This document shows, piece by piece, positions 1 through 64,000 of a stretch of 64,000 bases of DNA; the first letter of the stretch is position 1, and every line of letters begins with the position of its first letter. Under the pieces are notes generated by a model, which saw nothing but the letters and a program-made list of their open reading frames with translations, searched no databases and had not been told where the DNA came from. Location: positions 2,621 to 66,620 of the forward strand of contig JAKADA010000008.1 of the NCBI GenBank assembly GCA_021820975.1. The letters run 5' to 3'. The DNA is from Bacillota bacterium (GTDB lineage: Bacteria > Bacillota > Bacilli > Alicyclobacillales > SLC66). The translations under genes and the position numbers were made by a program.

Positions 1-195
1 CCGTATACGAAGGAATGGGAAGATGTCACGCTCTTGCAAAGTGATATGACGCCAATGGAACAATGGATTCAAGCGATTGCTGGAAAAATGACACCTCGGA
101 TTACCGATCAGGATATGCTGATGCTGACAAACATCAACGTTGCTGCCTATGCATCTGCGTTATCCCGAAAGACAGTGGAATTGTCAAAGAAATGA
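1..195 (+). CDS. 3' end of an upstream CDS (partial; product not assignable)
   Basis: Frame 1 is open from the window edge to TGA at 193-195 (tail ...NINVAAYASALSRKTVELSKK). No start codon lies in the window. Confidence 0.4.
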   Translation, partial: PYTKEWEDVTLLQSDMTPMEQWIQAIAGKMTPRITDQDMLMLTNINVAAYASALSRKTVELSKK

Positions 196-305
196 GAATA
201 TGAATTGATCTTGGGGAGAAGGAATGGTATCATTCAGAATATTATCTCATAATTCTGTATGAAAATACGAGAAAGTGAGTTTTTACAGAGAGAGGAAATG
301 GAGAG

Positions 306-3300
306 ATGACGATGAAAGGATTGCCTACGCGACAGGGGTTATACGACCCGCAATTTGAGCATGATGCTTGTGGGATCGGATTTGTTGCTCACATCAAAGG
401 ACAAAAAAGCCATCGGATTTTGCAAGATGCCCTTACGGTTTTACAAAATCTTGATCATCGAGGCGCTCAAGGTAGTGAAGTGAATTCAGGCGATGGTGCA
501 GGGATCTTATTTCAGATCCCTGATACTTTCTTTCAAGAAACCTGTGCCTCTATTATGCCGAATTTGCCTATAGCAGGATCCTATGGTGTAGGGATGGTGT
601 TTTTCCCTCAGGACTCTTTTAAGAGAAATGAATTTATAAAACTGTTTGAACAGACCATTAAGGATGAGGGACAGGTTCTTATTGGATGGCGCGATGTACC
701 GACAGATAATCACATGTTGGGCGATACATCGAAAGCAGTGGAACCTAAAGTATGTCAGGTGTTTATTGCAAAAGGGGATAATGTCCCTGATCAAGATGCA
801 TTTGAACGAAAACTTTATGTGATTCGTAAACGCATGGAAAAAACATTGCGCTTGTCAGGTATGCCGGATGGTCGTTCGTTTTATGTGTGCAGTTTGTCTT
901 CGCGCACTATCGTCTATAAAGGTATGTTAACTACGGAACAATTGAGCGAATATTACACGGATTTGCAAAATGAGAAAGTAACGACAGCCTTAGCCTTGGT
1001 GCACTCCCGGTTTAGTACCAATACATTTCCAAGTTGGGAACGAGCACATCCTTATCGCTACCTGATTCACAATGGCGAGATCAATACCCTGCGGGGCAAT
1101 GTGAACTGGATGCATGCGAGACAATCGATGTTTGCGTCATCCTTGTTTGGCGAGGACATCAAAAAAGTTCTCCCGGTAATCGATCAGGAGGGCAGCGATT
1201 CATCCATGTTTGATAATGTTCTTGAGTTACTTGTCATGGCAGGTAGGAGTCTACCTCATGCTGCGATGATGATGATTCCTGAGCCATGGTCAAATCATGA
1301 GACGATGAGTGCTGCAAAAAAAGCATTCTACGAATACCATAGTTGCTTAATGGAACCTTGGGATGGTCCCGCTGCGATGGTCTATACCAATGGCACACAG
1401 ATAGCAGCTTTGCTTGATCGAAATGGGCTTCGTCCAGCACGGTACTATGTGACGAAAGACGATCGTATTGTACTAGCCTCGGAAGTGGGCGTCCTTGATA
1501 TAGATCCGTCTGATATCGTGCAAAAAGAACGTTTGCGCCCAGGGCGTATGCTGCTGATTGATACGGAACAAGGGCGCATCGTGAGTGATGATGAGATTAA
1601 AGAACAAGTTGCCAATGAACATCCTTATCGTGCATGGCTTGATGAGCACTTAATTAGTTTGCAGAAGTTGCCTGAGCCTCCCCATGTGCATCCTGTGGAT
1701 CATGCCACGATGCGAACGAGGCAACTCGCTTTTGGGTATACGTATGAGGAAATTCAACGCATGCTTAAGCCGATGGCGCAAGACGGCGTGGATCCTCTTG
1801 GATCCATGGGAGTAGATACGCCGCTTTCGGTGTTATCTGATCGTCCACAATTACTCTATAGTTATTTTAAGCAACTTTTTGCTCAAGTGACCAATCCCCC
1901 GATTGACTCCATTCGTGAAGAAATTGTCACAATGACGACAACGGCCTTGGGTCCAGAACGCAATCTACTTGAACCTGATCCAGAAAGCTGTCGACAAATT
2001 GAAGTGAAGACACCAATTTTGACGAATGAAGAGTTTGCTAAACTGCTTCACTTGCAGCATGATGGATGGAAATCAGCTGTATTAAAGACGTTATTTCTTG
2101 TTTCTCAAGGTGAAAAAGGTTTAGAAGATGCACTTGAAGAGATGTTTGTACACGCTGATAAGGCGATAGCGCAAGGCGCTCATGTACTGGTGTTATCAGA
2201 TCGTGGTTTTGATCGGAATCTGGCTCCCATTCCTGCTTTACTTGCGGTTTCGGGATTACACCATCATCTTATTCGTCAAGGGACGCGCACGAAAGTGGCT
2301 CTCGTAATTGAGTCTGGTGAACCACGAGAGGTACACCATTTTGCTCTACTAATCGGGTACGGAGCTAGTGCTATTAATCCTTACTTAGCTCTTGAGACGC
2401 TTGATGATATGATTCGCCAGGGTATCTTGCCCAATATGTTGCACCATGAGGCTGTGGCGCGGTATGTAAAGGCTGCAACCAAAGGGGTTATTAAAGTTTT
2501 ATCCAAAATGGGCATATCCACCATCCAAAGTTATCATGGTGCGCAAATTTTTGAAGCTGTAGGTATCAAAGAGTCCGTTGTAGCTAAGTATTTTACTTGG
2601 ACGCCGACACGTATCGAAGGAATTGATCTTGAAGACATTGCTAAAGACTCTTTAGCACGACACGCATTGGCCTTCTCTACTGATCGGTCCTCCTCGCGGG
2701 AACTACCTTCGGGCGGGAAAATTCAATGGCGCAAGGATGGAGAAGAGCATCTCTATCACCCGGAATCGATTCATTTGTTACAACAGTCATGTCGGCAAGG
2801 AAATTATGACTTATTCAAACAATATTCACGCATGATGAATGATCATACGCGCACAATGAAAAACTTGCGTGGCTTGCTGAACTTTGTGAACGATGGCGAA
2901 CCAGTATCTATTGATGAAGTTGAGTCTGTTGACAGCCTTGTTAAACGATTCAAGACAGGTGCCATGTCGTTTGGATCGATTAGTCAAGAAGCGCATGAAA
3001 GTTTAGCGATCGCCATGAACCGCTTAGGTGGCAAAAGTAACACCGGGGAAGGCGGTGAAGATCCCGCGCGTTTTGTTACGGATGCTAATGGTGATTCACG
3101 GCGGAGTGCGATCAAACAGGTAGCCTCGGGGCGCTTTGGCGTGACAAGTCATTATCTTGTTAATGCCGATGAAATTCAAATCAAGATGGCACAGGGAGCA
3201 AAACCTGGTGAAGGTGGGCAATTGCCTGGCAAGAAAGTGTATCCTTGGGTGGCTGAAGTGCGGCACTCTACGCCTGGTGTGGGATTAATCTCTCCTCCAC

Positions 3301-4904
3301 CGCACCATGATATTTATTCGATTGAAGATTTATCCGAACTTATTCATGATTTAAAAAATGCCAATTCATCTGCCCGTATTAGCGTTAAGCTTGTGTCGGA
3401 AGTCGGTGTCGGCACGATCGCAGCTGGGGTTGCCAAAGGCAAGGCTGACGTTGTGCTTGTAAGTGGCTATGATGGTGGCACGGGAGCGTCTCCTGAGACG
3501 AGTATTCAATATGCTGGATTACCATGGGAACTCGGTCTTGCTGAGACACATCAAACACTTCTCTTAAATAAATTGCGTGATCGTATCGTCGTTGAAACGG
3601 ATGGCAAATTGATGACGGGTCGAGATGTTGCTATTGCCGCTTTACTTGGTGCCGAAGAATTTGGTTTTGCTACAGCGCCTTTGATCACGCTTGGGTGTGT
3701 GATGATGCGTGTATGTCATCTCGACACTTGTCCTGTTGGCATCGCCACGCAAAATCCTCTTTTACGAAAAAACTTTACGGGAAAGCCCGAATATGTCGAG
3801 CATTTCATGCGCTTTGTAGCACAAGAATTACGCGAGATTATGGCACGGTTAGGGCTAAAAACTATGGAGGACATGGTTGGTAGAACAGATTTGCTGACGA
3901 TGTCTGATGAGCTTAAGACAAGTAAGGTGCAAGGAATCGACTTATCGAAGTTGTTATATCAGCCCAAGGCGAAAGACGATGTAGCACGATTTAAACAGAT
4001 CGATCAGAATCACGGTATTGAGCAAACGTTAGACGCAACGTCCCTCGTCGCTGCGGCGAAATCTGCTCTTGAATCGGGTGATAAAGTAACAGCAAGTTTT
4101 CCCATTCGAAATACCAATCGTGTGACAGGCACACATTTGGGGAGTTTGGTGACGAGACGTTACGGTGCTAAGGGGTTACCTGATGATACGATAGAGTTTC
4201 ATTTTGAAGGGTCAGCTGGTCAAAGTTTTGGAGCTTTTCTTCCGAGAGGAATGACGCTTTTTCTGTGCGGTGATGCCAATGATTATGTGGGTAAAGGGCT
4301 ATCGGGAGGACGCATTGCTATTTTTGCACCTTCGGCATCCTCTTTTATTGCGCATGAGAATATCTTAATCGGCAATGTGGCATTGTATGGCGCAACAGCG
4401 GGAGAAGCATTTTTTGCCGGGCAAGCTGGGGAACGATTCGCTGTTCGTAACAGCGGGGCAACAGCTGTTGTTGAGGGTGTGGGAGATCATGGTTGTGAAT
4501 ATATGACAGGTGGGCGCGTTGTCGTACTAGGACGGACAGGGCGCAATTTTGCTGCGGGTATGTCTGGTGGTATTGCTTATGTGTTCGATGAGGATGGTGA
4601 TTTTTCAGCTCGTTGCAATCAAGACATGGTTCTGCTCGAGACGTTCACTGATGAGGAAGAAGCTTCATGGGTCAAAAACATATTGAAAAGTCATGTTCAT
4701 TTTACAAAAAGTGCGAAGGCAAACGATATATTGACAGACTGGCAAGTGACAAAGGCAAAGTTTGTTCGAGTAATTGCTAAAGATTATAAACGCATGTTGT
4801 CTTCTGTGGAAGAGGCAAAAGCTTTCGGCCTTACTGGACAACAAGCTATTATGGCAGCTTTTGAATTAAACAAAAACGACCTTGCACGCGTGGGCGGCAA
4901 TTAA
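306..4904 (+). CDS. gltB: Glutamate synthase large subunit
   Basis: 1532-aa ORF. N-terminal amidotransferase Cys in [11 protein letters not shown], plus the FMN/Fe-S central domain and C-terminal GXGXG region typical of GltB. An alternative ATG at 312 has better RBS spacing. Confidence 0.97.
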
Positions 4905-4929
4905 TAGATGTTGAGAGGAGAGGATTACA

Positions 4930-6414
4930 TTGGGTAAGATCACCGGGTTTCTTGAGTACAAACGTGAACTTGCAACTGACCGTTCGCCCACCGAGCGCAT
5001 CAAAGATTGGCAGGAATTTCATGATCACATGGATGAACAAAAACTTCGTTTGCAAGGTGCGCGCTGCATGGATTGTGGGATTCCGTATTGTCATGGCGGT
5101 GTGATGATTGCGGGGATGGCAACAGGGTGCCCTGTAAATAACCTGATTCCAGAATGGAATGACCTCGTGTATCGCGGGCATTTTAAAGATGCTTTAGATC
5201 GTTTGCATAAAACCAATAATTTCCCTGATTTCACAGGGCGAGTATGCCCAGCGCCTTGTGAAGGATCCTGTACGGTCGGGCTCATTGACTCGCCTGTTGC
5301 GATTAAAACGATCGAGTATGAAATTATTGAACGTGGGTTTGCAGAAGGTCATGTGGTGGCACAACCACCTCTCGTTCGTACAGGTAAAAAAGTGGCTGTC
5401 GTCGGTTCTGGTCCATCGGGGTTAGCGTGCGCCGCGCAACTGAACTATGCCGGACACGAAGTGACCGTATTTGAGCGCGCGGATCGCATCGGTGGCTTGT
5501 TAATGTATGGTATTCCCAATATGAAACTTGATAAATCTGTCGTTGAACGACGTGTTCAAATTCTTTCGCAAGAGGGAATTGAATTTGTTGTCAATACCGA
5601 AGTGGGAAAAGATTATCCCATTCAACGATTGCGTGAGAACTTTGATGCGATCGTACTTTGTACGGGTGCAACGAAACCGCGGGACCTTGCAATTGAGGGT
5701 CGAATGTTATCAGGGATCCATTATGCTGTTGAGTTTCTGCATAAAAACACAAAAAGCTTGCTAGACTCTAATCTTGAAGATGGTCAGTTTATTTCAGCAA
5801 AAGGTAAAGATGTGATTGTTATCGGCGGTGGCGATACAGGAACTGACTGTGTAGCTACATCTTTACGACATGGGTGTAAGAGCATTACACAACTAGAAAT
5901 CTTAGATCGATCGCCTGATGTACGGGCAGGGGCAAATCCATGGCCGCAGTTTCCGCGTGTCTATAAGTTGGATTATGGTCAGGAAGAGGCTTTTAGCATT
6001 CAAGGGAAGGAACCTCGTGAGTATGGAATCCTAACAAAACGATTTGTTGGTGATGAGCATGGTGCTGTATCAGGTTTATATACTGTACGTGTGAAGTGGG
6101 AAAAAGACGACAAAGGTCGGATGGTACCTATTGAGTTACCTGGGACTGAAGAGTTTTTTCCGGCACAAGTAATCCTTTTAGCGATGGGATTTTTGGGACC
6201 AGAAACAAGCTTACTTGAACAGTTTGGCGTTGACGTCGATGAGCGTACCAACGCGAAAGCTGAATATGGAAAGTTTATGACGAGTGTCGAAGGTGTTTTT
6301 GCTGCAGGTGACATGCGACGTGGACAAAGTCTTGTCGTGTGGGCCATCAATGAAGGTCGTGCTGCAGCAAGAGAATGTGATCGTTATTTGATGGGGCATA
6401 CACAATTACCGTAA
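4930..6414 (+). CDS. gltD: Glutamate synthase small subunit (NADPH)
   Basis: 494 aa with a TTG start 25 nt after gltB. Cys clusters CMDCGIPYC and CPAPCEGSC, and dinucleotide fold [14 protein letters not shown]. Confidence 0.95.
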
Positions 6415-6444
6415 ATGATTTGACTATCTTTTGGCATCGCCAAG

Positions 6445-6482
6445 CAGTATCCCGTATTAAAAAACAGGGATACTGTTTTTTT
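6445..6482 (+). terminator. Rho-independent terminator after gltD
   Basis: CAGTATCCC / GGGATACTG stem followed by a T7 run. Confidence 0.8.
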
Positions 6483-6604
6483 CTGTGGGAAAACATAAGT
6501 ACCCATGGTTCATTTGAACCCCCAAGCTGAATGAATGATTATTCGGTGTTTCAATCTGTTTACTTATCTGTTTCATCGAAAAAATGCTTGAAATTTAAAG
6601 GGAT

Positions 6605-6640
6605 GTAATATCTGTATTACCGCTTGTAATATTATATTAC
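6605..6640. promoter_or_regulatory. Two adjacent operator-like palindromes (GTAATA-N4-TATTAC and GTAATAT-T-ATATTAC)
   Basis: Read directly at 6605-6620 and 6626-6640, about 130 nt upstream of the CoA-transferase start. Confidence 0.4.
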
Positions 6641-6766
6641 CAAGAAAATTATAGTTCAGAGAGCCTATATAACATAGTTAAAAGTGAGCTTTTCACATAT
6701 CGAGAACGTGGGATAATGATATCGAATGAGAAACGGAATGCTTTATTTGTGAGAGGGGATATTTTT

Positions 6767-8281
6767 ATGTACGAAGATAGAATTCGTTATGCAGCGTTAC
6801 GTGACAGAATTATCACAGCCGATGAGGCCGCTACTCTAATTAAAGACGGAATGACGGTTGGTATCAGTGGCTTTACTCGTGCTGGTGATGCTAAGGAAGT
6901 ACCGCTTGCCTTGGCGCAACGTGTCAAACGCACTGGAGAAAAGGTAAAGATTAACTTGTGGACGGGCGCATCCGTGGCTGAAGAAGTTGATCGGGCACTT
7001 ACGGAAGCGGGTTGCTTAGCTAGGCGCTTGCCGTATCAATCAGAGAAATTACTACGTGATGCGATCAATCGTGGTGAAGTAATGTATGTTGACCAACATC
7101 TTAGTTTAACAGTGGAAATGGTTCGTGATGGTCAACTTGGCAAGTTGGATGTTGCCGTTATTGAAGCGGTTGCTATTACAGAGGATGGAAACATCATTCC
7201 ATCAACATCGGTAGGCAATTCGCCAACTTTTGTTAAGATGGCTGATAAGGTGATTGTAGAGTTGAACATCGGACAGCCTGCAGCTTTAGAAGGAATGCAT
7301 GATGTATTTATCCCCGGAGATCGTCCTGACCGGGAACCTATTCCTATTCTCGAAGTTAATGATCGTATCGGAACAACGTATATTTCTGTAGATCCTGATA
7401 AAATTGCTGGTGTCGTTATTACGAATAAGCTTGACCATTTTTCAGCGATTGCTCCAGTCGATGAAGAAACGGAAGCCATTGCAAACCATTTGCTTAACTT
7501 TTTTGAAGATGAAATTTTGGCAGGGCGCATGGATGATAAACTCCGTCCGTTGCAATCTGGTATTGGTTCGGTGGCTAATGCGGTCTTGTCTGGGTTGAAA
7601 AAATCCCGCTTTAAGGGGCTAGAAATGTATTCTGAAGTATTGCAGGACTCAGTTTTTGAATTAATTGATGCAGGTACGCTGCGTTTTGCATCGGGTTGCT
7701 CCATCACATTATCCCCGGCTCGGGCACAAGAAGTACTTGACAGAATTGCGGAGTATAGAGATGCTATCGTTTTGCGTCCGCAAGAAATCTCGAATAGTCC
7801 TGGCTTGGTGCGTCGACTTGGTCTCATTGCCATGAACACAGCTATCGAAGTCGACATTTATGGCAATGTCAATTCAACTCATGTTATGGGAACGCGTATG
7901 ATGAATGGTATTGGTGGGTCTGGGGACTTTGCACGAAATGCGTCGGTAACAATCTTTGTAACTAAGTCAACGGCCAAAGGCGGAGCAATTTCATCTATCG
8001 TGCCCATGGCATCGCATGTGGATCATACTGAGCATGATGTTGATATCATAGTAACTGAACAAGGACTCGCTGATTTGCGCGGTCTTGCACCGCGCGAGCG
8101 CGCACAAGTGATTATTAAAAATTGTGCCCACCCGATGTATCGTGACGCTTTAATGGACTATTATCAAGAGGCTGTCACCTTGGGCGGTCATACACCACAC
8201 GTCTTGGATAAAGCGTTGTCTTGGCATTCACGCTACTTGAAAGAAGGAACCATGCGTTTACCTGTTCATGAACTTTCGTAA
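6767..8281 (+). CDS. Acetyl-CoA hydrolase/transferase family protein (succinyl-CoA:acetate CoA-transferase-like)
   Basis: Family-typical blocks GISGFTRAGDAKEVP and EVDIYGNVNSTHVMGTRMMNGIGGSGDFARNA. Start moved to ATG 6767 (GAGAGGGGA RBS 8 nt upstream); the ORF track starts at 6716. Confidence 0.85.
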   Translation: MYEDRIRYAALRDRIITADEAATLIKDGMTVGISGFTRAGDAKEVPLALAQRVKRTGEKVKINLWTGASVAEEVDRALTEAGCLARRLPYQSEKLLRDAINRGEVMYVDQHLSLTVEMVRDGQLGKLDVAVIEAVAITEDGNIIPSTSVGNSPTFVKMADKVIVELNIGQPAALEGMHDVFIPGDRPDREPIPILEVNDRIGTTYISVDPDKIAGVVITNKLDHFSAIAPVDEETEAIANHLLNFFEDEILAGRMDDKLRPLQSGIGSVANAVLSGLKKSRFKGLEMYSEVLQDSVFELIDAGTLRFASGCSITLSPARAQEVLDRIAEYRDAIVLRPQEISNSPGLVRRLGLIAMNTAIEVDIYGNVNSTHVMGTRMMNGIGGSGDFARNASVTIFVTKSTAKGGAISSIVPMASHVDHTEHDVDIIVTEQGLADLRGLAPRERAQVIIKNCAHPMYRDALMDYYQEAVTLGGHTPHVLDKALSWHSRYLKEGTMRLPVHELS

Positions 8282-8322
8282 GACGTAAAAGAAATAGAAC
8301 GACGACCAGTCATGAATCTGTA

Positions 8323-8365
8323 ACTGGCGTGTTATCACTATAACGTGATAACACGCCAGTTTTTC
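8323..8365 (+). terminator. Rho-independent terminator
   Basis: 16-bp stem ACTGGCGTGTTATCAC / GTGATAACACGCCAGT followed by TTTTT. Confidence 0.85.
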
Positions 8366-8630
8366 GTATAGTATTACACGTTAACTAAGGTAATCCTATC
8401 CACTCAGACTGCCCCCTTTTATCTATCTTAACTAGTCTCTCATAGCCACATGATAATCGTTCAAAGATAGTGATTTTTGAGCTGTTCACTTTTTCACAAC
8501 TACTCCATAATGAAGATGTACCAAGAAACACAACGAAGTGATTATCCGAGAAAAGAGGTGCTGAGGCCGTTTCGTTCGATCGGTTTCAAGCCTTTCGCTC
8601 TTATCTTATTTATTGTAGGAGGCCACTCAA

Positions 8631-9212
8631 GTGGGATACATTAATGCAGTAAAAGCAGAGCTGTCCAAAAGCTGGTGGAACACCGTTGTCGTTGTAGTTT
8701 TCACAATTGCAAGAATTATATATGGCTGGGATTGGTTCACTGCCGGCTGGGAGAAGATGACCAAAGAAGGCTGGCTGACTGATGGCAAGTTTAACAGCGG
8801 TGGACTTATTCAAGGCATGGTCACTAGTATCGAACATTCGCATGGATCTGACCCGCTTCATCTTAATGACTTACTGGTCTTTTTCGCTAATAACATTTTT
8901 CTTCACATGGGCGGTCTCGTCGACTTCCTCGTAGTGTTTTTTGAAATTTTCATCGGGATATTCGTGATCTTTGGTCTAGGATTTATCTGGAGCTTGGTGG
9001 TCGCATTATTCTTAAATCTGCAATATGCGGCGGCTGGTGCAGCTAACAACTTTGGCTATCTGTTGACTGATGTAATCTGGATTAAATTTCCTAAGTATGC
9101 AAACTTGATTGGCATTGATGGCTATCTTCGTTACAGAAAAGGTAAAGCGTTGTTGAATGCAAACAACAATGATTTGGTGAGCCATGGCGGTACAGCATCC
9201 AGAGCATTGTAA
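8631..9212 (+). CDS. DoxX/DoxD-like small membrane protein (tentative)
   Basis: 193 aa with a GTG start after an AGGAGG RBS. About 4 hydrophobic helices. Family call rests on overall resemblance only. Confidence 0.5.
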   Translation: MGYINAVKAELSKSWWNTVVVVVFTIARIIYGWDWFTAGWEKMTKEGWLTDGKFNSGGLIQGMVTSIEHSHGSDPLHLNDLLVFFANNIFLHMGGLVDFLVVFFEIFIGIFVIFGLGFIWSLVVALFLNLQYAAAGAANNFGYLLTDVIWIKFPKYANLIGIDGYLRYRKGKALLNANNNDLVSHGGTASRAL

Positions 9213-9249
9213 AAAGAGTACAGTGACTGATTGTTTCATAGGATTGTCT

Positions 9250-9284
9250 AAGCAGGATGCCTAGAGAATTAAGGCATCCTGCTT
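9250..9284 (+). terminator. Hairpin terminator (weak T-tract)
   Basis: 13-bp stem AAGCAGGATGCCT / AGGCATCCTGCTT. Confidence 0.55.
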
Positions 9285-9485
9285 ACTTATAAAGGATCAG
9301 ATTGCGGTAAATTGCATGGTCTTTGTTAAGATTGGAAGAAATATATATAGTACAAAAGGACTATTTTTTGTGATGCATATGGCCATTGCCGCCCGTTTTC
9401 ATGTAGAGTAGTTTAATAGAAGTACTTATTTATCTCAACGGTTTATATGTGAAAGTACGTTCAAGTACAAAAGGAGGTATCTCGT

Positions 9486-10319
9486 TTGCTGCATATCGTC
9501 GTTTGCATTAAACAGGTTCCTGATAGTCGCGAGATACGTATTGATCCCAAAACTAACACATTGATTCGTCAAGGTGTTCCGGCGATCGTGAATTTTTATG
9601 ATTTGCACGGATTAGAGGAAGCATTACGTATCAAAGATGAATTCGGTGCACGGGTAACCGTGGTTTCCATGGGTCCACCATCAGCAGATAAAGCCTTGAA
9701 GCAATGCGTTGCTATGGGTGCTGACGAAGGGGTATTGATAAGCGATAGGGCATTTGCTGGGGCTGATACGCTAGCTACGTCTTATGTTGTGGCACTTGCT
9801 ATTGATAAAGTCGGCAAAGAGTGGGGCCCTGTCGATATCGTATTTTGCGGCAAACAGACGCTTGACGGAGATACCGGTCAAGTTGGACCTGGTGTCGCCT
9901 GCCGTCTTGATTTTGATCAATTGACCTATGTTGAAAAGGTTGAACATCTGGATGATAGCAAAAAGGAAATTATTGTTCATCGGCATTTGGAAGATGGCGT
10001 GGAGCGCGTTAAGACAAAAATGCCTGTGCTGATTACCGCTTTAGCAGAATTAAATAAGCCGCGCAGAGCTGCTCTTCCTGGCGTATTAAAATCTGTTCGT
10101 TATCAACCTGTTGTATGGACGACGAATGACTTCCCGGATATTGATCGTGCGAAGATCGGTTTAAAAGGATCGCCAACGATCGTCGGTAAGACTTGGGTTC
10201 CGGAACCGAAAAAAGTTGATACGCAGATGCTGACGGCTGATTCCACTGATAAGCTTGCTAACGAATTGCTCGATTCACTTTTTGGTACAGAATTGCCAGC
10301 AAAACTGGGCTGGGCATAG
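9486..10319 (+). CDS. etfB: Electron transfer flavoprotein beta subunit (FixA-type)
   Basis: N-terminus MLHIVVCIKQVPD and overall EtfB pattern. TTG start after an AAGGAGG RBS. Confidence 0.9.
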   Translation: MLHIVVCIKQVPDSREIRIDPKTNTLIRQGVPAIVNFYDLHGLEEALRIKDEFGARVTVVSMGPPSADKALKQCVAMGADEGVLISDRAFAGADTLATSYVVALAIDKVGKEWGPVDIVFCGKQTLDGDTGQVGPGVACRLDFDQLTYVEKVEHLDDSKKEIIVHRHLEDGVERVKTKMPVLITALAELNKPRRAALPGVLKSVRYQPVVWTTNDFPDIDRAKIGLKGSPTIVGKTWVPEPKKVDTQMLTADSTDKLANELLDSLFGTELPAKLGWA

Positions 10320-10330
10320 GAGGACTGAAC

Positions 10331-11446
10331 ATGGCTGAAGAGAGGAAGAAACCGGCTGTTGGCTTACAACCGGAAAACGAAGTCGATTGGTCCGATTATC
10401 GCGGCATTTTAGTCGTCGTTGAACAAAGAGACAGTGTGGCCAAAAAGGTATCGTGGCAACTTCTAGGTGAATCAAAACGGATGGCTGATAAATTACAGGC
10501 CCCTTTAATGGCTCTTGTGATTGGACATCATGTTGAACAACTTGCCCATGAAGCCGTGTACTATGGAGCAGATAAAGTATTTTATTGTGATTCCGAAGAA
10601 TTAAAGGATTACCGTACAAGACCTTATAGCAAACTTTGTTTACATGTCATTCGACAATACAAACCAGAAATTGTTCTCTTTGGGGCCACGTATACGGGCC
10701 GTGACTTAGCTGGAGCTATTGCTACGCATTTGCCAACAGGCTTGACAGCTGACTGCACGCAACTTGACGTTAACGAGGAGCGCTTGCTGATGGCAAGTCG
10801 ACCGGCATTTTCAGAGAAAATGCTTGCGACTATTCTTTGCAAGCAATTCAAACCGCAAATGGCAACAGCTCGATCAGGCGTTTTTCAAGCACTACAACGC
10901 GATGAAACACGTACAGGGGAAATCATTACGGTAGATCCACAGATGCCAGAGAATGAAATTGCAACGCAAGTGCTTGAATTTATCGAGTCTACGCAAGGCG
11001 TCAACTTGGAAGATGCAGAAGTTATCGTTTCTGGTGGCCGCGGTTTAGGCGGACCGGCGGGCTTTAAAGTTCTTCAGGAATTGGCCGATGCTCTCGGTGG
11101 CGTTGTAGGGGCATCACGTCCAGCGTTTGAAGCTGGTTGGATAAGTCATGATCACCAAGTTGGGCAGACTGGCTCCACGGTGCGACCAAAGCTGTATATC
11201 GCATGTGGTATCTCAGGTGCTGTGCAACACACGGTAGGTATGCAACATTCTGATTATATTGTGGCCATTAATAAAGACCCGGAGGCACCAATTTTTAAAA
11301 TTGCTAATTATGGAATTGTTGGTGATCTCTTTGAAGTGGTACCCGCACTTGCAAAAGCGATGAAATCCCGCAAAAAGGGTAATCCACAAGGTGTTGGCGC
11401 CGTTATCGGGGATGCTGTAGCTGCGGCACAATCCGTGCATAATTGA
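10331..11446 (+). CDS. etfA: Electron transfer flavoprotein alpha subunit (FixB-type)
   Basis: 371 aa. C-terminal FAD-binding block PKLYIACGISGAVQHTVGM. Confidence 0.9.
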   Translation: MAEERKKPAVGLQPENEVDWSDYRGILVVVEQRDSVAKKVSWQLLGESKRMADKLQAPLMALVIGHHVEQLAHEAVYYGADKVFYCDSEELKDYRTRPYSKLCLHVIRQYKPEIVLFGATYTGRDLAGAIATHLPTGLTADCTQLDVNEERLLMASRPAFSEKMLATILCKQFKPQMATARSGVFQALQRDETRTGEIITVDPQMPENEIATQVLEFIESTQGVNLEDAEVIVSGGRGLGGPAGFKVLQELADALGGVVGASRPAFEAGWISHDHQVGQTGSTVRPKLYIACGISGAVQHTVGMQHSDYIVAINKDPEAPIFKIANYGIVGDLFEVVPALAKAMKSRKKGNPQGVGAVIGDAVAAAQSVHN

Positions 11447-12789
11447 CAGTATCGCACACTTCGTTACGATCGGGGATGGGGATTTTGGCAGAAGAACGTT
11501 TTGATGCGATCGTTGTGGGCGCTGGTCCTGCCGGAAGCGCGGCGGCTTACACGATGGCAACTGCAGGACTAAAAGTAGCTCTGATAGAGCGTGGTGAGTT
11601 TCCTGGAGCAAAGAATATTTTTGGTGGAGTTTTGTATAGGAAACAACTAGAAGATCTTATTCCAGAATGGTGGAAAGAGGCTCCTCTAGAGCGTGCAGTA
11701 ATCGAACAACGGATGTGGATTTTAGGCAAAGAAAGTGCAGTGACATTTAGTCATCGTAATGAGCGCTATAAAGAGCCGCCGAATGCTTGGACGGGTCTGC
11801 GCGTCAAGTTTGATCAATGGTTAGCGTCGAAAGCTGAAAAGGCGGGTGCTGTACCGATTTATGAGACCGTGGTAACGGAACTTATTCGTGAAAACGGACG
11901 AGTTGTCGGTGTTCGCACAGACCGCGACCAAGGCGACCTATATGGCGATCTTGTTGTATTGGCTGATGGTGTTAACTCGTTATTAGGTAAATCACTTGGT
12001 GTCCATAAAGAATGGGCACCTGATGAAGTCTCCTTGGCGGTCAAAGAAGTTATTGCACTTCCGAAAGAAAAACTGCAGGATCGCTTCAATTTAGAGGACA
12101 ATGAAGGATGCACCATCGAATTCATTGGTGATACTTTCGGCATGGCGGGACTTGGCTTCATGTACACGAATCAGGACACCATTTCTCTAGGTGTCGGCGT
12201 CATGGTGAATGATTTGAAGAAAAAACGCATTAAACCGTATGAAGTGCTTGATGCGGTGAAGCAACACCCATCCATTCGACGTATGATACAAGGTGGAGAA
12301 GTAAAGGAGTATTCAGGACACTTGATTCCTGAAGGTGGTTTTACCTCCATGCCGCCATTATCTGGTGATGGGTGGATGATTTGCGGAGATGCTGCACAAA
12401 TGGTTAACGCAGTTCACCGCGAAGGTACAAACCTTGCTGTTGCTTCCGGTAAAATGGCCGGAGAAACAGCCGTACTTGCACACCAACGGGGTGATTACAG
12501 CATTAAGACGTTAGGCGAATATGACCGAAACGTGAAAGAATCCTTTATTCATAATGACTTGAAGAAATACCGCGGCATTCATGGGTTATTCAAAGAAATG
12601 AATTCTGACACATTGTTTGGCAACCTTCCTCAAGCATTGAATGACGCCGCCTATGAGTGGTTGTTGGTTGACGGTGTCTTCAAGAAGGAAAAACAGAAGA
12701 AAGCAATTCGTACGTTACGCAATGCAGCTGGTGGTAACATTGACTTACTGCGTTTAGGCATCAAAGGATGGAGGGCGATTAACGGATGA
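11443..12789 (+). CDS. fixC: ETF-quinone oxidoreductase FixC-type flavoprotein
   Basis: FDAIVVGAGPAGSAAA dinucleotide fold and FixC-like length. Start uncertain (TTG 11443 overlapping the etfA stop, or ATG 11476). Confidence 0.85.
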   Translation: MTVSHTSLRSGMGILAEERFDAIVVGAGPAGSAAAYTMATAGLKVALIERGEFPGAKNIFGGVLYRKQLEDLIPEWWKEAPLERAVIEQRMWILGKESAVTFSHRNERYKEPPNAWTGLRVKFDQWLASKAEKAGAVPIYETVVTELIRENGRVVGVRTDRDQGDLYGDLVVLADGVNSLLGKSLGVHKEWAPDEVSLAVKEVIALPKEKLQDRFNLEDNEGCTIEFIGDTFGMAGLGFMYTNQDTISLGVGVMVNDLKKKRIKPYEVLDAVKQHPSIRRMIQGGEVKEYSGHLIPEGGFTSMPPLSGDGWMICGDAAQMVNAVHREGTNLAVASGKMAGETAVLAHQRGDYSIKTLGEYDRNVKESFIHNDLKKYRGIHGLFKEMNSDTLFGNLPQALNDAAYEWLLVDGVFKKEKQKKAIRTLRNAAGGNIDLLRLGIKGWRAING

Positions 12790-13070
12790 GTCAGAGCATA
12801 GAAGAACGTCTGTTTATGATCCGTTACAAGGCTGCCGAACAATCCCACTTGATTATTAAGGATCAAGATACGTGCTTACATTGCAAAACGAAAGAATGTA
12901 ATTTCTTTTGCCCAGCTGACGTATATGATTGGCATCCTGATGAGAAGAAAACCTCGGTAGCATTTGAAAATTGCATTGAATGTGGTACTTGCCGTCTTGC
13001 TTGTCCAGATTACAACATCGAATGGGTCTATCCGACGGGTGGACACGGAATTACCTACAAATTGGGTTGA
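12786..13070 (+). CDS. fixX: Ferredoxin-like protein FixX
   Basis: 94 aa. Cys motifs CLHCKTKECNFFCP and CIECGTCRLACP. ATGA overlap with fixC. Confidence 0.85.
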   Translation: MSQSIEERLFMIRYKAAEQSHLIIKDQDTCLHCKTKECNFFCPADVYDWHPDEKKTSVAFENCIECGTCRLACPDYNIEWVYPTGGHGITYKLG

Positions 13071-13129
13071 TGAATGAGTTGGCCATGTTGCACACTATGC
13101 AACATGGCTTTTTACTTAGGAGCGATCGT

Positions 13130-13651
13130 ATGGATACATTCATTAAAAGTGAAGAAATGCATCAAGCAACGTTACAAGCTTTACAGGATCGCGGTGTAGG
13201 ATTACTGGATATTGCACAGATCACGCTGTTTCTTCAATCCAAATATGTACCGGGCCTAACAATTGAGACTTGTCTTGAAAATGTTGAGCAGGTACTCGAA
13301 AAACGCGAGGTTCAAAATGCTATTCTCACCGGTGTGGCGCTTGATGTTATGGCTGAACAACACGCTTTGCCACAGCCTTTACAACACATTATTGAGACGG
13401 ATGAAAGTCTTTATGGTGTTGATGAAATCTTAGCATTATCGATTCTAAACATTTACGGAAGTATCGGGTACACCAATTACGGTTATGTTGACAAATTGAA
13501 ATATGGCATCCTAGATTGGCTTAATGATAAAAAAAACGGAACACATACTTTTATGGATGATCTTGCAGGCGCTGTCGCTGCGGCTGCGGCAAGTCGCCTA
13601 GCGCATCGGTATCGCAGTTTACAGGAGCAAGAGCAGGAATTGAACGAGTAG
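13130..13651 (+). CDS. Phosphatidylglycerophosphatase A family protein (YutG-like)
   Basis: Start set at ATG 13130 (TAGGAG RBS). Block DESLYGVDEILALSILNIYGSIGYTNYGY...FMDDLAGAVAAAAASRLAH resembles PgpA/YutG. Confidence 0.7.
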   Translation: MDTFIKSEEMHQATLQALQDRGVGLLDIAQITLFLQSKYVPGLTIETCLENVEQVLEKREVQNAILTGVALDVMAEQHALPQPLQHIIETDESLYGVDEILALSILNIYGSIGYTNYGYVDKLKYGILDWLNDKKNGTHTFMDDLAGAVAAAAASRLAHRYRSLQEQEQELNE

Positions 13652-13733
13652 GTTTGTGATTTGCGCAATGCATGCGTAAATTATGGTATCCTAATTTGGG
13701 TAACAAGTTTCGTTTGAAAAGGGGTATAGAGCT

Positions 13734-14180
13734 ATGATTACAGAAGTACGAGATGCTTATGTTGTGCTTGAATCGGTTCATCGTAGTATCGATAAAATGC
13801 TCGAAGGGCTTACTGACCAACAGCTTCTCGAAAAGCCGTTTGAAAACATGAATAATATTGCTTCGATTGTTGAACATACCACCTTGGTTGAAAAACGCTT
13901 TTTATCTAGCCTTGCAGGTGATGTTCAAACAATCGATTCTCAAAAACCATTTCAGACGTCAACGTGGGATGTGCCAGCTATTAAACAGCAATGGGAAGAT
14001 GTTCTTCGGTATGCAAAAGAGGTTTTTGAAAAACTTGAGCAAAGCGATATGGAACAACCAGGATTAAAACTTGGCATAGGTGAACTGAATAAACGTCAAT
14101 TAATGTTATATACAATCGCACATACCACACATCACCGTGGACAAATTCCGATTGTCAAAAAGTTTTTAAAGAACGAGTAA
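13734..14180 (+). CDS. DinB-family protein
   Basis: 148 aa. Four-helix DinB pattern with a C-terminal HTTHHRGQ motif. Confidence 0.75.
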   Translation: MITEVRDAYVVLESVHRSIDKMLEGLTDQQLLEKPFENMNNIASIVEHTTLVEKRFLSSLAGDVQTIDSQKPFQTSTWDVPAIKQQWEDVLRYAKEVFEKLEQSDMEQPGLKLGIGELNKRQLMLYTIAHTTHHRGQIPIVKKFLKNE

Positions 14181-14193
14181 TCGCTATGTGTAA

Positions 14194-14227
14194 AGAGACA
14201 TCAGATGACTATTCATCTGATGTCTCT
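14194..14227. terminator. Bidirectional terminator between convergent genes
   Basis: Perfect 15-bp stem AGAGACATCAGATGA / TCATCTGATGTCTCT. Confidence 0.8.
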
Positions 14228-14232
14228 AAAGC

Positions 14233-15681
14233 TTAATCGAACTCGTCGGTAAGAGATACACTCACGACCTGGTTTTGTTGGCGTTTGCCGATAAAATATA
14301 AGATGGAAGCTACCACCAAAGCAATAACAGTTCCACCAACAAGTTCAAGCTCATACAAACCTTTATTGGCAATGTTTGACCCAGGAATAAAGACAGCGAT
14401 CATGGATCCAATGATCCATACAAGACCCAAAATGATCGCCAGCCATGTTCCAAATTTGCCGCCGGGAATTTGAAACGGACGTTTGATGTTAGGATAGCGT
14501 TTGCGAAATATTAGCAGGGCGGGAAACATGAATAAGTAAGGCGCAGTACCTGCAAGAACAGCCATATTCAATAGAATTTGATAGACAGTACCTAGATTGC
14601 CTGATGATGCATATAAATTCATCGCAAGCATGATAGAACTAAGCACAGCACCTGCTATGGCTACACGATCTGGGGTACCAAAACGAGGGTGAAAGTGACC
14701 GAAAAACCTCGGGATATTACCATCATAGCCGCTAGCTGCAAAAGCGCGATCAACACCAAGCAACCATGTTGTACCGCCCGATAAAAGGCCAATCACAAGG
14801 AAAATACCGATAAGCAGAAGAGCTGGTGAACCTGGCAACATCGTTTTAAATGCGTCGAATAATCCACTGACGTTCGATAGCGTATGCAAAGGCAAGACAA
14901 GCAACAAACCAACAATACCTAGCGTATATCCAATGGCCGACAATATAACAGACCATAAGATAGCGAGTGGTACATCGCGTTTTGGATTAATCATTTCTTG
15001 TGCTGCGTTCGATTGCAACTCGAAGCCTTGCCATTGGTAAATTAAAACGGGAAGGTACGCGATTGCAACTGTCTTAGTTGGTAGAAATTGAGAAATAGAA
15101 AATGAATTGGCAACGTGCCCAAGGTGCGTTACTGCGACTATCGCTAAAATGGCTACGGCGAGTAACAGTACTACTTTGATAACGGCACCGATATTGGGTA
15201 ACCATTTGCCAACATTTAAATACGTAATTTCTAAAAGGGCGACTAACCAAATTAAGATAAGAGCTATAATAAATTGTACGGAGATAGACCATGTGGCATG
15301 GAGCATACTTTGCAGTACACCGACAGATTCTACGGCTAAGCTTGCCATCCATAAAGGGTTGCTAACCCAATAAACAAAAGTAAGGATACTCGAAATATAG
15401 GGATTGAAGGCTTCTTTGATCCAAACGTACAGTCCGCCTTCCTTGACATAGGACGACCCCATCTCTGCAGCTATCATGGCGTACGGTATAGCAAATAAAA
15501 GGCAGGAGATGACTACCCAGAAAATAGCTTGGACACCGTTTGATGCGGATGTGGCTATGGTATCAATGCCAATGATGCCGGATGTCGTGAATAAAATAAG
15601 ATCTCTTGGCCGTAGTACCTTTTTTAGCCGAGAACGTTGCTCTAGCGCATATTCTGTAGTTTTTTCAAATGCTTGACTCAT
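14233..15681 (-). CDS. APC-superfamily amino acid permease
   Basis: About 12 TM helices with an APC-like N-terminus. Start set at ATG 15681 (GAGGAGG RBS 6 nt upstream). Confidence 0.85.
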   Translation of the reverse strand: MSQAFEKTTEYALEQRSRLKKVLRPRDLILFTTSGIIGIDTIATSASNGVQAIFWVVISCLLFAIPYAMIAAEMGSSYVKEGGLYVWIKEAFNPYISSILTFVYWVSNPLWMASLAVESVGVLQSMLHATWSISVQFIIALILIWLVALLEITYLNVGKWLPNIGAVIKVVLLLAVAILAIVAVTHLGHVANSFSISQFLPTKTVAIAYLPVLIYQWQGFELQSNAAQEMINPKRDVPLAILWSVILSAIGYTLGIVGLLLVLPLHTLSNVSGLFDAFKTMLPGSPALLLIGIFLVIGLLSGGTTWLLGVDRAFAASGYDGNIPRFFGHFHPRFGTPDRVAIAGAVLSSIMLAMNLYASSGNLGTVYQILLNMAVLAGTAPYLFMFPALLIFRKRYPNIKRPFQIPGGKFGTWLAIILGLVWIIGSMIAVFIPGSNIANKGLYELELVGGTVIALVVASILYFIGKRQQNQVVSVSLTDEFD

Positions 15682-15787
15682 GTTGCGCCTCCTCACAGAG
15701 TATATTTATACATCAAAAAGTTAGTTTCTTGCAAACTTTTTCTTTCTGCAGTAGGCTTGAAAAAAATGTATGGATTGGATGATGATC

Positions 15788-16504
15788 ATGAATAAACCGA
15801 TTCGTGTCACAGTTTGGAATGAATTTCGCCATGAAAAAGAAGATCCGAGAGTGGCTAAGGTGTACCCGGAAGGTATTCATCAAGCGATTGCATCTTTTAT
15901 GCAACAAGAAGGATTTACGACGCGCACAGCTACCTTGGATGAACCTCATCATGGCCTAACGCAAGAGGTACTAGACGATACGGATGTCTTACTTTGGTGG
16001 GGGCATGCAGCACACCAAGAAGTAAGTGATGAGATCGTGCATAAAGTTGTCGCACGAGTACTATCTGGGATGGGTTTGATTGTTCTTCACTCAGCGCACT
16101 TTTCTAAAGTGTTTAAAGCACTTATGGGTACGTCTTGCGATTTGAAATGGAGAGAAATTGGGGAAAATGAACGTTTATGGGTTGTCGATCCAACGCATCC
16201 TATCGTAGAAGGTATCGATGAGTGGATTGATTTACCGCATGAAGAGATGTATGGCGAACACTTCGATATTCCTATGCCTGATGAATTGATCTTTATTAGT
16301 TGGTTCGCCGGTGGGGAAGTGTTTCGCAGTGGCGTAACGTACCGACGTGGCCAAGGAAAGATTTTTTACTTTAGGCCCGGTCATGAAACTTATCCAACGT
16401 ATCACCATCCTGCAGTACAAACGGTGTTGACGAACGCTGTAAAATGGGCGGCACCTGTACAACGACCAGCAAGACACTTTGGTAACGTAAAGCCACTACA
16501 GTAA
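15788..16504 (+). CDS. ThuA-like (trehalose utilisation) domain protein
   Basis: [17 protein letters not shown]...LLWWGH pattern typical of ThuA. Confidence 0.75.
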
Positions 16505-16589
16505 ATACAGTCGGTGTGAGATAACGCACAAAGGCTTTCTTATGCTTCCTTCATACTGCATGTATACTTGGTGGATGAAGGTGATCAGG

Positions 16590-17870
16590 ATGCAAAGTGC
16601 AAAAGTACCATTACGGATTCCTTTGCCGTTGCTTTTTCTTGCGATGGCAGCTCTTCTTGTTTTTCCGATTGTTGTTGTCAATGCTGCACATTCTATTGGA
16701 CAAGGCTCTTACCCGATGCCAGATGTCTTACTAACCGTGCATACTGTGATCATCGGCGTGATATTTCCTGTAATTATAGGTGTGTTTTATCAATTGGGCC
16801 CCGTTGCTTTCGTCACCGGATCTGTATCTCACCGTTTGGCATTTATTCAGGCGGTGAGTTATGTTGTGTCGGCGGTTTGCTTTTTATTGTGTTGGACGTT
16901 TCTTGATAGTTGGGGAATCATACCACTTGCTGTGACCGGAACTCTCGTTCTTTTGAGTTTATTGCTGTTTTTTGCTTTAGTCTTTAGTGTCGTACGTAAG
17001 CGAACAGCGGGTACCATGAGTGCGTTTTTTACGTATGCTGCTTTGGTTCATGGCTTATTGCTTGTTACTTTTGCGTCTATTTTGGTGTGGGGGCTTGCAC
17101 AAGGTGCAAGTCTCATTTTTACTAACTGGATTGGAGCGCATGCCATAACGGGGATATATGGGATCTTTCTGCAATTTGCGATGGCGTTTGCCTATAAATT
17201 AATCCCCATGTTTCAATTATCGCACGCTAACTTAAAACGCCGTCCCATCATCACTTTTGTATTTCTCAATGTAGGGTTACTCAGTGAAGATGCTGGCTTG
17301 TTACTGGCTATTCATGTGCTAGGTGCGATAGGTTCAGTGTTTATTGCTATCAGTATTATTCATTTTATGTTTGAAGTTCTTACAATGTATAAAAAACGCA
17401 TTCGAAAGCAAGTTGAATGGCCGATGCGCTCTGTTTTCGTAGGCTGGATGTGGATCGCTCTAGGCACGATTTTATTAGCTTTATGGCAACTTGTGGGCGG
17501 TGTGCTGATCAACATGCCAGAAGTCGTCTTTGTAGTTGTAGTTGTCGGCGGTTTGGTACAGATGATCACTGGATACCTCTTTAAAATTATCTCTTTTTTA
17601 ATTTGGACTGTTCGTTACGGTGAGGGACACAATGCAAGTACTGCACCTCCTTTGCGTAGTGCCATTCGTAAAGAGTGGGCAAAGAGTATCATGATCGTAT
17701 GGAATGTGGGCCTGGTGCTCATGCTTATCGGTATTATCGCGGGGATAGCGTCTATCGTTGTCTTAGGGGCGACAGCCTTTATGGTTTGTGCCATGATGGC
17801 TGTACGGGAATGGTGGCGTATGATTTCGCCTCGCGGCGTGTTTCCCCCTATTACAACACCTGTATCATAA
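16590..17870 (+). CDS. Polytopic (about 12-TM) membrane protein, paralog of 18110-19393
   Basis: Start at ATG 16590 (AAGGTGA RBS). Shares blocks with its paralog, e.g. AYKLIPMFQLSH vs SYKFIPMFTLSH. Confidence 0.7.
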   Translation: MQSAKVPLRIPLPLLFLAMAALLVFPIVVVNAAHSIGQGSYPMPDVLLTVHTVIIGVIFPVIIGVFYQLGPVAFVTGSVSHRLAFIQAVSYVVSAVCFLLCWTFLDSWGIIPLAVTGTLVLLSLLLFFALVFSVVRKRTAGTMSAFFTYAALVHGLLLVTFASILVWGLAQGASLIFTNWIGAHAITGIYGIFLQFAMAFAYKLIPMFQLSHANLKRRPIITFVFLNVGLLSEDAGLLLAIHVLGAIGSVFIAISIIHFMFEVLTMYKKRIRKQVEWPMRSVFVGWMWIALGTILLALWQLVGGVLINMPEVVFVVVVVGGLVQMITGYLFKIISFLIWTVRYGEGHNASTAPPLRSAIRKEWAKSIMIVWNVGLVLMLIGIIAGIASIVVLGATAFMVCAMMAVREWWRMISPRGVFPPITTPVS

Positions 17871-17893
17871 TAATACAAAGGAGATGATCAAAT

Positions 17894-18109
17894 ATGCACT
17901 ATGAATTGGACAATCGCGGTCTTGAACCGCCACAACCGATGATGCGTACGCTAGCTAAACTTGAAGAGTTAGAATCTGGTGACCAGTTGACGATTCATAA
18001 TGATCGTATACCTGCCTTCTTGCTACCTGAATTGGATGACTTGGGTTTTCACTATGATGTGATGGAACAACAAGACGGCAGTTGCAAGGTTGCAATCAAA
18101 AAACCGTAG
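17894..18109 (+). CDS. DUF2249-domain protein
   Basis: 71 aa. LDNRGLEPPQPMMRTLAKLEELESGDQLTIHNDRIP matches the DUF2249 (TusA/SirA-like fold) pattern. Confidence 0.8.
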   Translation: MHYELDNRGLEPPQPMMRTLAKLEELESGDQLTIHNDRIPAFLLPELDDLGFHYDVMEQQDGSCKVAIKKP

Positions 18110-19393
18110 TTAACTCTCTTTTGGTTGATCTATTCGTGGGCCGCCAATTTTTAGGACACGCAAAAGTGATAAAAGCAAGAGTAACAGCCCCAAAAAGGCC
18201 AACGCTGACAAGAAGGCTTGTATGATAACGGATAGGTCTGTATCCGTTACTACAATGTGAAAAGTGAGTTCAAGAAATCCTAGTAAAGTCGATACAAAAT
18301 AGAGAGTAATACCTACATGGGTCATTTTCTTTGGCATCATGTCATCGATAGGTGGCGCATTTTTGCGATCAGGATGATGGCTGAATCGATATTCGTACCA
18401 TAAAAATGGTACTATTTTTTGTAGATAAGCAAGGATTAAGAGGGCGAATCCGTCCATAGTAAGGAGGTATGCGATAGGTACTATAAGGCTAGCTAAAGAG
18501 AATGCGGTGGCGATAAAAAGCAAGATAGAGCTTACAAGTAAAACGCTTGTTGCGATAAGAGCAATGCGAATGGAGTAGAGTATTCGTTTCCTTTTACGCG
18601 CCTGGACTATTCTCAGCATGTCGATCGCAAAATAGGTTAAGCCGATAAAGGCAATGCCAAGTCCTGCTATTTGTGCGATATGGAAGGATAAATGAAGTAA
18701 GTTGGATAGGGCAAAAAGTGTCACGCCTATGATAAAAATACGGATGGATATAGGCATAGATGATGTGTAGCCATGGCTAAGTGTAAACATAGGGATGAAC
18801 TTGTAGGAGATGACCATCGCAAGGGTCATCCAAAAACCAAAAGCGCCTAAGAAGATGTGCGTACTAAATAGGGAGAATGAATCGCCTGGCAAGTAAAATG
18901 CCATCCAGATACCAAATGCCATAACGAGGCAAAGTGCTATAAAAGGAAAAGATAGATGCTGGTGAACAGAAGTTTTGTTAAGCGCATGTCGATAACTTTT
19001 TGAGGCTGTAATGAGAAAGGCAATAGTGAGAAGCAGTAATACTGTCCCAAAAATACCCGTGATAAAAAACTTACCTAAAAGGAATCCGGTGATCATACCG
19101 ATTACACAGATCACGTGAACTGGCAGATGCCAATACAATACATGCCGTGAAATCGGTGGTGCTTGAAAAGCAATCGGAATTACCTGATACATAACGCCAA
19201 AAACCATCGTGAGCATAAAACCAAGAATCATACTATGTACGGCGGCGAGGGTAGGCCCTGTAGTCCAAAACCCTTGTTGCCAAGACGGAATGAGATTCTG
19301 GATAAAAACAACACCAATCATGCTAAAAAACAGGGCAGTTATCGCGTAGTAGACCGTTGCAGATAATTTCCTTTTCGTCATCGAGACAGGCAT
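18110..19393 (-). CDS. Polytopic (about 12-TM) membrane protein, paralog of 16590-17870
   Basis: 427 aa with a GTGAGGTG RBS. Its stop codon directly abuts the DUF2249 stop. Confidence 0.7.
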   Translation of the reverse strand: MPVSMTKRKLSATVYYAITALFFSMIGVVFIQNLIPSWQQGFWTTGPTLAAVHSMILGFMLTMVFGVMYQVIPIAFQAPPISRHVLYWHLPVHVICVIGMITGFLLGKFFITGIFGTVLLLLTIAFLITASKSYRHALNKTSVHQHLSFPFIALCLVMAFGIWMAFYLPGDSFSLFSTHIFLGAFGFWMTLAMVISYKFIPMFTLSHGYTSSMPISIRIFIIGVTLFALSNLLHLSFHIAQIAGLGIAFIGLTYFAIDMLRIVQARKRKRILYSIRIALIATSVLLVSSILLFIATAFSLASLIVPIAYLLTMDGFALLILAYLQKIVPFLWYEYRFSHHPDRKNAPPIDDMMPKKMTHVGITLYFVSTLLGFLELTFHIVVTDTDLSVIIQAFLSALAFLGLLLLLLSLLRVLKIGGPRIDQPKES

Positions 19394-19458
19394 GATGACA
19401 CCTCACAATATGTTTGATATATTTTACAGGCTAACACTATATCGTCCTAAAGGGGACT

Positions 19459-20904
19459 ATGCGATTGTTATCTTTTATAGATCATACCGCATATAAAGAC
19501 CTATATCCTGCTTTTAACCCTCTCATGGTTTCGAAATTTGATGTTATTGTCTCTCAAGATAACGTGAAGTTTGTGAGTGACGCTGGTTTGCATTTTTTGC
19601 AAATGCGCAAACAAGATGTGATCGATCAACAAGTGGACGTCTTTTTTCCCGACCTGTGCAAAGACATCTTGTCGCATGAAAAGTTTTTTAGAACACGTTT
19701 GCGAATACCACACGATCGTGAATTGAAGGTTTACGTAGATGTTTCTTTGGTTATGTATGATGGGGTTGATTCTCATTTAATTAAGGTGATGTCGTGCGGT
19801 GCTCCGAGCGATATGGCAATAGATCCATGTGATTTTCTCTTTCAGTCTGCAGATGTTTTGCTCGTACAGAGTATCGATCGTCGAATTATAAAAATCAATC
19901 ACGCCTTTGAACGTATGTACGGCTGGAACGAACAGGAATTAATCGGAAAAACTCCCCCTATAGTACCGCATGATCTTGAAAAGGAAACAGAAGCTTTGTT
20001 GAAAATCCTTAAAAAAGGCATCGATGTACCAGGTTACGAAACGATTCGATTGCATAAAAACGGCAGAGAATTGCATGTGAGCATGACGAGTTCTCCTATC
20101 TTTGATACAACAAATCGAGTTATCGCCATCGTATCGATTATGCGCGATATAACGAAACATATGCGTACAGAACAAGAGTTTTCAAAGTCTGTGACGGAGT
20201 TAAAACGAGTACAACAGCGTCTGAAAGAACGAGAAAAATTATCGATTATAGGCACCATGGCGGCTGGTATGGCGCATGAAATCCGTAATCCATTGACCGC
20301 TATTCAAGGTTTCGTTAAGTTGATCGGTGATGAAAGTAAAGATAATCCTATCGTATCAAGGTATGTACAAGTAGCGTTGAGTGAAGCCAAAAGGGCGAAT
20401 CAAATTTTGGTCGATTTTCTGCAATTAGCTCGTCCGCGTTCACTTGTGTTGCAAACCGTATCTTTATGGTCTTGCGTTCATGAAGTGGTAGTGTCCTTAG
20501 GTCCACAGGCTTTGCGCAAAAATGTACACATTTATGTAGAGCCTTCGTTTGATGATCATAGCTTTTTTGTGCGTTTGGATGAGAATCAAATGAAACAGGT
20601 ATTGGTCAACCTTGGCCAAAATGCTATAGAAGCCTGTACACCGCATAATGAGGTGAAATTTTGTCTTTATAAAAATGAAGAAAAAAAAGAGATTTTGCTT
20701 GAAGTACGGGATACGGGTTCTGGAATTGCCCCATACCATCTAGGACATTTGGATGTGCCGTTTTTCTCAACGAAACAAGGTGGTACAGGACTTGGACTTT
20801 CTATTTCTTATGCAATTATTGAGGCGCATGAAGGCCAGGTAGAGGTGGATTCTACACTCGGTGAAGGTACCATTTTTCGAATCCACCTTAAAGATCAATG
20901 CTAA
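19459..20904 (+). CDS. Cytoplasmic PAS-domain sensor histidine kinase (orphan, sporulation-kinase-like)
   Basis: PAS region, H-box AHEIRNPLTAIQGF, and N/G boxes (NLGQNAIEA, DTGSGI, GGTGLGL). No adjacent response regulator. Confidence 0.85.
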   Translation: MRLLSFIDHTAYKDLYPAFNPLMVSKFDVIVSQDNVKFVSDAGLHFLQMRKQDVIDQQVDVFFPDLCKDILSHEKFFRTRLRIPHDRELKVYVDVSLVMYDGVDSHLIKVMSCGAPSDMAIDPCDFLFQSADVLLVQSIDRRIIKINHAFERMYGWNEQELIGKTPPIVPHDLEKETEALLKILKKGIDVPGYETIRLHKNGRELHVSMTSSPIFDTTNRVIAIVSIMRDITKHMRTEQEFSKSVTELKRVQQRLKEREKLSIIGTMAAGMAHEIRNPLTAIQGFVKLIGDESKDNPIVSRYVQVALSEAKRANQILVDFLQLARPRSLVLQTVSLWSCVHEVVVSLGPQALRKNVHIYVEPSFDDHSFFVRLDENQMKQVLVNLGQNAIEACTPHNEVKFCLYKNEEKKEILLEVRDTGSGIAPYHLGHLDVPFFSTKQGGTGLGLSISYAIIEAHEGQVEVDSTLGEGTIFRIHLKDQC

Positions 20905-21201
20905 TCAAGCTGTCGTCCAAGCTGACAGTCCACCGCGAAGGGATGATGCTTGAAAGCCGCGTGTCGTGAGGATTTCACACGCTTGCGAGCTCCGATTACC
21001 ACTTCGACAAATGAGTACAACAGGTCGATTGCGATCCAATTGATCGACTTGTTCAGACAAGATTGATAATGGGATGAGTTTTGATCCCTCAATGTGTCCC
21101 TCACGGTATTCTTCAATTTCTCTGACGTCGATCAGTTGCACATCCTTATGAGAAAAAAGTATCTGCCTAATCTCTTGTTGTGAAATTTCTTTGCAATTCA
21201 T
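20905..21201 (-). CDS. Rhodanese-domain sulfurtransferase
   Basis: Active-site loop CRSGNRS. Start set at ATG 21201 (GGAGGTG RBS). Confidence 0.8.
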   Translation of the reverse strand: MNCKEISQQEIRQILFSHKDVQLIDVREIEEYREGHIEGSKLIPLSILSEQVDQLDRNRPVVLICRSGNRSSQACEILTTRGFQASSLRGGLSAWTTA

Positions 21202-21311
21202 GGTGACACCTCCGATAGAATTCACTGAGTTTATATACCTATGTGGGTATTTTAACGCATGACAACATTGACATCAACCTGTTATGATAAAAGCATGGAG
21301 GATGGTGTAAA

Positions 21312-22418
21312 TTGGCGAGACAGATTTCTGTTGCCTTAGCCCGCCCGGGAATGTGCTTGGCCCGTCCCATTTATGATGAAAAGGGCAGGGTTTTATTGCG
21401 GTCTGGTGTCATACTAACAGAGTACCATGTGAAACGTTTGCGCGAGCAATTTGCCGTTTTAACGATCGAAGATAAAGTATCGCAAGGAATATCGATTCCC
21501 GAGGTTATTGTGGGTGAATTTCGCGTCGAGATGCAGCGTACACTTGAAGAGGAATGGACGCGATTGCGCACTCAAGCTTCTTTTAAACGCGTTTCTTTTA
21601 GTCCTACATTTGCAAAAAAAGTGCGTACACAGATGAGAAACCTTTTGCAGGTTATGCAACACACAGAAATTATTCAAGAAAATATGGCTTCGCTTGCGGG
21701 TTTCGATAACGGTACTTATGTGCATTCGGTTAATGTGGCAATCTATTCGTTAATATTAGGTGTTTCATTAGGATTATCGGAAACTATGCTGATCGAACTG
21801 GCTCTTGGAGCCATATTTCATGATATGGGCAAAATGTTGATACCGATAACTGTGCTGAATAAACGGGGGCCACTGACACCGGAAGAGTATCGTACGATGA
21901 AGGAGCATGCTGAACTCGGGTATTCCCTTTTAAAACAGCAGCATGAGTTTTCTTTTCTTGTCGCACGGTGCGCTCATGAGCACCATGAACGGCTAAACGC
22001 AAGTGGGTATCCAAGAGGCTTACACGGTGACCAGATTCACCAGTTTGCTAAAATTATTGCCATTGCCGATGTGTACGACGCCATGGTTATGCATCGCCCC
22101 TACCGCGATGGTATGTCACCAGGCGATGTGATGGAGTATTTGTTTAGCCGCGCAGGTGTGGAGTTTGATTTTCAGATGGTTGAGATGTTTGGTAAACGAG
22201 TAGTGCCTTATCCAATTGGCACCGAAGTACAACTAAGCAATGGTTGTACTGGCATTGTAGCATCCATTCACGAATTGATTCCCGCTCGCCCTGTCGTTCG
22301 AATTATAGAAAACTCCGATCAGCAACGTGTTACGCCTTATGAAGTTGATCTAAGCAAGCAACTTAATATCACGGTGCTTCGTTGTCAAAGTGTATCGTTG
22401 CTTAAGGAAATTGAGTAA
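21312..22418 (+). CDS. HD-GYP domain protein (putative c-di-GMP phosphodiesterase)
   Basis: HDMGK ... HHERLNASGYPRGL motifs. TTG start after a GGAGGA RBS. Confidence 0.8.
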   Translation: MARQISVALARPGMCLARPIYDEKGRVLLRSGVILTEYHVKRLREQFAVLTIEDKVSQGISIPEVIVGEFRVEMQRTLEEEWTRLRTQASFKRVSFSPTFAKKVRTQMRNLLQVMQHTEIIQENMASLAGFDNGTYVHSVNVAIYSLILGVSLGLSETMLIELALGAIFHDMGKMLIPITVLNKRGPLTPEEYRTMKEHAELGYSLLKQQHEFSFLVARCAHEHHERLNASGYPRGLHGDQIHQFAKIIAIADVYDAMVMHRPYRDGMSPGDVMEYLFSRAGVEFDFQMVEMFGKRVVPYPIGTEVQLSNGCTGIVASIHELIPARPVVRIIENSDQQRVTPYEVDLSKQLNITVLRCQSVSLLKEIE

Positions 22419-22478
22419 TCGCATTCCTTATACTATGATAGGTATGTAAGATATACGTTGATAAAGGGATGATACCAA

Positions 22479-23438
22479 ATGACACTACGACGCGTTATGA
22501 TTCTTGGTACGGGACCTGCAGGACTAACTGCAGCTATCTATGCCGCTCGGGCGAATCTGCAACCTTTGATCATTGAAGGCAATGAACCAGGCGGTCAGTT
22601 AACTTTAACGACTGAAGTAGAGAATTTTCCTGGATTTCCTGAAGGCGTAATGGGTCCTGAATTGATGCAGTCCATGCGCGAGCAAGCGGAACGTTTTGGA
22701 GCAGAATTTGTTACAGGATTTGTGACATCGGTCGATTTGTCTAAGCGACCATTTACCGTGATAGTAGATGAAAAGGATAGTTATCAAGCGCAAAGTTTGA
22801 TTATATCAACAGGTGCTTCTGCCAAACGTCTCGGTATTGAAGGCGAACTTGAAATGACTGGCCGTGGAGTATCTACCTGCGCAACATGTGATGGATTTTT
22901 CTTTCGTAACAAGCCAATTATTGTGGTAGGCGGCGGCGACTCTGCCATGGAAGAAGCCACATTTTTAACAAAATTTGCGTCTGAAGTTGTCATTGTTCAT
23001 CGCAGAGAAGAGTTGCGTGCGTCGAAAGTTATGCAAGAGAGAGCTCGTAACAACTCGAAGATTCGCTTTGAACTGGGGATGCTACCTACTGCCGTAGAAC
23101 GAGATGAGCACAAGGTCACTGGTCTTGTGGTACGTGATGTTGTGACAGGTGAGACAAAGTCGTTAAAAACAGATGGAATTTTTGTGGCAATTGGGCACTC
23201 ACCTAATACAGGCTTTTTAGCAGAACAACTTGAAGTTGATCCAGTAGGTTACATAAAGACAAAGGGTGTCACAACCGCGACGAGTGTGGAAGGCGTTTTT
23301 GCCTGCGGTGATGTTGCTGACCCACTGTATCGTCAAGCGATCACTGCAGCAGGGTCTGGCTGTAAAGCAGCGCTTGATGTCGAGAAGTTTCTCGAAGGAC
23401 AATCGGCGCAGGATTGGTCTGTTTCTTTACAAGCATAA
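22479..23438 (+). CDS. trxB: Thioredoxin reductase
   Basis: GTGPAG fold and redox-active CATCDG motif; 319 aa. Confidence 0.92.
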   Translation: MTLRRVMILGTGPAGLTAAIYAARANLQPLIIEGNEPGGQLTLTTEVENFPGFPEGVMGPELMQSMREQAERFGAEFVTGFVTSVDLSKRPFTVIVDEKDSYQAQSLIISTGASAKRLGIEGELEMTGRGVSTCATCDGFFFRNKPIIVVGGGDSAMEEATFLTKFASEVVIVHRREELRASKVMQERARNNSKIRFELGMLPTAVERDEHKVTGLVVRDVVTGETKSLKTDGIFVAIGHSPNTGFLAEQLEVDPVGYIKTKGVTTATSVEGVFACGDVADPLYRQAITAAGSGCKAALDVEKFLEGQSAQDWSVSLQA

Positions 23439-23451
23439 GATGTTCAATAAA

Positions 23452-23493
23452 ACAGGGTTGCACAGTAGGAATACTTACTGTGTAGCCCTGTTT
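23452..23493. terminator. Bidirectional terminator (trxB / menA)
   Basis: About 17-bp stem (with G:U pairs) ACAGGGTTGCACAGTAGG / CTTACTGTGTAGCCCTGT. Confidence 0.7.
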
Positions 23494-23506
23494 GTATATT
23501 CATTTA

Positions 23507-24397
23507 TTAGCGGAAAAGCAAGCTGATGAAAAGCAATACTGCAAAGACGATCAATGTCTGTGAAACCATTTTAAAAGCTTGCTGAAGTTGCTTGTGTTCT
23601 GTCGTTTGGGCAAAAAGGCGTGGACCCCGTAAGGCGAAGGGAATAGCTAAAAAAGTAAGTAATGACCACCAGGATAAAAGCTGAAATAGCATCATGAAAA
23701 GAAGGATGATGTAAGCAAGGACAAACGTAATGCGTAAAGTACGAATACCGCCTGCTCGTCCGATGACGATCGGCAAAGTGCGGCGTCCGCCTTCTGTATC
23801 ATGGGTAATGTCTCGGATGTTGTTGGCAAGTAAGATGGCACCAATGAGAAGGCCGATCGGTGCAGAAGCAAGAGCAGCTCGACCTGTTATGTGTCCTGTT
23901 TGTATGAAATAGCTAATCAAAACAATCACGGGGCCCATAATAATACCCGCAGTAATTTCACCAAAAGGCGTTGATGAGATAGGGTGAGGACCGGATGAAT
24001 ATAAGTACATGAAAACCATACTACAGATGCCTGCTACAGCGACCCACCAAGATGTAGTTGAAGCAATATAATAGCCGAATAAAATAGCGAGAATCAACGT
24101 TCCTACGGCAATGAATAGCACCGTGTTTGGTTTTACATTATCTCGTACAATGGTACCTGCGATGCCGACCATGTGTTCATTGTCTAGGCCCCGTCGGAAG
24201 TCATAGTATTCATTGATCATGTTAGCCACAGCTTGTATGAGCATCGATGAGATTAACATGGCAAGAAATAAAAGCGTATGAAAAGGCGCGTTATGAAACG
24301 CAAGGCCTGTTCCTACGAGGACGGGAGCGATGGATGCGGTTAATGTAGGCGGACGTAATAACCGCCAGCCTAAAGTCATGATACGCTTACTTTGCAT
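23507..24397 (-). CDS. menA: 1,4-dihydroxy-2-naphthoate polyprenyltransferase
   Basis: UbiA-family membrane protein with NEYYDFRRG and NNIRD motifs. Start set at ATG 24397 (GAGGTG RBS). Confidence 0.88.
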   Translation of the reverse strand: MQSKRIMTLGWRLLRPPTLTASIAPVLVGTGLAFHNAPFHTLLFLAMLISSMLIQAVANMINEYYDFRRGLDNEHMVGIAGTIVRDNVKPNTVLFIAVGTLILAILFGYYIASTTSWWVAVAGICSMVFMYLYSSGPHPISSTPFGEITAGIIMGPVIVLISYFIQTGHITGRAALASAPIGLLIGAILLANNIRDITHDTEGGRRTLPIVIGRAGGIRTLRITFVLAYIILLFMMLFQLLSWWSLLTFLAIPFALRGPRLFAQTTEHKQLQQAFKMVSQTLIVFAVLLFISLLFR

Positions 24398-24528
24398 GAA
24401 CAGATTCACCTCGAACCTTACCATAGCATGTCGATCATCTATCAACAAGTAGTGAAACAAAGAGATAAATCTGGTATACTCATTTTACAGACTGGTGAGT
24501 CGGAAAATAGTCTTGGGAGGAATATTTA

Positions 24529-25341
24529 GTGAATTGGGAGTCTATTAAAGAATACCAAGATATTCGTTTTGAATATGCGGAGCATATTGCGCGCATAACC
24601 ATCAACAGGCCTGAAGTAAGAAATGCGTTTCGCCCGGAAACGGTCGAGGAATTAATTGAGGCTTTTTCGATCGTTCGTGATGATCAAGAGATTGGTGCAG
24701 TCATTCTTACCGGAGAAGGGGATAAGGCATTTTGTTCAGGTGGTGATCAACGTGTCCGCGGGATTGGTGGATATGTTGGTAAAGACAGCATCCCGCGTTT
24801 AAACGTATTGGACCTACAACGGCAAATTCGCTTATTGCCTAAAGTAGTCATTGCGGCGGTTGCGGGTTATGCGATTGGTGGGGGGCACGTATTGCATCTC
24901 GTATGTGATTTAACGATTGCTGCAGATAACGCGATTTTCGGCCAAACTGGCCCTAAAGTGGGTAGCTTTGATGCGGGTTATGGAACAGGCATTTTAGCGC
25001 GTACGGTGGGAATCAAGAAGGCGAAAGAAATTTGGTTTTTGTGCCGTCAGTACAACGCACAAGAGGCGCTCGATATGGGCCTTGTTAATAAAGTTGTACC
25101 TGTAACGCAGTTGCAAGATGAAGCCATGGAATGGGCACGCGAGGTTGTTACTAAGAGTCCGATGGCAATTCGGTTTTTGAAAGCATCCTTTAACGTTGAT
25201 ACGGATGGTTTAGCCGGATTGCAACAGATGGCTGGGGATGCCACGATGATGTTCTATATGACCGAAGAGGCTCATGAAGGGAAAAATGCTTTTTTAGAAA
25301 AACGCAGTCCGGATTTTGATAAGTTCCCTCGTTTACCCTGA
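24529..25341 (+). CDS. menB: 1,4-dihydroxy-2-naphthoyl-CoA synthase
   Basis: Crotonase fold with DIRFEY...[12 protein letters not shown] and FCSGGDQ motifs; GTG start. Confidence 0.93.
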
Positions 25342-25358
25342 AAGGAAGTAATCGTAGG

Positions 25359-26828
25359 ATGAATCGATTTGTACCTGATTGGCTAACTGTTTTGCAACAT
25401 GAGAACAAACCGGCTTTGATCGTAGAAGATAAGACGTATTCCTATGCTGACTTGTATCGTTTAAGTCGTGCATTTGCAGAGCGCTTGCAGGCATACAACG
25501 TGTTGCAAGGAGATCGGGTTGCGTTGTTGGCGCGCAACCCTTTGGTTTTTTCCGTAGCAATGCATGCTGCACGCTTTCTCAAAGCCATTTTAGTACCGAT
25601 CAATACGCGTTTGGCCACTTCCGAGATGGTTTGGCAAGTACAAGATGCTGCTGTGTCGCTATTTATTGCCGATAGTAACCATGAAGAGCAGATGCTTCGC
25701 GTGGTTCATGACACATCTCGCCCGATACCTACAATTTTGTTGCATGAGATGCAAAAGGATGATGCGAAATCATCTTTTGTGCAAGGGTCCATTGATTTGG
25801 AACTTGTGCAAAGCATCATGTATACCTCAGGAACGACAGGCCACCCCAAGGGCGCTATGATTACCTATGAAAATCATTTGTTTGGCGCCATGATGTCAGG
25901 ATATCGCTTAGGAATCGCGCAAGGTGACTGTTGGTTGACCTCTATGCCTTTATTTCATGTAGGTGGACAAGCTGTTTTGATGCGCTCTGTTATCTATGGT
26001 ACAACGGCGATGATTCAAGAGCGTTTCGATGAGACAGAGTTCAATCGTGCGATAGATAATGGTATCGTCACGCTCGTTTCGGTAGTACCAGCGATGCTAT
26101 CAAGAATGCTAGAAGGTCGAATTACATCTTATGGGTCTCAGTTGCGCTGTGTACTTTTAGGAGGCGGTCCTGCGCCAAGGCCCTTGCTTGAACGTTGTGC
26201 CGCATTGCATATCCCCGTTTCGCAAAGTTACGGATTGACGGAGGCAAACTCCCAAGTAGCAACGTTGCCACCATCGCTCAGTTTAGAAAAATTAGGATCG
26301 GCGGGTAAGCCTCTTTCCCTTAATGAAATTCGTATCGTCGATGAAGATGGTCATGATGTTGCTCCTTTTAGCGCAGGTGAAATTATTGTTCGTGGGCCAA
26401 CGATGACCAAAGGGTATTACCACAACGAAGAAGCTGATCGCAATGCATGGAAAAATGGTTGGTTTTATACGGGTGATATCGGTACGGTAGATGAGCAAGG
26501 TTATTTATATATGTTGGATCGCCGGCATGATTTGATCATTTCTGGTGGAGAAAATGTTTATCCAGCTGAAATTGAAAGTGTCTTATCTGGGCATGATGCC
26601 GTGCAAGAAGCCGGCGTAACGGGTATGGCTAATGATCGCTATGGCCAAGTGCCTATTGCATTTGTTGTCTTGCAAAAAGACAGGATGGTGACCGCCTTGG
26701 AGTTGCAAACCTATTGTCGATCACGACTTGCAGGATATAAAGTGCCTAAAGAAATACGGTTTGTCTCATCGCTTCCACGTAATGCTTCTTTAAAATTGTT
26801 GCGAAGGGAACTTTTGCAATGGGTATAA
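25359..26828 (+). CDS. menE: o-Succinylbenzoate-CoA ligase
   Basis: AMP-binding motif YTSGTTGHPKG; sits between menB and menF. Confidence 0.85.
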   Translation: MNRFVPDWLTVLQHENKPALIVEDKTYSYADLYRLSRAFAERLQAYNVLQGDRVALLARNPLVFSVAMHAARFLKAILVPINTRLATSEMVWQVQDAAVSLFIADSNHEEQMLRVVHDTSRPIPTILLHEMQKDDAKSSFVQGSIDLELVQSIMYTSGTTGHPKGAMITYENHLFGAMMSGYRLGIAQGDCWLTSMPLFHVGGQAVLMRSVIYGTTAMIQERFDETEFNRAIDNGIVTLVSVVPAMLSRMLEGRITSYGSQLRCVLLGGGPAPRPLLERCAALHIPVSQSYGLTEANSQVATLPPSLSLEKLGSAGKPLSLNEIRIVDEDGHDVAPFSAGEIIVRGPTMTKGYYHNEEADRNAWKNGWFYTGDIGTVDEQGYLYMLDRRHDLIISGGENVYPAEIESVLSGHDAVQEAGVTGMANDRYGQVPIAFVVLQKDRMVTALELQTYCRSRLAGYKVPKEIRFVSSLPRNASLKLLRRELLQWV

Positions 26829-28243
26829 GTGCACCGCATAGTATCAAAGATATAGAAGAACTCAAACAGGCTGCTGCTTATGTGATGCAAAACGGAGTGG
26901 ATCGCATTGTAAGCCTAGCTACGAGCATACATGCTATGGGCGATCTAGCTCACCTCGCTGACTTTGTTGAAAAAAAAGCTGCTGTGTATTGGCGCGATCC
27001 AAAAAATGGAACGGAATTTTTTGCGTTTGATACCGCACGTTCTTTTGAGGTGAAGGATGGGGACCCTATTTCCTTGTTACGGGAGGCGTATGCTCAATTC
27101 GCGAAAAATGTATGGAATCAACATAAAGAGGACGTACGATTCTTTCTTTCCTTACCGTTTTATGGGGGACAAGTTCAGGATAAAGGTTTTTTTGCTAAGT
27201 GGCCCTTTGGCTGGTTATTATTGCCGCGTTATTTGGTTACTAAAGATAGCTCAGGGAATGTACTGTTTCAGGAAAACTTCTATTTAGATCCACAAATGAT
27301 TTCAGCGTTCAATATAGAACAGGCCATAACTCACTTTGTGCAAATGAGAGACGCTTTTATACAGCAAGCAAAAAATGAAATGACGTTGGAAACACATAGC
27401 ATTTCGCAAGAAAACGATAGTCTGGACAAAAGCACATGGGAAAATAACGTTTTAGAAGCTATTCAAACCTTGCAAAAGGGATCATTAAAAAAGATTGTTC
27501 TCGCTAGGCATGTAACCTTAACCATGTCAAAAAAACCTGTTGCAAGTGCAATTATCGCAAAACTACGCGCGCGGTTTACGGATAGCGCGGTTTTTGTTTT
27601 GTTTCATCACGGGTCCTTGTTTGCGGGAGCGTCTCCTGAACGATTGGTTACTGTCAATCAAAACAACGTGGATGTTGACTGTTTGGCTGGTACGGCAAGC
27701 CGATCACATTCGCCAGAGGTCGATCAACGACTTGGTGAACAACTTTTGCATAGTCCAAAAAATCGCGAAGAACATCAAATGGTCGTTGATGGAATTCGTG
27801 AAGAATTAGCTCATGTTGTTAGGAATTTGCATATTCCGGATGAGCCACGGTTAAAAAAACTATCCAATGTACAGCACTTATACACGCCTGTCACGGCACA
27901 ACTTTTGCCTACGTGGGATGCTTTGTCCTTGTTAGCAAAACTTCATCCTACGCCGGCTGTAGCTGGGCTTCCTAAAGATAAGGCAGTGGATTACTTGATC
28001 GAGCATGAGTCATGGCAACGTGGATTCTATGCTGCCCCAATCGGATTTATCGATGCAAGTGGAAATTTAGATTGTTATGTTGCTTTACGGTCTGCATTGA
28101 TTGAAGGTAAAAAGGCTGTTTTATTTGCTGGTGCAGGGATCACCAAGGACTCGGACCCGGAAATGGAATATATAGAAACTGAGTGGAAGATGAACCCGAT
28201 GCGAGAAGCCTTAGATGACTTTAGTCAAGGCAAAGGAGTGTGA
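26819..28243 (+). CDS. menF: Isochorismate synthase
   Basis: Chorismate-binding C-terminal block HPTPAVAGLP...FYAAPIGF...ALRSA; overlaps the menE end. Confidence 0.88.
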   Translation: MGISAPHSIKDIEELKQAAAYVMQNGVDRIVSLATSIHAMGDLAHLADFVEKKAAVYWRDPKNGTEFFAFDTARSFEVKDGDPISLLREAYAQFAKNVWNQHKEDVRFFLSLPFYGGQVQDKGFFAKWPFGWLLLPRYLVTKDSSGNVLFQENFYLDPQMISAFNIEQAITHFVQMRDAFIQQAKNEMTLETHSISQENDSLDKSTWENNVLEAIQTLQKGSLKKIVLARHVTLTMSKKPVASAIIAKLRARFTDSAVFVLFHHGSLFAGASPERLVTVNQNNVDVDCLAGTASRSHSPEVDQRLGEQLLHSPKNREEHQMVVDGIREELAHVVRNLHIPDEPRLKKLSNVQHLYTPVTAQLLPTWDALSLLAKLHPTPAVAGLPKDKAVDYLIEHESWQRGFYAAPIGFIDASGNLDCYVALRSALIEGKKAVLFAGAGITKDSDPEMEYIETEWKMNPMREALDDFSQGKGV

Positions 28244-28249
28244 CACGCA

Positions 28250-29998
28250 TTGGCCTCGATCAATACAAACATGACAGTGGTTATTGCTTTTCTAGAGTCG
28301 TTGTATCAATCAGGAGTACATCATGTATGTATCTCACCAGGATCACGGTCAACACCGATCACGATAGCTGCTGCAAGACATGGCAAAATTCGCGTCTGGA
28401 CCTTGCTTGATGAAAGATCTGCAGGCTTTTTTGCATTAGGTATGGCGCGCATTTTGCATGAGCCCATTGTTTTAGTTTGCACCTCTGGAACAGCAACAGC
28501 TAACTATCTTCCTGCTGTCATGGAAGCATACAAAACGCATGTACCGCTTATAATCATCACAGCGGATCGACCACCAGAATTGCTCGGTGTAGGAAGCAAT
28601 CAGACGGTTATGCAAACTAACCTTTATACTCATCACGTCAAGTCTTTTGTTTCTATGCCTGTACCTGATGGTGATCCTGCCTTGATTGCTCACGCTACGG
28701 CCACAGCAGCACGTATCACATCCATTGCTTTGACGTCTTCTGAGGGTCCCGTGCATGTAAACTGGCCACTTCGCGAACCGCTTTTACCGCCGAAAGATGT
28801 TGATCTCTCTATTCATGCCCCTGTTATGTATAGGCAAGCGCGTACGATGGCCCTTGATTTGGCCGACTTTTTTAGTCAGCTTTTCTCAACAACGGTGAAA
28901 GGTCTTATCGTTTGTGGGCCGACAGATAACCAAGAAGATGCTGCTTCTATTCGTGCTTTTGCAACGAAGATAGGTTATCCTTTGTTGGCAGATCCTTTAT
29001 CACAACAGCGAAGCTTTGGACAAGAATCATCTCTTGTCATTGATATGTATGATCTTCTCTTTCGAGGCGCGTTTTTGACAAATTCCGATGAGCGCGAACG
29101 CTTACTTTCTCCACTAAAGCCTGATTTGATTATCCGATTTTCCCATACGCCAACGTCAAAAGCGTTAGGTCAGTATCTAAGCTCGCTCTCTTCGGTACGG
29201 CAAATTGTTATTGATCCTTCGGATCAAACTTGGGAAGATCCCTACTTTCTTGCAACCGATGTTGTGCAGGTAGATAGTCAAAGTTTTTGTGACAGCGTTG
29301 GCGAACGTCTGATTGCTCGTGAAACGACAAATTGGGCAAAAAGATGGCAGAATGTTAATGCAGCCATTGTTAAAGCACAACAAAAGGCGCGAAAACAGAT
29401 GGATGGTCTTTTTGAGGGAAGCATCATTGAAGTTTTAGCAGAAACATTGGTTGACAATAGTATTCTTTTCGTTGGAAATAGTATGCCGATTCGCGATGTC
29501 GACTCTTTTTTTGTTCAAACGCCTCGTAAGATTACGCTGGTTGCTAACCGTGGCGTAAGTGGCATTGATGGTGTTGTTTCTACTGCCGTCGGTGTAGCTG
29601 CGGTAAGCCCCTTACAAACAGTGGTCTTATTGATTGGCGACGTTTCATTTTATCATGATCTTAACGGTCTTTTAGCGACAAAGTTGTATAAGGTATCTTT
29701 GACGATCGTACTGATGAATAATGATGGAGGCGGTATATTTTCCATGCTCCCTCCAGCTTCACAAAAGGATGTTTCATCGTATTTTTCGACGCCACACGGG
29801 TTGGATTTTTCCTTTATTTCACAGATGTACGGGGCGACATGGCACGACATTGCGGATTTATCTGATTTTCGTGAAGCACTACAAGAGACTATGGGAATAT
29901 CCGGGCTACACATAGTGCAATTGCGCTCTAATCGTGAGGGAAATGCGCGTATGCATGAACAAATTTATCAATCGTGTTTTGAGGCCTTTCGATCATGA
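28250..29998 (+). CDS. menD: SEPHCHC synthase (2-succinyl-5-enolpyruvyl-6-hydroxy-3-cyclohexene-1-carboxylate synthase)
   Basis: ThDP enzyme, 582 aa, with GDVSFYHDLNG...NNDGGGIF motif. Confidence 0.9.
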   Translation: MASINTNMTVVIAFLESLYQSGVHHVCISPGSRSTPITIAAARHGKIRVWTLLDERSAGFFALGMARILHEPIVLVCTSGTATANYLPAVMEAYKTHVPLIIITADRPPELLGVGSNQTVMQTNLYTHHVKSFVSMPVPDGDPALIAHATATAARITSIALTSSEGPVHVNWPLREPLLPPKDVDLSIHAPVMYRQARTMALDLADFFSQLFSTTVKGLIVCGPTDNQEDAASIRAFATKIGYPLLADPLSQQRSFGQESSLVIDMYDLLFRGAFLTNSDERERLLSPLKPDLIIRFSHTPTSKALGQYLSSLSSVRQIVIDPSDQTWEDPYFLATDVVQVDSQSFCDSVGERLIARETTNWAKRWQNVNAAIVKAQQKARKQMDGLFEGSIIEVLAETLVDNSILFVGNSMPIRDVDSFFVQTPRKITLVANRGVSGIDGVVSTAVGVAAVSPLQTVVLLIGDVSFYHDLNGLLATKLYKVSLTIVLMNNDGGGIFSMLPPASQKDVSSYFSTPHGLDFSFISQMYGATWHDIADLSDFREALQETMGISGLHIVQLRSNREGNARMHEQIYQSCFEAFRS

Positions 29999-30849
29999 GG
30001 CAACGTAGATGGCATGAAAAGCGAATGGTTATTCGAGGCCAAGTTTATCGTATTGTAGAGTGGAGTAAGAGAGGGTATCCACTGCTCTTATTGCATGGGT
30101 TTATGGGTAGTGCGTTAGACTTTGCAACAATTGCCGATCGTTTTGCATCCTCGCGCCGTGTATTGGCTATCGACTTTTTAGGACATGCAAAATCCTCTAG
30201 CCCAGAAGATCCTAGACGATATCGCATGGAACAAATTATTCAGGATATAGCGACCCTATTAGATGCTTGCGGGATCTTCAGAACGGATATGTTGGGCTAT
30301 TCCATGGGGGGGAGAGTGGCGCTTGCTTTTGCTACTGTATATTCAAAAAAAGTACGTTCACTCATTTTAGAAAGTGCATCACCTGGTCTTGCTATAGACT
30401 TTGCGCGCATGGTACGCAGGGAAGCTGATGAGCTGCTAGTAAAGCAAATGCGTAGTGCTGGATTGCGGCATTTTGTTGATAGATGGGAACAATTACCCTT
30501 ATTTGCATCGCAAACTCTGTTGTCTGAAGAACTCTTGCTACGACAACGGCTTGTTCGTCTGAGTCACACGATAATAGGGTTATCGGGGAGCTTGCAGGGG
30601 CTGGGAACGGGTGTCCAACGATCTTATTGGCCTGTATTGGAGCAAATTCATTTGCCAGTATTGCTCATTACGGGTCAACTCGATAAGAAATTCACGGGAA
30701 TTGCTCAAGATATGAAACCACTTTTACATCAGGTTGCTTGGCAGTCTATTGATGGTGTTGGTCATAACACGCACTTAGAAAATCCAAATGCATTTTTTTA
30801 CTATGTAAGTTGTTTTCTTAATCAAGTTAAAAACGTGCAACATAAATAG
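29995..30849 (+). CDS. menH: SHCHC synthase (alpha/beta hydrolase)
   Basis: HGFMGS and GYSMGG nucleophile elbow; overlaps the menD stop. Confidence 0.8.
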   Translation: MRQRRWHEKRMVIRGQVYRIVEWSKRGYPLLLLHGFMGSALDFATIADRFASSRRVLAIDFLGHAKSSSPEDPRRYRMEQIIQDIATLLDACGIFRTDMLGYSMGGRVALAFATVYSKKVRSLILESASPGLAIDFARMVRREADELLVKQMRSAGLRHFVDRWEQLPLFASQTLLSEELLLRQRLVRLSHTIIGLSGSLQGLGTGVQRSYWPVLEQIHLPVLLITGQLDKKFTGIAQDMKPLLHQVAWQSIDGVGHNTHLENPNAFFYYVSCFLNQVKNVQHK

Positions 30850-30914
30850 ACAATTTAGTGGCTTATCAAATTCGAGTGACTTGTGGTATTATGCAATAGA
30901 GGAGGCGTTCTCTT

Positions 30915-31226
30915 ATGCAGGAAGAGAAGTTATGCCCTAAATTTGAAGCTGCCTTTCAACTTTTAGGAAAGCGTTGGACGGGTTTGATTATTCGTGTTCT
31001 TTTACACGGGCCGCAACGTTTTCGTGATATTTCCGCTGTTATCCCAGCAATGAGTGACCGGATGCTTGCAGAGCGCTTTAAGGAGCTTGAAGCTGCGGGT
31101 ATTTTAACACGGCTAGTCTATCCCGAAACTCCCGTTCGTATTGAGTATGAATTGACGGAAAAAGGGCGTACTTTGCAACCTGTCATGGACGAAGTTCAGC
31201 ATTGGGCCGATAACTGGCTGTCCTAA
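30915..31226 (+). CDS. HxlR-family transcriptional regulator
   Basis: CPKFEAAFQLLGKRWTGLIIRVLL... typical HxlR winged helix; 103 aa. Confidence 0.85.
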   Translation: MQEEKLCPKFEAAFQLLGKRWTGLIIRVLLHGPQRFRDISAVIPAMSDRMLAERFKELEAAGILTRLVYPETPVRIEYELTEKGRTLQPVMDEVQHWADNWLS

Positions 31227-31231
31227 TTGGA

Positions 31232-32506
31232 TCATGGCGGTAAAATGATCGATACTTTTGTGCCCTTCCCTACTTCGCTACTGATAAGGATATCTCCGTT
31301 ATGCGCATCGACGATCCATTTGGCAATGGCAAGGCCGAGTCCACTGCCTTGTTTTTGTCTGTGACGGGCTCGGTCGCCCCGTACAAAGCGATCAAATACA
31401 TGTGGCAAGAGCTTCGCATCTATGCCTATCCCAGTATCTGAAACGGTTATTGTTGTATGAAGTGTATCATTTTCAACGCCCACTTGGATTTTCGCCCCTG
31501 CACCGGAATAGCGCATTGCGTTGTCGATCAAGATGAGTAATAACTGACGTAAGCGAGCTTTGTCACCTAGCGTATAGCAAGGCGTTACGGGAAGTACGCA
31601 CGAAATTTGCTTTTCTTCCATGACAGCCACAGGTTCAATAATATCCACTACTTCACTGATCAGGGTTGAAACATCCACAGGCACATGCTCAATCAACTGC
31701 TCCTTTGAATCAGCACGCGCTAATGTTAAAAGATCTGCTATTAACGATGTCGTTCTTGTGACTTCCTCGTAAGCGTTCGCCAAATACTGCATTTCTGCTT
31801 CAATCGTGTGATCAGGGTTACGCAATAAAACATCGAGGTTTGTCTTGATGATCGTCAATGGAGTCCTTAATTCATGTGACGCATCTGCGACAAATTGTTG
31901 CTGGCGTTGCCAAGACAAAACCATGGGTTTGATACTTTTGGTAGCAAGCCAGATGGCGACGGCTAATATAACGGCTAATATGGCAATGCCAGAAACCGCA
32001 AGAGTCCAGAGTAAACTGTCTAAAGTGGTATCCGTAGTACTGGTGGGTTTCATTGTGTAGATCAAATAGTGGCCGGATGCTGTATTGACGATCGCAGTAA
32101 ATGTTCGGTAAGTTACTCCGCCAATTTGTGTTGGTGCAAAGTAACCACGATTAGAAGTAGCGCTCGTTTGTTTATATAATTGTCTGATATTAATAAAAGG
32201 GTTTCCATCGACAAACGCTGCCGTAGAATGCTTACCTGTCGGAATAATATGCCATAAACTAAAATCTACCTCTTGATCATTCACACTAATCACATCAGAG
32301 CTGGATTTTTTTGTATCTCTTATGTAACTGTGGATGATGTGCAACGCAGATGTTCGTAACTGCCTGTCTAGCTCAGAATACAGTTCTTGAGCCATTAACG
32401 CGTAGACGATGATGAGTAAGATAGCAAGAATACTGGCTAAAGCGCCTAAATTGATCGCAAATAAGCGTAATCGAAGTTCTCTGTAGGGATTTTGCGAACC
32501 TTTCAC
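31232..32506 (-). CDS. Membrane sensor histidine kinase (OmpR/PhoR-type partner)
   Basis: Two TM segments around an extracytoplasmic loop. H-box SHELRTPLT and G-boxes DTGIGI, GSGLGLAI. Confidence 0.88.
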   Translation of the reverse strand: MKGSQNPYRELRLRLFAINLGALASILAILLIIVYALMAQELYSELDRQLRTSALHIIHSYIRDTKKSSSDVISVNDQEVDFSLWHIIPTGKHSTAAFVDGNPFINIRQLYKQTSATSNRGYFAPTQIGGVTYRTFTAIVNTASGHYLIYTMKPTSTTDTTLDSLLWTLAVSGIAILAVILAVAIWLATKSIKPMVLSWQRQQQFVADASHELRTPLTIIKTNLDVLLRNPDHTIEAEMQYLANAYEEVTRTTSLIADLLTLARADSKEQLIEHVPVDVSTLISEVVDIIEPVAVMEEKQISCVLPVTPCYTLGDKARLRQLLLILIDNAMRYSGAGAKIQVGVENDTLHTTITVSDTGIGIDAKLLPHVFDRFVRGDRARHRQKQGSGLGLAIAKWIVDAHNGDILISSEVGKGTKVSIILPP

Positions 32507-33180
32507 GAATGAGATCCCCTTAGTGTATAACCCACACCCCGAATCGTGTGGATGATAGGTCCTTGCAATGCTGCTAGGCGTTTTCGCAAGTGATGTACAT
32601 ACGTATCAAGCACGCCTTCTAGGACATCCGCTTCGTAACCCCAGACAGCATCCATCATTTGCTGGCGCGTCAAAACCTGTCCTGCATGGCGAATCAACAT
32701 CTCGAGGATCTGAGCCTCTTTAGGTGATAAGATATTTTCCTGATCGTGAAGTTTTACCGTACGCGTGATGAGATCAAAGTATAAATCATCAAACGTTAAG
32801 GACTGATCAGGTACAAAGTCAGACGGACGACGCGATAAGGCACGCACACGTGCAATCAATTCCTCTGTGGCAAACGGTTTAACGAGATAATCATCTGCTC
32901 CAGCATTTAAGCCTTCGACTCTATTTTCTACGGAATCTTTAGCTGTCAGCATTAAGATAGGTGTCGTGATACTTCGCTCACGGATTTGCTGAACGATCTG
33001 GATACCGCTCATGGAAGGAAGCATCCAATCAAGAACAATGGCATCGTACGGCACGGTTGTTGCAAGGAGCAATCCTTCTTCTCCATCGACGGCCATGTCG
33101 ACTTGAAAATGTTCCTCTTGTAGAAGTCGCACTAGGGCTTGGGCAAGGCTGACCTCATCTTCTACAATTAGTACTCGCAT
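32503..33180 (-). CDS. OmpR-family response regulator
   Basis: Receiver (MRVLIVEDE...DWMLP) plus winged-helix C-terminus (VHHLRKRL...IHTIRGVGY). Overlaps the kinase start. Confidence 0.92.
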   Translation of the reverse strand: MRVLIVEDEVSLAQALVRLLQEEHFQVDMAVDGEEGLLLATTVPYDAIVLDWMLPSMSGIQIVQQIRERSITTPILMLTAKDSVENRVEGLNAGADDYLVKPFATEELIARVRALSRRPSDFVPDQSLTFDDLYFDLITRTVKLHDQENILSPKEAQILEMLIRHAGQVLTRQQMMDAVWGYEADVLEGVLDTYVHHLRKRLAALQGPIIHTIRGVGYTLRGSHS

Positions 33181-33246
33181 GACCCAATCCCCCTCCTATA
33201 TTGTTTACCATAGCATATCGCACATCACTTGTGTGTAGTCATAAAA

Positions 33247-33274
33247 AGGACGTCAGAAGAAAGTCTGACGTCCT
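33247..33274 (-). terminator. Terminator after the MFS gene
   Basis: 11-bp stem AGGACGTCAGA / TCTGACGTCCT with a T-run on the minus strand. Confidence 0.75.
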
Positions 33275-33305
33275 TGATGGATCATGATCTGCTAGGCTCC
33301 AGTTA

Positions 33306-34748
33306 TTACCGCGTCACAGGAGCATGACCATCGTTGAGCACGTTAACTTCAGCATCAAGCGCTTCAAACGAAAGATCAGTTCCAGCTTCTTCTAGGCTAA
33401 TATTTGCAGTTTCACGTCCCCAGACAACGATCGGCATGGCTAGCACCAAAAGGGCAATAGCAATTCCTTCAAAGATAACTTGGTTGCCATATAGCGCAAG
33501 AATAACCGGAATGAAAAAGATCGTTGCCACACCACTAACAACGCGAGCTGTCATTTCGTTGAGATAAACGCCTTGCCCACGAAGACGTGTCGGATATTGT
33601 TCAGCAACGGCCAGTTTCGAGACAGGGAACACGCCAAGTCCAAAAAAGGATGTCAGAAAACCAGCGACTAAGATTAAATCGGGGTTCTGTGTTAGACCAA
33701 ATAAGGCACAACCAACGGCTGCTAAAAAGAAGTAGACGGTGAGTACAGGACGGCGTCCAAAATGCTCTGCGACGTAACCTTGAACAATAGAACCAACGCC
33801 TGCTGTACCCATCATTAAGCCAATATCGATAATTGAGCTTCCGGAGCCAAATCCACGTGACATGAGCAGTACTGGACCAAAAACCTGAAGGATATAAAAC
33901 AGCACAAGGGCACCCGTAAGCTGAGCTGTGGCAATGATTCCACGCTTAAGATACGGCGAAGATGCAAGTGCGCGCCAAGTGGGTTTGACGTTTTCCCCTT
34001 TTTGAATAACAGCGAGCGCCCGTTTATTAACCAATGATACATCATGAGGCAGACCTGCCTCGTTTTCTAATTTTTCCACGAGGCGTACCACTTCATCGCG
34101 ACGATGATGTTTTAGCAAAAAACGAGGTGATTCTGGTAACCATAAAGCTAAAGGAACGATTAACAAGAGTGGAATGCCACCAAGTAAGAAGGGAATGCGC
34201 CACGCAATATCTGCAGAAAATGCGTGCAGTGCCCATGCTCCAACTAAGTTTGGAATCAGGTAAGCCGCTGTAAGAATTCCGTTTGCATAGCCAACACTAA
34301 CGGCACGGCGTTTGGTGCGAACAAACTCCGATAGAAACAAGTACGGCATCGGTAAGACGGCGCCTTCGCCCAAACCGGCAAGAAAACGAATCGCAAGCAA
34401 AGTATGGAAATTGGATGCGAACGTTCCGATTAGCGTGAGCACGGAGAAAAATCCGATGCCCCATAAAACAGCCCGCTTGCGACCCATACGGTCGGCGATG
34501 ATGCCCGCGGGTATCATACCAAGAACGACACCGAGTGTTGATGCAATACCGAGTAGTCCTTGCTGTGCAGCGGTTAAATCCCATGACTTTTTCAAAATGG
34601 TGATAACCGTCCCTACAATGCCTATATCAAATGCTTCAGCTAGCCATACTAAGGCAAGAAGGACGAGAATCCCGATGACTGATTTGGTCATGGGCATGCG
34701 GTCAAGACGTGCGAGTAAATTCTCATCTTCATATAGGGTTCGTTGCAT
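33306..34748 (-). CDS. MFS transporter (metabolite/sugar-porter-like)
   Basis: 480 aa, 12 TM, D-R-x-G-R-K-R loop (ADRMGRKR). Confidence 0.85.
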   Translation of the reverse strand: MQRTLYEDENLLARLDRMPMTKSVIGILVLLALVWLAEAFDIGIVGTVITILKKSWDLTAAQQGLLGIASTLGVVLGMIPAGIIADRMGRKRAVLWGIGFFSVLTLIGTFASNFHTLLAIRFLAGLGEGAVLPMPYLFLSEFVRTKRRAVSVGYANGILTAAYLIPNLVGAWALHAFSADIAWRIPFLLGGIPLLLIVPLALWLPESPRFLLKHHRRDEVVRLVEKLENEAGLPHDVSLVNKRALAVIQKGENVKPTWRALASSPYLKRGIIATAQLTGALVLFYILQVFGPVLLMSRGFGSGSSIIDIGLMMGTAGVGSIVQGYVAEHFGRRPVLTVYFFLAAVGCALFGLTQNPDLILVAGFLTSFFGLGVFPVSKLAVAEQYPTRLRGQGVYLNEMTARVVSGVATIFFIPVILALYGNQVIFEGIAIALLVLAMPIVVWGRETANISLEEAGTDLSFEALDAEVNVLNDGHAPVTR

Positions 34749-34788
34749 CGTGAGATCACTCCTTTATGATGGTGTGAAACGGGTGTAC

Positions 34789-36000
34789 CTAATGAGTTTC
34801 TGACACACTTGTACGTGTATGACCGATCACCCACCCTTTTTTCTCCGTTTTTTGGCCAACGATATAGCTGAGATACGGAATGTGGGCAATAATTCGTGCT
34901 AATAAGATGGATACGCCATACACGAAAAGGATCGCAAAGGGCAACATGAGCAATCGCTCAGCGTTTGATGTGTGTAGACTGTAAACAAAAAGTTCGAGAT
35001 AATGCAAGATAATGGGGTGAATCAAGAACACGCCAAACGATGCAGCGGCAGCCACTTTGACAAAACTTGAAAACCATTGAATATGGGGTTTTAACCGTGC
35101 ATTTGCCCACTTAGAGCCCAGTTTCCAGAGGGTCAAAGTAACCACTAGGCTATAAGGAATCATGATCGGTTGTAATACTAATACGAGCATGTTTTCATCG
35201 GCATGAAAGACCGTACGATCTATCGCTTGATTCGTCCACAAAAGGATAAGCATAATTGCAAAGCCTCCGTAGACAAGCCAAGGTCGGCTGTTGAAAAAAG
35301 CTTTGATTTGTTGATAGTGTGCAGCTACGATCGCACCACTAACAAACCAAAATTGATAGGTAAGGATATTGCGATCCCGATAGAAGATGAGTGTGCCAAG
35401 CCAACCGGGCAAATGAGAAATATTCATTGTCTCAAGGTAGGTTTGATTGATCCACATGAAGACCACTTCAAGAACAAAGCTGATAAGAAAGACCCAGCCA
35501 TGGTATTTTTCCAGTTTGCGCATCAAGGGAACAAACAATGGAAATAAGATGTACAATTGCATCGAGATAACCAAATAATAGAGATAGAATTGATTACCAG
35601 TCGCAATACTGACAAGATACGTCGTTATAACATGCAATGGTGCCCAATCGAAGTTGTTCAGATAAGTTCCTGTAAAGAGTAGATAGATAAGGGTAAAAGC
35701 TAGGTATGGGATGATGATCAGTTTAAAGCGTTTGCCCCAAAAATTGAGGGCATGTATGGGTTTATGGTAGTACACAATAAAAAGAACTAAGCCAGTAATA
35801 AACATGAATGCTTCACGTGTAAAGTGTAAAGCTACTAAAGCCACATCAAATCCAATGCGAGTGGGTGTCGTCGGTGAAGAAAATAAATTAAAAAAAGAGA
35901 TGACATGAACGCAAAGTACGCCCAAAATAATAAAAGCTCTCATAAGATCTACTTCATAAAGGTGTTCTTTTGCTCGTCGTGTTGTCTTTGTCTGTTCCAT
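34789..36000 (-). CDS. Acyltransferase-3 family integral membrane protein
   Basis: 403 aa, about 10 TM. N-terminal EVDLMRAFIILGVLCVHV block typical of AT3 (OatA/YfiQ-like). Confidence 0.8.
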   Translation of the reverse strand: MEQTKTTRRAKEHLYEVDLMRAFIILGVLCVHVISFFNLFSSPTTPTRIGFDVALVALHFTREAFMFITGLVLFIVYYHKPIHALNFWGKRFKLIIIPYLAFTLIYLLFTGTYLNNFDWAPLHVITTYLVSIATGNQFYLYYLVISMQLYILFPLFVPLMRKLEKYHGWVFLISFVLEVVFMWINQTYLETMNISHLPGWLGTLIFYRDRNILTYQFWFVSGAIVAAHYQQIKAFFNSRPWLVYGGFAIMLILLWTNQAIDRTVFHADENMLVLVLQPIMIPYSLVVTLTLWKLGSKWANARLKPHIQWFSSFVKVAAAASFGVFLIHPIILHYLELFVYSLHTSNAERLLMLPFAILFVYGVSILLARIIAHIPYLSYIVGQKTEKKGWVIGHTRTSVSETH

Positions 36001-36049
36001 ATCAGCACTCCTTCCATGACACTATCATAAAAGGAGATGTTTAAACTTA

Positions 36050-36092
36050 TCTTAAAGCGGTAAAAGAAAGATTCTTTAAGACGTCTTTAAGA
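36050..36092. promoter_or_regulatory. Repeated TCTTTAAGA motif in a divergent promoter region
   Basis: TCTTAAAG (36050-36057), TCTTTAAGA (36073-36081) and TCTTTAAGA (36084-36092), just upstream of a CATAAT -10-like hexamer. Confidence 0.35.
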
Positions 36093-36138
36093 GTTTTGGA
36101 GCATAATCGAAATACTTGCTAGGAATGGAGCGGTTACT

Positions 36139-37704
36139 ATGTCAGAGCTCGTCTTACAGTTGGTTCAACAACTACAAGCAGATGAACCGCGCGTTTTCTT
36201 TAAAGATCATTTTTATTCATCGCTTGATCTGAAAAAAGACACTGCAAAAGTTCAGGCTTCTCTGCGCAAAGCAGGAATACTGCCAGGACAGCGAGTCTTG
36301 TTGTCTGAAATAAATTCTTATGGGTTTTTAGCTGCGTACCTTGGAATTTTGCTACATGGCTGTATCGTGGTTCCTGTGAACCCGTTGATGCCATCACCGG
36401 AATTATCTAAAGTCATGGCGCGAGCTTCGGTTCACGGTGCGGTGGTATCGCATCAGCTTTTGCCTTATGTTAAAGAAGTAAAAGATGTTCCGCTCAAGTT
36501 TGTTGCGAGTATTTTAAACGATGAAGAACAATTTTCGTTGTCTTATAGTACGATGGAGGGCGATGCTTGGGTAACGCATGATACGCAGGAATTGCCTGAG
36601 GAATTACAATATGAAACGATCCAAGCTGATGATGGTGCTATTTTACTGTATACATCGGGCACGACCGGCACGCCAAAAGGTGTATTATTAACTCATGGTC
36701 AGATCATGGCCACGGCAAATCATGTCATTGCGGCGCATCGTTTAACGCGAAACGATATATGCTATGCTTTTTTGCCTTTGTTTCACGTCAATGCTCAAGT
36801 CATTGGCTTTCTGTCTACTCTTTTAAGTGGCGGGAAAATGATCCTTGATAAAAAATTTAGTGCATCACGCTTCTGGAAGACTGTAAGTGAACAGCAAATT
36901 ACGTGGGTGTCTGCAGTGCCTACCGTCATCGCCATTTTGCTTAAGTCAGATACAGATATTATCTATCCACATCATGTACGCTTTGTGCGATCTGCATCGG
37001 CTCCTCTGCCAGAACTTCATGCTAAGCAATTTGAGGAACGTTTTGGACTTGCTGTGATCGAGTCTTACGGTATGACAGAAGCAGCAAGCCAGATTTGCGT
37101 TAATCCAGTCCCGCCTGGTGTACGCAAATTAGGCTCGGTTGGATTGCCTGCAGGAGTGGATGTGGCGATAAAAGATAGCGACGGTAAATCGCTTCTTCCT
37201 TTTGAAGTTGGTGAGATTGCCATTCGCGGTGATAGTATTGTTACATCGTATGAATCAGGTGATACATCTGGAACGAGTTTTCGTTCGGGTTGGTTTTATA
37301 CTGGTGATATTGGCTATAAGGATGACGAGGGTTATGTGTATATCACAGGGCGTAGTAAGGAAATGATCAATCGTGCAGGGCAAAAGATCACGCCTCGTGA
37401 AGTGGAGGAAGTGATCGGGCAAGATGATATGGTGCAATCTGTTGCAGTTATTGGCTTGCCTGATGAAATGTATGGCGAAAAAGTTGCGGCGTACATTGTG
37501 CCTAAGACTTTTGCATCCATGGAAGTGGACGCTCTGGTTCAACGCTTAAAAGAGAAATGCAAGCAAACCATTTCCGCTTACAAGTGTCCGGCTGAATATC
37601 ATGTGATCGATGAAATACCTGTCGGACCTACGGGTAAAATTCAACGGACTCGTCTAAAACAACAAGTACTGGCTGAAAACACGATGTGTTTGGGATCAGT
37701 ATAA
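36139..37704 (+). CDS. AMP-dependent acyl-CoA synthetase/ligase
   Basis: YTSGTTGTPKG, TGD and GKIQR adenylate-forming motifs; 521 aa. Confidence 0.85.
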   Translation: MSELVLQLVQQLQADEPRVFFKDHFYSSLDLKKDTAKVQASLRKAGILPGQRVLLSEINSYGFLAAYLGILLHGCIVVPVNPLMPSPELSKVMARASVHGAVVSHQLLPYVKEVKDVPLKFVASILNDEEQFSLSYSTMEGDAWVTHDTQELPEELQYETIQADDGAILLYTSGTTGTPKGVLLTHGQIMATANHVIAAHRLTRNDICYAFLPLFHVNAQVIGFLSTLLSGGKMILDKKFSASRFWKTVSEQQITWVSAVPTVIAILLKSDTDIIYPHHVRFVRSASAPLPELHAKQFEERFGLAVIESYGMTEAASQICVNPVPPGVRKLGSVGLPAGVDVAIKDSDGKSLLPFEVGEIAIRGDSIVTSYESGDTSGTSFRSGWFYTGDIGYKDDEGYVYITGRSKEMINRAGQKITPREVEEVIGQDDMVQSVAVIGLPDEMYGEKVAAYIVPKTFASMEVDALVQRLKEKCKQTISAYKCPAEYHVIDEIPVGPTGKIQRTRLKQQVLAENTMCLGSV

Positions 37705-37720
37705 ACAAGGGGAATTTACG

Positions 37721-38467
37721 ATGTCTAAAACGATTCGACTCACATCGCTGCTCCTATTTGTGTTGTCTTTTGTTGTGATTTTTATGACAGGTGGACTCGC
37801 AAAGCTCATACCAAACGCTAGTCAGCAAAGTAACAAAAAGCATGCACCGATCGCACCGATTCGCGTTATGACTGTTGGATCATCGGTGGCAGAGGGTTGG
37901 GTGGATACGGAGGGCGGTTATCTGGCGCGTGGGTTTGCTACATTATCTGCACAAACAGATCATGCGTATACGGTGATTCGCAGGGCAAAAGCAGGTGATA
38001 CGTCAACAAAGATCGCTGCTCAATACAGCAATTGGCTAAAAACGGTGCATCCACAAGTGGTCGCTTTGTCATGGGGCGGCCTTGATGATGCTAATGCAAA
38101 AACGCCGATGGCGCAATATGATAAAGCAATACATAATCAAATTGCCTTGGCCCTATCGCATCATGCAGTTGTTATTGTTGTAACCCCTCCTGTCACGCGA
38201 GCGTCTTACACGCAATATCGAGTACAGGAGGCTGCATACTTGGATCGAGAAATGGCTATTGCTCGATCTTTTCATAGCCCCAATGTTGTAGTATGTGATG
38301 TATTTGACCAAATGAAAGCCTATCTCGTAGCGCATCATCAAACCTACGTACCTTATATGGCGGATGGATGGCATCCTAACAGTCGTGGTCATATTTTAGG
38401 TGGACAATTACTGTCACAAGACTTACTAGCTCATTACGGCCAAAAAGCGATATCGTTTCATGGCTGA
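37721..38467 (+). CDS. Membrane-anchored SGNH/GDSL-family hydrolase
   Basis: N-terminal TM/signal anchor. Block I VMTVGSSVAEGW and block V DGWHPN. Confidence 0.75.
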   Translation: MSKTIRLTSLLLFVLSFVVIFMTGGLAKLIPNASQQSNKKHAPIAPIRVMTVGSSVAEGWVDTEGGYLARGFATLSAQTDHAYTVIRRAKAGDTSTKIAAQYSNWLKTVHPQVVALSWGGLDDANAKTPMAQYDKAIHNQIALALSHHAVVIVVTPPVTRASYTQYRVQEAAYLDREMAIARSFHSPNVVVCDVFDQMKAYLVAHHQTYVPYMADGWHPNSRGHILGGQLLSQDLLAHYGQKAISFHG

Positions 38468-38470
38468 TGA

Positions 38471-39853
38471 TTGGATAAGAGGGAAGGACATACAGTGGAT
38501 TTAACAGGTTCCGTGATTCGAAATATAGCATTTCCACTTATGGAAAAAGTGAAGGGTAATCATATTCGGAAAAATCTTCGGGAATTAAGAGACTCACAGT
38601 CAATTTCGCGAGACGAACTGAAAAAGTTGCAAAAAGATCGCCTGCGGCAACTTTTGCAACATTCTGTCACACACGTCCCTGCTTACCGTGAGTTCGCTTC
38701 TCTGATGCCTTTGATTGAACAAGATCCGCTCTTGGCTTTAGCGCGGTTTCCGGTTTTGTCGAAGGATGCCTTTCGTGAAGATACTGAAAAGTACTTTTCC
38801 GAAACAGCCGATAGGAGTCAGTGCATTCTTAATCGAACTGGCGGCTCTACGGGTAAACCGTTAACCTTTTATATGGACAGGCATACGGTAGAATACTATG
38901 AGGCTGCACGTTATCGTGGACTCTCTTGGTCTAATATTCGTATAGGCGATCCCTGCGTCATGATTTGGGGTTCTCCCATTGAGCTATCTCAACAAGCGCA
39001 AAGAAAGCAACGTATGAAGGAACGGCTTTTAAAAAATCGCATCGTGATCCCAGCTTTTAACTTACGTAAAGAGCAACTTCTTGAATATGTAAAAACCATT
39101 GAATCTTTTCGACCTGTTTATATCTACGGATGGGCGACCGCATTGGCGTTGTTTGCAAGCTTTATGCTAGAAAAGAACATCAAGTTGTCTATTCCCTTAA
39201 AGGCTGTCGTTAACACGGCGGAAACACTTTATCCTCACCAACGCGAGTTAATTGAACAGGCTTTTTCATGCCCTGTTATCAATGAGTACGGTGCTCGTGA
39301 TGGTGGTATCATCGGTTATGAGTGTTCACACGGACACTTACATGTATCCATGGAAAATGCGGTTTATGAGGTTGTTGACATAAAAACATTACAACCTGTT
39401 GAGCCAGGGCAAAAAGGGTTGATACTTGTTACTGATTTACATAATTATGTGATGCCTCGATTGCGATATCAATTGGGCGATGTGGTTGCCATGGCAAGTG
39501 AACCAGCATCATGTGGGCTTACGCTTCCTGTTCTTGAAAGCATTGAGGGAAGAGAGAACGATACATTTCTTGCTCTGGATGGCTCTTTTATTAATGGTCA
39601 GTTTTTTACCAACGTAGCGAGAACCCTTTCTTCGATTAAGCAATTTCAAGTTGTTCAACAAACACCTAATGAAGTTGTGTTGCGGCTTGTCAATCACGAA
39701 GGTTTAAAGCAAGAGGATATTGAAGCGTTTAAGATGGGCATAATCAACCGTATGGGCGAGGTTATGATACATGTTGAATGTGTTAATGAAATCGCACCAG
39801 CTGACTCAGGGAAGGTTCGTGCTGCCATTCGCAATTTTGCGTTGCAACGATAG
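38471..39853 (+). CDS. Phenylacetate-CoA ligase / coenzyme F390 synthetase-like adenylating enzyme (CapK-like)
   Basis: TGGSTGKP motif and PaaK/CapK-like length (460 aa). The exact start is uncertain. Confidence 0.75.
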   Translation: MDKREGHTVDLTGSVIRNIAFPLMEKVKGNHIRKNLRELRDSQSISRDELKKLQKDRLRQLLQHSVTHVPAYREFASLMPLIEQDPLLALARFPVLSKDAFREDTEKYFSETADRSQCILNRTGGSTGKPLTFYMDRHTVEYYEAARYRGLSWSNIRIGDPCVMIWGSPIELSQQAQRKQRMKERLLKNRIVIPAFNLRKEQLLEYVKTIESFRPVYIYGWATALALFASFMLEKNIKLSIPLKAVVNTAETLYPHQRELIEQAFSCPVINEYGARDGGIIGYECSHGHLHVSMENAVYEVVDIKTLQPVEPGQKGLILVTDLHNYVMPRLRYQLGDVVAMASEPASCGLTLPVLESIEGRENDTFLALDGSFINGQFFTNVARTLSSIKQFQVVQQTPNEVVLRLVNHEGLKQEDIEAFKMGIINRMGEVMIHVECVNEIAPADSGKVRAAIRNFALQR

Positions 39854-39866
39854 AATGTTATTTTAT

Positions 39867-39890
39867 GGGCGCCATGTGGCGCCCTTTGCA
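39867..39890 (+). terminator. Terminator after the CapK-like gene
   Basis: GGGCGCC atgt GGCGCCC followed by TTTGCATGTATTT. Confidence 0.7.
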
Positions 39891-39907
39891 TGTATTTGAA
39901 AATGTGA

Positions 39908-40000
39908 TTATTTTTTACGTCCACGCATCACAAAATAGACGATGCCCACTATAACAATGATGGCAATAATAAGATACCGTATGGTATGCCCTCCGATCAC
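39908..40000 (-). CDS. Candidate 30-aa single-TM peptide (below the ORF-track cutoff)
   Basis: GTG start 6 nt after a GGAGGT RBS (40007-40012). Translation (M)IGGHTIRYLIIAIIVIVGIVYFVMRGRKK*. Confidence 0.4.
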   Translation of the reverse strand: MIGGHTIRYLIIAIIVIVGIVYFVMRGRKK

Positions 40001-40072
40001 TTGATTACCTCCTTTTTTTAATCACTGTTGAACGAATCTACTATACTATGAAACGACAAAATAAACACCTGC

Positions 40073-40101
40073 TTGTCAGGATGAAGGGTAATTTGTATAA
40101 T
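40073..40101 (+). promoter_or_regulatory. SigA-type promoter TTGTCA-17-TATAAT with no downstream + strand gene
   Basis: TTGTCA 40073-40078, 17-nt spacer, TATAAT 40096-40101. Confidence 0.5.
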
Positions 40102-40106
40102 ATCTT

Positions 40107-40216
40107 GGAAGCGCTTGCATGAAGATGGCTTTGTTAGCGCAGAGAGAGAAATGCAGTTGCGCAGGACCATCAGGGGGATGCACAAAAAAACCGGAGGGAT
40201 TAACCTCCGGTTTTTT
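40107..40216 (+). ncRNA. Candidate about 110-nt small RNA (orphan promoter-to-terminator unit)
   Basis: Bounded by the promoter above and the bidirectional terminator at 40191-40216. Its only ORF (33 codons) has a weak RBS and runs through the terminator hairpin. Confidence 0.3.
40191..40216. terminator. Bidirectional terminator (panD and + strand transcript)
   Basis: A7 - CCGGAGG gattaa CCTCCGG - T6. Confidence 0.85.
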
Positions 40217-40595
40217 ATAATTCATTTAGTTTGTGTGATTCGATACGTGTAATCCGATTGCTTTGATCAACATGAACGATATGAGATGTTGTATTTTCAT
40301 ATTCTTCATCTGTCATTTCACAAAGTGACAAAATAATGACGAGATCTGTTGGTTGAAATAAGCGCGCCGGTGGACCGTTTAGACAAATCGTTCCAGATCC
40401 TGCTTCAGCAGGAATAGCGTAAGTGCGCCATAACGTGGCATTGGCAACGTTAGTGACTTGTACCATCTCATACGGTCTGATATCGGCTGCATCCATCAGG
40501 GCGCGATCAATCGTGATGCTTCCTACATAGTCCAACCGAGCCTCAGTGACGGTGGCGCGATGAATTTTGCCTTTGCAAATCGTCCTTAGCAACAA
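40215..40595 (-). CDS. panD: Aspartate 1-decarboxylase
   Basis: KGKIHRATVTEARLDYVGSITID (pyruvoyl-forming G-S site); 126 aa; TTG start. Confidence 0.93.
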   Translation of the reverse strand: MLLRTICKGKIHRATVTEARLDYVGSITIDRALMDAADIRPYEMVQVTNVANATLWRTYAIPAEAGSGTICLNGPPARLFQPTDLVIILSLCEMTDEEYENTTSHIVHVDQSNRITRIESHKLNEL

Positions 40596-40631
40596 GACAC
40601 TTCCTTAAAATCATAATTAAATTCTATAAGT

Positions 40632-41591
40632 CTATTGTATCACAAATTCCGAAAAATCGCGTGCCAGGGTTACCTCAGGAAAGATGGAATTGGTTTCTTG
40701 TAAAAGTGATTCTTCTTGATTGGTGTAGCGTGTGCTTACATGTGTCAAAATGAGCTGTGATGCCTGTAATGAACGTGCCATGTAAGCCACCTCCGCTGTT
40801 GTACTATGCCCGCTAAGTTTGGCGAGTGGTTGTTGATCTTGTGAAAAAGTCGCTTCATGTACGATGAGGTCAAGATAATGTAGAAACGGTGGGGTGTAAT
40901 CCAAGGGGCGCGAATCACCAAAAATAGCAAATTTCTTACCAACAAGAGGGGTATCCGTCATGTCGCGACCATCAACGATATGCCCGTCTGGTAACGTGAT
41001 TTGTTCTCCTTTTTTTAGGGTTGCATAGAGCGGGCCGGGGGGGACACCGAGAGCTTGTGCTCGTTCTGGGTGAAATTGTCCTTTTTTATCAGTTTCGTAC
41101 ATGACGTAAACCAAACTTTCTATTGTATGGTTAAGATGATATGCCTGACATAAAAGAGGGCGATGTGATCGAGGGTACAAAGTAAAGAATCCCTGTTGAT
41201 TATAGATTTGAGAGGGGAATTGACCATTATTTTGAACTTCTTCGATAATGACATCATAACGCAGATGAGTTTGCGTGATTTTTAATGAGTGATCAAGATA
41301 ATCAGCAATTCCTGAAGGTCCAAATACATGTAATGGTGTTAGACCTCCGGTTAATGACCTTGTAGCAAGTAGACCTGGTAATCCAAAGATGTGATCACCA
41401 TGTAAATGCGTGATGAAGATATGAGAAATGTGTTGTATAGCCATTCCGCCACGCATGATTTGTTGTTGTGTACCCTCTCCACAATCAAACAACCAAGTTT
41501 CTTTTCCTTGATCAAATTGTAAGAGTAAAGCTGATACATTTCTAGTTGGCGACGGCGTTCCCGCCCCGGTCCCTAAAAATAACAATTTCAT
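40632..41591 (-). CDS. rnz: Ribonuclease Z
   Basis: MKLLFLGTGAGTPS and metallo-beta-lactamase HLHGDH motif. Start set at ATG 41591. Confidence 0.9.
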   Translation of the reverse strand: MKLLFLGTGAGTPSPTRNVSALLLQFDQGKETWLFDCGEGTQQQIMRGGMAIQHISHIFITHLHGDHIFGLPGLLATRSLTGGLTPLHVFGPSGIADYLDHSLKITQTHLRYDVIIEEVQNNGQFPSQIYNQQGFFTLYPRSHRPLLCQAYHLNHTIESLVYVMYETDKKGQFHPERAQALGVPPGPLYATLKKGEQITLPDGHIVDGRDMTDTPLVGKKFAIFGDSRPLDYTPPFLHYLDLIVHEATFSQDQQPLAKLSGHSTTAEVAYMARSLQASQLILTHVSTRYTNQEESLLQETNSIFPEVTLARDFSEFVIQ

Positions 41592-41902
41592 TGTGTATGC
41601 TCCAAATAAGCTTTTTTTACAAATCGATGACCAGGTTTTACATAATAACGGTGGAATAATACGTAACCGGCAAATCCATCTAATGTGGTAACGCGGCACC
41701 AGTGTCGATTGATTCTCGACAAGAAATGCAACATCTGCCCCTCACGTATTGTTTTGATGCAAAGGCTACCCAATAGTTGTGGTCTTGACCATAAGCCTAT
41801 ATCGTGACGAATCAATAAAATGGTTACGCAAATGTATTCGTTTCTAGCTTTATTACGCAATATTATTTCACCTCGCGATGGTTCTGTCCCTAGTTTGCCC
41901 AA
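41588..41902 (-). CDS. Hypothetical protein, weak MGMT/YbaZ-like DNA-binding-domain resemblance
   Basis: 104-aa ORF whose stop overlaps the rnz ATG (ATGA). ...INRHWCRVTTLDGFAGY... loosely resembles the PWHRVV/PCHRV region. Composition is odd. Confidence 0.3.
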   Translation of the reverse strand: MGKLGTEPSRGEIILRNKARNEYICVTILLIRHDIGLWSRPQLLGSLCIKTIREGQMLHFLSRINRHWCRVTTLDGFAGYVLFHRYYVKPGHRFVKKAYLEHTQ

Positions 41903-41942
41903 ATCATCGCAATATCATTTGCTTATGAAGTGAAATAACTAC

Positions 41943-41972
41943 TTGACAGTATCGTGACTTTTCCGCTAGAGT
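41943..41972 (+). promoter_or_regulatory. Promoter of the S-box leader (TTGACA-18-TAGAGT)
   Basis: Hexamers read at 41943-41948 and 41967-41972. Confidence 0.5.
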
Positions 41973-41997
41973 AAAGACACAAAATCATATAGGAAAA

Positions 41998-42150
41998 CTC
42001 TTATCGAGAGTGGCGGAGGGACTGGCCCGACGAAGCCCGGCAACCAACATGGTTTTTTTCCATGAGAGGTGCTAAATCCAGCAGGCATTGCCTGAAAGAT
42101 GAGAGAGAACGTCTGGGTTACAGCCGCTTCTCTTCGAAGGGGTTTTTTTA
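41998..42150 (+). promoter_or_regulatory. SAM-I (S-box) riboswitch
   Basis: CTCTTATCGAGAGTGGCGGAGGGACTGGCCCGACGAAGCCCGGCAACC...GGTGCTAAATCCAGCAG...GAAAGATGAGAG matches the S-box core. A U-run at 42143-42149 precedes metY. Confidence 0.92.
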
Positions 42151-42155
42151 TTTGA

Positions 42156-43460
<1,305 letters not shown>

Positions 43461-43483
43461 GTAAAAGAAGAGGCACAGTACCC

Positions 43484-44281
43484 TTAAACGGGTGCCTGTG
43501 CCTTTTTTGTATTTTTGTCGTGATAATACAGTACAACAAATAAGATCAGGCAAATAATCACAACGGGAGCACTTGTCCATTGCGCGGCATCCCAATGAAA
43601 CAAAAATCGAGGGCTGTCTCCCCGTAATATTTCGAGTAAGAAGCGTTCCACATTGTAAAGTACTGTTTCAATTAAAAAAATCCAACCGGGTGGCCAGCGT
43701 CTTTGCTTGAGGATAAGAAGCAAGGCGAAGATCAGTATATCCCCTTGACCTTCCCAAACTTCTGCAGGCCACAGTGGGTGATCTCCATACGTGGCGCGAG
43801 CAAGTGTTCCTTGTGGGTAAAGAAGACCAAAATTCCCACCTGTGGGTGATCCGAAGGCATCACCGTTCATTAAATTCGCGTCCCGACCGATGCTTTGACC
43901 AAGAATAATCCCGGGGGCGCAAAGATCAATCAATTCAAGGAAGCTGATTTTTTTACGTCGTATGTAGATATAGCCTGTGATCAGACTTCCAACTATACCT
44001 CCTTGAATGGATAATCCACCATTCCAGATCGCGATAATTTGCCCGAGATGTTGGCTGTAATAAGCCCAATCAAAGAAAAAAACCTGCCAAATGCGCGATC
44101 CAACGAGACCTCCGATAAATAAGAGCGGTGCAAGGTTGAGTAAATGTTCAACCAAGTACTGCTTTCCTTCCACTTTTGCTAAGTAGACAGTGACACCAAG
44201 TCCTAACAAAAACGCTAAAAGAAACAAGGTGCTGTAGGCTCGCACAGGGAAGGAGCCGATATAAAACCAAAATTGATGCAT
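43484..44281 (-). CDS. lgt: Prolipoprotein diacylglyceryl transferase
   Basis: FPVRAYSTLFLLAFLLG, GGLSIQGG and GRDANLMNGDAFG blocks typical of Lgt. Confidence 0.9.
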   Translation of the reverse strand: MHQFWFYIGSFPVRAYSTLFLLAFLLGLGVTVYLAKVEGKQYLVEHLLNLAPLLFIGGLVGSRIWQVFFFDWAYYSQHLGQIIAIWNGGLSIQGGIVGSLITGYIYIRRKKISFLELIDLCAPGIILGQSIGRDANLMNGDAFGSPTGGNFGLLYPQGTLARATYGDHPLWPAEVWEGQGDILIFALLLILKQRRWPPGWIFLIETVLYNVERFLLEILRGDSPRFLFHWDAAQWTSAPVVIICLILFVVLYYHDKNTKKAQAPV

Positions 44282-44334
44282 GTGTCTCCTCCTTGTCCAT
44301 CATAGAATTAGTTTCCATTATATCGCATAAAGCT

Positions 44335-44358
44335 GATCTCCACCTTAAGGTGGAGATC
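44335..44358. promoter_or_regulatory. Perfect 24-bp palindrome GATCTCCACCTTAAGGTGGAGATC
   Basis: Read directly. Lies in the lgt / liaF-like divergent region and overlaps the -35 area of a minus-strand TATAAT (44318-44323). Confidence 0.4.
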
Positions 44359-44446
44359 AACCATTACGCAAGACCGTAGTCAAAAAAAACTTCGTACGGT
44401 AGACTGAATTCATCCTTTAAGGTAAGGAAATAAGGAGCGGATTACC

Positions 44447-45184
44447 GTGAAAAAAACGCTAGGAATCGCAATCATTGTTTATGGAGCCTTAATTTTATTG
44501 TCAGCTCTTGGCTTGTTGCATTTTTCTATTGGATACTATTTTAACTTATTGTGGCCTATTGTACTCATTCTTTGGGGTCTCGAGATGTTAATCAGCCATG
44601 TGGCTCGTGGCAGGCGAGGTTTCTTTTTTCCTATTGTTTTGGTCGTTGTTGGATTGCTCCTTTTATTGCATAATTTCGACTTTTTTGGTTTTGTTTTAGT
44701 TCACCCTGTTTCTCTCATCTTTGCCATTCTTGTTCTTTATATTGGGTTCTCCATCATTTCGCCTCGGTCATTTCGTTTTCGGCATTTCCGTCATTTTGAA
44801 ATGGATAAAAAAAAACTGAAGTCAACGCGAGTTGGCGAAACTCGACTAGGTGACGAGCCATGGCATCTTGAACCGTTATACATCGACAACATCGCTGGAT
44901 CGGTTCGCATCAATCTTGCTACAGCCATGGTATCCGAAGGAGAAACGCCTATTGAAATTATTGGCGGTTTTGGTGAAGTCCGTATTCAGGTACCAGAAGG
45001 AATGGCTATCGATGCAATGGCCGAGGTAACGGGGGGAGAAGTTCGGTTATTTCACCGTCATGTCAGCGGTTTAGGGACTAATCAGTTAACCTATATTGAC
45101 GATGGTTATGCAACTTCTTTAAGCAAAGTTAAGATCCGTATACGACTACGCTTTGGCGATATCCGTGTGACGAGGGCTAACTAA
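44447..45184 (+). CDS. LiaF-like cell-wall-active-antibiotic response membrane protein
   Basis: N-terminal TM helices plus a C-terminal beta-rich domain; gene order F-S-R; GTG start after AAGGAG. Confidence 0.7.
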   Translation: MKKTLGIAIIVYGALILLSALGLLHFSIGYYFNLLWPIVLILWGLEMLISHVARGRRGFFFPIVLVVVGLLLLLHNFDFFGFVLVHPVSLIFAILVLYIGFSIISPRSFRFRHFRHFEMDKKKLKSTRVGETRLGDEPWHLEPLYIDNIAGSVRINLATAMVSEGETPIEIIGGFGEVRIQVPEGMAIDAMAEVTGGEVRLFHRHVSGLGTNQLTYIDDGYATSLSKVKIRIRLRFGDIRVTRAN

Positions 45185-45186
45185 GC

Positions 45187-46245
45187 ATGAAGGAACGCAT
45201 GATCTTTGTTAGTGTTCTCATTGGCATATTGAGTGCGGTATTCTCTGTCATCGAAATGTTTTTATTTACACAGTCGATAGTGTTTGAACGCATGGTGCTG
45301 TGGTTTTCCTCTATATCAGGGTATTCACTCATTATGGCAAAGCCTGTGACCATCATAGCTCTTGGTATCGTTGTGTTCCTGCTATCAGGTAGTTCATCAC
45401 TTGTGATCCTTGTGTGGGCTAATCGTGAACTCCGTCATCGTATAGCCACGTTAGCTGATGTGAGTGCGATGTATCTTGCTGGAAGAGTAGGCAAAGATAC
45501 AGCACTTAAGGGTTATGATGACATGGCTACAACAGCTGCTAATATGTATAAGCTGGCGAGTCAAGTACAGGATCAAGCCTTGCTCTTGCAAAAAGACACT
45601 GTGTTGCGGGCCACCAAAGAGGAGCGAGCTAGGTTAAGTCGTGAATTACACGATCGCGTCAGTCAGGATTTATTTGGGTTATCTTTGATGTCACGCGCAC
45701 TTGTGTTGCAGTCACAAAGAGAAGTTCCACAAAATAGTAATCATCAACTTGCAGAACTTGACGAATTAATTACCAAAATTCAGAGAAATTTGCGTGGTAT
45801 ATTGCTTGAATTACGTCCCGTTGAATTACAAGAGCGTACACTGGAAGATGCGTTACGACAATTGAGTAAAGAATTGGCAGGACGCATCGCAATCGATGTG
45901 ACCGTTCAAATTTCCCCCAATCAACAAGATGAGACACAGGAAAGTGTAGATCAAGCTTTGTTTCTTATCGCACAGCAGGCTCTTAGTAATGCGATTCAAC
46001 ATGCAAAAGCTACGTCAATTTCTGTGCGTCTTGATCGCGAGAGGGAACGAACAGTGCTATCGGTGGCCGATAATGGGATTGGATTACCAGAGGGCAAAGT
46101 TGGCGTAACATCTATAGGTTTTGACGCCATGTCTGAACGAGCGATGGAAGTAGGGGGGCATTGCATGTGGCAAACTCCTGCGCGCGGTGGTACTGAAGTA
46201 TTCGTTATCATCCCTCGCAGATCCCACGAGACTGTAGATCAATAA
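45187..46245 (+). CDS. LiaS-like sensor histidine kinase (HisKA_3 type)
   Basis: H-box RLSRELHDRVSQDLF plus the ATPase N/G boxes. Confidence 0.85.
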   Translation: MKERMIFVSVLIGILSAVFSVIEMFLFTQSIVFERMVLWFSSISGYSLIMAKPVTIIALGIVVFLLSGSSSLVILVWANRELRHRIATLADVSAMYLAGRVGKDTALKGYDDMATTAANMYKLASQVQDQALLLQKDTVLRATKEERARLSRELHDRVSQDLFGLSLMSRALVLQSQREVPQNSNHQLAELDELITKIQRNLRGILLELRPVELQERTLEDALRQLSKELAGRIAIDVTVQISPNQQDETQESVDQALFLIAQQALSNAIQHAKATSISVRLDRERERTVLSVADNGIGLPEGKVGVTSIGFDAMSERAMEVGGHCMWQTPARGGTEVFVIIPRRSHETVDQ

Positions 46246-46258
46246 GGGAGGGTTGAAG

Positions 46259-46879
46259 ATGATTCGCATCCTACTTGTCGATGATCACGAAATTGTACGC
46301 AAAGGATTGCAAGTTTTTCTTAACCTACAAGAAGATTTCCTGATTATTGGTGAAGCCAAAGATGGGCAAGAAGCGGTAGAACGGTACCGTCAACAAAAAC
46401 CTGACGTTGTGTTACTCGATTTGCAGATGGAGCCAGTTGATGGTTTAACAGCCTTACGGCAGATCAAAGAAATGGATGAACAGGCAAAAGTGATCGTGTT
46501 AACCAGCTTTTTAGATCCGACTCACGTGCTTCCGGCTGTTGAATCCGGGGCCATGGGTTATCTTGTAAAAACTACGGATGCACAAGCCATCGCTTTGGCA
46601 ATTCGTAACGTCGTAGTAGGGAAGTCGATGTTTGATGCTGAACTTATGCAATCGATGGCAAAAGGTATTCGGGAAAGAGCTGATCTTCAAGATTTGACGC
46701 CACGAGAGTTGGACGTTTTGGGCCTGCTGGCAAAAGGGTTATCCAACCAGGAAATAGCCGATACACTCGTTATTGGTATAAAAACAGTAAAAACACACGT
46801 AAGTAATATATTGGCTAAATTGGGTTTGCAGGATCGAACGCAAGCAGCAGTTTATGCGATCGAGCATGGCGTAAAATGA
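46259..46879 (+). CDS. NarL/LuxR-family response regulator (LiaR-like)
   Basis: MIRILLVDDHEIVR receiver and LTPRELDVLGLLAKGLSNQEIA HTH. ATG 46259 lies 6 nt after AGGGAGGG. Confidence 0.9.
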   Translation: MIRILLVDDHEIVRKGLQVFLNLQEDFLIIGEAKDGQEAVERYRQQKPDVVLLDLQMEPVDGLTALRQIKEMDEQAKVIVLTSFLDPTHVLPAVESGAMGYLVKTTDAQAIALAIRNVVVGKSMFDAELMQSMAKGIRERADLQDLTPRELDVLGLLAKGLSNQEIADTLVIGIKTVKTHVSNILAKLGLQDRTQAAVYAIEHGVK

Positions 46880-47012
46880 GTAATTTCATCATGGACTAGT
46901 AGCTCACCGTCTGAAGAGACTAGGTGATTTGGTTGTGAATTTTGCCAGTTGGAGTATAATGAAATGGTAAAAAAGACACTATTCATTTTGAAGGAAGTCT
47001 GGAGGGAAGCAT

Positions 47013-48149
47013 GTGAAGGAACGTGAGGCACAATTTTTAGAAGGTCTTGAGGATGTAGTTGCTCTTTCATCCGAAATTTGTTTCATTGATGGTGAGGAAG
47101 GCAGACTCGTCTATCGTGGATATGATATTCACGACTTGGTTGGCGGTGGTTGCTCCTTTGAAGAAGTTATTTACCTTTTATGGCATGGCGAATTACCATC
47201 ACAACAGCAATTGAAGGATTTTCAAGCTCTACTTGTGTCACAGCGGGAACTTAGTTCAGAAGTTGTTACTACATTACATACACTTCCTAAAGATGGAAAT
47301 GTCATGGAAATGCTTCGTACATTAGTTTCGGTTTCAGGCCTTTTTGATCCTGAAAATACAGATTCATCTTATGAAGCCAGCGTAAGAAAAGCTATTCGCC
47401 TCGTTGCCAAATTTCCAACTATGGTTACCGCCATTGAACACTATAAAAATGGACAAGAAGCGGTTCAACCGAATCCAAACTTGAGTTATGCCGGAAATTT
47501 CCTTTATATGTTGGATGGAAAAATCCCTAGTGATTATAATACAAGAGCTTTTGAAATCGCTTTAATTTTGCATGCGGATCATGAACTCAATGCATCAACA
47601 TTTTCTGCACGCGTGACGGCAGCTACATTGTCAGATATTTATTCAGCTGTCACATCAGCTGTAGGCACGTTAAAAGGACCGTTGCATGGCGGAGCTAATG
47701 AACAGGTCATGCTGATGCTTAAAGAGATTGACGACGTAGCAACGGCAGAAGAATGGATCACAAAAGCGCTTAAAGATAAGCGTCGTATCATGGGTTTTGG
47801 TCATCGCGTATATCATACAGAAGATCCGCGTGCTACGCATTTGCGCAAAATGTCCAAAGAAATGGGCGAACGTGCAAATGACACGAAGTATTATGAGATG
47901 TCTCAGATCATCGAACGGGTAGTCAAAGAGCAAAAACACTTGAATCCGAATGTGGATTTTTACTCAGCATCAACGTATTACAAAATGGGAATTCCCATTC
48001 ACTTGTTTACTCCTGTTTTCGCGGTAAGTCGGATCTCTGGATGGACTGCGCATGTACTCGAACAATATCGTAATAATCGCTTGATTCGCCCTCGTGCAGA
48101 GTTTGTTGGAATTCGCCGTCGGGCTTACGTACCATTGCAGGACCGTTAA
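47013..48149 (+). CDS. Citrate synthase (or 2-methylcitrate synthase)
   Basis: GPLHGGANE and GFGHRVY catalytic motifs; 378 aa; GTG start. Confidence 0.9.
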   Translation: MKEREAQFLEGLEDVVALSSEICFIDGEEGRLVYRGYDIHDLVGGGCSFEEVIYLLWHGELPSQQQLKDFQALLVSQRELSSEVVTTLHTLPKDGNVMEMLRTLVSVSGLFDPENTDSSYEASVRKAIRLVAKFPTMVTAIEHYKNGQEAVQPNPNLSYAGNFLYMLDGKIPSDYNTRAFEIALILHADHELNASTFSARVTAATLSDIYSAVTSAVGTLKGPLHGGANEQVMLMLKEIDDVATAEEWITKALKDKRRIMGFGHRVYHTEDPRATHLRKMSKEMGERANDTKYYEMSQIIERVVKEQKHLNPNVDFYSASTYYKMGIPIHLFTPVFAVSRISGWTAHVLEQYRNNRLIRPRAEFVGIRRRAYVPLQDR

Positions 48150-48217
48150 ATCCAAAAAGTTACAAGAGTAGACTCCTTCGGGGCGGGCACAATACTAGCA
48201 CGAAGGAGGTGGTCAGC

Positions 48218-48436
48218 GTGGCACAAGGACAAAAATCCAACACGCTATTAGTGAAAGGCGCAGGTCGGGCACTTGATCAATTGAAGTATGAGGTGGCTGG
48301 TGAGTTAGGTATTCAACCCCCTCAAGATGGGTATTGGGGAACGATGACAACGCGGGATACTGGGTCAATTGGTGGCCACATCACTCGTAAATTGGTTGCG
48401 CTTGCTGAACAACAACTCGCAGGTCGTTCTCAATAA
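48218..48436 (+). CDS. Alpha/beta-type small acid-soluble spore protein
   Basis: ALDQLKYEVAGELGI ... TTRDTGSIGGHITRKLV signature. GTG 48218 follows AAGGAGG. Confidence 0.9.
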   Translation: MAQGQKSNTLLVKGAGRALDQLKYEVAGELGIQPPQDGYWGTMTTRDTGSIGGHITRKLVALAEQQLAGRSQ

Positions 48437-48449
48437 GTTCTACAGTTTG

Positions 48450-48477
48450 GAACCCTCGCCTAGCGGGGGTTCTTTTC
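48450..48477 (+). terminator. Terminator after the SASP gene
   Basis: GAACCCTCG / CGGGGGTTC stem followed by TTTT. Confidence 0.7.
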
Positions 48478-48497
48478 GTATGCGTGTTTATTTACAA

Positions 48498-48534
48498 AAA
48501 GAAGGCTTGACCTGTTATCGGACAAGCCTTCTTT
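48498..48534. terminator. Bidirectional terminator
   Basis: 12-bp stem AAAGAAGGCTTG / CAAGCCTTCTTT flanked by A- and T-runs. Confidence 0.8.
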
Positions 48535-48557
48535 TTGTTTATAGGCACAAAGATTAA

Positions 48558-48983
48558 TTAATGGACGTGCGTTTGTTCGGAAATATCACTCAGTGCATTC
48601 CCTGCTTCGTCAATGTGGATGTCGATGACAGCTAGGTCACCAAGAGCAACCATACCGATCAATTCGCCATTTTCCACGACGGGTAAGCGTCTAATTTGTT
48701 CAGATGCCATGAGTCTCGCTGCATCGTGCGCATCGGTTTCTGGACTGCAGGTGACTGGATTTTTCGACATGCAAAAAGCTACCGTTGTCGTTTTAGGGTC
48801 TTGATTAGCGGCAATGCACCGGATGACAATATCGCGATCAGTGATGACACCAATAAGTTTGTTGTTTTGTACCACAGGCATGGAACCAATATCATGTGCT
48901 AACATGTCTTTGGCAGCTTCAAAGCATGTCGTATCTTGAGAACATGTGATGATATTTTTGGTCATGAATTCACGGATCTTCAT
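48558..48983 (-). CDS. CBS-pair domain protein
   Basis: Two CBS repeats (MTKNIITC... / MSKNPVTC... RLPVVENGELIGMVALGDL). ATG 48983 lies 8 nt after GGGAGG. Confidence 0.85.
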   Translation of the reverse strand: MKIREFMTKNIITCSQDTTCFEAAKDMLAHDIGSMPVVQNNKLIGVITDRDIVIRCIAANQDPKTTTVAFCMSKNPVTCSPETDAHDAARLMASEQIRRLPVVENGELIGMVALGDLAVIDIHIDEAGNALSDISEQTHVH

Positions 48984-49014
48984 GTACAATACCTCCCTTG
49001 TATCAATTCGGGCT

Positions 49015-49392
49015 TTAGTGTGTGCGAGAAAAGGCTTTTTTACGCACCCAAATTAGTATGCTGTTACCCAATCCATAAAATCCCCATATGCCTGTGATTA
49101 CGTGCAGCGCATTTTCGAGCGGCAAGGGATAGGGATCTAACCATGCAGGTACCATTGTACCAATCGCTCCCCAACTAAGCAGGAGTAAGCCAACCAGGAT
49201 AGCATAAAATCGAGTTATGCCAATCGTTCCGTAACGAGCTACAGTCAACCCAATCATGCCAATGGCAAAATGCATATACATCATGTTGCCGCCTACGTGA
49301 AACATATGCCATAAGTGATTTGTAAATAGTCCTACTACACCAAGCGCAAAATATAACCAGCCTGTTACGCGGGCATACCTATAATCGGCCAT
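49015..49392 (-). CDS. Small 4-TM membrane protein (DUF4383-like, tentative)
   Basis: Start at ATG 49392 after GGAGG; four hydrophobic helices. Confidence 0.55.
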   Translation of the reverse strand: MADYRYARVTGWLYFALGVVGLFTNHLWHMFHVGGNMMYMHFAIGMIGLTVARYGTIGITRFYAILVGLLLLSWGAIGTMVPAWLDPYPLPLENALHVITGIWGFYGLGNSILIWVRKKAFSRTH

Positions 49393-49476
49393 ATGCACGC
49401 CTCCTATGAGAGTCATGCAATAAGTTTATGGGACATGTTTACGTGGTAGACCATCGTAAGAAAGGAATGATGCTGT

Positions 49477-49701
49477 ATGTCAGAGAAAGATGCTGTTTGG
49501 AGGGAAACACCTTTGGATCATTGGTCAACGGCTATTGACCCTGCCATCATGGCTGGTGATGAGTGGGTTGAACCCGGGGATCCAGGGCTCGCCAAAGCTG
49601 TAACAAAAGATGACGAAGAAAATCTTGACTTAACGAAGCAAGCTATGATGGGCAAATTTCAACATCCACAACATGACTCAAGTTATGGTACGGATAGCTA
49701 A
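49477..49701 (+). CDS. Hypothetical acidic 74-aa protein
   Basis: ORF with an AAAGGA RBS; no recognisable motif. Confidence 0.4.
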   Translation: MSEKDAVWRETPLDHWSTAIDPAIMAGDEWVEPGDPGLAKAVTKDDEENLDLTKQAMMGKFQHPQHDSSYGTDS

Positions 49702-49796
49702 TCTGGCTAGTGGGTGGGAAATTTTCTCACCCATTCTTAACAAAAACGCCAAAATGCGTTATAACAAAGGACAGGGTATAATCTTGGCGAAGTTGG

Positions 49797-50645
49797 GTGA
49801 GCAGGATGAAGGAAAGGCGTCTACATAAGTCTTTTGGCGATCGCCTTTTAGAAGGCGTCTTGTCCCTGATAGCGGTATTTATATTTTGCGTGTTTTTTCT
49901 TCTTATCTATAAATTCGTAATTGGGTCACTACCAGCATGGCAACATATTGGTTTTTTTAAATTAGTGTCAAGACAATGGAACCTTGTTCGTGGGCAGTAT
50001 GGTGTTTTACCATTGATTTATGGAACATTTGTGACTTCCTTACTTGCTGTTGTGTTAGCAACCATCACTGGTGTGGCTTTAGCTATCGTTTTGTCGCAAT
50101 ATGATTGGCCATGGTTTAATCGCCCAATGTTGTTATTTGTCGATGGCTTATCGGCGATTCCAAGTGTAATTTACGGATTATGGGGACTTTCTGTGCTGTC
50201 TTATTTTCATCTAAGCGTTGGTATGTACGCAGCAGGCGTTATACTTGCCCTTATGGTATTACCTACGATTGTCAGTACAGTGCGCAAAATTATGAACGCT
50301 GTCCCCGAGGAATTGAAGCAAGGAGCGTTAGCGATTGGAGCAACAAAGGAAGAAATGATTCACATGGTTGTTTTACCGTATGCTTTACAAGGCATCCTAG
50401 GTAGTGCTGTGCTTGGCTTGACGAGAGCAATTGGTGAGACAATTGTGATTGTGATGGTACTTGGTTTTCGAGGGCAAACCTTAACGAGTGTGTTGGTGAA
50501 TGATTTTGCTTTGCGAACCCATGCGCTTGTGACATCATCGTTGTATGAAGTTGCTTTGCTACTTTGCCTGGTGGCTATTTTGACTTCCATAGGTGGGCGC
50601 CTTTTGGTTCGATCAGCAAAACGTGGACAGAGGGTGCCTTTATGA
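49797..50645 (+). CDS. pstC: Phosphate ABC transporter permease PstC
   Basis: EAA-type loop LKQGALAIGATKEEMI; 6 TM. Confidence 0.85.
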   Translation: MSRMKERRLHKSFGDRLLEGVLSLIAVFIFCVFFLLIYKFVIGSLPAWQHIGFFKLVSRQWNLVRGQYGVLPLIYGTFVTSLLAVVLATITGVALAIVLSQYDWPWFNRPMLLFVDGLSAIPSVIYGLWGLSVLSYFHLSVGMYAAGVILALMVLPTIVSTVRKIMNAVPEELKQGALAIGATKEEMIHMVVLPYALQGILGSAVLGLTRAIGETIVIVMVLGFRGQTLTSVLVNDFALRTHALVTSSLYEVALLLCLVAILTSIGGRLLVRSAKRGQRVPL

Positions 50646-51448
50646 AGGTACAACCGAATTTGCGTCGTATTAAAAGCAAACTTTGGCTTTTTTTATGGGT
50701 CTTACTAGGCATTGTTGCTGTGCTTCCTGTGATCAGTATGGTGCTTGAAGTAGTTATTCGTGGATTGCAAGGTCTTTCACCAGTTGTTCTTGATCAAGTA
50801 AGCGCTTCATCCTTTGGCGGTAACCTAATTCATGCTGTAGCGGGAACGATTGTCATCACATTATGGACAGCCGCTATGTCCATCCCGATTGCACTTATGG
50901 TTGGCGTGTATTTGGCGGAATATCCTAATTATCGTTTTATGTATGTGCTACGCGGTTTGGTGACTACGATGGCAGATCTTCCAGCCGTTATAGGTGGTTT
51001 ATTTGCTTTTAGTTTCATCACAAAACATAGCGGTGATGGGGCAATTATGTTCAGCTCTATTGCATTATCGTTTGTACTTATGCCACGACTCATACGCGAC
51101 ACAGAGCAGATCCTGCGCACGGTACCTTCTGTCATTCGTGAAGGAGCGCTGTCCATTGGTGCCACAAAAAGACAATTGATTTTTTACGTGTTGTTACCTA
51201 GTTGTTTTCGTCTCTTGGTACGACAGTGGTTGCACGGACTTGCCCGTGTGATGGGTGAAACGGCACCACTCATTTTTACATCGTTTAACGATCAAGCGTT
51301 GACATTGCCTCTTTCTACTTTTACTTTTGCAAAGGGGGCAACGCAAGGCTCACTTCTTGAAGCATGGGGAAGGTCCTTTTTGTTACTGATTTTTGTGTCC
51401 ATCCTGTTGCTTGTCTCAAAGCAGATCAGTCGCAGAGTAGTTCGTTGA
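50642..51448 (+). CDS. pstA: Phosphate ABC transporter permease PstA
   Basis: ATGA overlap with pstC. Loop REGALSIGATKRQLIFYVLLP. Confidence 0.85.
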   Translation: MKVQPNLRRIKSKLWLFLWVLLGIVAVLPVISMVLEVVIRGLQGLSPVVLDQVSASSFGGNLIHAVAGTIVITLWTAAMSIPIALMVGVYLAEYPNYRFMYVLRGLVTTMADLPAVIGGLFAFSFITKHSGDGAIMFSSIALSFVLMPRLIRDTEQILRTVPSVIREGALSIGATKRQLIFYVLLPSCFRLLVRQWLHGLARVMGETAPLIFTSFNDQALTLPLSTFTFAKGATQGSLLEAWGRSFLLLIFVSILLLVSKQISRRVVR

Positions 51449-51463
51449 AAGAAGGCTAGGCTC

Positions 51464-52216
51464 GTGGCAGATGTTGTGGCAGCTCATGATGTTTCTGCGT
51501 ATTATGGACAAACTAAAGTGTTGCGTGGTGTAACCCTTGAAATCAGACCAAACGAAGTAACGGCCATTATTGGCCCACCTGGTTGTGGAAAGTCAACGTT
51601 TGTACGCTGCCTCAATCGCTTGCTTGAAGCGACACCTGATGCGCGAATGACAGGCGATGTTTTTTTAGGTGAACAAAACGTTTACGACATGTCGGCAGAA
51701 GAGACACGTAGAAAAATCGGCATGGTCTTTCACCGCCCTAATCCGTTTCCTACAATGACGATATTTTCGAATGTGGCAGCTGGTTTGCGCCTTCAGGGGT
51801 TGCGCAACCAATCGGGCATCGCCGATCGTGTGGAACGATCATTACGGTCTGCCATGCTCTGGGATGAAGTGAAAGACCGCTTACAGATGCCTGCTGTTCT
51901 TTTGTCTGCGGCACAACAACAACAACTTTGCATTGCACGTGCCTTAGCCGTAGATCCATCGGTGTTGCTTCTTGATGAACCTGCATCGACGTTAAGCCCG
52001 ATGGCGACGCTGCAGATTGAAGAGCTTATTGAGGATTTGAAGACCCATTATACGATTTTGATTGTGACACACAACCTTCAACAAGCGGCTCGAGTAGCTG
52101 ATAAGACAGCCTTTTTTCTTAGTGGTGAGATGGTTGAGTATGGAAAAACCATGCACTTGTTTACGACACCGAAAGATAAACGCACAGAAGATTATGTAAC
52201 AGGCCGCTTTGGATAA
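51464..52216 (+). CDS. pstB: Phosphate ABC transporter ATP-binding protein PstB
   Basis: GPPGCGKST Walker A, LSAAQQQQLCIARAL signature, LLLDEP Walker B, C-terminal YVTGRFG. Confidence 0.92.
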   Translation: MADVVAAHDVSAYYGQTKVLRGVTLEIRPNEVTAIIGPPGCGKSTFVRCLNRLLEATPDARMTGDVFLGEQNVYDMSAEETRRKIGMVFHRPNPFPTMTIFSNVAAGLRLQGLRNQSGIADRVERSLRSAMLWDEVKDRLQMPAVLLSAAQQQQLCIARALAVDPSVLLLDEPASTLSPMATLQIEELIEDLKTHYTILIVTHNLQQAARVADKTAFFLSGEMVEYGKTMHLFTTPKDKRTEDYVTGRFG

Positions 52217-52217
52217 C

Positions 52218-53225
52218 TTAGCGGCCTGTCATCGCTTTATTTCGAGCGGGGTATAGGATAATCTGTGGCTTTTTCTCCCAACGACGTAATGACGGATAAG
52301 GATCGAAGGCCCACTCTTGCATACCTGTGTCACGATAGATTCCAAAATGTAGATGGGGGGGGAATTTACCTGATGTGCCAGGCTTTCCATAACCGCTACT
52401 CCCTACATAACCAATAACTTGCCCAGGGCGTACAATCACACCTTGCTTGATACCTTTGGCGTACGCTGATAAATGGGCGTAATAAAAATACATATTGTCG
52501 GCTGATCGTAACCCCACACGCCATCCGCCTAAACGGTTCCATCCAATCAATTCAACGTAGCCATAACAAGTGCTCAAAACTGGCGTTCCATAGCCAGCAA
52601 AGATATCCGTTCCCTCGTGAATCCGTCGTCCTCCGAAATTTCTCCCTTCGCCCCATGTATCACGAAAGGAATAACTATATTTCTTGTGTACAGGAAAACA
52701 ACGATCTGTTAATTGTGCTGAAGCAAACTTTGTGTAAACGTGTGATAACGCCAAAATGCGTTCGACGGCAAGCGTATTGTTGAAATGGTTCCATAAGACG
52801 TTGGATTGTTCTTGCTCCGTGCTACCGCCTTGACGAAGCCAATGGGCCATCGCTGCACTACGATCATAGGGATTATCCTGATCTGCTGTTCTATCATGAT
52901 CTCCATCAAGACCGCGACCTTCGAAAAGTGCAATGCGCGATGGGTTTTTATCATCCATAACTGGATTTAAAAGACCTTGCCATTCATAAGGTGTAAAACG
53001 AAAACCTATCTTTTCGAAAGGCATGTGCTTAGTGCGCGTAATGCCTACAGGTGGTTTCGTTGTTCCACCGTACGTATCTAGTGCAGCTAAAAGAGACCAT
53101 GGTACGTGATAATGATGAGCAGCCTGCATGTACCATGCGGGAATCGGCGTTTGAACAGGTTTGGTTGGTAACGGTGAAGTAGTCGTCATCGCGAGCAAAG
53201 TAATAGCAACCATGGCGTAATTCAT
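52218..53225 (-). CDS. Secreted M23-family metallopeptidase
   Basis: HEGTDIFA and PHLHFGIY zinc motifs; signal peptide from ATG 53225. Confidence 0.85.
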   Translation of the reverse strand: MNYAMVAITLLAMTTTSPLPTKPVQTPIPAWYMQAAHHYHVPWSLLAALDTYGGTTKPPVGITRTKHMPFEKIGFRFTPYEWQGLLNPVMDDKNPSRIALFEGRGLDGDHDRTADQDNPYDRSAAMAHWLRQGGSTEQEQSNVLWNHFNNTLAVERILALSHVYTKFASAQLTDRCFPVHKKYSYSFRDTWGEGRNFGGRRIHEGTDIFAGYGTPVLSTCYGYVELIGWNRLGGWRVGLRSADNMYFYYAHLSAYAKGIKQGVIVRPGQVIGYVGSSGYGKPGTSGKFPPHLHFGIYRDTGMQEWAFDPYPSLRRWEKKPQIILYPARNKAMTGR

Positions 53226-53373
53226 GATAGAAGCATTCACCTCACACATTGCGAATGCTTCTAGTGTGTATGGAACCAAAGATATTTACACATCCAGCTT
53301 TTAACGGTGCATACCAAAAGTGATGGGGGAGAAACTATGGTCGGTTTCACTACAACTATGCGGAGGCGATGAT

Positions 53374-53910
53374 ATGCAACAACAAGTTCAACAAAGTGTG
53401 CAACGTGCCATAAATCTGTGCCAGCAAGCCTTGCAAGAACTGCAGATGGTATCACAACAAGTACAAAGTAACGCTAATTATGCTTATGCATCTCAGGCAT
53501 CAACTTCTTCGTCCGGTATGAATCAATATGCTCCTTCTTATGGGGGCTACGGTTCTTATACAGGAGGGTATCAAGGAGGTTATTCATCGGGTGCAGTCAA
53601 TAATGTGATGTCAGCAGATCGCTATGTGGACCAGCAGGAATCAACGCCAAGTTACCACAATTACAATACTCAAACACCGAGTTACTCGGCATCACAAAGT
53701 GTGAACTACACGTCGCAGGTTAATCCAAGTACAGTTCAATCTGTCATGAGTGCTGATCGCTATGCAAGTCAAGATGGATCCATGATGCAAGGTATGCAAA
53801 GCATGCAAAATCCTCAAGGAGCACAAGGTGCACAAGGTGCACAAGGTGCACAAGGGTATAGCGGTGTTAATGCTGTCATGCAGGCGGATCGCACGAACAT
53901 GGCTTACTAA
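53374..53910 (+). CDS. Q/S/Y-rich low-complexity repeat protein
   Basis: ATG 53374 lies 7 nt after GGAGG. Three V-x-x-V-M-(S/Q)-ADR repeats and a (GAQ)4 tract. Confidence 0.6.
   Translation: MQQQVQQSVQRAINLCQQALQELQMVSQQVQSNANYAYASQASTSSSGMNQYAPSYGGYGSYTGGYQGGYSSGAVNNVMSADRYVDQQESTPSYHNYNTQTPSYSASQSVNYTSQVNPSTVQSVMSADRYASQDGSMMQGMQSMQNPQGAQGAQGAQGAQGYSGVNAVMQADRTNMAY
53818..53853 (+). repeat. 4 x 9-bp in-frame tandem repeat (GGWGCACAA)
   Basis: ggagcacaa ggtgcacaa ggtgcacaa ggtgcacaa, read directly; encodes GAQGAQGAQGAQ. Confidence 0.9.
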
Positions 53911-53924
53911 TAGTCATCTTAAAA

Positions 53925-53961
53925 GTAAGAAAGGCCCGCTATGAAAGCGGGCCTTTCTTAC
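53925..53961. terminator. Bidirectional terminator
   Basis: 15-bp stem GTAAGAAAGGCCCGC / GCGGGCCTTTCTTAC. Confidence 0.85.
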
Positions 53962-53973
53962 GAGTATATGGCT

Positions 53974-54858
53974 TTATCCGATTCTCATGAGACGCAAGCG
54001 ACGAATTCGCTCTTCTGTTGATGGATGTGTGCTAAACAATCCTGCAAGCTGCTGCCCACGTAAGGGATTAACGATATACATATGAGCCATGGCTGCAGCA
54101 GCAGTTGGCTGCTGACGAGTTGATCGATCGCGGGATGTTCCAAATCGCGGTGCATGATCAAGTTTTGCTAAGGCATCGGCGAGACCATCAGGATCAAGAG
54201 TCAAATGAGCTGCCCCGGCATCAGCTTTATATTCGCGGCTTCTCGAAATGGCTAACTGAATCATCGTCGCCGCAATCGGAGCAAGGATCATTAACGCTAG
54301 ATCAGCAATCCAGTTTTGATCGCGCCGATTGCCATTACCAACTTCGCCCCAAAACATGCCCCATTGTAACATCTGCGCTATCCATGTAATGGCACCTGCT
54401 AAGGTTGCAGCCATCGATGCAATTAAAATATCTCTGTGACGAATATGCGACATTTCATGAGCTAACACACCCGCCAATTCACGTTGTGTCAGCATTCGTA
54501 CCAACCCCTGATTGACTACGATAGCCGCATGCTGAGGGTTGCGACCTGTAGCAAATGCATTTGGTTGATCCGCTGGCGAGACATATAGCTTTGGCATCGG
54601 TAAGCCGGCGCGTGTAGCCAAGTGACGTACAAGTGTAAATAATTCAGGATGATCTTGTTCTGTAGCAGGTTTGGCTCCAACCATAGAAATAGCGATTTGA
54701 TCGCTAAAAAAGTAGCTGGCGCCATTCATAACGATACCTATTATAAGGGCGATCATTGCCCCGCCACGTCCTCCAATTACACCGCCGATCACAACTAACA
54801 GTACCGTGAGAATACCCATCAGGATCCATGTTTTTAATGAATTCAATGGAGACACCAT
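53974..54858 (-). CDS. htpX: Zinc metalloprotease HtpX (M48)
   Basis: HEMSHIRHRD motif and 4 TM segments; 294 aa. Confidence 0.9.
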   Translation of the reverse strand: MVSPLNSLKTWILMGILTVLLVVIGGVIGGRGGAMIALIIGIVMNGASYFFSDQIAISMVGAKPATEQDHPELFTLVRHLATRAGLPMPKLYVSPADQPNAFATGRNPQHAAIVVNQGLVRMLTQRELAGVLAHEMSHIRHRDILIASMAATLAGAITWIAQMLQWGMFWGEVGNGNRRDQNWIADLALMILAPIAATMIQLAISRSREYKADAGAAHLTLDPDGLADALAKLDHAPRFGTSRDRSTRQQPTAAAAMAHMYIVNPLRGQQLAGLFSTHPSTEERIRRLRLMRIG

Positions 54859-55010
54859 CCTTGCGACTAGGCGTTTTAGAAACCTGTCTTTATTATATCA
54901 CGGTAATGTCTTCACAAACGAATCGATAAAGACAGCACCAGTTATCGCCAAAATGTATACAATAAGTGCAGAAAGTACAGATGCAACAAAGAATTTATAG
55001 AATTCAATGG

Positions 55011-55039
55011 TTGCAAATTGAACTCGCTGGTCTTATACT
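55011..55039 (+). promoter_or_regulatory. SigA-type promoter TTGCAA-17-TATACT upstream of speH
   Basis: Hexamers at 55011-55016 and 55034-55039. Implies a leader of about 160 nt. Confidence 0.5.
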
Positions 55040-55206
55040 AACACTCGTACGTTTGGCAGTACACTTTTTTATGCAAAAAAATAGGAACCAGCATCCTCTT
55101 AAAGGGTTAGGACCTCACAGGACTAACTTTCCCCCGTGGTGGATGGCGCAGGTCCCGCCATGCTTGGGAGGGCATGGGATTTTGTGTAACAAAGGGGGAG
55201 TTTTAC

Positions 55207-55590
55207 ATGGATACAGCAGGACGTCATGTAATTGCTGAGTTATGGGAATGCAACGCAGATATTTTAAACGATCTCGATAGAATCGAACGCGTCATGGTGA
55301 CTGCTGCGCTTGAATCTGGCGCTGAAGTCCGAGAAGTAGCGTTTCATAAGTTTGCACCGCAGGGTGTGAGCGGGGTCGTTATTATCTCGGAATCTCATCT
55401 GACAATTCATAGTTTTCCTGAACATGGGTATGCCAGTATTGATGTTTATACGTGTGGCGATCGCATCGATCCGAATGTTGCTTGTGATTATATCACGAAG
55501 GCGCTGGGTGCTCGACAACGTGAATCCGTGGAATTTCCACGAGGTGTTGGGCCCATAAAAATCGGAGCGCAAGTAGTAGAAGTGTTGTAA
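55207..55590 (+). CDS. speH: S-adenosylmethionine decarboxylase proenzyme (Bacillus type)
   Basis: [11 protein letters not shown] ... [29 protein letters not shown] (E-S self-cleavage site). ATG 55207 follows GGGGGAG. Confidence 0.93.
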
Positions 55591-55612
55591 TGGTTACAAT
55601 GGAAATGTCATG

Positions 55613-55651
55613 AACAAGCTGCCTGCATGATAGTAGTGTAGGCAGCTTGTT
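55613..55651. terminator. Bidirectional terminator (speH / PepSY gene)
   Basis: 12-bp stem AACAAGCTGCCT / AGGCAGCTTGTT. Confidence 0.8.
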
Positions 55652-55658
55652 GTTTGTT

Positions 55659-56117
55659 CTACCAAATGTGGCGTGGTGGGAGATGCCTTTTTAGAGGCAT
55701 TTCTCGGGTGCTTAGAATTTTTTCGTTTCCTGCATCTACGACGACCAAATAGCGTGTGTTGTCCTTTGTCAGTAAAACGAGATACACGAGGTTGTTGTGT
55801 ACAGCATGCAGACCGACGTCCATAACGGTTGTACCGGGAAATTGTTTTTGTGCGACCAATTTTGCGGCATCAGGCGAAATCTTAGCATAGGGCTGCAGTA
55901 CAGCATTGTAGGCGTCGCGACCTGCTTTAGCAGCTTTTTGCGTGACATCTTGTGAAATTTGAATGGAGCTTTGTAAAGGGGCGTTTGCCGCTTTCTGAAA
56001 CGTCGGGTGAATGCCCTCATGTGCCATGCCGGAAGTCGGCGCGGCAAGTAAAGAAAATGCCACAAGGGCAGCCAGAATTCGTAGGGTATTCGATTTTGAT
56101 AATGCTCTTAAGTGCAT
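55659..56117 (-). CDS. Secreted PepSY-domain protein
   Basis: Signal peptide, then a C-terminal PepSY-like block (AKLVAQKQFPGTTVMDVGLHAVHNNLVYLVLL...VVVDAGNEKIL). Confidence 0.65.
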   Translation of the reverse strand: MHLRALSKSNTLRILAALVAFSLLAAPTSGMAHEGIHPTFQKAANAPLQSSIQISQDVTQKAAKAGRDAYNAVLQPYAKISPDAAKLVAQKQFPGTTVMDVGLHAVHNNLVYLVLLTKDNTRYLVVVDAGNEKILSTREMPLKRHLPPRHIW

Positions 56118-56211
56118 TGTGATCCTCCCATGTGTTCAGGTTCAGTCCATAGCATATCCAATACAACGAATTTAATGCAAAATATTCCCTATCAAAAAAA
56201 CGGTATAAAAC

Positions 56212-56240
56212 TTGCGATTTCGATCTGCTTCCTGTATACT
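56212..56240 (+). promoter_or_regulatory. Promoter TTGCGA-17-TATACT for the tRNA gene
   Basis: Hexamers at 56212-56217 and 56235-56240. Confidence 0.5.
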
Positions 56241-56302
56241 AGCGTTTGTCTGATTCGATTCAGACTGTAGTTCAATAGAACATACGTTGATTAAAAAATT
56301 AT

Positions 56303-56377
56303 GGGGAATTAGCTCAGCGGTAGAGCACTGCGCTGGCAGCGCAGGGGTCAGGGGTTCAAATCCCCTATTCTCCACCA
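56303..56377 (+). tRNA. tRNA-Ala (anticodon GGC), CCA encoded
   Basis: Cloverleaf read by hand: acceptor GGGGAAT/ATTCTCC with the G3:U70 alanine identity pair, anticodon loop CTGGCAG, T-arm AGGGG TTCAAAT CCCCT, 3' ACCA. Confidence 0.93.
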
Positions 56378-56726
56378 ACAAAGCGAAAAACGAACACCGT
56401 CTTTTTTTCATTTGGTTTTGCTGTGACCGTTTGGTTAGAGAGTGCAGGAACATCATGAAGATGTGGGGTTATTACCCTCATCTTTTTTTGTTATACTACC
56501 CATGAATTGATTGCATCCTGCTGACTGTACGATGCGAGTCGAGCGAATACCTTTCATTAAGGGAGATGACTTCCTTTGGTCGTCTCTCCCCGTTCATTCA
56601 TTATTTTTTGCTTTTTGGTCAAGTACTTTCGCGGCATATCCTCGCTTCGCTGCGGTATTCCACGGTTACTTGACCCTTTCAGGGGTTATCTGTTTTTCGT
56701 TAGATAAAGAATTCGGGGGGATTTTC

Positions 56727-57785
56727 TTGAAATATTTTAATCTTTTTTCTCGTTGTTACCTTGCAGGAACTCTGTTATTTGCGGGATTCATTGTGCCAAC
56801 AATTGCTGAGGCAGCCACCACCACCACACTCAACCTTACCTCTTCCCAGCGTATCGCCTACCCTAATGAGTCTGCGTTGATAGCGAATCTTGTAAAGGCG
56901 AATGATGCGATAGTAAATGCATTTTCAAGTAATCAATTGGATGCTAGTTTTTACACAAGACTCACAAATAGCTTGAATGCTATCCAGACTAGGTTAATGA
57001 GCGGCAAAGAGTTTTATCTAGTAACTCAATTACAAGCTGCGATCAAGGAGACAGGGGCTGTTTTAGCGAAAGATCCGGGTCAAAACTATGATATTCAGCA
57101 TGCGTATCAAGGTACGTTAGCAGTGTACAGTAATCTTCAAGAAGAAGCGAGTGCATTAACCACGTCAGGGGTATCTGGAGTGTCCAAGGGGAAGGTAACT
57201 AAAGCCACACAAACGTATCACTTTGAGGACGCTCAAATTATTGTAGACGGTAAACCTGTGGTAGTAAAGGCGGCTAAGTTTGTCTCTGGGGGTACGACAT
57301 TTGTAAGTTTGTATGACGCAGAGTTATTGATCCGTAATCTTACGGGGGATAAGCATGGTGCCCCAGTTGTGGATAGCAACGGTAATGTTCATCCTGTTGA
57401 GCATTGGAATGGTAAGACAAAGATTTGGGATATTGGTTGGGAGCATTCTGTAGGGAATACGATTGCACATTCTCATGGCAATGCTCAGTTTCAAATTGAC
57501 CAGACGACAGTTATTGATGCGCCAGTTATCATAACCAGACCTAAAGGTGATCCTCAACCTACAGTATTCGTACCGATCTGGTATGTCCAGCAAATTGTCG
57601 ACCAACTCATTTTCACAAATAGCACCACGGATGTATGGAAGGGTTCCTCGAAGCCAGCCAAGTGGGTAATTTCGTTCAATCGGAACCAACAGTATACGAC
57701 AAACCATGTAGGTATGGGGGTAAATGGTGGTGGGTCAGGTGGCGGGGGTCCTGTCCCAGGTTGGGGTAATTGGGGTAAGCTTTAA
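56727..57785 (+). CDS. Secreted protein with copper-amine-oxidase-N-terminal-like (stalk) repeats and a Gly/Trp-rich tail
   Basis: TTG 56727 after a GGGGGG RBS. Signal peptide ...PTIAEAAT. Two IxVDGKPV...F(V)...-type stalk repeats. Tail GGGSGGGGPVPGWGNWGKL. Confidence 0.6.
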   Translation: MKYFNLFSRCYLAGTLLFAGFIVPTIAEAATTTTLNLTSSQRIAYPNESALIANLVKANDAIVNAFSSNQLDASFYTRLTNSLNAIQTRLMSGKEFYLVTQLQAAIKETGAVLAKDPGQNYDIQHAYQGTLAVYSNLQEEASALTTSGVSGVSKGKVTKATQTYHFEDAQIIVDGKPVVVKAAKFVSGGTTFVSLYDAELLIRNLTGDKHGAPVVDSNGNVHPVEHWNGKTKIWDIGWEHSVGNTIAHSHGNAQFQIDQTTVIDAPVIITRPKGDPQPTVFVPIWYVQQIVDQLIFTNSTTDVWKGSSKPAKWVISFNRNQQYTTNHVGMGVNGGGSGGGGPVPGWGNWGKL

Positions 57786-57887
57786 ACTTTTCAATCTAAA
57801 CCTTTGTACCACTAACGCGTAGCATGCAACACTGTCAACTAGAAGTATTACAGTAAACATTTTTCCACAAAGTAAGGTTGTGCTCAA

Positions 57888-58195
57888 GTGAAAATAACCT
57901 CATACAAGGGTGTATCATCAAGGACAAGCAGAGGTGTCCTATCAAAAGCCAGGTATCTAATAGACAACGATCTTTTTGTAGTAAAGGCTAACTCCACTGG
58001 TAAGTTTAAATCCTTATGGCGAGTGGCGTATGAACCGTATTCCGAGGTAATGGCGTCAAGAATAGCGAATGTAGGTTGGATAGATCACGTACACTACACA
58101 TTAGAGGACGCAAAGTTTTTCCTGATATACAGGTTGGTGGAGTCAAGCATGTATCTGTGTGTAAAAACTATTTACTAATGGGTACAGTAGTGTAA
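57888..58195 (+). pseudogene. Frameshifted/truncated gene remnant (possible HipA-like kinase N-terminal fragment, tentative)
   Basis: The 96-aa ORF changes into a more protein-like frame (...FFPDIQVGGVKHVSVCKNYLLMGTVV*) at the T5 run 58116-58120. The combined length of about 103 aa is still short. Confidence 0.4.
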
Positions 58196-58304
58196 CACTA
58201 AGGCGTTTTGCTTTATCGAATGGGGTAAGGAACTCAGTGAGTTGGGCTTATGATCACTAAATACACTTTATTTCTTAGTCGATAGAAACACGAGATATTA
58301 TTTT

Positions 58305-58328
58305 AAAAAAGAGGAGGTTAGTCCTCTT
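58305..58328 (-). terminator. Terminator at the rep 3' end
   Basis: AAGAGGA ggttag TCCTCTT with flanking A/T runs; overlaps the rep stop codon. Confidence 0.65.
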
Positions 58329-59283
58329 TTTTCATCAGTTTATTGAATTCAGCTTTAGTTATAGGTGGCAGAAAATTTTGTTCATTAGGCCGAGAAAAAC
58401 ATTGCACTTTATGGATTCTGCGCTTTAAAGCCAGCCAAGTTGACATGTGTTCCTCTCTGATGGAGGGATATTGTTGTTCCAATGGCATGTTACTAATCAT
58501 ATAAACTGTACTATAACATGCTTGTCGGTTATTGTATCGGGCGGGTAGCTGGATAGGATAACCATCAAGATAGTTCAGCATGTCGCTAATTTTGATTTGG
58601 CTTCTAAACTCGTCAAACAACAACACATCTTGGCATTCATATTGATCAAAAGGATGGTCATAATCGGATACGCGGTACACGTTGCGGTAACCGTACTTTT
58701 CCATGACATGCCGCGTTTTGCCGCTTCCAGTTGAACCCCAAATATAGATAACTTCCAGATTACGAAAAGTGGTTTTAAACTGTTCTGCCTTAACCATTAA
58801 TCGGGCGCGATCTATTTTGTCCAAGTGGAGGATGTGTTCAGGTGTTTCCTCGATAATTTCAAAATTACTCATACCTGCTTTTACCATGTCGTACAAATCA
58901 GCCAAGTCGTTTCTGGCACCTTGACGCTCAACGGGCATTTCTCCGTGTTCTTCAAAGGTTCCGGGAATTGCCGTACCATGTTTTTGATCGTTTTCCCATT
59001 TGCCTGACTTCATAATGTAATCCCTGTTTTGTTCGGAAGTGCCCTTGGCGATTTCAAGGTGGGCTTCATTAAAACAGTTTTTAACCGTTGAAAAACGGAC
59101 AGCGGAAGAGAAGACCACATAGATATGTGAATGGTGTGTGGAACCTGATTCGTCGGCTATGCAGTAGTAAAGCGTAGATTTGAGACTGTCTAATGTAGCT
59201 CTGATTTTATCGTGGTCGAAACCGTGATCAAGTGGATTATTAATTGTGATTTGCCATTTTCTTGATTGGGTATCTTTTGCCAT
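58318..59283 (-). CDS. Rolling-circle Rep / relaxase-like protein: HUH endonuclease fused to an SF3 helicase
   Basis: Motif I WQITINNP, motif II HHSHIYVVF, motif III RDYIMKSGK (YxxK). Walker A GSTGSGKT, Walker B VLLFDEF, motif C MISNMP. AGGAGG RBS. Confidence 0.85.
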   Translation of the reverse strand: MAKDTQSRKWQITINNPLDHGFDHDKIRATLDSLKSTLYYCIADESGSTHHSHIYVVFSSAVRFSTVKNCFNEAHLEIAKGTSEQNRDYIMKSGKWENDQKHGTAIPGTFEEHGEMPVERQGARNDLADLYDMVKAGMSNFEIIEETPEHILHLDKIDRARLMVKAEQFKTTFRNLEVIYIWGSTGSGKTRHVMEKYGYRNVYRVSDYDHPFDQYECQDVLLFDEFRSQIKISDMLNYLDGYPIQLPARYNNRQACYSTVYMISNMPLEQQYPSIREEHMSTWLALKRRIHKVQCFSRPNEQNFLPPITKAEFNKLMKKED

Positions 59284-59302
59284 GTAATTTGAACCTCCTA
59301 TT

Positions 59303-59316
59303 ATGCGACATGCGAC
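59303..59316. repeat. Tandem heptamer ATGCGAC x2 (iteron-like), rep-proximal side of the hairpin
   Basis: Read directly at 59303-59309 and 59310-59316. Confidence 0.8.
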
Positions 59317-59319
59317 GTA

Positions 59320-59350
59320 AGTTGGCTAGGTAATACTGGTCTAGCCAACT
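59320..59350 (-). other. Origin-like stem-loop with nonanucleotide CAGTATTAC in the loop
   Basis: AGTTGGCTAG gtaatactggt CTAGCCAACT (10-bp perfect stem). The loop on the rep-sense strand reads ACCAGTATTAC. Confidence 0.75.
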
Positions 59351-59355
59351 GTCTG

Positions 59356-59369
59356 TCGCGCTTCGCGCT
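59356..59369. repeat. Tandem heptamer TCGCGCT x2, distal side of the hairpin
   Basis: Read directly at 59356-59362 and 59363-59369. Confidence 0.8.
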
Positions 59370-59415
59370 CCAGGGTCGGGACGGCTTTGGGCTGCGCCCC
59401 GCCGCCCTCCTCGAG

Positions 59416-60129
59416 CTATAGCGGACGTGAAACGGCCTTGCGGATATACGATTCCAGCTTGGCTACATTCTGTACAGCAGGCACCTTTATAGCTGCCAAA
59501 TCGGTACCATTCACAAGCATGTGACCGTAACCAACACCAGAAATAGGTTCCATTTTGTCGCGATCAAAGCCAAACATTAATGCACTTTCTTTACTGATGT
59601 TCCCCATCGCAATCACTAGACCGAAATTGTCACGCGATTTAGCGAAATATTCCGCGTCGGCTCGCTGCTGGCTAATGAGTACATGGACGTTGAATGCCCT
59701 TCCCAACATCAGGAGCGTGGATAATTTCGCACGAGCGGTTTCAGCTTCTTTCTTGTCTACCGTGTTGAGAAAAGAGGCCCATTCATCGAACATCAAGAGC
59801 CTGAAATCACGGCTGGTATCCTCACCTCGTTGACGTGCGAGGAAGGCATGATAGTAGCTGTCCAGCCCATTGGTACAGTCCGAAAATTCGTAGTGGTTTG
59901 GCAAACCTCTTAATCCAATGAAATCATCGGCCTTGAAATCACACAGGACAACACCAGCATTCTTGATGTGTAATCCGATTCGCGCGATGATCAATTTAAC
60001 TAAAAAGGTTTTCCCTGAGCCAGTTGGCCCCACCAAAATAGCGTGGGGCACCTTGGCATAATCCCAGCGGCGGTAATGGTACACGCCGTCAGTTAACAGC
60101 ATAGAATCCAACGCGATATCGATGCCCAT
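59416..60129 (-). CDS. FtsK/SpoIIIE-family ATPase (DNA translocase / coupling-protein-like), soluble domain only
   Basis: Walker A GPTGSGKT, Walker B LLMFDEW, and a QQRAD block. 237 aa with no TM segment. Confidence 0.8.
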   Translation of the reverse strand: MGIDIALDSMLLTDGVYHYRRWDYAKVPHAILVGPTGSGKTFLVKLIIARIGLHIKNAGVVLCDFKADDFIGLRGLPNHYEFSDCTNGLDSYYHAFLARQRGEDTSRDFRLLMFDEWASFLNTVDKKEAETARAKLSTLLMLGRAFNVHVLISQQRADAEYFAKSRDNFGLVIAMGNISKESALMFGFDRDKMEPISGVGYGHMLVNGTDLAAIKVPAVQNVAKLESYIRKAVSRPL

Positions 60130-60134
60130 TTTGA

Positions 60135-60812
60135 TTAAAAATCCTCGTCGGTTGGTTCCGGTGGAGGTGGAGCAGCCTCTTCAAATTGCGAATTGATTAC
60201 AAATCGCAATTTGTCGTTGTTATCGACGATGATCAAGTCAATATACAAGGTAGCTGCATCATCGACGATGCGATCTATCCAAAAAATCGGGATTTGATTA
60301 TCTAATGATGCAAATGGGATGTTTTCGACGTTCCCAGCGCGAAGTTGTTCATTGATGCGCGTTTGAAGAATCTTTTTGATCATCTGCAAATCATTTGGTT
60401 CCCAATGTCCACGTTTAGTTTTAGAAACTTTTACTTTAACGATTTCCATTCCATTACGTATTGCGAGTGATGGCGTTTTGACAATGTCGAGCACATCAAG
60501 CGGACGAACAGTACCAATTCGATTGTGAATTTGGGAAATTACTTTGAATAATTCTTGATAAGCCGATTCGACTAAATTAAAAACGGGCGCTGGTGGCGCT
60601 TTGGGACGTTGGTCGTAGGCTAAATACCCCAAAAAGGTGATGGCTAATACGGGTATTCCCCAATATTTTATCGTCGCCAGTAACACAATGACGGTTATGA
60701 GGCTAAACACCATCACTCCAATCGCGATCTTGTCGTTATCAGTTAGTTCTTTCTTTATAGCACGCTGCACGATTTCGATCGCTCTATGCATCTTTTCGAT
60801 ACTTTTCTTCAT
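60135..60812 (-). CDS. Element-encoded 2-TM membrane protein with a Pro-rich acidic tail
   Basis: 225 aa. TM pair IAIGVMVFSLITVIVLLATI / IPVLAITFLGYLAY. Ends 5 nt before the FtsK-like gene. Confidence 0.6.
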   Translation of the reverse strand: MKKSIEKMHRAIEIVQRAIKKELTDNDKIAIGVMVFSLITVIVLLATIKYWGIPVLAITFLGYLAYDQRPKAPPAPVFNLVESAYQELFKVISQIHNRIGTVRPLDVLDIVKTPSLAIRNGMEIVKVKVSKTKRGHWEPNDLQMIKKILQTRINEQLRAGNVENIPFASLDNQIPIFWIDRIVDDAATLYIDLIIVDNNDKLRFVINSQFEEAAPPPPEPTDEDF

Positions 60813-61219
60813 GATTTATTTCCACCTTTGACTAAAATCGCTTTTTCTGCTTTGCATGAAAGTTGATAGTTTCCCGAGCGATCTCTCCAAAACTTACCCT
60901 CGAATGAGACAAAGGTAATGAGTGTCGATTCGGTGAGTAAATCGACTGTGATAATAGGCGGCAAATCGGGGACTTTGACCAAGATTTTCTCATATCCCGC
61001 CTGCGGACAAACGCAAGTGTACGCGATGCCGCCAATTTTATCTGTTTTCACATTGCTCTCATAAACGTTGTACGGGCTCATGGTCACCAGCAGCACTTCG
61101 TTTGCGTGGGCGATGCTAGGCAAATCAAGTCGAACGTCTTCTGGACGCATGACAATCATCCTTTCTGGTTTTATGGATTGATACAAATTCCTCAAACTCT
61201 CCTTGGTGTTGTTCTGCAT
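60809..61219 (-). CDS. Element-encoded hypothetical protein
   Basis: 136-aa ORF with ATGA overlap to the downstream gene. The true start may be the internal ATG (MRPEDVR...) preceded by AAAGGA. Confidence 0.5.
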   Translation of the reverse strand: MQNNTKESLRNLYQSIKPERMIVMRPEDVRLDLPSIAHANEVLLVTMSPYNVYESNVKTDKIGGIAYTCVCPQAGYEKILVKVPDLPPIITVDLLTESTLITFVSFEGKFWRDRSGNYQLSCKAEKAILVKGGNKS

Positions 61220-61295
61220 ACCTCCTCACGTCAGCGATGATGATGGAGGCGATGTGGCGGGCTTGTTCGTCTGAAATTTGGAATTGCTGGTTCAC
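61125..61295 (-). CDS. Candidate 56-aa protein (below the ORF-track cutoff)
   Basis: GTG 61295 lies 8 nt after GGGAGG. Translation MNQQFQISDEQARHIASIIIADVRRYAEQHQGEFEEFV... Its tail overlaps the next ORF out of frame. Confidence 0.35.
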   Translation of the reverse strand: MNQQFQISDEQARHIASIIIADVRRYAEQHQGEFEEFVSIHKTRKDDCHASRRRST

Positions 61296-61386
61296 TCGCC
61301 TCGCCTCCCTCTTCGCATTTTCAATTTACCATTTGGCCGTAAAAATGAACAGACACGAATATATAAACTCGGATTAATGAATTATG

Positions 61387-61415
61387 TTGAAAAAAAGATC
61401 ATTATAGTGTACACT
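61387..61415 (+). promoter_or_regulatory. Promoter TTGAAA-17-TACACT with overlapping palindrome AGTGTACACT
   Basis: Hexamers at 61387-61392 and 61410-61415; 10-bp palindrome at 61406-61415. Upstream of the XRE gene. Confidence 0.45.
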
Positions 61416-61448
61416 AAGAACGAAATTATCGATAGGGCGTGGAAAATT

Positions 61449-62099
61449 ATGTTTAACATGACTGATGAAATGTTAGCCTCTACTTTTGCAATTAGAACAA
61501 ACGCAAGGAGGAAACAATTAAAAATCACACGCGAGGAACTTGCCCAATATGCGGAAATCTCAACCAGCACATTGGCCTCATATTTGCGTGAAAAAGAACC
61601 CGTCGTACCCATGTTGCGTGCGGCAATCAGAATGGCAGATAAACTCGGGGTTTCATTAGCTTACCTTTGTGGTTTGGAAAATGAAGGAGACTTTACTCCC
61701 AATGGACTTTCGGCAGAAGTCATTTTAAAGAATCTTTATCGCTCCATTCTGGAAGCTCAGCTAAATTGGCATTTTGAAAATAATAAAGTTGTACTAGAAA
61801 GTGATAATCGGTTCATTATGTCTTTTTTGATACACATCAAGAAAGATTCTTCAAGAGATAAGCTAGATAGCTCGATTTTTAAGCATTTCAAAGACATCAA
61901 ACTCTGGAAAGGTCGAATGGTAACAGATGAAGAATATAAAGAGTTGAGTTACATTGAATATGTGTATGGAGACATTACAGAAGGAGATGATCTTTATCCT
62001 GATGAATTAAATGGACTAATAGAATTGCGGAAACAGCATTGGGAGCAAACAGGAGGGAACCCCACAGAATATTTACATGAAGAGAGGGAGGAAAAGTGA
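61449..62099 (+). CDS. XRE-family HTH regulator (element repressor-like)
   Basis: ARRKQLKITREELAQYAEISTSTLASYLRE helix-turn-helix. Start set at ATG 61449. Confidence 0.75.
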   Translation: MFNMTDEMLASTFAIRTNARRKQLKITREELAQYAEISTSTLASYLREKEPVVPMLRAAIRMADKLGVSLAYLCGLENEGDFTPNGLSAEVILKNLYRSILEAQLNWHFENNKVVLESDNRFIMSFLIHIKKDSSRDKLDSSIFKHFKDIKLWKGRMVTDEEYKELSYIEYVYGDITEGDDLYPDELNGLIELRKQHWEQTGGNPTEYLHEEREEK

Positions 62100-63607
62100 A
62101 CGTCGTCATCTACGCACGCTATAGCAGCCACAGCCAGACCGAACAGTCCATAGAGGGTCAAATTAAGGTCTGCGAGGAATTTGCTTCTAAAAATGAATAC
62201 ACCATCATCAGCAGGTACATTGATCGGGCAATATCTGGAACTACTGACAATCGTCCTGAATTTTTACGCATGATTGAAGATTCCAGCCGAAAACAGTTTC
62301 AGGGTGTGCTGGTCTATCAATTGGATCGATTTGCTAGAAATAGGTATGATTCAGCGATATACAAAGCAAAATTGAAGAAAAATGGTGTAAGGGTATTTTC
62401 GGCAAAGGAAAATATTACCGATGATGCAAGTGGAATTTTGGTTGAGGGATTGCTGGAAAGCATGGCGGAATATTATTCAGTAGAGTTATCGCAAAAAATA
62501 AGGAGAGGGCTCGATTTGAATGCACAAAAACAGTTGGCAACAGGTGGAAATGTTGCGCTTGGGTATAAAGTAGACGAAGATAGGAAATTCGTCATTGATG
62601 AACATGGGGCTGAGATTGTCAGAATGGTTTATGAAATGTACGCTGATGGAAAAACCATCACGGAAATCAATCAACATTTAAATAGCTTGAATTATCAATC
62701 ATCAAAAGGGTCAGCATTTAATAAAAATTCGCTGACCAAAATGCTGAGAAACAAACGGTATATTGGTATTTATACCTATAAAGACATGGAAGTTAAAGAT
62801 GGTATTCCACGCATTATATCGGATGAACTTTTTGAGAAAGTGGCTGAAAGGCTGGGCAAGAATAAGCAGGCTCCTGCTCGAAGCAAAGCGAAAGCACAAT
62901 ATCTACTAACCACTAAGTTGTTTTGTGGACATTGCAACGAAATGATGACAGGGGAGAGTGGGACATCCAAAACAGGGAGAATATATAATTATTACAAATG
63001 TAATCATGCTAGGAAAAAATTGTGTCATAAAAAGACTGTTAAAAAAGATTATATCGAAAATTTGGTGATTGACGAATGTAGGACATTACTAACGGATGAA
63101 AATATTGAAAAAATCACCGTTGAAGTTATGAAGATAAGCGAGCAAGAAAAAGATAAATCTCACATCAAGTTATTGACTAAGCAACTTAAGGAAAATGAGC
63201 GTAAACGAAACAATGTTGTTACTGCCATCGCTGAATGCGATTTAGAAGCAGTTAGAAAAACATTGTATGAACATATTCCTGTTTTGGAAGAAGAGAGAAA
63301 GCATTTGGAGATGCAACTCTCTACGGAACAGCTATCACGAGTCAGTCTGACTGAACCTGAAATCAAGTTTTTTCTTTCTCATTTGAAAAATGGGAATATG
63401 AATGATGAAAAGTATCGTCAAACTCTAGTCAACGTATTTATCAATTCAATATATCTTTACGATGACAAAATGACACTGATTTTCAACTCCAGTAATTATC
63501 CTGCAAATATTGAAGTGGATTTGCTTGGTGAGGTTGAAGCTAATAATAAGGATTACGAGAGTTCGTTTTTAGTATCGAACGCTCCACCAAAAAACCCGCG
63601 TAAATAG
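62096..63607 (+). CDS. Large serine recombinase
   Basis: Resolvase catalytic N-terminus VVIYARYSSHSQ...GQ, recombinase domain, Cys-rich zinc-ribbon CGHCNEMM...YYKCNHARKKLCHKK, and a coiled-coil. GTGA overlap with the XRE stop. Confidence 0.9.
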   Translation: MNVVIYARYSSHSQTEQSIEGQIKVCEEFASKNEYTIISRYIDRAISGTTDNRPEFLRMIEDSSRKQFQGVLVYQLDRFARNRYDSAIYKAKLKKNGVRVFSAKENITDDASGILVEGLLESMAEYYSVELSQKIRRGLDLNAQKQLATGGNVALGYKVDEDRKFVIDEHGAEIVRMVYEMYADGKTITEINQHLNSLNYQSSKGSAFNKNSLTKMLRNKRYIGIYTYKDMEVKDGIPRIISDELFEKVAERLGKNKQAPARSKAKAQYLLTTKLFCGHCNEMMTGESGTSKTGRIYNYYKCNHARKKLCHKKTVKKDYIENLVIDECRTLLTDENIEKITVEVMKISEQEKDKSHIKLLTKQLKENERKRNNVVTAIAECDLEAVRKTLYEHIPVLEEERKHLEMQLSTEQLSRVSLTEPEIKFFLSHLKNGNMNDEKYRQTLVNVFINSIYLYDDKMTLIFNSSNYPANIEVDLLGEVEANNKDYESSFLVSNAPPKNPRK

Positions 63608-63616
63608 CGGGTTTTT
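63594..63616 (+). terminator. Terminator after the recombinase
   Basis: ACCCGC gtaaata GCGGGT followed by TTTTT. Confidence 0.7.
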
Positions 63617-63634
63617 GCCATTTCAAAGTTGATT

Positions 63635-63705
63635 TTGTAGACAAATTGTAGACAAGCGATTTTTCGATGCCCAATCTTCGTGTTGTCTGTAGACAAAATG
63701 TCTAC
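63635..63705. repeat. Cluster of TGTAGACAA motifs including the palindrome GTAGACA-aaa-TGTCTAC
   Basis: TTGTAGACAA at 63635-63644 and 63647-63656. TTGTCTGTAGACAAAATGTCTAC at 63683-63705. Confidence 0.8.
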
Positions 63706-63902
63706 GGGAGTTTGGAGTTTTGGGTAAAGGACTGTGTTGGCAGAGTGGAAGGGTGATCACCTTACGCGAAGGTGCTCAAGCCACGCACTCCATACATGTG
63801 GAGTGTGTAGTGTCAATACACCGTGTTGGCAAATAGTTGGGACACCTAAACCAGATTTCTATGATTGAAGGATCGGTCGTTATTTTACGCTTACCTGTCT
63901 AA

Positions 63903-63935
63903 AGCCTAGGCGGCTTATTGCCTGGGCTTTTTTTG
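63903..63935 (+). terminator. Rho-independent terminator closing a noncoding stretch
   Basis: AGCCTAGGC ggcttatt GCCTGGGCT followed by T7. Confidence 0.7.
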
Positions 63936-64000
63936 TTGTGGTTTCCAGTCAGTTTGCGGAGAACCCTATCACAAGTAGTGGTAAAGCAGAAGTTCGAACT

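What the first reader, a model, noticed from the sequence alone, without database searches (positions are those of the whole stretch)
58270..63705. Compact (about 5.4 kb) integrated element combining serine recombinase, XRE switch, HUH-SF3 Rep and an FtsK-like translocase
Five leftward genes run from a divergent control region at 61296-61448: a 56-aa ORF, a 136-aa ORF, a 2-TM protein, the FtsK-like ATPase and Rep. Two rightward genes (XRE, large serine recombinase) run the other way. The genes are tightly coupled (ATGA/GTGA overlaps) and the region is visibly more A+T-rich than the flanking core genes. The module set (integrase, regulator, Rep and a single FtsK-family ATPase) resembles actinomycete AICEs and Firmicute IMEs, but is minimal in size and uses a serine recombinase. 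No relaxase of a classical MOB family and no T4SS genes are present.
Basis: partly seen in the sequence, partly recalled or inferred. Interest (0 to 1): 0.7.

Follow-up and report, generated by a model that had tools for sequence, protein, structure and literature searches.

The report
tRNA-integrated rolling-circle plasmid, serine integrase
This is a real, intact-looking mobile element of an already described kind (an integrated bacterial plasmid with a circovirus-like replication protein), but it is about 7.2 kb, not 5.4 kb, and a serine integrase has placed it at the end of an alanine tRNA gene.

Summary
The delimitation and the novelty claim do not hold.

**What it is.** The Rep (58318-59283) is a circovirus-type HUH+SF3 protein of the pCRESS2 group (Kazlauskas 2019). 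This is the Rel_PF02407 "relaxase" of class-7 integrative mobilizable elements (IMEs; Coluzzi 2017). Both papers already describe such Reps next to FtsK/TcpA-like ATPases in integrated elements of 3-28 kb.

**New findings here:**
- The true ends are the 3' end of tRNA-Ala (attL, 56370-56395) and a site inside the 3' end of the integrase gene (attR, 63561-63590). They carry a 9-bp direct repeat and a perfect 10-bp inverted repeat. A relative has the same architecture at a tmRNA gene. The element is about 7.2 kb and carries cargo.
- The replication origin lies between rep and the ATPase gene. It is a hairpin with an AGTATTAC loop plus two GTCGCA iterons (Rfam RF03070), conserved with compensatory stem changes in seven relatives.
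- The 2-TM protein and the 237-aa ATPase together look like a split TcpA-like coupling protein.
- The closest relative with a different integration module uses a tyrosine integrase, so the modules are exchangeable.

No excised form or exact empty site was found.

**Verdict:** a new variant of a known kind, of moderate interest.

The parts
56303..56377 (+). tRNA-Ala(GGC) gene. Its T-arm and 3' acceptor strand form the B arm of the integration site, and the gene stays intact after integration.
   Evidence: ARAGORN and Rfam tRNA at 69.7 bits. A relative (L014) has a tmRNA gene ending exactly at the equivalent junction.
56370..56378 (+). attL copy of the 9-bp direct repeat CTCCACCAA, the common core that contains the predicted crossover.
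   Evidence: The same 9-mer occurs at 63582-63590. There are 4 copies in the window against 0.38 expected.
56379..56397 (+). P' arm of attL: CAAAGCG followed by AAAAACGAAC (56386-56395), the inverted partner of GTTCGTTTTT in attR.
   Evidence: The 10-mer occurs only twice in 64 kb, at these two places and in inverted orientation. L014 has the same arm 8 nt after the tmRNA 3' end.
56551..56695 (+). Cargo: a conserved two-hairpin leader-like motif with a terminator-like hairpin, upstream of the 352-aa gene.
   Evidence: About 80% identical to L014 5511-5643 in the same orientation. The RNA fold has z = -3.45. A terminator-like site lies at 56671-56688. No Rfam family matches.
56727..57785 (+). 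Cargo: a 352-aa predicted secreted protein of unknown function.
   Evidence: ORF and gene call. No Pfam, NCBIfam, PHROG or PADLOC hit. A homologue lies beside rep in the related element L004.
57888..58178 (+). Cargo: a 96-aa ORF with no detectable relatives, which may not be a real gene.
   Evidence: cluster of one.
58318..59283 (-). Rep: an HUH endonuclease (motifs WQITIN, HSH, YIMK) fused to an SF3 helicase (GSTGSGKT, VLLFDE). It belongs to the pCRESS2 type.
   Evidence: Pfam. PCV2 Rep 7LAR matches at E = 6e-11 over residues 7-275. It is 41-42% identical to pCRESS2 references, against 32-34% for pCRESS3 and 26% for pCRESS1. There are 3376 homologues.
59304..59349 (-). Replication origin and putative oriT. 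The stem is GTTGGCTAG/CTAGCCAAC (59341-59349 / 59321-59329). The loop carries AGTATTAC (59330-59337), with the predicted nick between 59332 and 59331. Two iterons, CGTCGCA and TGTCGCA, lie at 59304-59317.
   Evidence: Rfam RF03070: 38.6 bits here, and 46.7 and 44.4 bits in L011 and L005, against a gathering score of 41.5. Seven relatives keep the hairpin with fully compensatory stems. L025, an eighth locus, keeps it too.
59350..59426 (-). Two conserved GC-rich hairpins between the ATPase gene and the nick hairpin. Candidate roles are a single-strand origin or an operon terminator.
   Evidence: The same three-hairpin layout, with covarying stems, occurs in 6 relatives. The region is 59% GC.
59416..60129 (-). 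FtsK/SpoIIIE-family ATPase of 237 aa without a membrane anchor. It is read as the motor half of a split TcpA-like coupling protein.
   Evidence: Pfam, NCBIfam and PHROG hits. PDB matches to EssC/FtsK and to pCW3 TcpA 6O1W. It is 50% identical to the C-terminal half of the 463-aa fusion protein P0253.
60135..60812 (-). 225-aa protein with an N-terminal helix, a two-TM hairpin and a cytoplasmic alpha/beta domain. It is read as the membrane/N-domain half of the split coupling protein.
   Evidence: AF2 model with pLDDT 92.9. The best-quality structural match is pCW3 TcpA 6o1x_A (probability 0.90, rmsd 3.9 A, 116 columns, E = 0.11). It matches residues 22-221 of the fusion protein P0253.
60809..61150 (-). 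113-aa conserved core protein of unknown function, predicted all-beta.
   Evidence: Present in all relatives that carry the core. The model is low-confidence at pLDDT 47. No family hits.
61125..61295 (-). 56-aa first gene of the leftward operon. It travels with the XRE/serine-integrase module and is a candidate excision factor or anti-repressor (inference).
   Evidence: tblastn hits only in the serine-integrase relatives L011 and L014. The tyrosine-integrase relative L005 has an HTH_17 excisionase-family gene upstream of the core genes instead.
61296..61448 (.). Divergent control region between the leftward operon and XRE-integrase.
   Evidence: Direct reading of the sequence. One promoter-like site lies at 61387-61415 (+), but such sites are not enriched over shuffles.
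61449..62099 (+). XRE-family HTH regulator of about 216 aa. It overlaps the integrase start by 4 nt.
   Evidence: Pfam HTH_3 at 3e-8 and PHROG repressors. Relatives are 215-221 aa.
62096..63607 (+). Large serine recombinase (integrase). The last 17 nt, encoding KNPRK plus the stop codon, lie beyond attR in host DNA.
   Evidence: Pfam three-domain architecture and PHROG integrase at 6e-120. Five relatives are colinear up to '...APP' and then diverge completely.
63561..63590 (+). attR: the P arm GTTCGTTTTT-N11 followed by the direct repeat CTCCACCAA (63582-63590).
   Evidence: The P arm is conserved in the window, L010, L011, L014 and L025 (one mismatch in L025), while the sequence after it differs in each. 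Searches give the counts.
63589..63616 (+). B' side of the target: the terminator hairpin that followed tRNA-Ala before insertion (AAAAAACCCGC-GTAAATA-GCGGGTTTTT). This is host DNA, not part of the element.
   Evidence: Direct reading of the sequence. All five relatives have a different hairpin directly after the junction.

Best explanation
The locus is a ~7.2-kb site-specifically integrated rolling-circle plasmid, equivalently an integrative mobilizable element (IME), of the pCRESS2 / Rel_PF02407 kind. It occupies window 56379-63590.

**Integration (anatomy shown, chemistry inferred).** A large serine recombinase joined the element's attP to the 3' end of tRNA-Ala(GGC).
- The predicted attP is ...GTTCGTTTTT-N11-CTCCACCAA-N7-AAAAACGAAC...
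- attP overlaps the last codons of the recombinase gene.
- The enzyme appears to read the T-arm (GGTTCA/GAATCC) and the alanine-type acceptor strand CTCCACCA. This would explain why a sister element sits at a tmRNA gene.

**Regulation (inferred).** An XRE repressor at a divergent control region keeps the leftward operon silent. That operon is p56, p113, the 2-TM protein, the ATPase and possibly rep.

**Replication and transfer (inferred).**
- After excision, Rep binds the two GTCGCA iterons.
- Rep nicks AGTATT|AC in the hairpin loop, as circovirus Rep does.
- It then drives rolling-circle replication of the circle.
- The same nick probably serves as oriT. The Rep-bound single strand would be handed to a membrane-anchored FtsK/TcpA-like coupling protein. 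Here that protein is split into a 225-aa TM/N-domain subunit and a 237-aa ATPase subunit.
- The strand would then be exported through the T4SS of a co-resident conjugative element.

**Shown:** gene content, family membership, origin anatomy and its conservation, att-site anatomy, and exchange of the integrase module among relatives.

**Inferred:** nicking, replication, excision, repression and mobilisation.
For: **Rep family**
- Pfam Viral_Rep plus RNA_helicase.
- PCV2 Rep 7LAR at 6e-11 over 269 residues.
- Closest to pCRESS2 reference sequences.
- Kazlauskas 2019 describes these Reps in integrated elements with FtsK-like ATPases.
- Coluzzi 2017 and Guedon 2017 treat them as relaxases always paired with a TcpA gene just upstream.

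**Origin**
- RF03070 hit at 59304-59348; relatives exceed the gathering score.
- Seven relatives keep a 9-12-bp stem with completely different, compensatory sequences.
- All keep an invariant (T)AGTATTAC loop and Rep-specific iterons 3' of the stem.

**att sites**
- Five recombinases are colinear to '...APP' and then diverge. Each is followed by a different hairpin.
- The 10-mer AAAAACGAAC occurs only twice in 64 kb, at the two ends and inverted.
- The 9-bp direct repeat sits at the tRNA 3' end and in the recombinase gene.
- L014 repeats the whole architecture at a tmRNA 3' end.
- The GTTC motif lies 21 nt from the core in P and 16 nt in B, in both elements. This 5-bp shift is the one described for serine-integrase attP versus attB (PMC3783163).

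**Coupling protein**
- A natural 463-aa fusion of both halves exists.
- The fold matches pCW3 TcpA, and the ATPase matches FtsK/EssC/TcpA.

**Mobility**
- The same core carries a tyrosine integrase at tRNA-Arg in Alicyclobacillus.
- Serine-integrase relatives lie in unrelated contexts.
- The orthologous tRNA-Ala in a related species lacks the element.
Against: - No excised circle was found. An attP pattern gave 0 hits in the metagenome and viral collections.
- The exact empty attB was not found.
- Every assembly of this species that could be retrieved and that spans the locus carries the element. A MAG contig of the same species (L015) ends at 57974, inside the cargo.
- No helper T4SS was looked for or seen, and only 64 kb of the genome is in hand.
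- The window's own RF03070 score (38.6) is below Rfam's gathering score (41.5).
- The B' half-sites show no conserved motif.
- The spacing between the two 10-mers is odd (27 nt), so the crossover dinucleotide cannot be fixed.
- A third, inverted copy of CTCCACCAA at 58134-58142 is unexplained.
- No recombination directionality factor has been identified.
- The relaxase role of PF02407 Reps is itself only a proposal in the literature.
Confidence: 0.75

Rival explanations
1. It is an integrated rolling-circle plasmid that is not mobilised by conjugation. Rep serves only to replicate and maintain the excised circle. The TM protein and FtsK-like ATPase would act in segregation, or in a self-sufficient TraB-like double-strand transfer as in actinomycete AICEs.
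For: - Kazlauskas 2019 calls these elements plasmids and the ATPase a 'DNA segregation ATPase'.
- Mobilisation of any PF02407 element is untested.
- FtsK-family hits are weak at the Pfam level.
Against: - The closest structural and sequence analogue of the pair is the conjugative coupling protein TcpA of pCW3.
- The gene order (coupling protein immediately upstream of the RCR-type gene) is the one seen in Tn916/ICEBs1-type ICEs and in IMEs.
- TraB-type transfer is known only from mycelial Actinobacteria (established knowledge).
- No clt-like repeats were seen.
Confidence: 0.15
2. It is a domesticated or decaying remnant, fixed at tRNA-Ala in this lineage. It no longer excises or replicates.
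For: - All retrieved assemblies of this species that span the locus carry the element.
- No attP or empty attB was found.
- A relative (L003/L004) has a homologue of the cargo gene beside rep, so long vertical residence is conceivable.
Against: - All seven core ORFs are intact.
- The 9-bp direct repeat and the 10-bp inverted repeat are perfect.
- The origin is intact and conserved.
- Close relatives occupy different loci and hosts.
- Only about four assemblies of the species exist, so absence of an empty site has little weight.
Confidence: 0.08
3. It is a provirus or satellite of a single-stranded DNA virus, packaged into particles rather than transferred by conjugation.
For: Rep and the nonanucleotide hairpin are of circovirus type. 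GasCSV-like viruses nest within pCRESS2 in the published tree.
Against: No capsid, terminase or other virion gene was found by Pfam or PHROGs in the 7.2 kb. Kazlauskas 2019 found none in any pCRESS element. A membrane-anchored FtsK-like ATPase is not a virion component.
Confidence: 0.02

Closest known systems
pCRESS2 integrated plasmids (p4M-like cluster; Kazlauskas, Varsani, Koonin & Krupovic 2019, Nat Commun 10:3425), e.g. SolMoo-E1 (3.3 kb, tRNA-Ala), CloCit-E1, HugHat-E1
   Same: - HUH+SF3 Rep with YxxK motif III, 41-42% identical to pCRESS2 references.
- An FtsK-like ATPase encoded next to rep.
- Site-specific integration, often at tRNA genes.
- No virion genes.
- Bacillota hosts.
   Different: - The published elements were described with tyrosine integrases and longer att repeats (13-88 bp). 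This one uses a large serine recombinase whose attP overlaps its own 3' end.
- The ATPase is split from its membrane/N-terminal domain.
- The origin hairpin was not described in the parts of that paper that I read.
IME class 7 of streptococci (Rel_PF02407 + TcpA; Coluzzi et al. 2017; IME_SiniSF1_ebfC = StrIni-E1, 5.2 kb)
   Same: - PF02407 'relaxase' with a TcpA-type FtsK-like coupling protein gene directly upstream.
- Own integrase, no T4SS, and a size of a few kb.
- Proposed helpers are ICEs with an FA-type T4SS.
   Different: - In that survey every IME with an RCR-type relaxase had a tyrosine integrase, and serine integrases went only with canonical MOB relaxases.
- The streptococcal Reps belong to pCRESS1, not pCRESS2.
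- Their coupling protein is a single polypeptide.
Circovirus / CRESS-DNA virus origin of replication (PCV2 Rep, PDB 7LAR)
   Same: - A stem-loop with (T/A)AGTATTAC in the loop.
- Short iterons directly 3' of the stem.
- The origin lies immediately upstream of rep.
- A two-domain Rep.
   Different: - No capsid gene.
- A double-stranded element integrated in a bacterial chromosome.
- Iterons are GTCGCA rather than CGGCAG (the latter from memory).
TcpA coupling protein of Clostridium perfringens plasmid pCW3 (PDB 6O1W-6O1Z)
   Same: Two N-terminal TM helices, an N-domain and an FtsK-like ATPase core. It works with a non-canonical relaxase in Bacillota.
   Different: - Here the protein is encoded as two genes (225 + 237 aa).
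- Sequence similarity is weak (E = 0.004 for the ATPase; Foldseek E = 0.11 for the N-domain).
- pCW3 supplies its own T4SS.
Large serine integrases with defined attP/attB (Listeria A118/LI integrase; Rutherford et al. 2013)
   Same: - Resolvase + recombinase + zinc-ribbon domains.
- An attP of about 47 bp with distal inverted motifs at the positions expected for the zinc-ribbon domain.
- The same motif is shifted 5 bp inward in attB.
   Different: - The target is the 3' end of tRNA-Ala or tmRNA, regenerated after insertion, rather than the interior of a protein gene.
- A 7-9-bp common core.
- attP lies inside the integrase ORF.
[quoted passage not shown]
   Same: Small size, tRNA integration, and Rep plus a single FtsK-family ATPase.
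   Different: - AICEs use TraB for double-strand transfer in mycelial Actinobacteria.
- They have tyrosine (rarely serine) integrases and unrelated Rep families.
- The present ATPase pair resembles TcpA.

Membership tests
pCRESS2 (p4M-like) bacterial Rep elements | Two-domain Rep: HUH endonuclease followed by an SF3 helicase | tested here: met
   Pfam Viral_Rep residues 8-92 and RNA_helicase 179-261. PCV2 Rep 7LAR aligns over 7-275. Motifs WQITIN, HSH, YIMK, GSTGSGKT and VLLFDE were read in the sequence.
pCRESS2 (p4M-like) bacterial Rep elements | Groups with pCRESS2 rather than pCRESS1, pCRESS3 or the YLxH supergroup | tested here: met
   BLASTP gives 220-221 bits and 41-42% identity to two pCRESS2 references. 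pCRESS3 gives 135-163 bits and pCRESS1 gives 81 bits. Motif III is YxxK, not YLxH. No phylogeny was built.
pCRESS2 (p4M-like) bacterial Rep elements | Element shares an FtsK-like ATPase and lacks virion genes | tested here: met
   There is no capsid or terminase hit among the nine element-encoded ORFs.
IME with RCR-type relaxase and TcpA (Coluzzi class 7) | Own integrase with recognisable att sites | tested here: met
   attL at 56370-56395 and attR at 63561-63590. The same architecture occurs in L014.
IME with RCR-type relaxase and TcpA (Coluzzi class 7) | PF02407 protein with a TcpA-type coupling protein gene immediately upstream | tested here: met
   The gene order is TM225 - ATPase - origin - rep. 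The TcpA likeness rests on the fusion protein P0253, the fold match to 6o1x and the sequence match to 6O1W. CONJscan profiles were not available.
IME with RCR-type relaxase and TcpA (Coluzzi class 7) | Tyrosine integrase (invariant association in the 2017 survey) | tested here: not met
   The integrase is a large serine recombinase. The close relative L005 does have a tyrosine integrase.
IME with RCR-type relaxase and TcpA (Coluzzi class 7) | Excision and helper-dependent conjugative transfer | not testable with these tools
   No attP or attB junction was found in the public collections.
Large serine integrase system | Resolvase catalytic domain + recombinase domain + zinc ribbon domain | tested here: met
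   Pfam E-values are 1e-29, 4e-20 and 1e-10.
Large serine integrase system | attP with distal inverted motifs; the same motif 5 bp closer to the centre in attB | tested here: met
   A perfect 10-bp inverted repeat lies 27 nt apart in the reconstructed attP. GTTC starts 21 nt (P) versus 16 nt (B) before CTCCACC, in both the window and L014. The rule comes from PMC3783163. It was met only for the left half-sites; B' shows no motif.
Large serine integrase system | 2-bp crossover and a recombination directionality factor for excision | not testable with these tools
   The crossover is predicted within CTCC (63582-63585) from symmetry alone. p56 is only a positional candidate for the directionality factor.
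Rfam RF03070 (ssNA-helicase motif) | Score at or above the gathering threshold of 41.5 bits | tested here: inconclusive
   The window scores 38.6 bits (E = 4e-4). The homologous sites in L011 and L005 score 46.7 and 44.4, and L003 and L014 score 38.6 and 38.4.
CRESS-DNA virus / provirus | Capsid protein gene | tested here: not met
   No Pfam or PHROG virion hit in any ORF.
Actinomycete AICE | TraB-type translocase with clt locus, in an actinobacterial host | tested here: not met
   The synteny (SASP spore protein gene; the speD cluster includes a protein named 'Bacilli bacterium') and the Rep relatives point to Bacillota. The best structural analogue of the ATPase pair is TcpA.

The most novel reading that the evidence does not exclude
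The serine integrase recognises the T-arm plus the alanine-type acceptor 3' strand shared by tRNA-Ala and tmRNA. Its attP lies inside its own coding sequence. Integration therefore swaps the enzyme's C-terminal tail: 26 residues (TKRKTNTVFF...) in the circle versus 5 residues (KNPRK) in the chromosome. This tail switch would help set the direction of recombination, making it a self-encoded directionality device. It would operate on an element whose circovirus-type Rep and origin double as conjugative relaxase and oriT.
Probability: 0.12. Interest if true: 0.65.

Novelty: new variant of a known kind. Interest (0 to 1): 0.38.

Why it matters
**Background.** These elements are thought to be the bacterial stock from which the replication modules of eukaryotic CRESS-DNA viruses arose. 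They are also among the least studied mobilisable elements of Bacillota.

**What this locus adds:**
- A precise, testable origin: hairpin, nick position and iterons. This ties the orphan Rfam motif RF03070 to pCRESS2-type Reps.
- Precise attP and attB sequences for a serine integrase that targets tRNA-Ala and tmRNA 3' ends. Such targets are usually associated with tyrosine integrases. The site could be useful as a conserved landing site for genome engineering.
- Evidence that the TcpA-like coupling protein can be split into two subunits.

None of this overturns current views. It makes replication-versus-relaxase experiments straightforward to design.

Tried and rejected
**Boundary ideas tested and dropped**
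- A 7-bp repeat TGATCAC at 58251/63757, which coincides with the end of metagenome contig L002 at 58252. About 23 such 7-mer matches are expected by chance. The same sample also has a contig break inside the element at 61112-61252.
- A CAAAGTT repeat at 58111/63624 and a TCAAAGTT motif downstream of three integrase genes. This lies in host DNA beyond attR and is absent from the left flanks of the relatives.
- An inverted GGTGGAG at 58136 with a putative 'AC' crossover that would restore the 96-aa ORF plus terminator. It was superseded by the tRNA-end solution, which is reproduced in L014. The 9-mer itself remains unexplained.
- A tRNA-Ala-like fragment at 63722-63746 is not significant (score 22, against a shuffle maximum of 28).

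**Searches that found nothing**
- Exact empty site CCCCTATTCTCCACCAAAAAACCCGCG in JGI metagenomes: 0 hits.
- Family-wide attP pattern in metagenome and viral contigs: 0 hits.
- The genome-contig scan with Rep returned only 4 loci, none from the host.
- The left end of the larger relative L011/L026 is not within reach.

**Function predictions that failed**
- The p113 structure model is too poor (pLDDT 47) to search with. Only 3 homologues were retrievable.

**Literature and look-up limits**
- The Weinberg 2017 supplement describing RF03070 is not held.
It was reached through cluster members.

Full report
**1.

The ORFs are real.

Leftward genes:
- **Rep**, 58318-59283, 321 aa. Pfam Viral_Rep 7.5e-12 and RNA_helicase 7.7e-5.
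- **A 237-aa P-loop ATPase**, 59416-60129. It gives weak FtsK_SpoIIIE, DUF87 and AAA_10 hits, EccC and CedB hits in NCBIfam, and a full-domain PHROG FtsK/SpoIIIE-like hit at 2e-16.
- **A 225-aa protein**, 60135-60812, with no family hit.
- **An ORF listed as 136 aa.** Independent gene calls on identical DNA give 113 or 125 aa, and relatives are 109-114 aa. I take it as 60809-61150.
- **A 56-aa ORF**, 61125-61295.

Rightward genes:
- **An XRE HTH protein.** It most likely starts at 61449 (216 aa), because relatives are 215-221 aa.
- **A 503-aa large serine recombinase**, 62096-63607 (Resolvase, Recombinase, Zn_ribbon_recom).

The 4-nt overlaps are present. The A+T bias is small: 41.5% GC against 43.8 +/- 0.8% for equal-sized windows elsewhere. 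It is carried by the XRE and integrase genes.

**2. The Rep belongs to a described family**

- A homologue search returned 3376 proteins. Many are 55-80% identical and come from Alicyclobacillus, Paenibacillus, Lachnospiraceae and other Bacillota, where they are mostly named 'replication protein'.
- The best solved structure is full-length porcine circovirus 2 Rep (7LAR, 6e-11, residues 7-275).
- I compared the Rep with reference sequences copied from the supplement of Kazlauskas et al. 2019. It scores 220 bits with pCRESS2, 135-163 with pCRESS3 and 81 with pCRESS1. Its motif III is YIMK (YxxK), not YLxH.
- That paper states that elements with pCRESS1-3 Reps share FtsK-like ATPases, are integrated (97.5%), often at tRNA genes, and range from 3.3 to 28 kb.
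- Coluzzi et al. 2017 and Guedon et al. 2017 independently call the same proteins Rel_PF02407. They define IME class 7 as Rel_PF02407 + TcpA and note that the tcpA gene lies just upstream of the RCR-type gene.
- ICEscreen carries profiles for this superfamily.

A 5.2-kb example (S. iniae) is already in both papers.

**3.

- Rfam RF03070 ('ssNA-helicase') matches 59304-59348 on the rep strand (38.6 bits, E = 4e-4).
- The site is a hairpin with stem GTTGGCTAG/CTAGCCAAC. Its loop contains AGTATTAC, the circovirus-type nonanucleotide.
- Two iterons, CGTCGCA and TGTCGCA, an AGGAGG ribosome-binding site and the rep start follow it.
- The same arrangement is found upstream of rep in L003, L005, L011, L014, L007 and L009.
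  - The stems are GTTGGCTAG, GATTTCCAGG or ACACAAAAGG, which are fully compensatory.
  - The loop is constant.
  - The iterons change with the Rep: TTGTGTTAT x2 in L009.
- L011 and L005 exceed Rfam's gathering score.
- Two further GC-rich hairpins upstream are conserved with covarying stems in six relatives, including L025.
- By analogy with circovirus Rep (established knowledge), the nick is predicted at AGTATT|AC, between 59332 and 59331.

**4. Relatives and modularity**

Exact-protein look-ups gave the following contexts.
- **L001/L022:** the same genome, 100% identical. It extends the right flank by 5.3 kb.
- **Serine-integrase relatives:** L003/L010 (Rep 80%), L011/L012/L026 (integrase 74%), L014 (73%) and L025 (67%). 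All have p113, the 225-aa protein, the ATPase, the origin, rep, and XRE plus serine integrase, in unrelated neighbourhoods.
- **L005, Alicyclobacillus sp. SP_1 (Rep 76%):** it has the same four core genes. Its integration module is a tyrosine integrase next to tRNA-Arg, with an HTH_17 excisionase-family gene upstream of the core genes.

The core and the integration/regulation module are therefore exchangeable, as described for IMEs.

The 56-aa gene is detectable only in serine-integrase relatives. This makes it a positional candidate for a directionality factor or anti-repressor. That is inference only.

**5. True boundaries**

Right end:
- The five serine integrases are colinear up to '...SSFxxxAPP' and then have unrelated tails.
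- At the DNA level, homology stops after GCTCCACC(A), at window 63581-63589.
- In every case a different hairpin follows the junction.
- The P-side sequence GAGAGTTCGTTTTT-N11-GCTCCACCA is conserved beyond what coding requires.

Left end:
- The inverted partner of GTTCGTTTTT is AAAAACGAAC. It occurs only twice in the 64-kb window, at 63561-63570 (-) and 56386-56395 (+).
- The latter lies 8 nt after the CCA end of tRNA-Ala(GGC) (56303-56377).
- The last nine bases of the tRNA region, CTCCACCAA (56370-56378), are repeated at 63582-63590.

Independent confirmation:
- L014 shows the same structure at a tmRNA gene (ARAGORN; Rfam 212 bits; ends at 4297).
- There...GCCTCCACCA|ACCAAGTTAAAAACGAACAC forms attL and GTTCGTTTTT-N11-CTCCACC|TTACAT forms attR.

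Fit to the serine-integrase rule:
- In both elements GTTC starts 21 nt before the core in the P arm.
- It starts 16 nt before the core in the B arm, which is the T-arm GGTTCA/GAATCC.
- This is the 5-bp inward shift of the zinc-ribbon-domain motif in attB reported for serine integrases (Rutherford et al. 2013).

Consequences:
- The element is 56379-63590 (7212 bp counting one repeat).
- The tRNA is regenerated.
- The hairpin AAAAAACCCGC-GTAAATA-GCGGGTTTTT after attR is the tRNA's own terminator.
- The integrase ORF ends in host DNA. In the circle it would read on into the P' arm to give 524 aa.
- Symmetry places the crossover within CTCC, but the 27-nt spacing is odd, so the dinucleotide cannot be fixed.

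**6. Cargo**

The region 56379-58317 holds:
- a conserved two-hairpin leader-like motif (56551-56695; RNA fold z = -3.45), which recurs in L014's cargo region;
- a 352-aa secreted protein with no family hit, whose homologue lies beside rep in L004;
- a 96-aa orphan ORF.

Relatives carry other cargo between rep and the left end. L011 and L005 carry RadC plus a 74-aa protein, L011 also carries a methylase and a ResIII helicase, and L014 carries a CAP-domain protein.

**7. The FtsK-like protein is half of a split coupling protein**

- An exhaustive HMMER search with the 225-aa protein found only 42 cluster representatives. Nearly all are about 210-230 aa. One is 463 aa.
- That protein, P0253, aligns to the 225-aa protein over residues 22-221 and to the 237-aa ATPase over residues 227-460 (50% identity).
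- An AlphaFold model of the 225-aa protein (pLDDT 92.9) shows an N-terminal helix, a TM hairpin (25-46, 48-67) and an alpha/beta domain.
- No Foldseek hit is significant by E-value. The only geometrically good match is pCW3 TcpA (6o1x_A; probability 0.90, rmsd 3.9 A over 116 columns).
- The ATPase matches the same TcpA chain from residue 124 onward.

Together these support a two-subunit TcpA-like coupling protein. The support is moderate, not proof.

**8. Is it mobile?**

For:
- Intact ORFs, perfect repeats and a conserved origin.
- Relatives at different loci.
- An orthologous tRNA-Ala in a related species (speD region 84% identical) that lacks this element and carries a different island flanked by a partial tRNA copy.

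Against, or unknown:
- Every retrieved assembly of this species that spans the locus contains the element. The contig of MAG L015 ends at 57974, inside the cargo.
- Neither the exact attB nor a family-wide attP pattern was found in the JGI metagenome or IMG/VR collections.
- No helper T4SS could be sought.

**9. Verdict**

This is a real and probably functional element of a known kind: a pCRESS2 integrated plasmid, equivalently a PF02407/TcpA-type IME. Four features were not found in the literature read here:
- a serine integrase;
- a tRNA-Ala/tmRNA target, with attP inside the integrase gene;
- a split coupling protein;
- an explicit origin assignment.

I score 0.38.

Noticed in passing
L022 8135-10879 (about 650 nt to the right of window position 63607, beyond the window end): The 914-aa helicase next to the element is a full-length match (1288 bits) to the PADLOC candidate defence gene PDC-S53. 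A 216-aa gene and a PLD-like 520-aa gene follow it. The tRNA-Ala locus therefore looks like an island hotspot.
   Followed up: partly
window 63791-64000 (continues to about 64021 in L022) and L022 about 11090-11340: A ~230-nt sequence with a terminator-like hairpin (63901-63930) is repeated at 71% identity. One copy lies upstream of the helicase gene and the other upstream of the 216-aa gene. Its function is unknown, and it caused a contig break in one assembly (L024).
   Followed up: partly
window 63630-63700: Direct and inverted copies of TTGTAGACAA (including the palindrome TTGTCTGTAGACAA) lie just outside attR. They could be an operator or a recombination site of the neighbouring island.
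   Followed up: no
window 56551-56695; L014 5511-5643: A conserved ~125-nt two-hairpin motif followed by a terminator-like hairpin lies upstream of the secreted-protein cargo gene. An ~80% identical orphan copy sits in a related element. No Rfam family matches, so it may be an undescribed cis-regulatory leader.
   Followed up: partly
window 58134-58142 (-): A third, inverted copy of the att core 9-mer CTCCACCAA sits at the border between cargo and core, with AAAAAC 20 nt further on. It could be a relic of an earlier end of the element or a chance match.
   Followed up: partly
window 62096-63607 with 56379-56460: Because attP lies in the integrase ORF, the predicted protein ends in KNPRK when integrated. 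In the excised circle it would end in TKRKTNTVFFSFGFAVTVWLESAGTS. Each relative has a different host-encoded tail.
   Followed up: partly
L016 10551-11494 (also L017-L021): In a related species the orthologous tRNA-Ala(GGC) is followed by a Uma2-family gene and a 55-nt partial copy of the tRNA. IS605-type TnpB and PemK/MazE genes come next. This is a different integrated island at the same tRNA.
   Followed up: partly
window 57974, 58252 and 61112-61252: Independent assemblies of this organism break at these positions: MAG contig L015 ends at 57974, and metagenome contigs L002 and L023 end or overlap at 58252 and 61112-61252. The break at 61112-61252 coincides with the border between the core module and the integrase module. 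This may reflect co-occurring variants.
   Followed up: no
window 41998-42105 (+): A SAM riboswitch (RF00162, 86.9 bits), unrelated to the element.
   Followed up: no
P0253 (463 aa, from the representative library): A natural single-polypeptide fusion of the 2-TM protein and the FtsK-like ATPase. It would be useful as the full-length form of this coupling-protein family.
   Followed up: yes

What the first reader, a model, noticed from the sequence alone, without database searches (positions are those of the whole stretch)
58318..59283. Rep with all three HUH motifs fused to an SF3 helicase, the domain architecture of eukaryotic ssDNA-virus Reps
The 321-aa protein shows motif I (WQITINNP, compare FTLNN), motif II (HHSHIYVVF) and motif III (RDYIMKSGK, YxxK). 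These are followed by Walker A (GSTGSGKT), Walker B (VLLFDEF) and motif C (MISNMP). It is established that CRESS-DNA virus Reps share this HUH-SF3 architecture and are thought to derive from bacterial plasmid Reps. Similar proteins have also been proposed as non-canonical relaxases of streptococcal integrative mobilizable elements. Here it sits with a cognate-looking ori, so it could act as replication initiator, relaxase, or both.
Basis: partly seen in the sequence, partly recalled or inferred. Interest (0 to 1): 0.65.

Follow-up and report, generated by a model that had tools for sequence, protein, structure and literature searches.

The report
Circovirus-like Rep in bacterial mobile element
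The gene really encodes a nicking-enzyme-plus-helicase replication protein of the kind used by circoviruses, next to a circovirus-style origin, but it sits in a small integrated bacterial mobile element of a type described in 2017-2019, so it is a clean new example and not a new kind of thing.

Summary
It passes the Pfam gathering thresholds for Viral_Rep and RNA_helicase. It aligns over its full length with porcine circovirus 2 Rep (E=6e-11), and its model matches solved circovirus and nanovirus nuclease and ATPase domains.

The protein is 50-55% identical to published pCRESS2 Reps (Kazlauskas 2019). That compares with 32-34% to pCRESS3 and 26% to pCRESS1.

It is the last gene of a roughly 5.6-6 kb integrated element: large serine recombinase and HTH repressor, then, divergently, p56, p136, a split FtsK/TcpA-like ATPase, the ori and Rep. 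Between the ATPase gene and rep lies a perfect 10-bp hairpin with CAGTATTAC in its loop, followed by two GTCGCAT iterons.

The same hairpin-AGTATTAC-iteron layout occurs upstream of rep in 61 of 80 related loci. These carry 43 different, fully compensated stems, against 0.3% expected by chance. It also occurs in plasmid p4M and in inoviruses carrying this Rep.

Most likely Rep nicks the loop and drives rolling-circle replication of the excised element, and probably also acts as its transfer relaxase. It is a new member of a known kind. The conserved origin is the part I could not find documented.

The parts
58318..59283 (-). rep: 321-aa HUH nuclease (about residues 1-100), linker/oligomerisation region (about 120-170) and SF3 helicase (about 175-295); pCRESS2 family
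59320..59350 (-). Origin hairpin: 5' arm AGTTGGCTAG (59350-59341), 11-nt loop ACCAGTATTAC (59340-59330), 3' arm CTAGCCAACT (59329-59320)
   Evidence: The DNA fold of the region has z=-3.4. A homologous hairpin is present in 61 of 80 related loci, with compensatory stem changes.
59330..59338 (-). Nonanucleotide CAGTATTAC. The predicted nick site is AGTATT|AC, between 59332 and 59331; this is inferred from circoviruses.
   Evidence: Across related loci the nonamer is TAGTATTAC 42 times, CAGTATTAC 9 times and AAGTATTAC 8 times. The nick position is an inference from knowledge of circovirus and nanovirus origins.
59303..59316 (-). Two tandem iterons, GTCGCAT GTCGCAT, starting 3 nt after the hairpin; presumed Rep-binding sites. 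They overlap a weak promoter-like match for rep.
   Evidence: read directly; tandem 6-7-nt repeats at the same position in most loci, with locus-specific sequence; promoter-like TAGCCA-17-CATAAT at 59328-59300, not above shuffle expectation.
59355..59369 (-). Upstream repeats AGCGCGA AGCGCGA(C). The GCGAC core is the inverted complement of the iteron core GTCGC.
   Evidence: pairs with the iterons in the predicted single-strand fold
58305..58327 (-). Terminator-like hairpin AGAGGA-CTAACC-TCCTCT followed by TTTTTT, overlapping the rep stop codon; marks the end of the operon
   Evidence: read directly. It was not listed by the consensus scan.
59416..60129 (-). 237-aa FtsK/HerA-type P-loop ATPase with no membrane segment: the ATPase half of a split TcpA-like coupling or translocase protein
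   Evidence: FtsK_SpoIIIE 22.4 bits, just under the cut-off of 24; DUF87/HerA 23.4 bits. PHROG FtsK/SpoIIIE-like, 2e-16; fused to the p225 homolog in L009 and L026.
60135..60812 (-). 225-aa protein with two N-terminal membrane helices: the membrane half of the split TcpA-like protein
   Evidence: In L009 and L026 a single 470-475-aa ORF carries 2 TM segments and a Walker A at residue 265.
60809..61186 (-). 125-aa (136 aa from the upstream ATG) conserved protein of unknown fold. It sits where pCRESS2 elements and ICEBs1/Tn916 carry a small ssDNA-binding or HelP-like protein.
   Evidence: conserved in 18-19 loci; no family or structure assignment obtained.
61125..61295 (-). 56-aa first gene of the leftward operon; possible small regulator or recombination directionality factor (inference only)
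   Evidence: a homolog only in L004
61377..62099 (+). HTH_3 (Xre/cI-type) regulator, 240 aa as called (273 aa from the TTG at 61278), transcribed divergently from the rep operon
62096..63607 (+). Large serine recombinase (Resolvase + Recombinase + Zn_ribbon_recom), 503 aa: the integration/excision enzyme
   Evidence: the same SerRec-HTH-...-Rep synteny in L004, L005, L009 and L012.

Best explanation
The ORF encodes a pCRESS2-family replication initiator. It has an N-terminal HUH nuclease (metal ligands H51 and H53, nucleophile Y89) fused to an SF3 helicase (Walker A K189, Walker B D224/E225, sensor N265). It is the last gene of a small integrated mobile element in a Bacillota genome, spanning roughly 58.2-63.9 kb of the window. 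The element has a large serine recombinase and an Xre-type repressor on one strand. On the other strand it has an operon of p56, p136, a split TcpA-like FtsK ATPase, the ori and rep.

Proposed mechanism:
1. The serine recombinase excises the element as a circle (inferred).
2. Rep binds the GTCGCAT iterons next to the hairpin at 59350-59320 (inferred from the conserved layout).
3. Rep extrudes or melts the hairpin and cuts the loop at CAGTATT|AC with Y89, staying covalently attached to the 5' end (inferred from circovirus and nanovirus Reps).
4. The SF3 domain assembles on the DNA and unwinds it, so no host PcrA-type helicase needs to be recruited (inferred).
5. A host polymerase extends the 3'-OH, giving rolling-circle replication of the excised form.
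6. Because the origin lies exactly between the FtsK-like gene and rep, as oriT does in ICEBs1 and Tn916, the same nick probably also serves as oriT. The FtsK-like ATPase would then deliver the Rep-bound single strand to a helper conjugation pore. This is the Coluzzi/Guedon proposal for Rel_PF02407 elements and has not been shown for any of them.

Shown here: the identity and fold of both domains, the integrity of the catalytic residues, the gene neighbourhood, and the existence and conservation of the origin. Not shown: any biochemical activity, excision or transfer.
For: Domain identity: Pfam Viral_Rep and RNA_helicase both score above their gathering cut-offs. PCV2 Rep matches at E=6e-11 over the full length. 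The AF2 model has pLDDT 79.9. Foldseek finds Vientovirus Rep at E=6e-13, and circovirus/nanovirus nuclease and PCV2 ATPase domains at TM 0.74-0.81. Catalytic residues are invariant across 26 homologs.

Family placement: 53.5% and 50.2% identity to pCRESS2 WP_009246639 and WP_024346025, 32-34% to pCRESS3 and 26% to pCRESS1. There is 55% identity to the Rep of RosInu-E1, a listed pCRESS2 element (L052).

Origin: a perfect 10-bp stem with an 11-nt loop ending in CAGTATTAC, 47 nt upstream of the rep ATG. An equivalent hairpin whose loop ends in AGTATTAC was scored in 61 of the 80 related loci, from 66 initial detections. These have 43 distinct 7-bp closing stems, all four Watson-Crick pair types at stem positions 3-7, and 0.29% expected from shuffled flanks. 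Tandem iterons sit 0-5 nt after the stem in most loci, and their sequence changes from locus to locus. The same layout is found in the autonomous plasmid p4M, in inovirus genomes and in 1.8-kb minimal replicon units. This shows that the Rep-ori pair works as a replication module.

Context: the synteny SerRec-HTH-p56-p136-p225-FtsK-Rep is shared with L004, L005, L009 and L012 while the flanks differ. The membrane and ATPase halves are fused into one TcpA-like ORF in L009 and L026. No Zot, RstB or coat-like genes are present.

Literature: pCRESS1-3 elements carry FtsK-like ATPases and SSB-like proteins (PMC6668415, Supplementary Note 1). PF02407 proteins next to TcpA were proposed as relaxases (PMC5357655). 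MobT relaxases of ICEBs1 and Tn916 serve both transfer and replication (PMC5704250).
Against: No experiment exists for any member of this family, and the relaxase role is a proposal based on gene association only. The FtsK-like ATPase is short, split from its membrane part, and scores just below the Pfam FtsK_SpoIIIE cut-off (22.4 vs 24 bits). Only 28 of 79 related genome loci show a detectable homolog of it, and 24 instead sit in inovirus prophages, so the Rep-ori module clearly works without it. No conjugation machinery is visible in the 64-kb window. The element's ends were not found: there are no direct or inverted repeats between the two boundary regions, and no empty site was available. 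Integration by the serine recombinase is therefore inferred from synteny alone. The promoter-like match over the iterons is no better than chance.
Confidence: 0.75

Rival explanations
1. Replication only. Under this reading the element is an 'integrated plasmid' in the sense of Kazlauskas et al. Rep and the ori only replicate the excised circle. The FtsK-like ATPase segregates or translocates double-stranded DNA, as TraB does in actinomycete integrative elements (AICEs such as pSAM2, which combine an RCR Rep, an FtsK-like Tra protein and an integrase). Rep never acts as a relaxase.
For: The Rep-ori module alone sustains plasmid p4M, 1.8-kb replicon units and inovirus genomes. p4M carries the same FtsK-ori-Rep order and is typed non-mobilizable. 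Kazlauskas et al. annotate the ATPase as a DNA segregation ATPase. The comparison with AICE gene content is from my own knowledge.
Against: TraB-type double-strand transfer is known only from mycelial actinomycetes (own knowledge). In Bacillota the FtsK-like TcpA proteins placed next to RCR-type nickases (ICEBs1 ConQ/NicK, Tn916 Orf21/Orf20) act in single-strand conjugation (PMC5357655, PMC5704250). The origin sits exactly where oriT sits in those elements (own knowledge of Lee and Grossman 2007).
Confidence: 0.17
2. The locus is a cryptic or degraded filamentous prophage (inovirus), and Rep makes single-stranded genomes for packaging.
For: Rep homologs at 47-54% identity, with the same hairpin, sit in GenBank inovirus genomes, in 24 of 79 genome loci alongside Zot and RstB-like genes, and in most of the 43 IMG/VR contigs. 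Tisza et al. reported inovirus genomes with CRESS-like Reps (PMC7000223).
Against: The window has no Zot, RstB-like or pIII-like homolog. The FtsK-like ATPase shows no Zot match. The only small ORFs with membrane segments are antisense to conserved genes. All of the closest Rep relatives (61-76% identity, L003-L013) with a detectable neighbour show the FtsK/p136 context, not the inovirus one.
Confidence: 0.03
3. The element is an inactive relic. The genes are intact by chance or only recently immobilised, and the element no longer excises or replicates.
For: The ends were not identified. The exact Rep sequence is seen on only 2 contigs.
Against: All seven ORFs are intact and all Rep catalytic residues are present. 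The hairpin is a perfect 10-bp stem and both iterons are identical. The whole module is conserved in synteny at 35-76% protein identity in other genera, which implies purifying selection.
Confidence: 0.05

Closest known systems
pCRESS2 integrated plasmids (Kazlauskas, Varsani, Koonin and Krupovic 2019, PMC6668415), e.g. RosInu-E1 of Roseburia inulinivorans
   Same: The Rep has the same HUH-SF3 architecture and 50-55% identity. Motif III is YxxK, not YLxH. The element is integrated in a Bacillota chromosome, has an FtsK-like ATPase upstream of rep plus a small conserved protein and an HTH regulator, and has no capsid genes.
   Different: The integrase here is a large serine recombinase, whereas the published elements mostly carry tyrosine recombinases at tRNA genes. 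The FtsK-like protein is split into a membrane gene and an ATPase gene. The paper and its supplements, as far as I could search them, do not describe the origin.
IME class with a Rel_PF02407 putative relaxase and a TcpA coupling protein (Coluzzi et al. 2017, PMC5357655), e.g. IME_SiniSF1_ebfC of Streptococcus iniae
   Same: A PF02407 protein lies immediately downstream of an FtsK-like gene in a compact integrated module that includes an integrase.
   Different: The streptococcal examples (2 elements) use tyrosine integrases. They are listed as PF02407 only. Kazlauskas files the streptococcal viral-like Reps he sampled under pCRESS1, which is 26% identical to this Rep. Whether Coluzzi's two PF02407 relaxases belong to pCRESS1 was not checked here.
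Circovirus and nanovirus Rep with its origin (PCV2: PDB 7lar, 6wdz, 8xms)
   Same: Domain order, catalytic motifs and fold are shared. The origin is also shared: a stem-loop with (T/A/C)AGTATTAC at the 3' end of the loop, tandem short iterons immediately 3' of the stem, and the whole unit just upstream of rep on the rep-sense strand.
   Different: Sequence identity is only about 20-25%. Motif II is H-S-H here, against H-L-Q in PCV2. The host is a bacterium. The replicon is an integrating double-stranded element with no capsid gene.
ICEBs1 / Tn916 transfer-replication module (HelP, ConQ, oriT, NicK; Orf22/23, Orf21, oriT, Orf20)
   Same: The gene order is the same: small protein(s), an FtsK-like coupling ATPase, the nick site, then an RCR-type nickase, all divergent from a repressor-integrase module. 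In those ICEs the nickase serves both transfer and replication (PMC5704250).
   Different: Their nickase is of the Rep_trans (MobT) family and has no helicase, so it depends on host PcrA plus HelP. Here the helicase is built into the protein. Those elements also encode their own mating pore; this one does not.
Plasmid p4M of Bifidobacterium pseudocatenulatum (NC_003527; pCRESS3)
   Same: It has the FtsK-ori-RepA order, and a hairpin GTGGGCGG/CATAGTGTTAC/CCGCCCAC followed by GTACCA twice.
   Different: It is extrachromosomal and has no recombinase. Rep identity is 31-34%. Its nonamer differs at one position (TAGTGTTAC).
Inoviruses with CRESS-like Rep (Tisza et al. 2020, ctbe30 and ctbc27; GenBank 'bajarodino viruses')
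   Same: The Rep is 47-54% identical and has the same AGTATTAC hairpin with a TGTCGCA-type iteron.
   Different: They carry Zot, RstB-like, coat and adsorption genes in place of the FtsK-like, p136 and serine recombinase genes.

Membership tests
CRESS-type Rep (HUH nuclease + SF3 helicase; Pfam PF02407 + PF00910) | Nuclease domain scores above the Pfam Viral_Rep gathering threshold | tested here: met
   45.8 bits against a cut-off of 26, covering residues 8-92
CRESS-type Rep (HUH nuclease + SF3 helicase; Pfam PF02407 + PF00910) | Motifs I (uuTuxN), II (HUH/HUQ) and III (YxxK) present in order and conserved | tested here: met
   The motifs are WQITINNP, H51-S-H53 and Y89-I-M-K92. T13, N15, H51, H53, Y89 and K92 are invariant in 26 homologs, and they align to the PCV2 motifs.
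CRESS-type Rep (HUH nuclease + SF3 helicase; Pfam PF02407 + PF00910) | SF3 helicase with Walker A, Walker B and motif C at SF3 spacing | tested here: met
   RNA_helicase scores 23.6 bits against a cut-off of 21.5. GSTGSGKT, VLLFDEF and ISN align to the PCV2 equivalents GPPGCGKS, VVVIDDF and ITSN. The arginine finger (R288/R289, invariant) is assigned by inference only.
CRESS-type Rep (HUH nuclease + SF3 helicase; Pfam PF02407 + PF00910) | HUH nuclease fold and AAA+ SF3 fold | tested here: met
   AF2 model pLDDT 79.9. Foldseek TM is 0.76-0.81 to PCV2, duck circovirus and FBNYV nuclease domains, and 0.74-0.78 to the PCV2 ATPase domain.
CRESS-type Rep (HUH nuclease + SF3 helicase; Pfam PF02407 + PF00910) | Site-specific nicking and joining at a nonanucleotide in a hairpin loop | not testable with these tools
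   The cognate site is present and conserved. The activity needs biochemistry.
pCRESS2 (Kazlauskas et al. 2019) | Rep groups with pCRESS2 members and not with other pCRESS groups | tested here: met
   BLASTP identity is 53.5%, 50.2% and 40.8% to three pCRESS2 members, 32-34% to pCRESS3 and 25.5% to pCRESS1. It is 55% to the RosInu-E1 Rep. This is pairwise identity only; no tree was built.
pCRESS2 (Kazlauskas et al. 2019) | Motif III lacks the YLxH signature of pCRESS4-8 | tested here: met
   Motif III is YIMK, against the definition in PMC6668415 section 8.
pCRESS2 (Kazlauskas et al. 2019) | Element carries an FtsK-like ATPase and an SSB-like protein and no viral structural genes | tested here: inconclusive
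   The FtsK-like ATPase is present and no structural genes are found. The 125-aa protein in the SSB position could not be assigned to any family or fold.
IME with Rel_PF02407 relaxase + TcpA (Coluzzi et al. 2017) | PF02407 protein associated with an integrase in an integrated element | tested here: met
   The serine recombinase lies 2.8 kb away, in synteny conserved with four other genomes.
IME with Rel_PF02407 relaxase + TcpA (Coluzzi et al. 2017) | TcpA-type coupling protein (PF01580, N-terminal TM segments) encoded just upstream of the relaxase gene | tested here: inconclusive
   The position and domain type fit. PF01580 scores 22.4 bits, below the cut-off of 24, while PHROG FtsK/SpoIIIE-like scores 2e-16. 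The TM part is a separate gene here but is fused in L009 and L026. CONJscan TcpA profiles were not available.
IME with Rel_PF02407 relaxase + TcpA (Coluzzi et al. 2017) | Defined attL/attR boundaries and integration site | tested here: inconclusive
   No repeats were found between the boundary regions, and alignments of the ends with relatives were uninformative. The only hint is a metagenome contig junction at 58252.
IME with Rel_PF02407 relaxase + TcpA (Coluzzi et al. 2017) | Mobilisation in trans by a helper conjugative element | not testable with these tools
   Never shown for this relaxase family, according to PMC5704250.
Inovirus prophage | Zot/pI morphogenesis ATPase, coat proteins and an adsorption protein | tested here: not met
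   tblastn with Zot, RstB-like and the 482-aa protein of related inoviruses finds nothing in the window. No plausible small membrane ORFs are present.

The most novel reading that the evidence does not exclude
The complete cis-acting origin of circoviruses and nanoviruses is ancestral to, and universally conserved in, the bacterial p4M-like Rep lineage (pCRESS2/3). That origin comprises the stem-loop, the (T/A/C)AGTATTAC nonanucleotide at the 3' edge of the loop, and tandem iterons directly 3' of the stem, all just upstream of rep. In Bacillota this one Rep-ori cassette is swapped between three lifestyles: integrative elements with FtsK-like ATPases, filamentous phages and minimal plasmids. 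In the first of these, a helicase-bearing Rep would be a self-sufficient relaxase-initiator that needs no PcrA or HelP. If the origin conservation is indeed undocumented, it extends the plasmid-to-CRESS-virus scenario from the protein to the protein-DNA recognition system. It also gives a defined substrate for testing the proposed relaxase function.
Probability: 0.4. Interest if true: 0.55.

Novelty: new member of a known kind. Interest (0 to 1): 0.4.

Why it matters
The gene itself adds one more member to a family that already holds thousands of sequences: 3376 hits at E<=1e-3 in the 90%-identity cluster database and 504 clusters at 50% identity with E<=1e-30. Its worth is as a very clean specimen, with intact Rep, a perfect hairpin, identical iterons and a compact seven-gene element.

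The comparative result it led to is more useful. The bacterial relatives of circovirus Rep keep the circovirus nick sequence and origin layout. This supports descent of the whole replication module, both enzyme and recognition site, from bacterial elements.

It also gives experimenters the exact oligonucleotide substrate needed to test whether these 'non-canonical relaxases' really nick, replicate and mobilise. HUH domains with known short ssDNA targets are additionally used as protein-DNA conjugation tags. A bacterial family with locus-specific iterons and a fixed nick site could be mined for that purpose.

Tried and rejected
1. Element boundaries. I searched for direct and inverted repeats between 58100-58330 and 63600-64300 and found none at >=17/24 matches. 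MAFFT alignments of both ends with the closest relatives were uninformative. Exact-protein look-ups of the flanking genes found only the same locus and no empty site. Two MEGAHIT contigs overlap by exactly k=141 at 58252-58392, which may mark a branch at the left end. That metagenome is fragmented everywhere, so I treat this as a hint only.

2. The 125/136-aa protein. There was no Pfam, NCBIfam, PHROG or PADLOC hit. A profile of 18 homologs found nothing credible among PDB sequences. The word-indexed homolog search returned only the protein itself. The HelP/SSB-like assignment therefore rests on position and on the annotation in Kazlauskas et al.

3. Inovirus prophage reading. I considered this after finding inovirus genomes with the same Rep, and rejected it for this locus.

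4. The 96-aa ORF at 57888-58178 as half of a gene split by the insertion. No continuation was found on the other side.

5. Literature. I searched for a prior description of the AGTATTAC origin in bacterial pCRESS elements and found none in the held library. Gibbs et al. 2006 on p4M is not in the library and may mention it.

6. Host. I ran no further search on identifying it. The closest Rep relatives are in Alicyclobacillus, Paenibacillus, Brevibacillus and Cohnella, so the host is probably in the Bacilli.
Full report

Yes. The minus strand of 58318-59283 carries a 321-aa ATG-initiated ORF. A GGAGG ribosome-binding site lies 11 nt upstream.

In an alignment with 25 homologs of 52-79% identity, the functionally critical positions are invariant. 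These are T13/I14/N15/P17 (motif I), H51 and H53 (motif II, an authentic H-x-H), Y89 and K92 (motif III, YxxK), G188/K189/T190 (Walker A), E225 (Walker B), N265 (motif C) and R288/R289.

Pfam places residues 8-92 in Viral_Rep (PF02407) at 45.8 bits against a cut-off of 26. It places residues 179-261 in RNA_helicase (PF00910) at 23.6 bits against a cut-off of 21.5.

A plain phmmer search of PDB sequences finds the full-length porcine circovirus 2 Rep (7lar) at E=6.3e-11. The alignment runs from motif I to beyond motif C, with all six motifs in register.

An AlphaFold2 model (mean pLDDT 79.9) matches the Vientovirus Rep over its whole length (E=6e-13). It matches the nuclease domains of PCV2, Muscovy duck circovirus and faba bean necrotic yellows virus with TM 0.76-0.81. 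It matches the PCV2 ATPase domain with TM 0.74-0.78.

**2. Which family is it?**

The protein has 3376 relatives at E<=1e-3 in the 90%-identity cluster database, many on contigs of hundreds of kb from Clostridia and Bacilli. In the exhaustive search it has 504 clusters at 50% identity with E<=1e-30.

Kazlauskas et al. 2019 (PMC6668415) defined nine groups of bacterial 'viral-like' Reps, pCRESS1-9. I reconstructed sequences from their supplementary alignments and compared them with the window protein. Identity is 53.5% and 50.2% to two core pCRESS2 members and 40.8% to a basal one. It is 32-34% to pCRESS3, which includes plasmid p4M, and 25.5% to pCRESS1.

One of my fetched loci, L052 (Roseburia inulinivorans NZ_ACFY01000152), is the published pCRESS2 element RosInu-E1. 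Its Rep is 55% identical to the window protein. Motif III is YIMK, not the YLxH that marks pCRESS4-8. I therefore file it as pCRESS2. The caveat is that this rests on pairwise identity, not on a tree.

**3. The surroundings**

Rep is the last gene of a leftward operon. Upstream, in order, are:
- a 237-aa FtsK/HerA-type ATPase (59416-60129);
- a 225-aa protein with two membrane helices (60135-60812);
- a conserved 125-136-aa protein (60809-61186/61219);
- a 56-aa ORF.

Transcribed divergently are an Xre/cI-type HTH regulator and a 503-aa large serine recombinase with all three of its Pfam domains.

The same order, SerRec-HTH-(p56)-p136-p225-FtsK-Rep, is found in L004, L005, L009 and L012. Partial versions occur in about two dozen further loci, while the flanking genes differ. 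The mobile unit is therefore this seven-gene block of roughly 5.6-6 kb.

In L009 and L026 the 225-aa and 237-aa proteins are one ORF of 470-475 aa, with two N-terminal membrane segments and a Walker A at residue 265. That is the architecture of TcpA-type coupling proteins, so the window carries a split version.

This context matches Supplementary Note 1 of Kazlauskas et al., which says pCRESS1-3 elements share FtsK-like ATPases and SSB-like proteins and have no structural genes. It also matches the 'compact' IME module of Coluzzi et al. 2017, with TcpA upstream of a Rel_PF02407 putative relaxase plus an integrase. Two differences are modest. The integrase is a serine recombinase, not a tyrosine recombinase, and the coupling protein is split.

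I could not find the element's ends.

**4. The origin**

The 132-bp gap between the ATPase gene and rep holds, on the rep-sense strand, three features:
- a perfect 10-bp stem, AGTTGGCTAG/CTAGCCAACT (59350-59341 and 59329-59320);
- an 11-nt loop ACCAGTATTAC, which ends in the circovirus/nanovirus nonanucleotide (C)AGTATTAC;
- two identical tandem repeats, GTCGCAT GTCGCAT, starting 3 nt after the stem.

Two AGCGCGA repeats lie just upstream, and their GCGAC core is the inverted iteron core. Folded as single-stranded DNA, the region scores z=-3.4 against shuffles.

To test whether this is more than chance, I fetched 79 genome loci that encode relatives of 49-76% identity. An exact AGTATTAC lies within 40-350 nt upstream of rep, on the rep strand, in most of them. 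An 8-mer is expected about once per 65 kb.

In one search, 66 of 80 loci showed a hairpin of at least 5 perfect pairs around xxTATTAC. I scored 61 of these in detail. Stems are 7-14 bp (mode 10) and loops are 10-12 nt. The nonamer is TAGTATTAC in 42, CAGTATTAC in 9, AAGTATTAC in 8 and TATTATTAC in 2. The 3' arm abuts the final C in almost all of them.

The stems differ between loci. There are 43 distinct 7-bp closing stems, and all four Watson-Crick pair types occur at positions 3-7, so pairing is kept through compensatory changes. Shuffled flanks give a stem of at least 7 bp only 0.29% of the time.

Most loci also have two tandem 6-7-nt repeats 0-5 nt after the stem. The repeat sequence is locus-specific: TGTCGCA, TGTGACA, TGTAACA, TGTAGCA, TGTGTCA, TGAGACA, TGAAACA or GTGTACA. 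Often a further copy lies 40-50 nt downstream.

This is the layout of circovirus origins: a stem-loop with the nonamer, hexamer iterons immediately 3' of the stem, and the whole unit just upstream of rep. That comparison rests on my own knowledge of PCV origins.

Plasmid p4M (pCRESS3) shows the same design with a one-base variant: GTGGGCGG-CATAGTGTTAC-CCGCCCAC followed by GTACCA GTACCA, between its FtsK-domain gene and RepA.

I found no description of this origin in the pCRESS paper or its supplements, in the structural review of pCRESS Reps, in the IME papers, or elsewhere in the searchable library. I cannot exclude that it is noted in papers not held, such as Gibbs et al. 2006.

**5. The Rep-ori cassette appears in three lifestyles**

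A protein search of GenBank phage records found six 'bajarodino virus' genomes classified as Inoviridae. They are 5.7-10 kb and come from rodent faeces. Their Reps are 47-54% identical to the window protein.

They carry Zot, an RstB-like gene, small ORFs and a pIII-sized protein. They have the same hairpin-AGTATTAC-TGTCGCA origin, but no homolog of the window's other genes.

Among the 79 genome loci, 28 show the FtsK-like context and 24 show the Zot/RstB context. Most of the 43 IMG/VR contigs with this Rep are of inovirus size, and many have Zot or RstB.

A 7.4-kb contig, L063, consists of alternating 1.8-kb units, each holding only ori, Rep and two small ORFs.

The cassette is thus a portable rolling-circle replication module. 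That inoviruses can carry CRESS-like Reps was already reported by Tisza et al. 2020.

The window's element is not an inovirus. It has no Zot, RstB or adsorption-protein homolog and no plausible coat ORF. Its closest Rep relatives with a detectable neighbour gene all share the FtsK/p136 context.

**6. Mechanism**

The best-supported reading is as follows. After excision by the serine recombinase, Rep binds the iterons and nicks the loop at AGTATT|AC through Y89. It stays attached to the 5' end and unwinds the DNA with its own SF3 helicase, which drives rolling-circle replication of the circle.

The nick site lies exactly between the FtsK-like gene and the nickase gene, as oriT does in ICEBs1 and Tn916. 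In those elements an RCR-type nickase serves both replication and transfer (PMC5704250). The same nick therefore probably also starts conjugative mobilisation through a helper's pore.

I put about 0.95 on the identity of the protein, about 0.9 on the origin and about 0.8 on the initiator role. I put about 0.5 on the additional relaxase role, which remains a proposal by association for the whole family.

The main rival is a replication-only element whose FtsK-like ATPase acts on double-stranded DNA, as in actinomycete AICEs. The inovirus and relic readings are unlikely.

**7. Verdict**

The finding is accurate and its interpretation is supported. The protein family, its architecture, its integrated FtsK-linked context and the relaxase hypothesis were all published in 2017-2019, so this is a new member of a known kind.

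The useful extra is comparative. The circovirus-type origin, both nick sequence and iteron layout, is conserved with covarying stems across the bacterial lineage. Interest is 0.4.

Noticed in passing
just beyond the window's right end (about 64195-66996 in window numbering; L001 2288-5089, minus strand of that locus): A 933-aa SF1B (RecD2/TraA-like) helicase gives a full-length match to the PADLOC candidate defence protein PDC-S53 (E=0, 1288 bits). It is followed by a 216-aa ORF and a PLDc_2 protein. It lies directly next to the serine recombinase end of the element, so it may be cargo or a neighbouring defence island.
   Followed up: partly
L063 1-7376 (contig CAYUUX010000037.1, binned as Gammaproteobacteria): The contig consists of alternating units of about 1.8 kb. 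Each unit has a hairpin-TAGTATTAC origin, a 313-aa Rep, a 65-aa Cys-rich ORF and a 140-aa ORF. The two units differ slightly. It looks like a heterodimer or concatemer of minimal plasmid-like replicons that use this Rep family.
   Followed up: partly
L015, L016, L020, L021, L023 and other loci (24 of 79 genome loci); L085 and L086 (PQ006124, PQ006138); IMG/VR loci L087-L129: Rep homologs of 46-60% identity with the same AGTATTAC hairpin sit in inovirus genomes and prophages, alongside Zot, RstB-like and pIII-like genes. The Rep-ori cassette is therefore exchanged between filamentous phages and integrative elements encoding FtsK-like ATPases.
   Followed up: partly
window 60135-60812 and 59416-60129; L009 6445-7872; L026 6264-7676: The TcpA-like protein is split into a membrane gene and an ATPase gene in the window and in most relatives. 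It is a single 470-475-aa ORF in two loci.
   Followed up: yes
window 63630-63710 and 63901-63930: Downstream of the serine recombinase stop codon there are several TGTAGACAA repeats and a perfect palindrome, GTAGACA-AAA-TGTCTAC. A 13-bp terminator-like hairpin lies at 63901-63930. These may be operator or attachment-site sequences. Their function is unknown.
   Followed up: no
window 58252-58392 (L002 and L083): Two MEGAHIT contigs from metagenome ERZ27237524 are identical to the window and overlap by exactly k=141 nt, ending at 58252 and 58392. This could mark a graph branch at the element's left end, 66 nt past the rep stop codon. It may equally reflect general fragmentation of that assembly.
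   Followed up: partly
L130 2720-2775 (plasmid p4M, NC_003527): p4M has a hairpin GTGGGCGG / CATAGTGTTAC / CCGCCCAC followed by GTACCA GTACCA, between its FtsK-domain gene and RepA. The origin design therefore extends to pCRESS3 with a one-base change in the nonamer.
   Followed up: yes
L023, L036, L063 (record titles): Three loci with this Bacillota-type Rep are binned as Methanobacteriota, Paludibacteraceae and Gammaproteobacteria MAGs. These are probably binning errors caused by small mobile contigs. A wider host range was not excluded.
   Followed up: no
window 56303-56377 and 56118: A tRNA-Ala(GGC) gene lies 1.9 kb left of rep, and the NCBI contig carrying this locus begins at window position 56118, next to that gene. 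Two ORFs without family matches separate it from rep: 352/424 aa with a Gly-rich C-terminus, and 96 aa. Whether they belong to the element is unknown.
   Followed up: no

What the first reader, a model, noticed from the sequence alone, without database searches (positions are those of the whole stretch)
59303..59369. CRESS-DNA-virus-type origin upstream of a bacterial Rep gene: stem-loop presenting CAGTATTAC, flanked by tandem heptamers
Positions 59320-59350 form a perfect 10-bp stem (AGTTGGCTAG / CTAGCCAACT) with an 11-nt loop. On the rep-sense (minus) strand the loop reads ACCAGTATTAC, which contains nAGTATTAC. That is the nonanucleotide nicked by HUH Reps of circoviruses and nanoviruses (TAGTATTAC) and is close to the geminivirus TAATATTAC. 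The hairpin ends 36 nt upstream of the rep ATG (59283), on the same strand as rep, as in circovirus intergenic regions. It is bracketed by ATGCGAC ATGCGAC (59303-59316, rep-proximal) and TCGCGCT TCGCGCT (59356-59369, distal). These are iteron-like tandem repeats placed about 4-6 nt from the stem base on each side. Nonanucleotide hairpin, iterons and an adjacent HUH-SF3 Rep together make a complete viral-type ori module inside a chromosomally integrated element of a spore-forming Firmicute.
Basis: partly seen in the sequence, partly recalled or inferred. Interest (0 to 1): 0.85.

Follow-up and report, generated by a model that had tools for sequence, protein, structure and literature searches.

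The report
Circovirus-type replication origin in bacterial element
A DNA hairpin that displays the same nick sequence used by circoviruses sits just upstream of a virus-like replication gene in a small element integrated in a spore-forming bacterium; it looks real and functional, but both the gene family and the DNA motif had already been catalogued.

Summary
Window 59320-59350 is a perfect 10-bp stem with an 11-nt loop reading ACCAGTATTAC on the rep-sense strand, 36 nt upstream of a 321-aa HUH + SF3 Rep.

The hairpin is conserved. A covariance model finds it next to rep in 71 of 80 genome loci and 34 of 40 viral-contig loci. There are 78 different stems, 98% of cells pair, and 8 of 9 pairs show compensatory changes, while the loop stays (T/C/A)AGTATTAC.

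The rep-proximal heptamers are genuine iterons. They are tandem in 45 of 70 loci, and their sequence tracks Rep residue 6 (Q with GTCGCA, R with GTGACA).

The distal "heptamers" are not iterons. They form a small GAA-loop hairpin whose stem covaries in relatives.

The best explanation is the Rep nick site and origin of a roughly 5.5-kb serine-recombinase integrative element. Its gene order (OB-fold protein, membrane protein, FtsK-like ATPase, hairpin, Rep) mirrors ICESt3/Tn916 transfer modules, so the site probably also serves as oriT.

None of this is a new kind of thing. The Rep belongs to pCRESS2 (Kazlauskas 2019) and to the Rel_PF02407 mobilizable elements (Coluzzi 2017). The cis motif is Rfam RF03070 "ssNA-helicase", which this instance matches just below threshold. 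Related Rep-origin cassettes occur in plasmid p4M and in inoviruses. The finding is a new member of a known kind, of modest interest.

The parts
59320..59350 (-). Origin hairpin with a 10-bp perfect stem. On the rep-sense strand the 5' arm is 59350->59341 and the 3' arm is 59329->59320. The 11-nt loop, 59340->59330, reads ACCAGTATTAC.
   Evidence: Sequence. DNA fold z = -4.5. It is the only hit of covariance model R1 in the window, at 27 bits. It matches Rfam RF03070 at 38.6 bits.
59330..59338 (-). Nonanucleotide CAGTATTAC. By analogy with circovirus and nanovirus Reps (AAGTATT*AC, TAGTATT*AC), the predicted nick lies between T59332 and A59331 on the minus strand.
   Evidence: The octamer is almost invariant across 86 distinct hairpins: TAGTATTAC 63, CAGTATTAC 9, AAGTATTAC 8. 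The cleavage position is inferred from PMC7826260 and was not tested.
59303..59317 (-). Two tandem heptamer iterons (C/T)GTCGCA, 3 nt beyond the 3' arm of the stem, between the hairpin and the rep ribosome-binding site. This is the presumed double-stranded binding site of Rep.
   Evidence: Tandem 7-8-mers occur at this position in 45 of 70 loci, against 9 of 70 on the other side of the stem and 2% of shuffles. The core sequence covaries with Rep residue 6. The repeats are part of the RF03070 consensus.
59358..59368 (-). Mini-hairpin GCGC-GAA-GCGC. Its function is unknown.
   Evidence: The homologous position in L001-L005 holds CGCGC-GGA-GCGCG, CGCGC-GAA-GCGCG, GCCTTGC-GGA-GCAAGGC and CCTCGC-GAA-GCGAGG. 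All fold as triloop hairpins. The window's own copy is weak: 4 bp, z = -1.4.
59389..59399 (-). Second mini-hairpin GGGC-GCA-GCCC, capping a longer imperfect GC-rich hairpin just after the ATPase stop codon. Its function is unknown.
   Evidence: Fold. Relatives have GGGC-GAA-GCCC. Plasmid p4M has a similar GGGCGGCGGGGGCGCAGC...GCGAAGC stretch at the same place.
58318..59283 (-). Rep, 321 aa: an HUH endonuclease fused to an SF3 helicase. Motif I is WQITINNP, motif II HSHIY, motif III YIMK with Tyr89. The helicase has Walker A GSTGSGKT, Walker B FDEF and motif C Asn265.
   Evidence: Pfam PF02407 plus PF00910. The motifs are invariant across 24 homologues. PCV2 Rep 7lar aligns over residues 7-275 with E 6e-11. 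It is 55% identical to the Rep of RosInu-E1, a listed pCRESS2 element.
59294..59299 (-). Ribosome-binding site AGGAGG of rep, 10 nt before the ATG.
   Evidence: Sequence.
58305..58332 (.). 11-bp hairpin flanked by A and T runs, overlapping the rep stop codon. Probably the rep terminator.
59416..60129 (-). FtsK/HerA-type P-loop ATPase, 237 aa, immediately upstream of the hairpin. Candidate coupling protein or DNA translocase.
   Evidence: Weak Pfam hits to FtsK_SpoIIIE, DUF87 and AAA_10, all at or below their cut-offs. PHROG FtsK/SpoIIIE-like, E 2e-16. A homologue lies directly upstream of rep in 28 of 80 genome loci.
60135..60812 (-). 225-aa protein with a hydrophobic N-terminal segment and no family assignment.
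   Evidence: Translation. No family found. Conserved in 7 close loci.
60809..61150 (-). 113-aa OB-fold protein resembling SSB and OrfM. The mechanical ORF runs on to 61219.
   Evidence: AlphaFold2 pLDDT 89.4. Foldseek hits are to SSBs and to ICESt3 OrfM 9hnj, with TM 0.48/0.54 and modest E-values around 0.01. Conserved in 18 loci.
61377..62099 (+). XRE-type helix-turn-helix regulator, transcribed divergently from the rep operon.
   Evidence: PF01381, E 3e-8. Gene call.
62096..63607 (+). Large serine recombinase, 503 aa. This is the element's integrase.
   Evidence: Resolvase, Recombinase and Zn_ribbon_recom domains. Conserved with the same gene order in L002, L003, L007 and L010.

Best explanation
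The hairpin is the DNA nick site, the double-strand origin, of a small integrative element of about 5.5 kb (roughly 58.2-63.7 kb in the window). The element belongs to the pCRESS2 group of virus-like Rep elements.

Inferred mechanism:
1. The serine recombinase excises the element as a double-stranded circle.
2. Rep binds the two (C/T)GTCGCA iterons beside the stem. Residues next to motif I (Gln6) and motif II (Ser60, Ala61) contribute to this recognition.
3. The inverted repeat is extruded or melted, so the loop presents CAGTATTAC as single-stranded DNA on the rep-sense strand.
4. Tyr89 of the HUH domain cuts between T7 and A8 and stays linked to the 5' end.
5. The free 3'-OH primes host DNA synthesis, and the SF3 helicase domain drives unwinding.
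6. When the hairpin is regenerated, Rep reseals the displaced strand.

The site lies between an FtsK-like ATPase gene and rep, downstream of an OB-fold protein gene. This is the layout of ICESt3, Tn916 and ICEBs1 DNA-processing modules. The same nick is therefore probably also used as an oriT, for transfer through a helper element's mating pore.

Shown here: the sequence and fold, the conservation and covariation, the iteron-Rep covariation, Rep's homology to circovirus Rep, and the gene context. Inferred only: the binding, the cleavage position, excision, replication and transfer.
For: Fold. The hairpin is the core of the single-stranded DNA minimum-energy and centroid structures, z = -4.5.

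Conservation.
- 62 of 80 genome loci have a perfect-stem hairpin with a ...AGTATTAC loop within 300 nt upstream of rep.
- Model R1 finds it in 71 of 80 genome loci and 34 of 40 IMG/VR loci, almost always on the rep strand.
- Across 86 distinct hairpins there are 78 distinct left arms but essentially one loop motif.
- Over 74 distinct sequences, 98.3% of cells pair and 8 of 9 pairs show double changes. Slid controls give 30-54%.

Geometry. A 10-bp stem with an 11-nt loop falls within the 9-11 bp and 10-13 nt reported for circo-, nano- and geminivirus origins (PMC7826260).

Rep.
- It is homologous over its full length to PCV2 Rep.
- The segment aligned to PCV2's ssDNA-bridging motif (ARCHIEKAKG in PCV2, NEAHLEIAKG here) keeps H, E, A, K and G.
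- The catalytic motifs are invariant.

Iterons.
- They are enriched on the 3' side of the stem.
- Rep residue 6 is the alignment column that best predicts the iteron core, z = 10.3. Q pairs with GTCGCA in 36 of 42 cases, R with G(T/A)G.. in 18 of 18, and M with GTAACA in 5 of 5. The next best columns are residues 60 and 61, just after motif II.
- This matches the location of the specificity determinants proposed for eukaryotic ssDNA-virus Reps (Londono 2010, as cited in PMC7659335).
- The iterons travel with Rep whether the neighbouring ATPase is FtsK-like or Zot-like, and also in Rep-only 1.8-kb units.

Autonomous replicons.
- Plasmid p4M (4.5 kb) has the same layout: FtsK, GC-rich stretch, hairpin with TAGTGTTAC, GTACCA x2, then RepA.
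- Circular inovirus genomes carry the Rep and the hairpin.

Transfer reading.
- The OB-fold protein resembles ICESt3 OrfM.
- ICESt3's oriT lies in the intergenic region between the coupling-protein and relaxase genes, with its nic site in a hairpin loop (PMC9371924).
- PF02407 proteins next to TcpA-type ATPases have already been proposed as relaxases of mobilizable elements (PMC5357655).
Against: - There is no biochemical or genetic evidence for this element or for any pCRESS2 member that I could find.
- The conservation statistics rest on related sequences. The structural alignment (A4) was fitted to the model, which inflates the percentage paired. The seed set (A3) was selected for having a stem.
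- The residue-6 to iteron correlation is not corrected for phylogeny. It is only ranked against other columns of the same alignment.
- The window's instance scores below the Rfam gathering threshold (38.6 against 41.5 bits).
- Twenty-five of 70 loci lack tandem iterons. They have one copy plus an inverted copy about 45 nt downstream.
- In three loci the whole origin module is inverted relative to rep, so its orientation with respect to rep is not obligatory.
- The element's ends and its excision were not established.
- The ATPase's assignment to FtsK/TcpA is weak at sequence level.
- The OrfM and SSB fold matches have modest scores, E about 0.01 and TM 0.35-0.54.
- No conjugation apparatus was seen in the window.
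Confidence: 0.85

Rival explanations
1. The site is primarily an origin of transfer. Rep acts as a relaxase for conjugative mobilization of an integrative mobilizable element, and the FtsK-like ATPase acts as coupling protein. Autonomous rolling-circle replication would be secondary or absent. This reading overlaps with the best explanation, since the nick chemistry is the same.
For: - The gene order (OB-fold protein, membrane protein, FtsK-like ATPase, hairpin, Rep) parallels ICESt3 orfM-orfL-orfK-oriT-orfJ.
- ICESt3's oriT lies in the orfJ/orfK intergenic region with its nic site in a hairpin loop (PMC9371924).
- Streptococcal mobilizable elements carrying PF02407 proteins always have a TcpA-type ATPase, and tcpA lies upstream of the relaxase gene (PMC5357655).
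Against: - The same Rep-origin cassette sits in a non-mobilizable autonomous plasmid, p4M, and in inovirus genomes with a Zot ATPase.
- It also occurs in 1.8-kb Rep-only units. In all these cases replication is its obvious job.
- The fused SF3 helicase is a replication feature of CRESS Reps.
- No type IV secretion genes were found in the window.
Confidence: 0.3
2. The conserved motif acts as RNA. It would be a structured leader or small RNA, as in Rfam's annotation of RF03070 as an sRNA, or an attenuator or terminator between the ATPase gene and rep, regulating rep expression.
For: - Rfam curates the motif as an RNA family.
- The hairpin lies inside a probable operon transcript and 36 nt from the rep start.
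- A weak sigma-70-like match (9 of 12 positions) overlaps the 3' arm and the second iteron.
Against: - The invariant part is the loop, and it equals the DNA nick sequence of the homologous viral Reps.
- There is no T-run after the stem.
- The unpaired tandem repeats covary with a residue of the Rep protein. This fits protein-DNA recognition rather than an RNA structure.
- The module works in either orientation relative to rep, which a cis-acting leader would not.
Confidence: 0.04
3. The element is a defective relative or a satellite of filamentous (inovirus-like) phages. The hairpin would then be the plus-strand origin that generates single-stranded DNA for packaging by a helper phage.
For: - 24 of 80 genome loci and 26 of 40 viral loci with this Rep and hairpin carry a Zot/pI-type morphogenesis ATPase instead of the FtsK-like one.
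- GenBank inoviruses (bajarodino viruses) encode a Rep 47-54% identical.
Against: - The window's element has no Zot homologue, no recognisable coat proteins and no cluster of small membrane proteins.
- FtsK-type and Zot-type contexts are mutually exclusive.
- The close relatives L001-L004 all share the FtsK-type layout.
Confidence: 0.05
4. The hairpin is a chance inverted repeat, or an ordinary terminator that happens to contain AGTATTAC.
For: Perfect stems of at least 10 bp are common in the window, 16 in all. The octamer occurs 5 times.
Against: The hairpin, loop motif, position and strand recur in more than 100 independent loci with different stems.
Confidence: 0.01

Closest known systems
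Rfam RF03070, the 'ssNA-helicase RNA' motif (from Weinberg et al. 2017, NAR 45:10811, the survey of 224 candidate structured RNAs)
   Same: It is the same cis element. The model consensus is an 11-bp stem, a loop reading UAGUAUUAC, and an 18-nt tail containing UGUAGCA UGUAGCA. The window aligns end to end over 59304-59348 on the minus strand. The closest relatives L001 and L002 and six others of 16 tested pass the gathering score.
   Different: The window's copy scores 38.6 bits against a threshold of 41.5, so a default Rfam annotation would miss it. Its iterons are GTCGCA rather than GUAGCA, and its stem is 10 bp. Rfam types the family as an sRNA gene; the evidence here points to a DNA origin. 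From memory, the authors chose the name 'ssNA' because they could not tell RNA from single-stranded DNA. I could not read their supplementary text.
Origin of replication of porcine circoviruses 1 and 2 and other Circoviridae and Nanoviridae
   Same: - The stem-loop has the nonanucleotide (A/T)AGTATT*AC at its apex.
- The PCV stem is 11 bp.
- Tandem short repeats (hexamers CGGCAG, H1-H4) lie beside the stem, between the hairpin and rep, on the rep-sense strand.
- Rep is an HUH endonuclease fused to an SF3 helicase, with specificity determinants next to motifs I and II (PMC7826260; PMC7659335).
- Sequence homology to PCV2 Rep is significant, E 6e-11.
   Different: - Here the repeats are heptamers, two copies rather than four.
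- The first nonamer base is C.
- Motif II is HUH rather than HUQ.
- There is no capsid gene.
- The replicon is a bacterial element integrated by a serine recombinase.
- GC-rich mini-hairpins precede the stem-loop.
pCRESS2 and pCRESS3 integrated plasmids (Kazlauskas, Varsani, Koonin and Krupovic 2019), including RosInu-E1 and plasmid p4M
   Same: - The Rep family is the same: 55% identity to the RosInu-E1 Rep, whose element overlaps locus L050.
- The Rep has HUH, a glutamate in Walker B and the motif C asparagine.
- An FtsK-like ATPase and an SSB-like protein are encoded alongside.
- p4M shows the same FtsK, hairpin, repeats and RepA layout.
   Different: - The elements described in that paper use tyrosine integrases and mostly tRNA targets. 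This one has a large serine recombinase.
- Neither the main text nor the held supplements contain the words nonanucleotide or stem-loop, so the origin was apparently not described there.
DNA-processing modules of the ICESt3, Tn916 and ICEBs1 superfamily (MOBT relaxase, TcpA-type coupling protein, OrfM/HelP-like OB-fold protein, oriT)
   Same: The gene order matches: small OB-fold protein, then the FtsK-like ATPase, then an intergenic nic hairpin, then the HUH-type initiator or relaxase. The binding site lies downstream of the nic site. In ICEBs1 the initiator serves both replication and transfer (PMC9371924; PMC5357655; PMC5704250).
   Different: - The nickase here is a Viral_Rep + SF3 protein, not Rep_trans/MOBT.
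- The nic sequence is AGTATT/AC rather than CT/AA.
- The iterons abut the hairpin instead of lying 68 bp away.
- No mating-pore genes accompany the module.
Double-strand origin of pMV158/pE194-family rolling-circle plasmids
   Same: The nick lies in a hairpin loop, tandem direct repeats bound by the initiator lie next to it, and the HUH initiator is evolutionarily linked to CRESS Reps (PMC10288648; PMC6668415).
   Different: Those initiators lack the helicase domain and belong to a different Rep family (PF01719). Their nick sequence and repeat lengths also differ.

Membership tests
CRESS-DNA-virus-type origin of replication (architecture) | Stem-loop with a stem of about 9-11 bp or more and a loop of about 10-13 nt | tested here: met
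   A 10-bp perfect stem and an 11-nt loop. It is the minimum-energy single-stranded DNA structure. The range is taken from PMC7826260.
CRESS-DNA-virus-type origin of replication (architecture) | Conserved nonanucleotide NAGTATTAC or TAATATTAC in the loop, on the Rep-sense strand | tested here: met
   CAGTATTAC at 59338->59330 on the minus strand. It is conserved in 86 distinct hairpins.
CRESS-DNA-virus-type origin of replication (architecture) | Iterated Rep-binding repeats next to the stem | tested here: met
   The proximal heptamers are conserved in position (45 of 70 loci) and covary with Rep residue 6. The distal pair is not conserved as repeats.
CRESS-DNA-virus-type origin of replication (architecture) | Adjacent Rep with HUH motifs I-III and an SF3 helicase | tested here: met
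CRESS-DNA-virus-type origin of replication (architecture) | Rep cleaves between positions 7 and 8 of the nonamer and attaches covalently | not testable with these tools
   This needs an in vitro nicking assay.
CRESS-DNA virus (Cressdnaviricota), as an organism | Small circular single-stranded DNA genome encoding a capsid protein, with a eukaryotic host | tested here: not met
   No capsid-like gene was found. The locus lies in a bacterial chromosome between housekeeping genes. It works like a CRESS origin but is not a CRESS virus.
pCRESS2 integrated plasmids (Kazlauskas 2019) | Rep clusters with pCRESS2 Reps | tested here: met
   55% identity over 296 aa to the Rep inside RosInu-E1 (NZ_ACFY01000152, 42399..50222). 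The locus is and the table. No phylogeny was run.
pCRESS2 integrated plasmids (Kazlauskas 2019) | Motif signature: HUH (not HUQ), glutamate in Walker B, asparagine in motif C | tested here: met
   HSH, FDEF (FEEF in most relatives) and N265. The criteria come from Supplementary Note 1.
pCRESS2 integrated plasmids (Kazlauskas 2019) | Companion genes: FtsK-like ATPase and a single-stranded-DNA-binding protein | tested here: met
   FtsK-like ATPase: PHROG E 2e-16, with weak Pfam hits. OB-fold protein with SSB-like fold matches of modest score.
pCRESS2 integrated plasmids (Kazlauskas 2019) | Site-specific integration flanked by direct repeats; the described members use a tyrosine integrase | tested here: inconclusive
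   The integrase here is a large serine recombinase. No significant flanking repeats were found. Similarity to related elements ends inside the 3' end of rep.
Rfam RF03070 ssNA-helicase motif | Score at or above the curated gathering threshold of 41.5 bits | tested here: not met
   The window scores 38.6 bits, E 1e-5 on the 251-nt region, with a full-length alignment. The closest relatives pass: L001 at 44.4 and L002 at 46.7. I treat the window's copy as a divergent member on homology grounds.
Rfam RF03070 ssNA-helicase motif | Location upstream of a gene with a viral-type (PF00910) helicase domain | tested here: met
Integrative mobilizable element with a Rel_PF02407 relaxase (Coluzzi 2017, IME class 7) | An integrase, a PF02407 protein, and a TcpA-type ATPase encoded just upstream of it | tested here: met
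   Membership of the ATPase in the TcpA family proper was not tested with CONJscan.
Integrative mobilizable element with a Rel_PF02407 relaxase (Coluzzi 2017, IME class 7) | Mobilization in trans by a conjugative element | not testable with these tools
   This needs mating assays. It is also untested for the published members; the relaxases are described as putative in PMC5704250.
Inovirus-like prophage (Tubulavirales) | Zot/pI morphogenesis ATPase and small coat proteins | tested here: not met
   The window's ATPase matches FtsK-type and not Zot-type families. Relatives such as L021, L077, L091 and bajarodino virus 56 do have Zot.

The most novel reading that the evidence does not exclude
Rfam's 'ssNA-helicase RNA' (RF03070) would not be an RNA. 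It would be the DNA origin and nic site of pCRESS2 and pCRESS3 Reps, already carrying the complete circovirus-type architecture:
- a nonamer hairpin;
- adjacent iterons;
- specificity residues beside motifs I and II, with a simple readable code (Gln6 with GTCGCA, Arg6 with GTGACA, Met6 with GTAACA).

This one Rep-origin cassette would be swapped among three lifestyles in Bacillota and Actinobacteria: ICE-like mobilizable elements, autonomous plasmids, and filamentous phages. On this reading the whole cis-plus-trans recognition system of eukaryotic CRESS-DNA viruses was inherited intact from bacterial elements, and the specificity of these replicons could be predicted or re-engineered from a single residue.
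Probability: 0.55. Interest if true: 0.5.

Novelty: new member of a known kind. Interest (0 to 1): 0.3.

Why it matters
For this genome the value is in annotation. A hairpin that Rfam would miss by 3 bits can be labelled as the origin or nic site of an intact-looking pCRESS2-type integrative element.

More generally, the comparison links three literatures that describe the same module under different names: pCRESS plasmids, Rel_PF02407 mobilizable elements, and the RF03070 "RNA" motif. It shows that the circovirus and nanovirus nick sequence, and the iteron layout beside it, are conserved in bacterial elements. That fits the proposal that CRESS-DNA viruses arose from bacterial plasmids.

The residue-6 to iteron correlation gives a cheap, testable handle on origin specificity. 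It could be useful for HUH-tag engineering or for building compatible small replicons for Bacillota. None of this overturns current understanding.

Tried and rejected
- **MAFFT alignment of 71 hairpin regions.** It misaligned the left arms because loop lengths vary. I replaced it with a gap-free seed of 22 sequences, a covariance model and a structural alignment.
- **Extended stem in the window.** The fold pairs GCGAC with GTCGC. The pairing is absent from L002-L004, so I treat it as incidental.
- **Second AGTATTAC at 57844-57851 (+).** There is no stem and no model hit.
- **Element ends.** Only chance-level 9-10-mers are shared between the two flanks. Nucleotide similarity to related elements stops inside rep. 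The ends remain unresolved.
- **Host name.** Cluster look-ups carry no names. The contigs come from unnamed assemblies, GCA_016276955.3 and ERZ27237524.
- **Sequence-family searches for the 113/136-aa, 225-aa, 96-aa and 424-aa ORFs.** Nothing was found in Pfam, NCBIfam or PHROGs. Only structure prediction gave a lead, and only for the 113-aa protein.
- **Single-sequence homologue search for the 136-aa ORF.** It found 2 proteins. A profile built from loci was needed.
- **Prior reports of the origin.** Literature searches found none in pCRESS, GasCSV or p4M papers within the held library. The supplementary text of Weinberg 2017 is not held, so I cannot say how far those authors took the single-stranded DNA idea.
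- **Rep promoter.** There is only a 9-of-12 consensus match overlapping the stem and iteron, no better than shuffled sequence.
Full report
**1. The observation**

The sequence is as described. AGTTGGCTAG (59320-59329) and CTAGCCAACT (59341-59350) form a perfect 10-bp inverted repeat around 11 nt. On the minus strand, which is the sense strand of the ORF 58318-59283, the loop reads ACCAGTATTAC. The stem ends 36 nt before the ATG, and an AGGAGG ribosome-binding site lies at 59294-59299. ATGCGAC x2 (59303-59316) and TCGCGCT x2 (59356-59369) are both present.

Folded as single-stranded DNA, the hairpin is the core of the minimum-energy and centroid structures. For 59295-59375, z = -4.5 and 0 of 200 shuffles fold as well. 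For the whole 132-nt intergenic region, z = -2.8.

A perfect 10-bp stem is not rare in itself. The window has 16, mostly terminators, against about 1 in simulated sequence. AGTATTAC occurs five times in the window. The case therefore rests on the combination of features and on comparison with relatives.

**2. The gene next to it**

The ORF encodes a 321-aa protein with PF02407 Viral_Rep and PF00910 SF3-helicase domains.
- In an alignment of 24 homologues the key motifs are invariant or nearly so. These are motif I (WQITINNP), motif II (H51-x-H53), motif III (Y89-x-x-K92), Walker A, Walker B (FDEF or FEEF) and the motif C asparagine.
- The best solved-structure match is full-length porcine circovirus 2 Rep (7lar). 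It aligns over residues 7-275 with E 6e-11.
- The segment aligned to PCV2's ssDNA-bridging motif (ARCHIEKAKG; PMC7826260) reads NEAHLEIAKG here.
- The family is large: 3376 database proteins at E <= 1e-5, almost all from Bacillota.

**3. Conservation of the hairpin**

I fetched 80 loci from one-per-species genomes and 40 from IMG/VR viral contigs that encode relatives 41-76% identical.
- A naive scan found a perfect-stem hairpin with a ...AGTATTAC loop within 300 nt upstream of rep in 62 of 80 genome loci.
- A covariance model built from 22 gap-free examples found it in 71 of 80 genome loci and 34 of 40 viral loci. In the window it has exactly one hit, 59319-59351 on the minus strand.
- Six further genome loci carry the nonamer in atypical stems. 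Of the three that lack it, one has no upstream sequence and one has a truncated rep.
- Across both sets there are 86 distinct hairpins with 78 different left arms. The nonamers are TAGTATTAC (63), CAGTATTAC (9), AAGTATTAC (8) and five single-base variants. Stems run 7-14 bp, most often 11. Loops run 6-12 nt, most often 10.
- On the structural alignment of 74 distinct sequences, 98.3% of cells pair and 8 of 9 pairs show changes on both sides. Registers slid by 1-3 columns give 30-54%.

Two caveats apply. That alignment is fitted to the model, and the seed was chosen for having stems.

The pattern of a variable, compensating stem with an invariant loop is what a nick site presented on a hairpin should show. 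It is not what a terminator should show. The stem and loop dimensions fall in the range reported for circo-, nano- and geminivirus origins. The loop sequences include those of PCV2 (AAGTATT*AC), nanoviruses (TAGTATT*AC) and duck circovirus (TATTATT*AC) (PMC7826260).

**4. The flanking repeats**

*Rep-proximal side.* On the 3' side of the stem, tandem 7-8-nt repeats start within 14 nt of the stem in 45 of 70 loci. The mirrored 5' side gives 9 of 70, and shuffles give 2%.
- The unit has the form TG(T/A)nnCA. Observed forms are TGTCGCA, TGTGACA, TGTAACA, TGTGTCA, TGTAGCA, TGAGACA and TGAAACA.
- Loci without a tandem pair have one copy plus an inverted copy about 45 nt downstream.
- The variable core tracks the protein. 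Among all alignment columns of 45 Reps, the residue three positions before R-K-W of motif I (Gln6 in the window) is the best predictor of the iteron core, z = 10.3. Next come residues 60 and 61, just after motif II, with z = 7.2 and 6.1.
- Over 75 unique Reps, Q goes with GTCGCA in 36 of 42, R with a core whose second base is G in 18 of 18, M with GTAACA in 5 of 5, and Y with GACACA in 2 of 2.
- These are the positions where DNA-binding specificity determinants were proposed for geminivirus, nanovirus and circovirus Reps (Londono et al. 2010, as cited in PMC7659335).
- The test is not corrected for phylogeny, so it is supportive rather than conclusive.
- The repeats accompany Rep whatever the neighbouring genes are. 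That argues they are Rep sites and not sites for the ATPase.

- TCGCGCT TCGCGCT reads GCGC-GAA-GCGC on the rep strand.
- At the same place the five closest relatives have CGCGC-GGA-GCGCG, CGCGC-GAA-GCGCG, GCCTTGC-GGA-GCAAGGC and CCTCGC-GAA-GCGAGG, the last in two loci. These are different stems with the same G-N-A triloop, and three of the five are not tandem repeats.
- All fold as mini-hairpins. The window's own 4-bp version is weak.
- A second mini-hairpin, GGGC-GCA-GCCC at 59389-59399, caps a longer GC-rich hairpin just after the ATPase stop codon.
- Plasmid p4M has a similar GGGCGGCGGGGGCGCAGC...GCGAAGC stretch in the same position.

I could not assign a function to this GC-rich stretch. 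It has no T-run. It is absent from the AT-rich phage-type relatives.

**5. The element and its relatives**

The genes are, in order:
- serine recombinase, 62096-63607 (+);
- XRE regulator (+);
- then on the minus strand, a 113-aa protein, a 225-aa membrane protein, a 237-aa FtsK/HerA-like ATPase, the hairpin, and Rep.

This order is conserved in the closest relatives. The surrounding window is chromosomal, with glutamate synthase, menD, menE and citrate synthase. An alpha/beta-type SASP gene shows that the host forms endospores.

The 113-aa protein has no sequence-family hit. Its AlphaFold2 model (pLDDT 89) is an OB fold. Its best PDB matches are SSBs and OrfM of ICESt3, with modest scores.

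The layout of OB-fold protein, FtsK-like ATPase, intergenic hairpin and HUH initiator matches the DNA-processing module of ICESt3, Tn916 and ICEBs1. In ICESt3 the oriT lies in the intergenic region between the coupling-protein and relaxase genes, and the nic site sits in a hairpin loop (PMC9371924).

The same Rep-origin cassette also occurs in other settings:
- next to Zot/pI morphogenesis ATPases, in 24 of 80 genome loci and 26 of 40 viral loci, never together with the FtsK type;
- in deposited circular inovirus genomes (bajarodino viruses);
- in the autonomous 4.5-kb plasmid p4M;
- in a contig made of 1.8-kb units that each hold just a Rep gene and a hairpin.

Replication is therefore the cassette's common function. 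In the window's context, transfer is a plausible second use.

**6. What is already known**

- Locus L050 overlaps RosInu-E1, a listed pCRESS2 element. The motif signature fits pCRESS2.
- Kazlauskas et al. 2019 described these integrated plasmids with FtsK-like and SSB genes. Their text and held supplements mention no origin.
- Coluzzi et al. 2017 and Guedon et al. 2017 classed PF02407 proteins next to TcpA-type ATPases as putative relaxases of mobilizable elements.
- Tisza et al. 2020 reported chimeras combining a CRESS-type Rep with inovirus genes.
- The cis motif itself is Rfam RF03070, "ssNA-helicase RNA". Its consensus holds the stem, the UAGUAUUAC loop and two UGUAGCA repeats. The window aligns end to end at 38.6 bits against a threshold of 41.5. 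Eight of 16 relatives, including the two closest, pass the threshold.

What I did not find stated anywhere in the held library:
- the explicit identification of that motif as a circovirus-type DNA origin;
- the iteron-residue correlation;
- the mini-hairpins.

The supplementary text of the motif's original paper was not available.

**7. Verdict**

It needs three corrections. The distal repeats are a mini-hairpin, the site is probably also an oriT, and the finding is not novel in kind. It is a new, slightly divergent member of a known Rep family, a known class of element and a known curated motif.

Noticed in passing
L062:1-6818 (contig CAYUUX010000037.1): The contig is two copies of a 3.6-kb unit. 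Each unit is made of two diverged 1.8-kb modules (86% identical), each holding one nonamer hairpin, one Rep gene and one small ORF. The two modules have different iterons (TGTGAC and TGAGAC) and differ at the residue before R-K-W (S against T). This looks like a minimal Rep-only circular replicon or a heterodimer of two.
   Followed up: partly
L021, L031, L077, L091, L097, L125 (upstream of rep): In about a third of relatives the gene before the hairpin is a Zot/pI-type morphogenesis ATPase. It is preceded by a gene of 430-480 aa and a cluster of small ORFs. These are inovirus-like prophages or genomes that use this CRESS-type Rep and origin. The Zot-type and FtsK-type contexts never co-occur.
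   Followed up: partly
L126 (plasmid p4M, NC_003527.1) 2674-2786: The autonomous Bifidobacterium plasmid p4M (pCRESS3; Rep 31% identical) has the same layout between its FtsK-like gene and repA. In order it has a GC-rich stretch containing GCGAAGC, the hairpin GTGGGCGG / CATAGTGTTAC / CCGCCCAC, then GTACCA x2 and the ribosome-binding site.
   Followed up: partly
L042, L044, L047 (about 100-130 nt upstream of rep): In these three loci the whole origin module, hairpin loop and adjacent repeat together, is inverted. The nonamer therefore lies on the strand opposite to rep.
   Followed up: no
L059 and L060, about 3800-3870: An extra GC-rich hairpin with a GAA loop (GGGGCC-GAA-GGCCCC) is inserted between the left arm and the nonamer. 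The iteron pair TGTGTCA x2 is repeated about 100 nt further downstream.
   Followed up: no
window 59351-59415: A GC-rich stretch with two G-N-A triloop mini-hairpins lies between the ATPase stop codon and the origin hairpin. It is conserved in the FtsK-type relatives and in p4M, and its function is unknown. It could be a lagging-strand priming site, an accessory-protein site or an attenuator.
   Followed up: partly
window 57844-57851 (+): A second exact AGTATTAC lies on the opposite strand, about 470 nt beyond the rep stop codon and near the presumed left end of the element. It is not in a hairpin and the model does not detect it. It is probably chance.
   Followed up: partly
window 60809-61150 (-): A 113-aa protein with no sequence-family hit is confidently predicted as an OB fold. 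It resembles SSBs and ICESt3 OrfM, so it may be a single-stranded-DNA-binding or helicase-accessory factor of the element.
   Followed up: yes
L081:1-5089 (continuation of the same contig beyond window position 64000): Just past the serine recombinase lie a 933-aa AAA_30/UvrD_C-type helicase, a 216-aa protein and a PLD-like protein. They could be cargo, a defence locus or host genes. It is unclear whether they belong to the element.
   Followed up: no
window about 48200-48440 (gene seen in L123:2206-2424): A small acid-soluble spore protein gene (PF00269) lies next to citrate synthase, which confirms an endospore-forming host. The closest Rep relative is from Alicyclobacillus sp. SP_1 (76% identity).
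   Followed up: partly
window 63586-63660 (-): There is a weak, sub-threshold Rfam match to Trp_leader (26 bits against 41). It overlaps the terminator hairpin after the recombinase gene and is almost certainly spurious.
   Followed up: no
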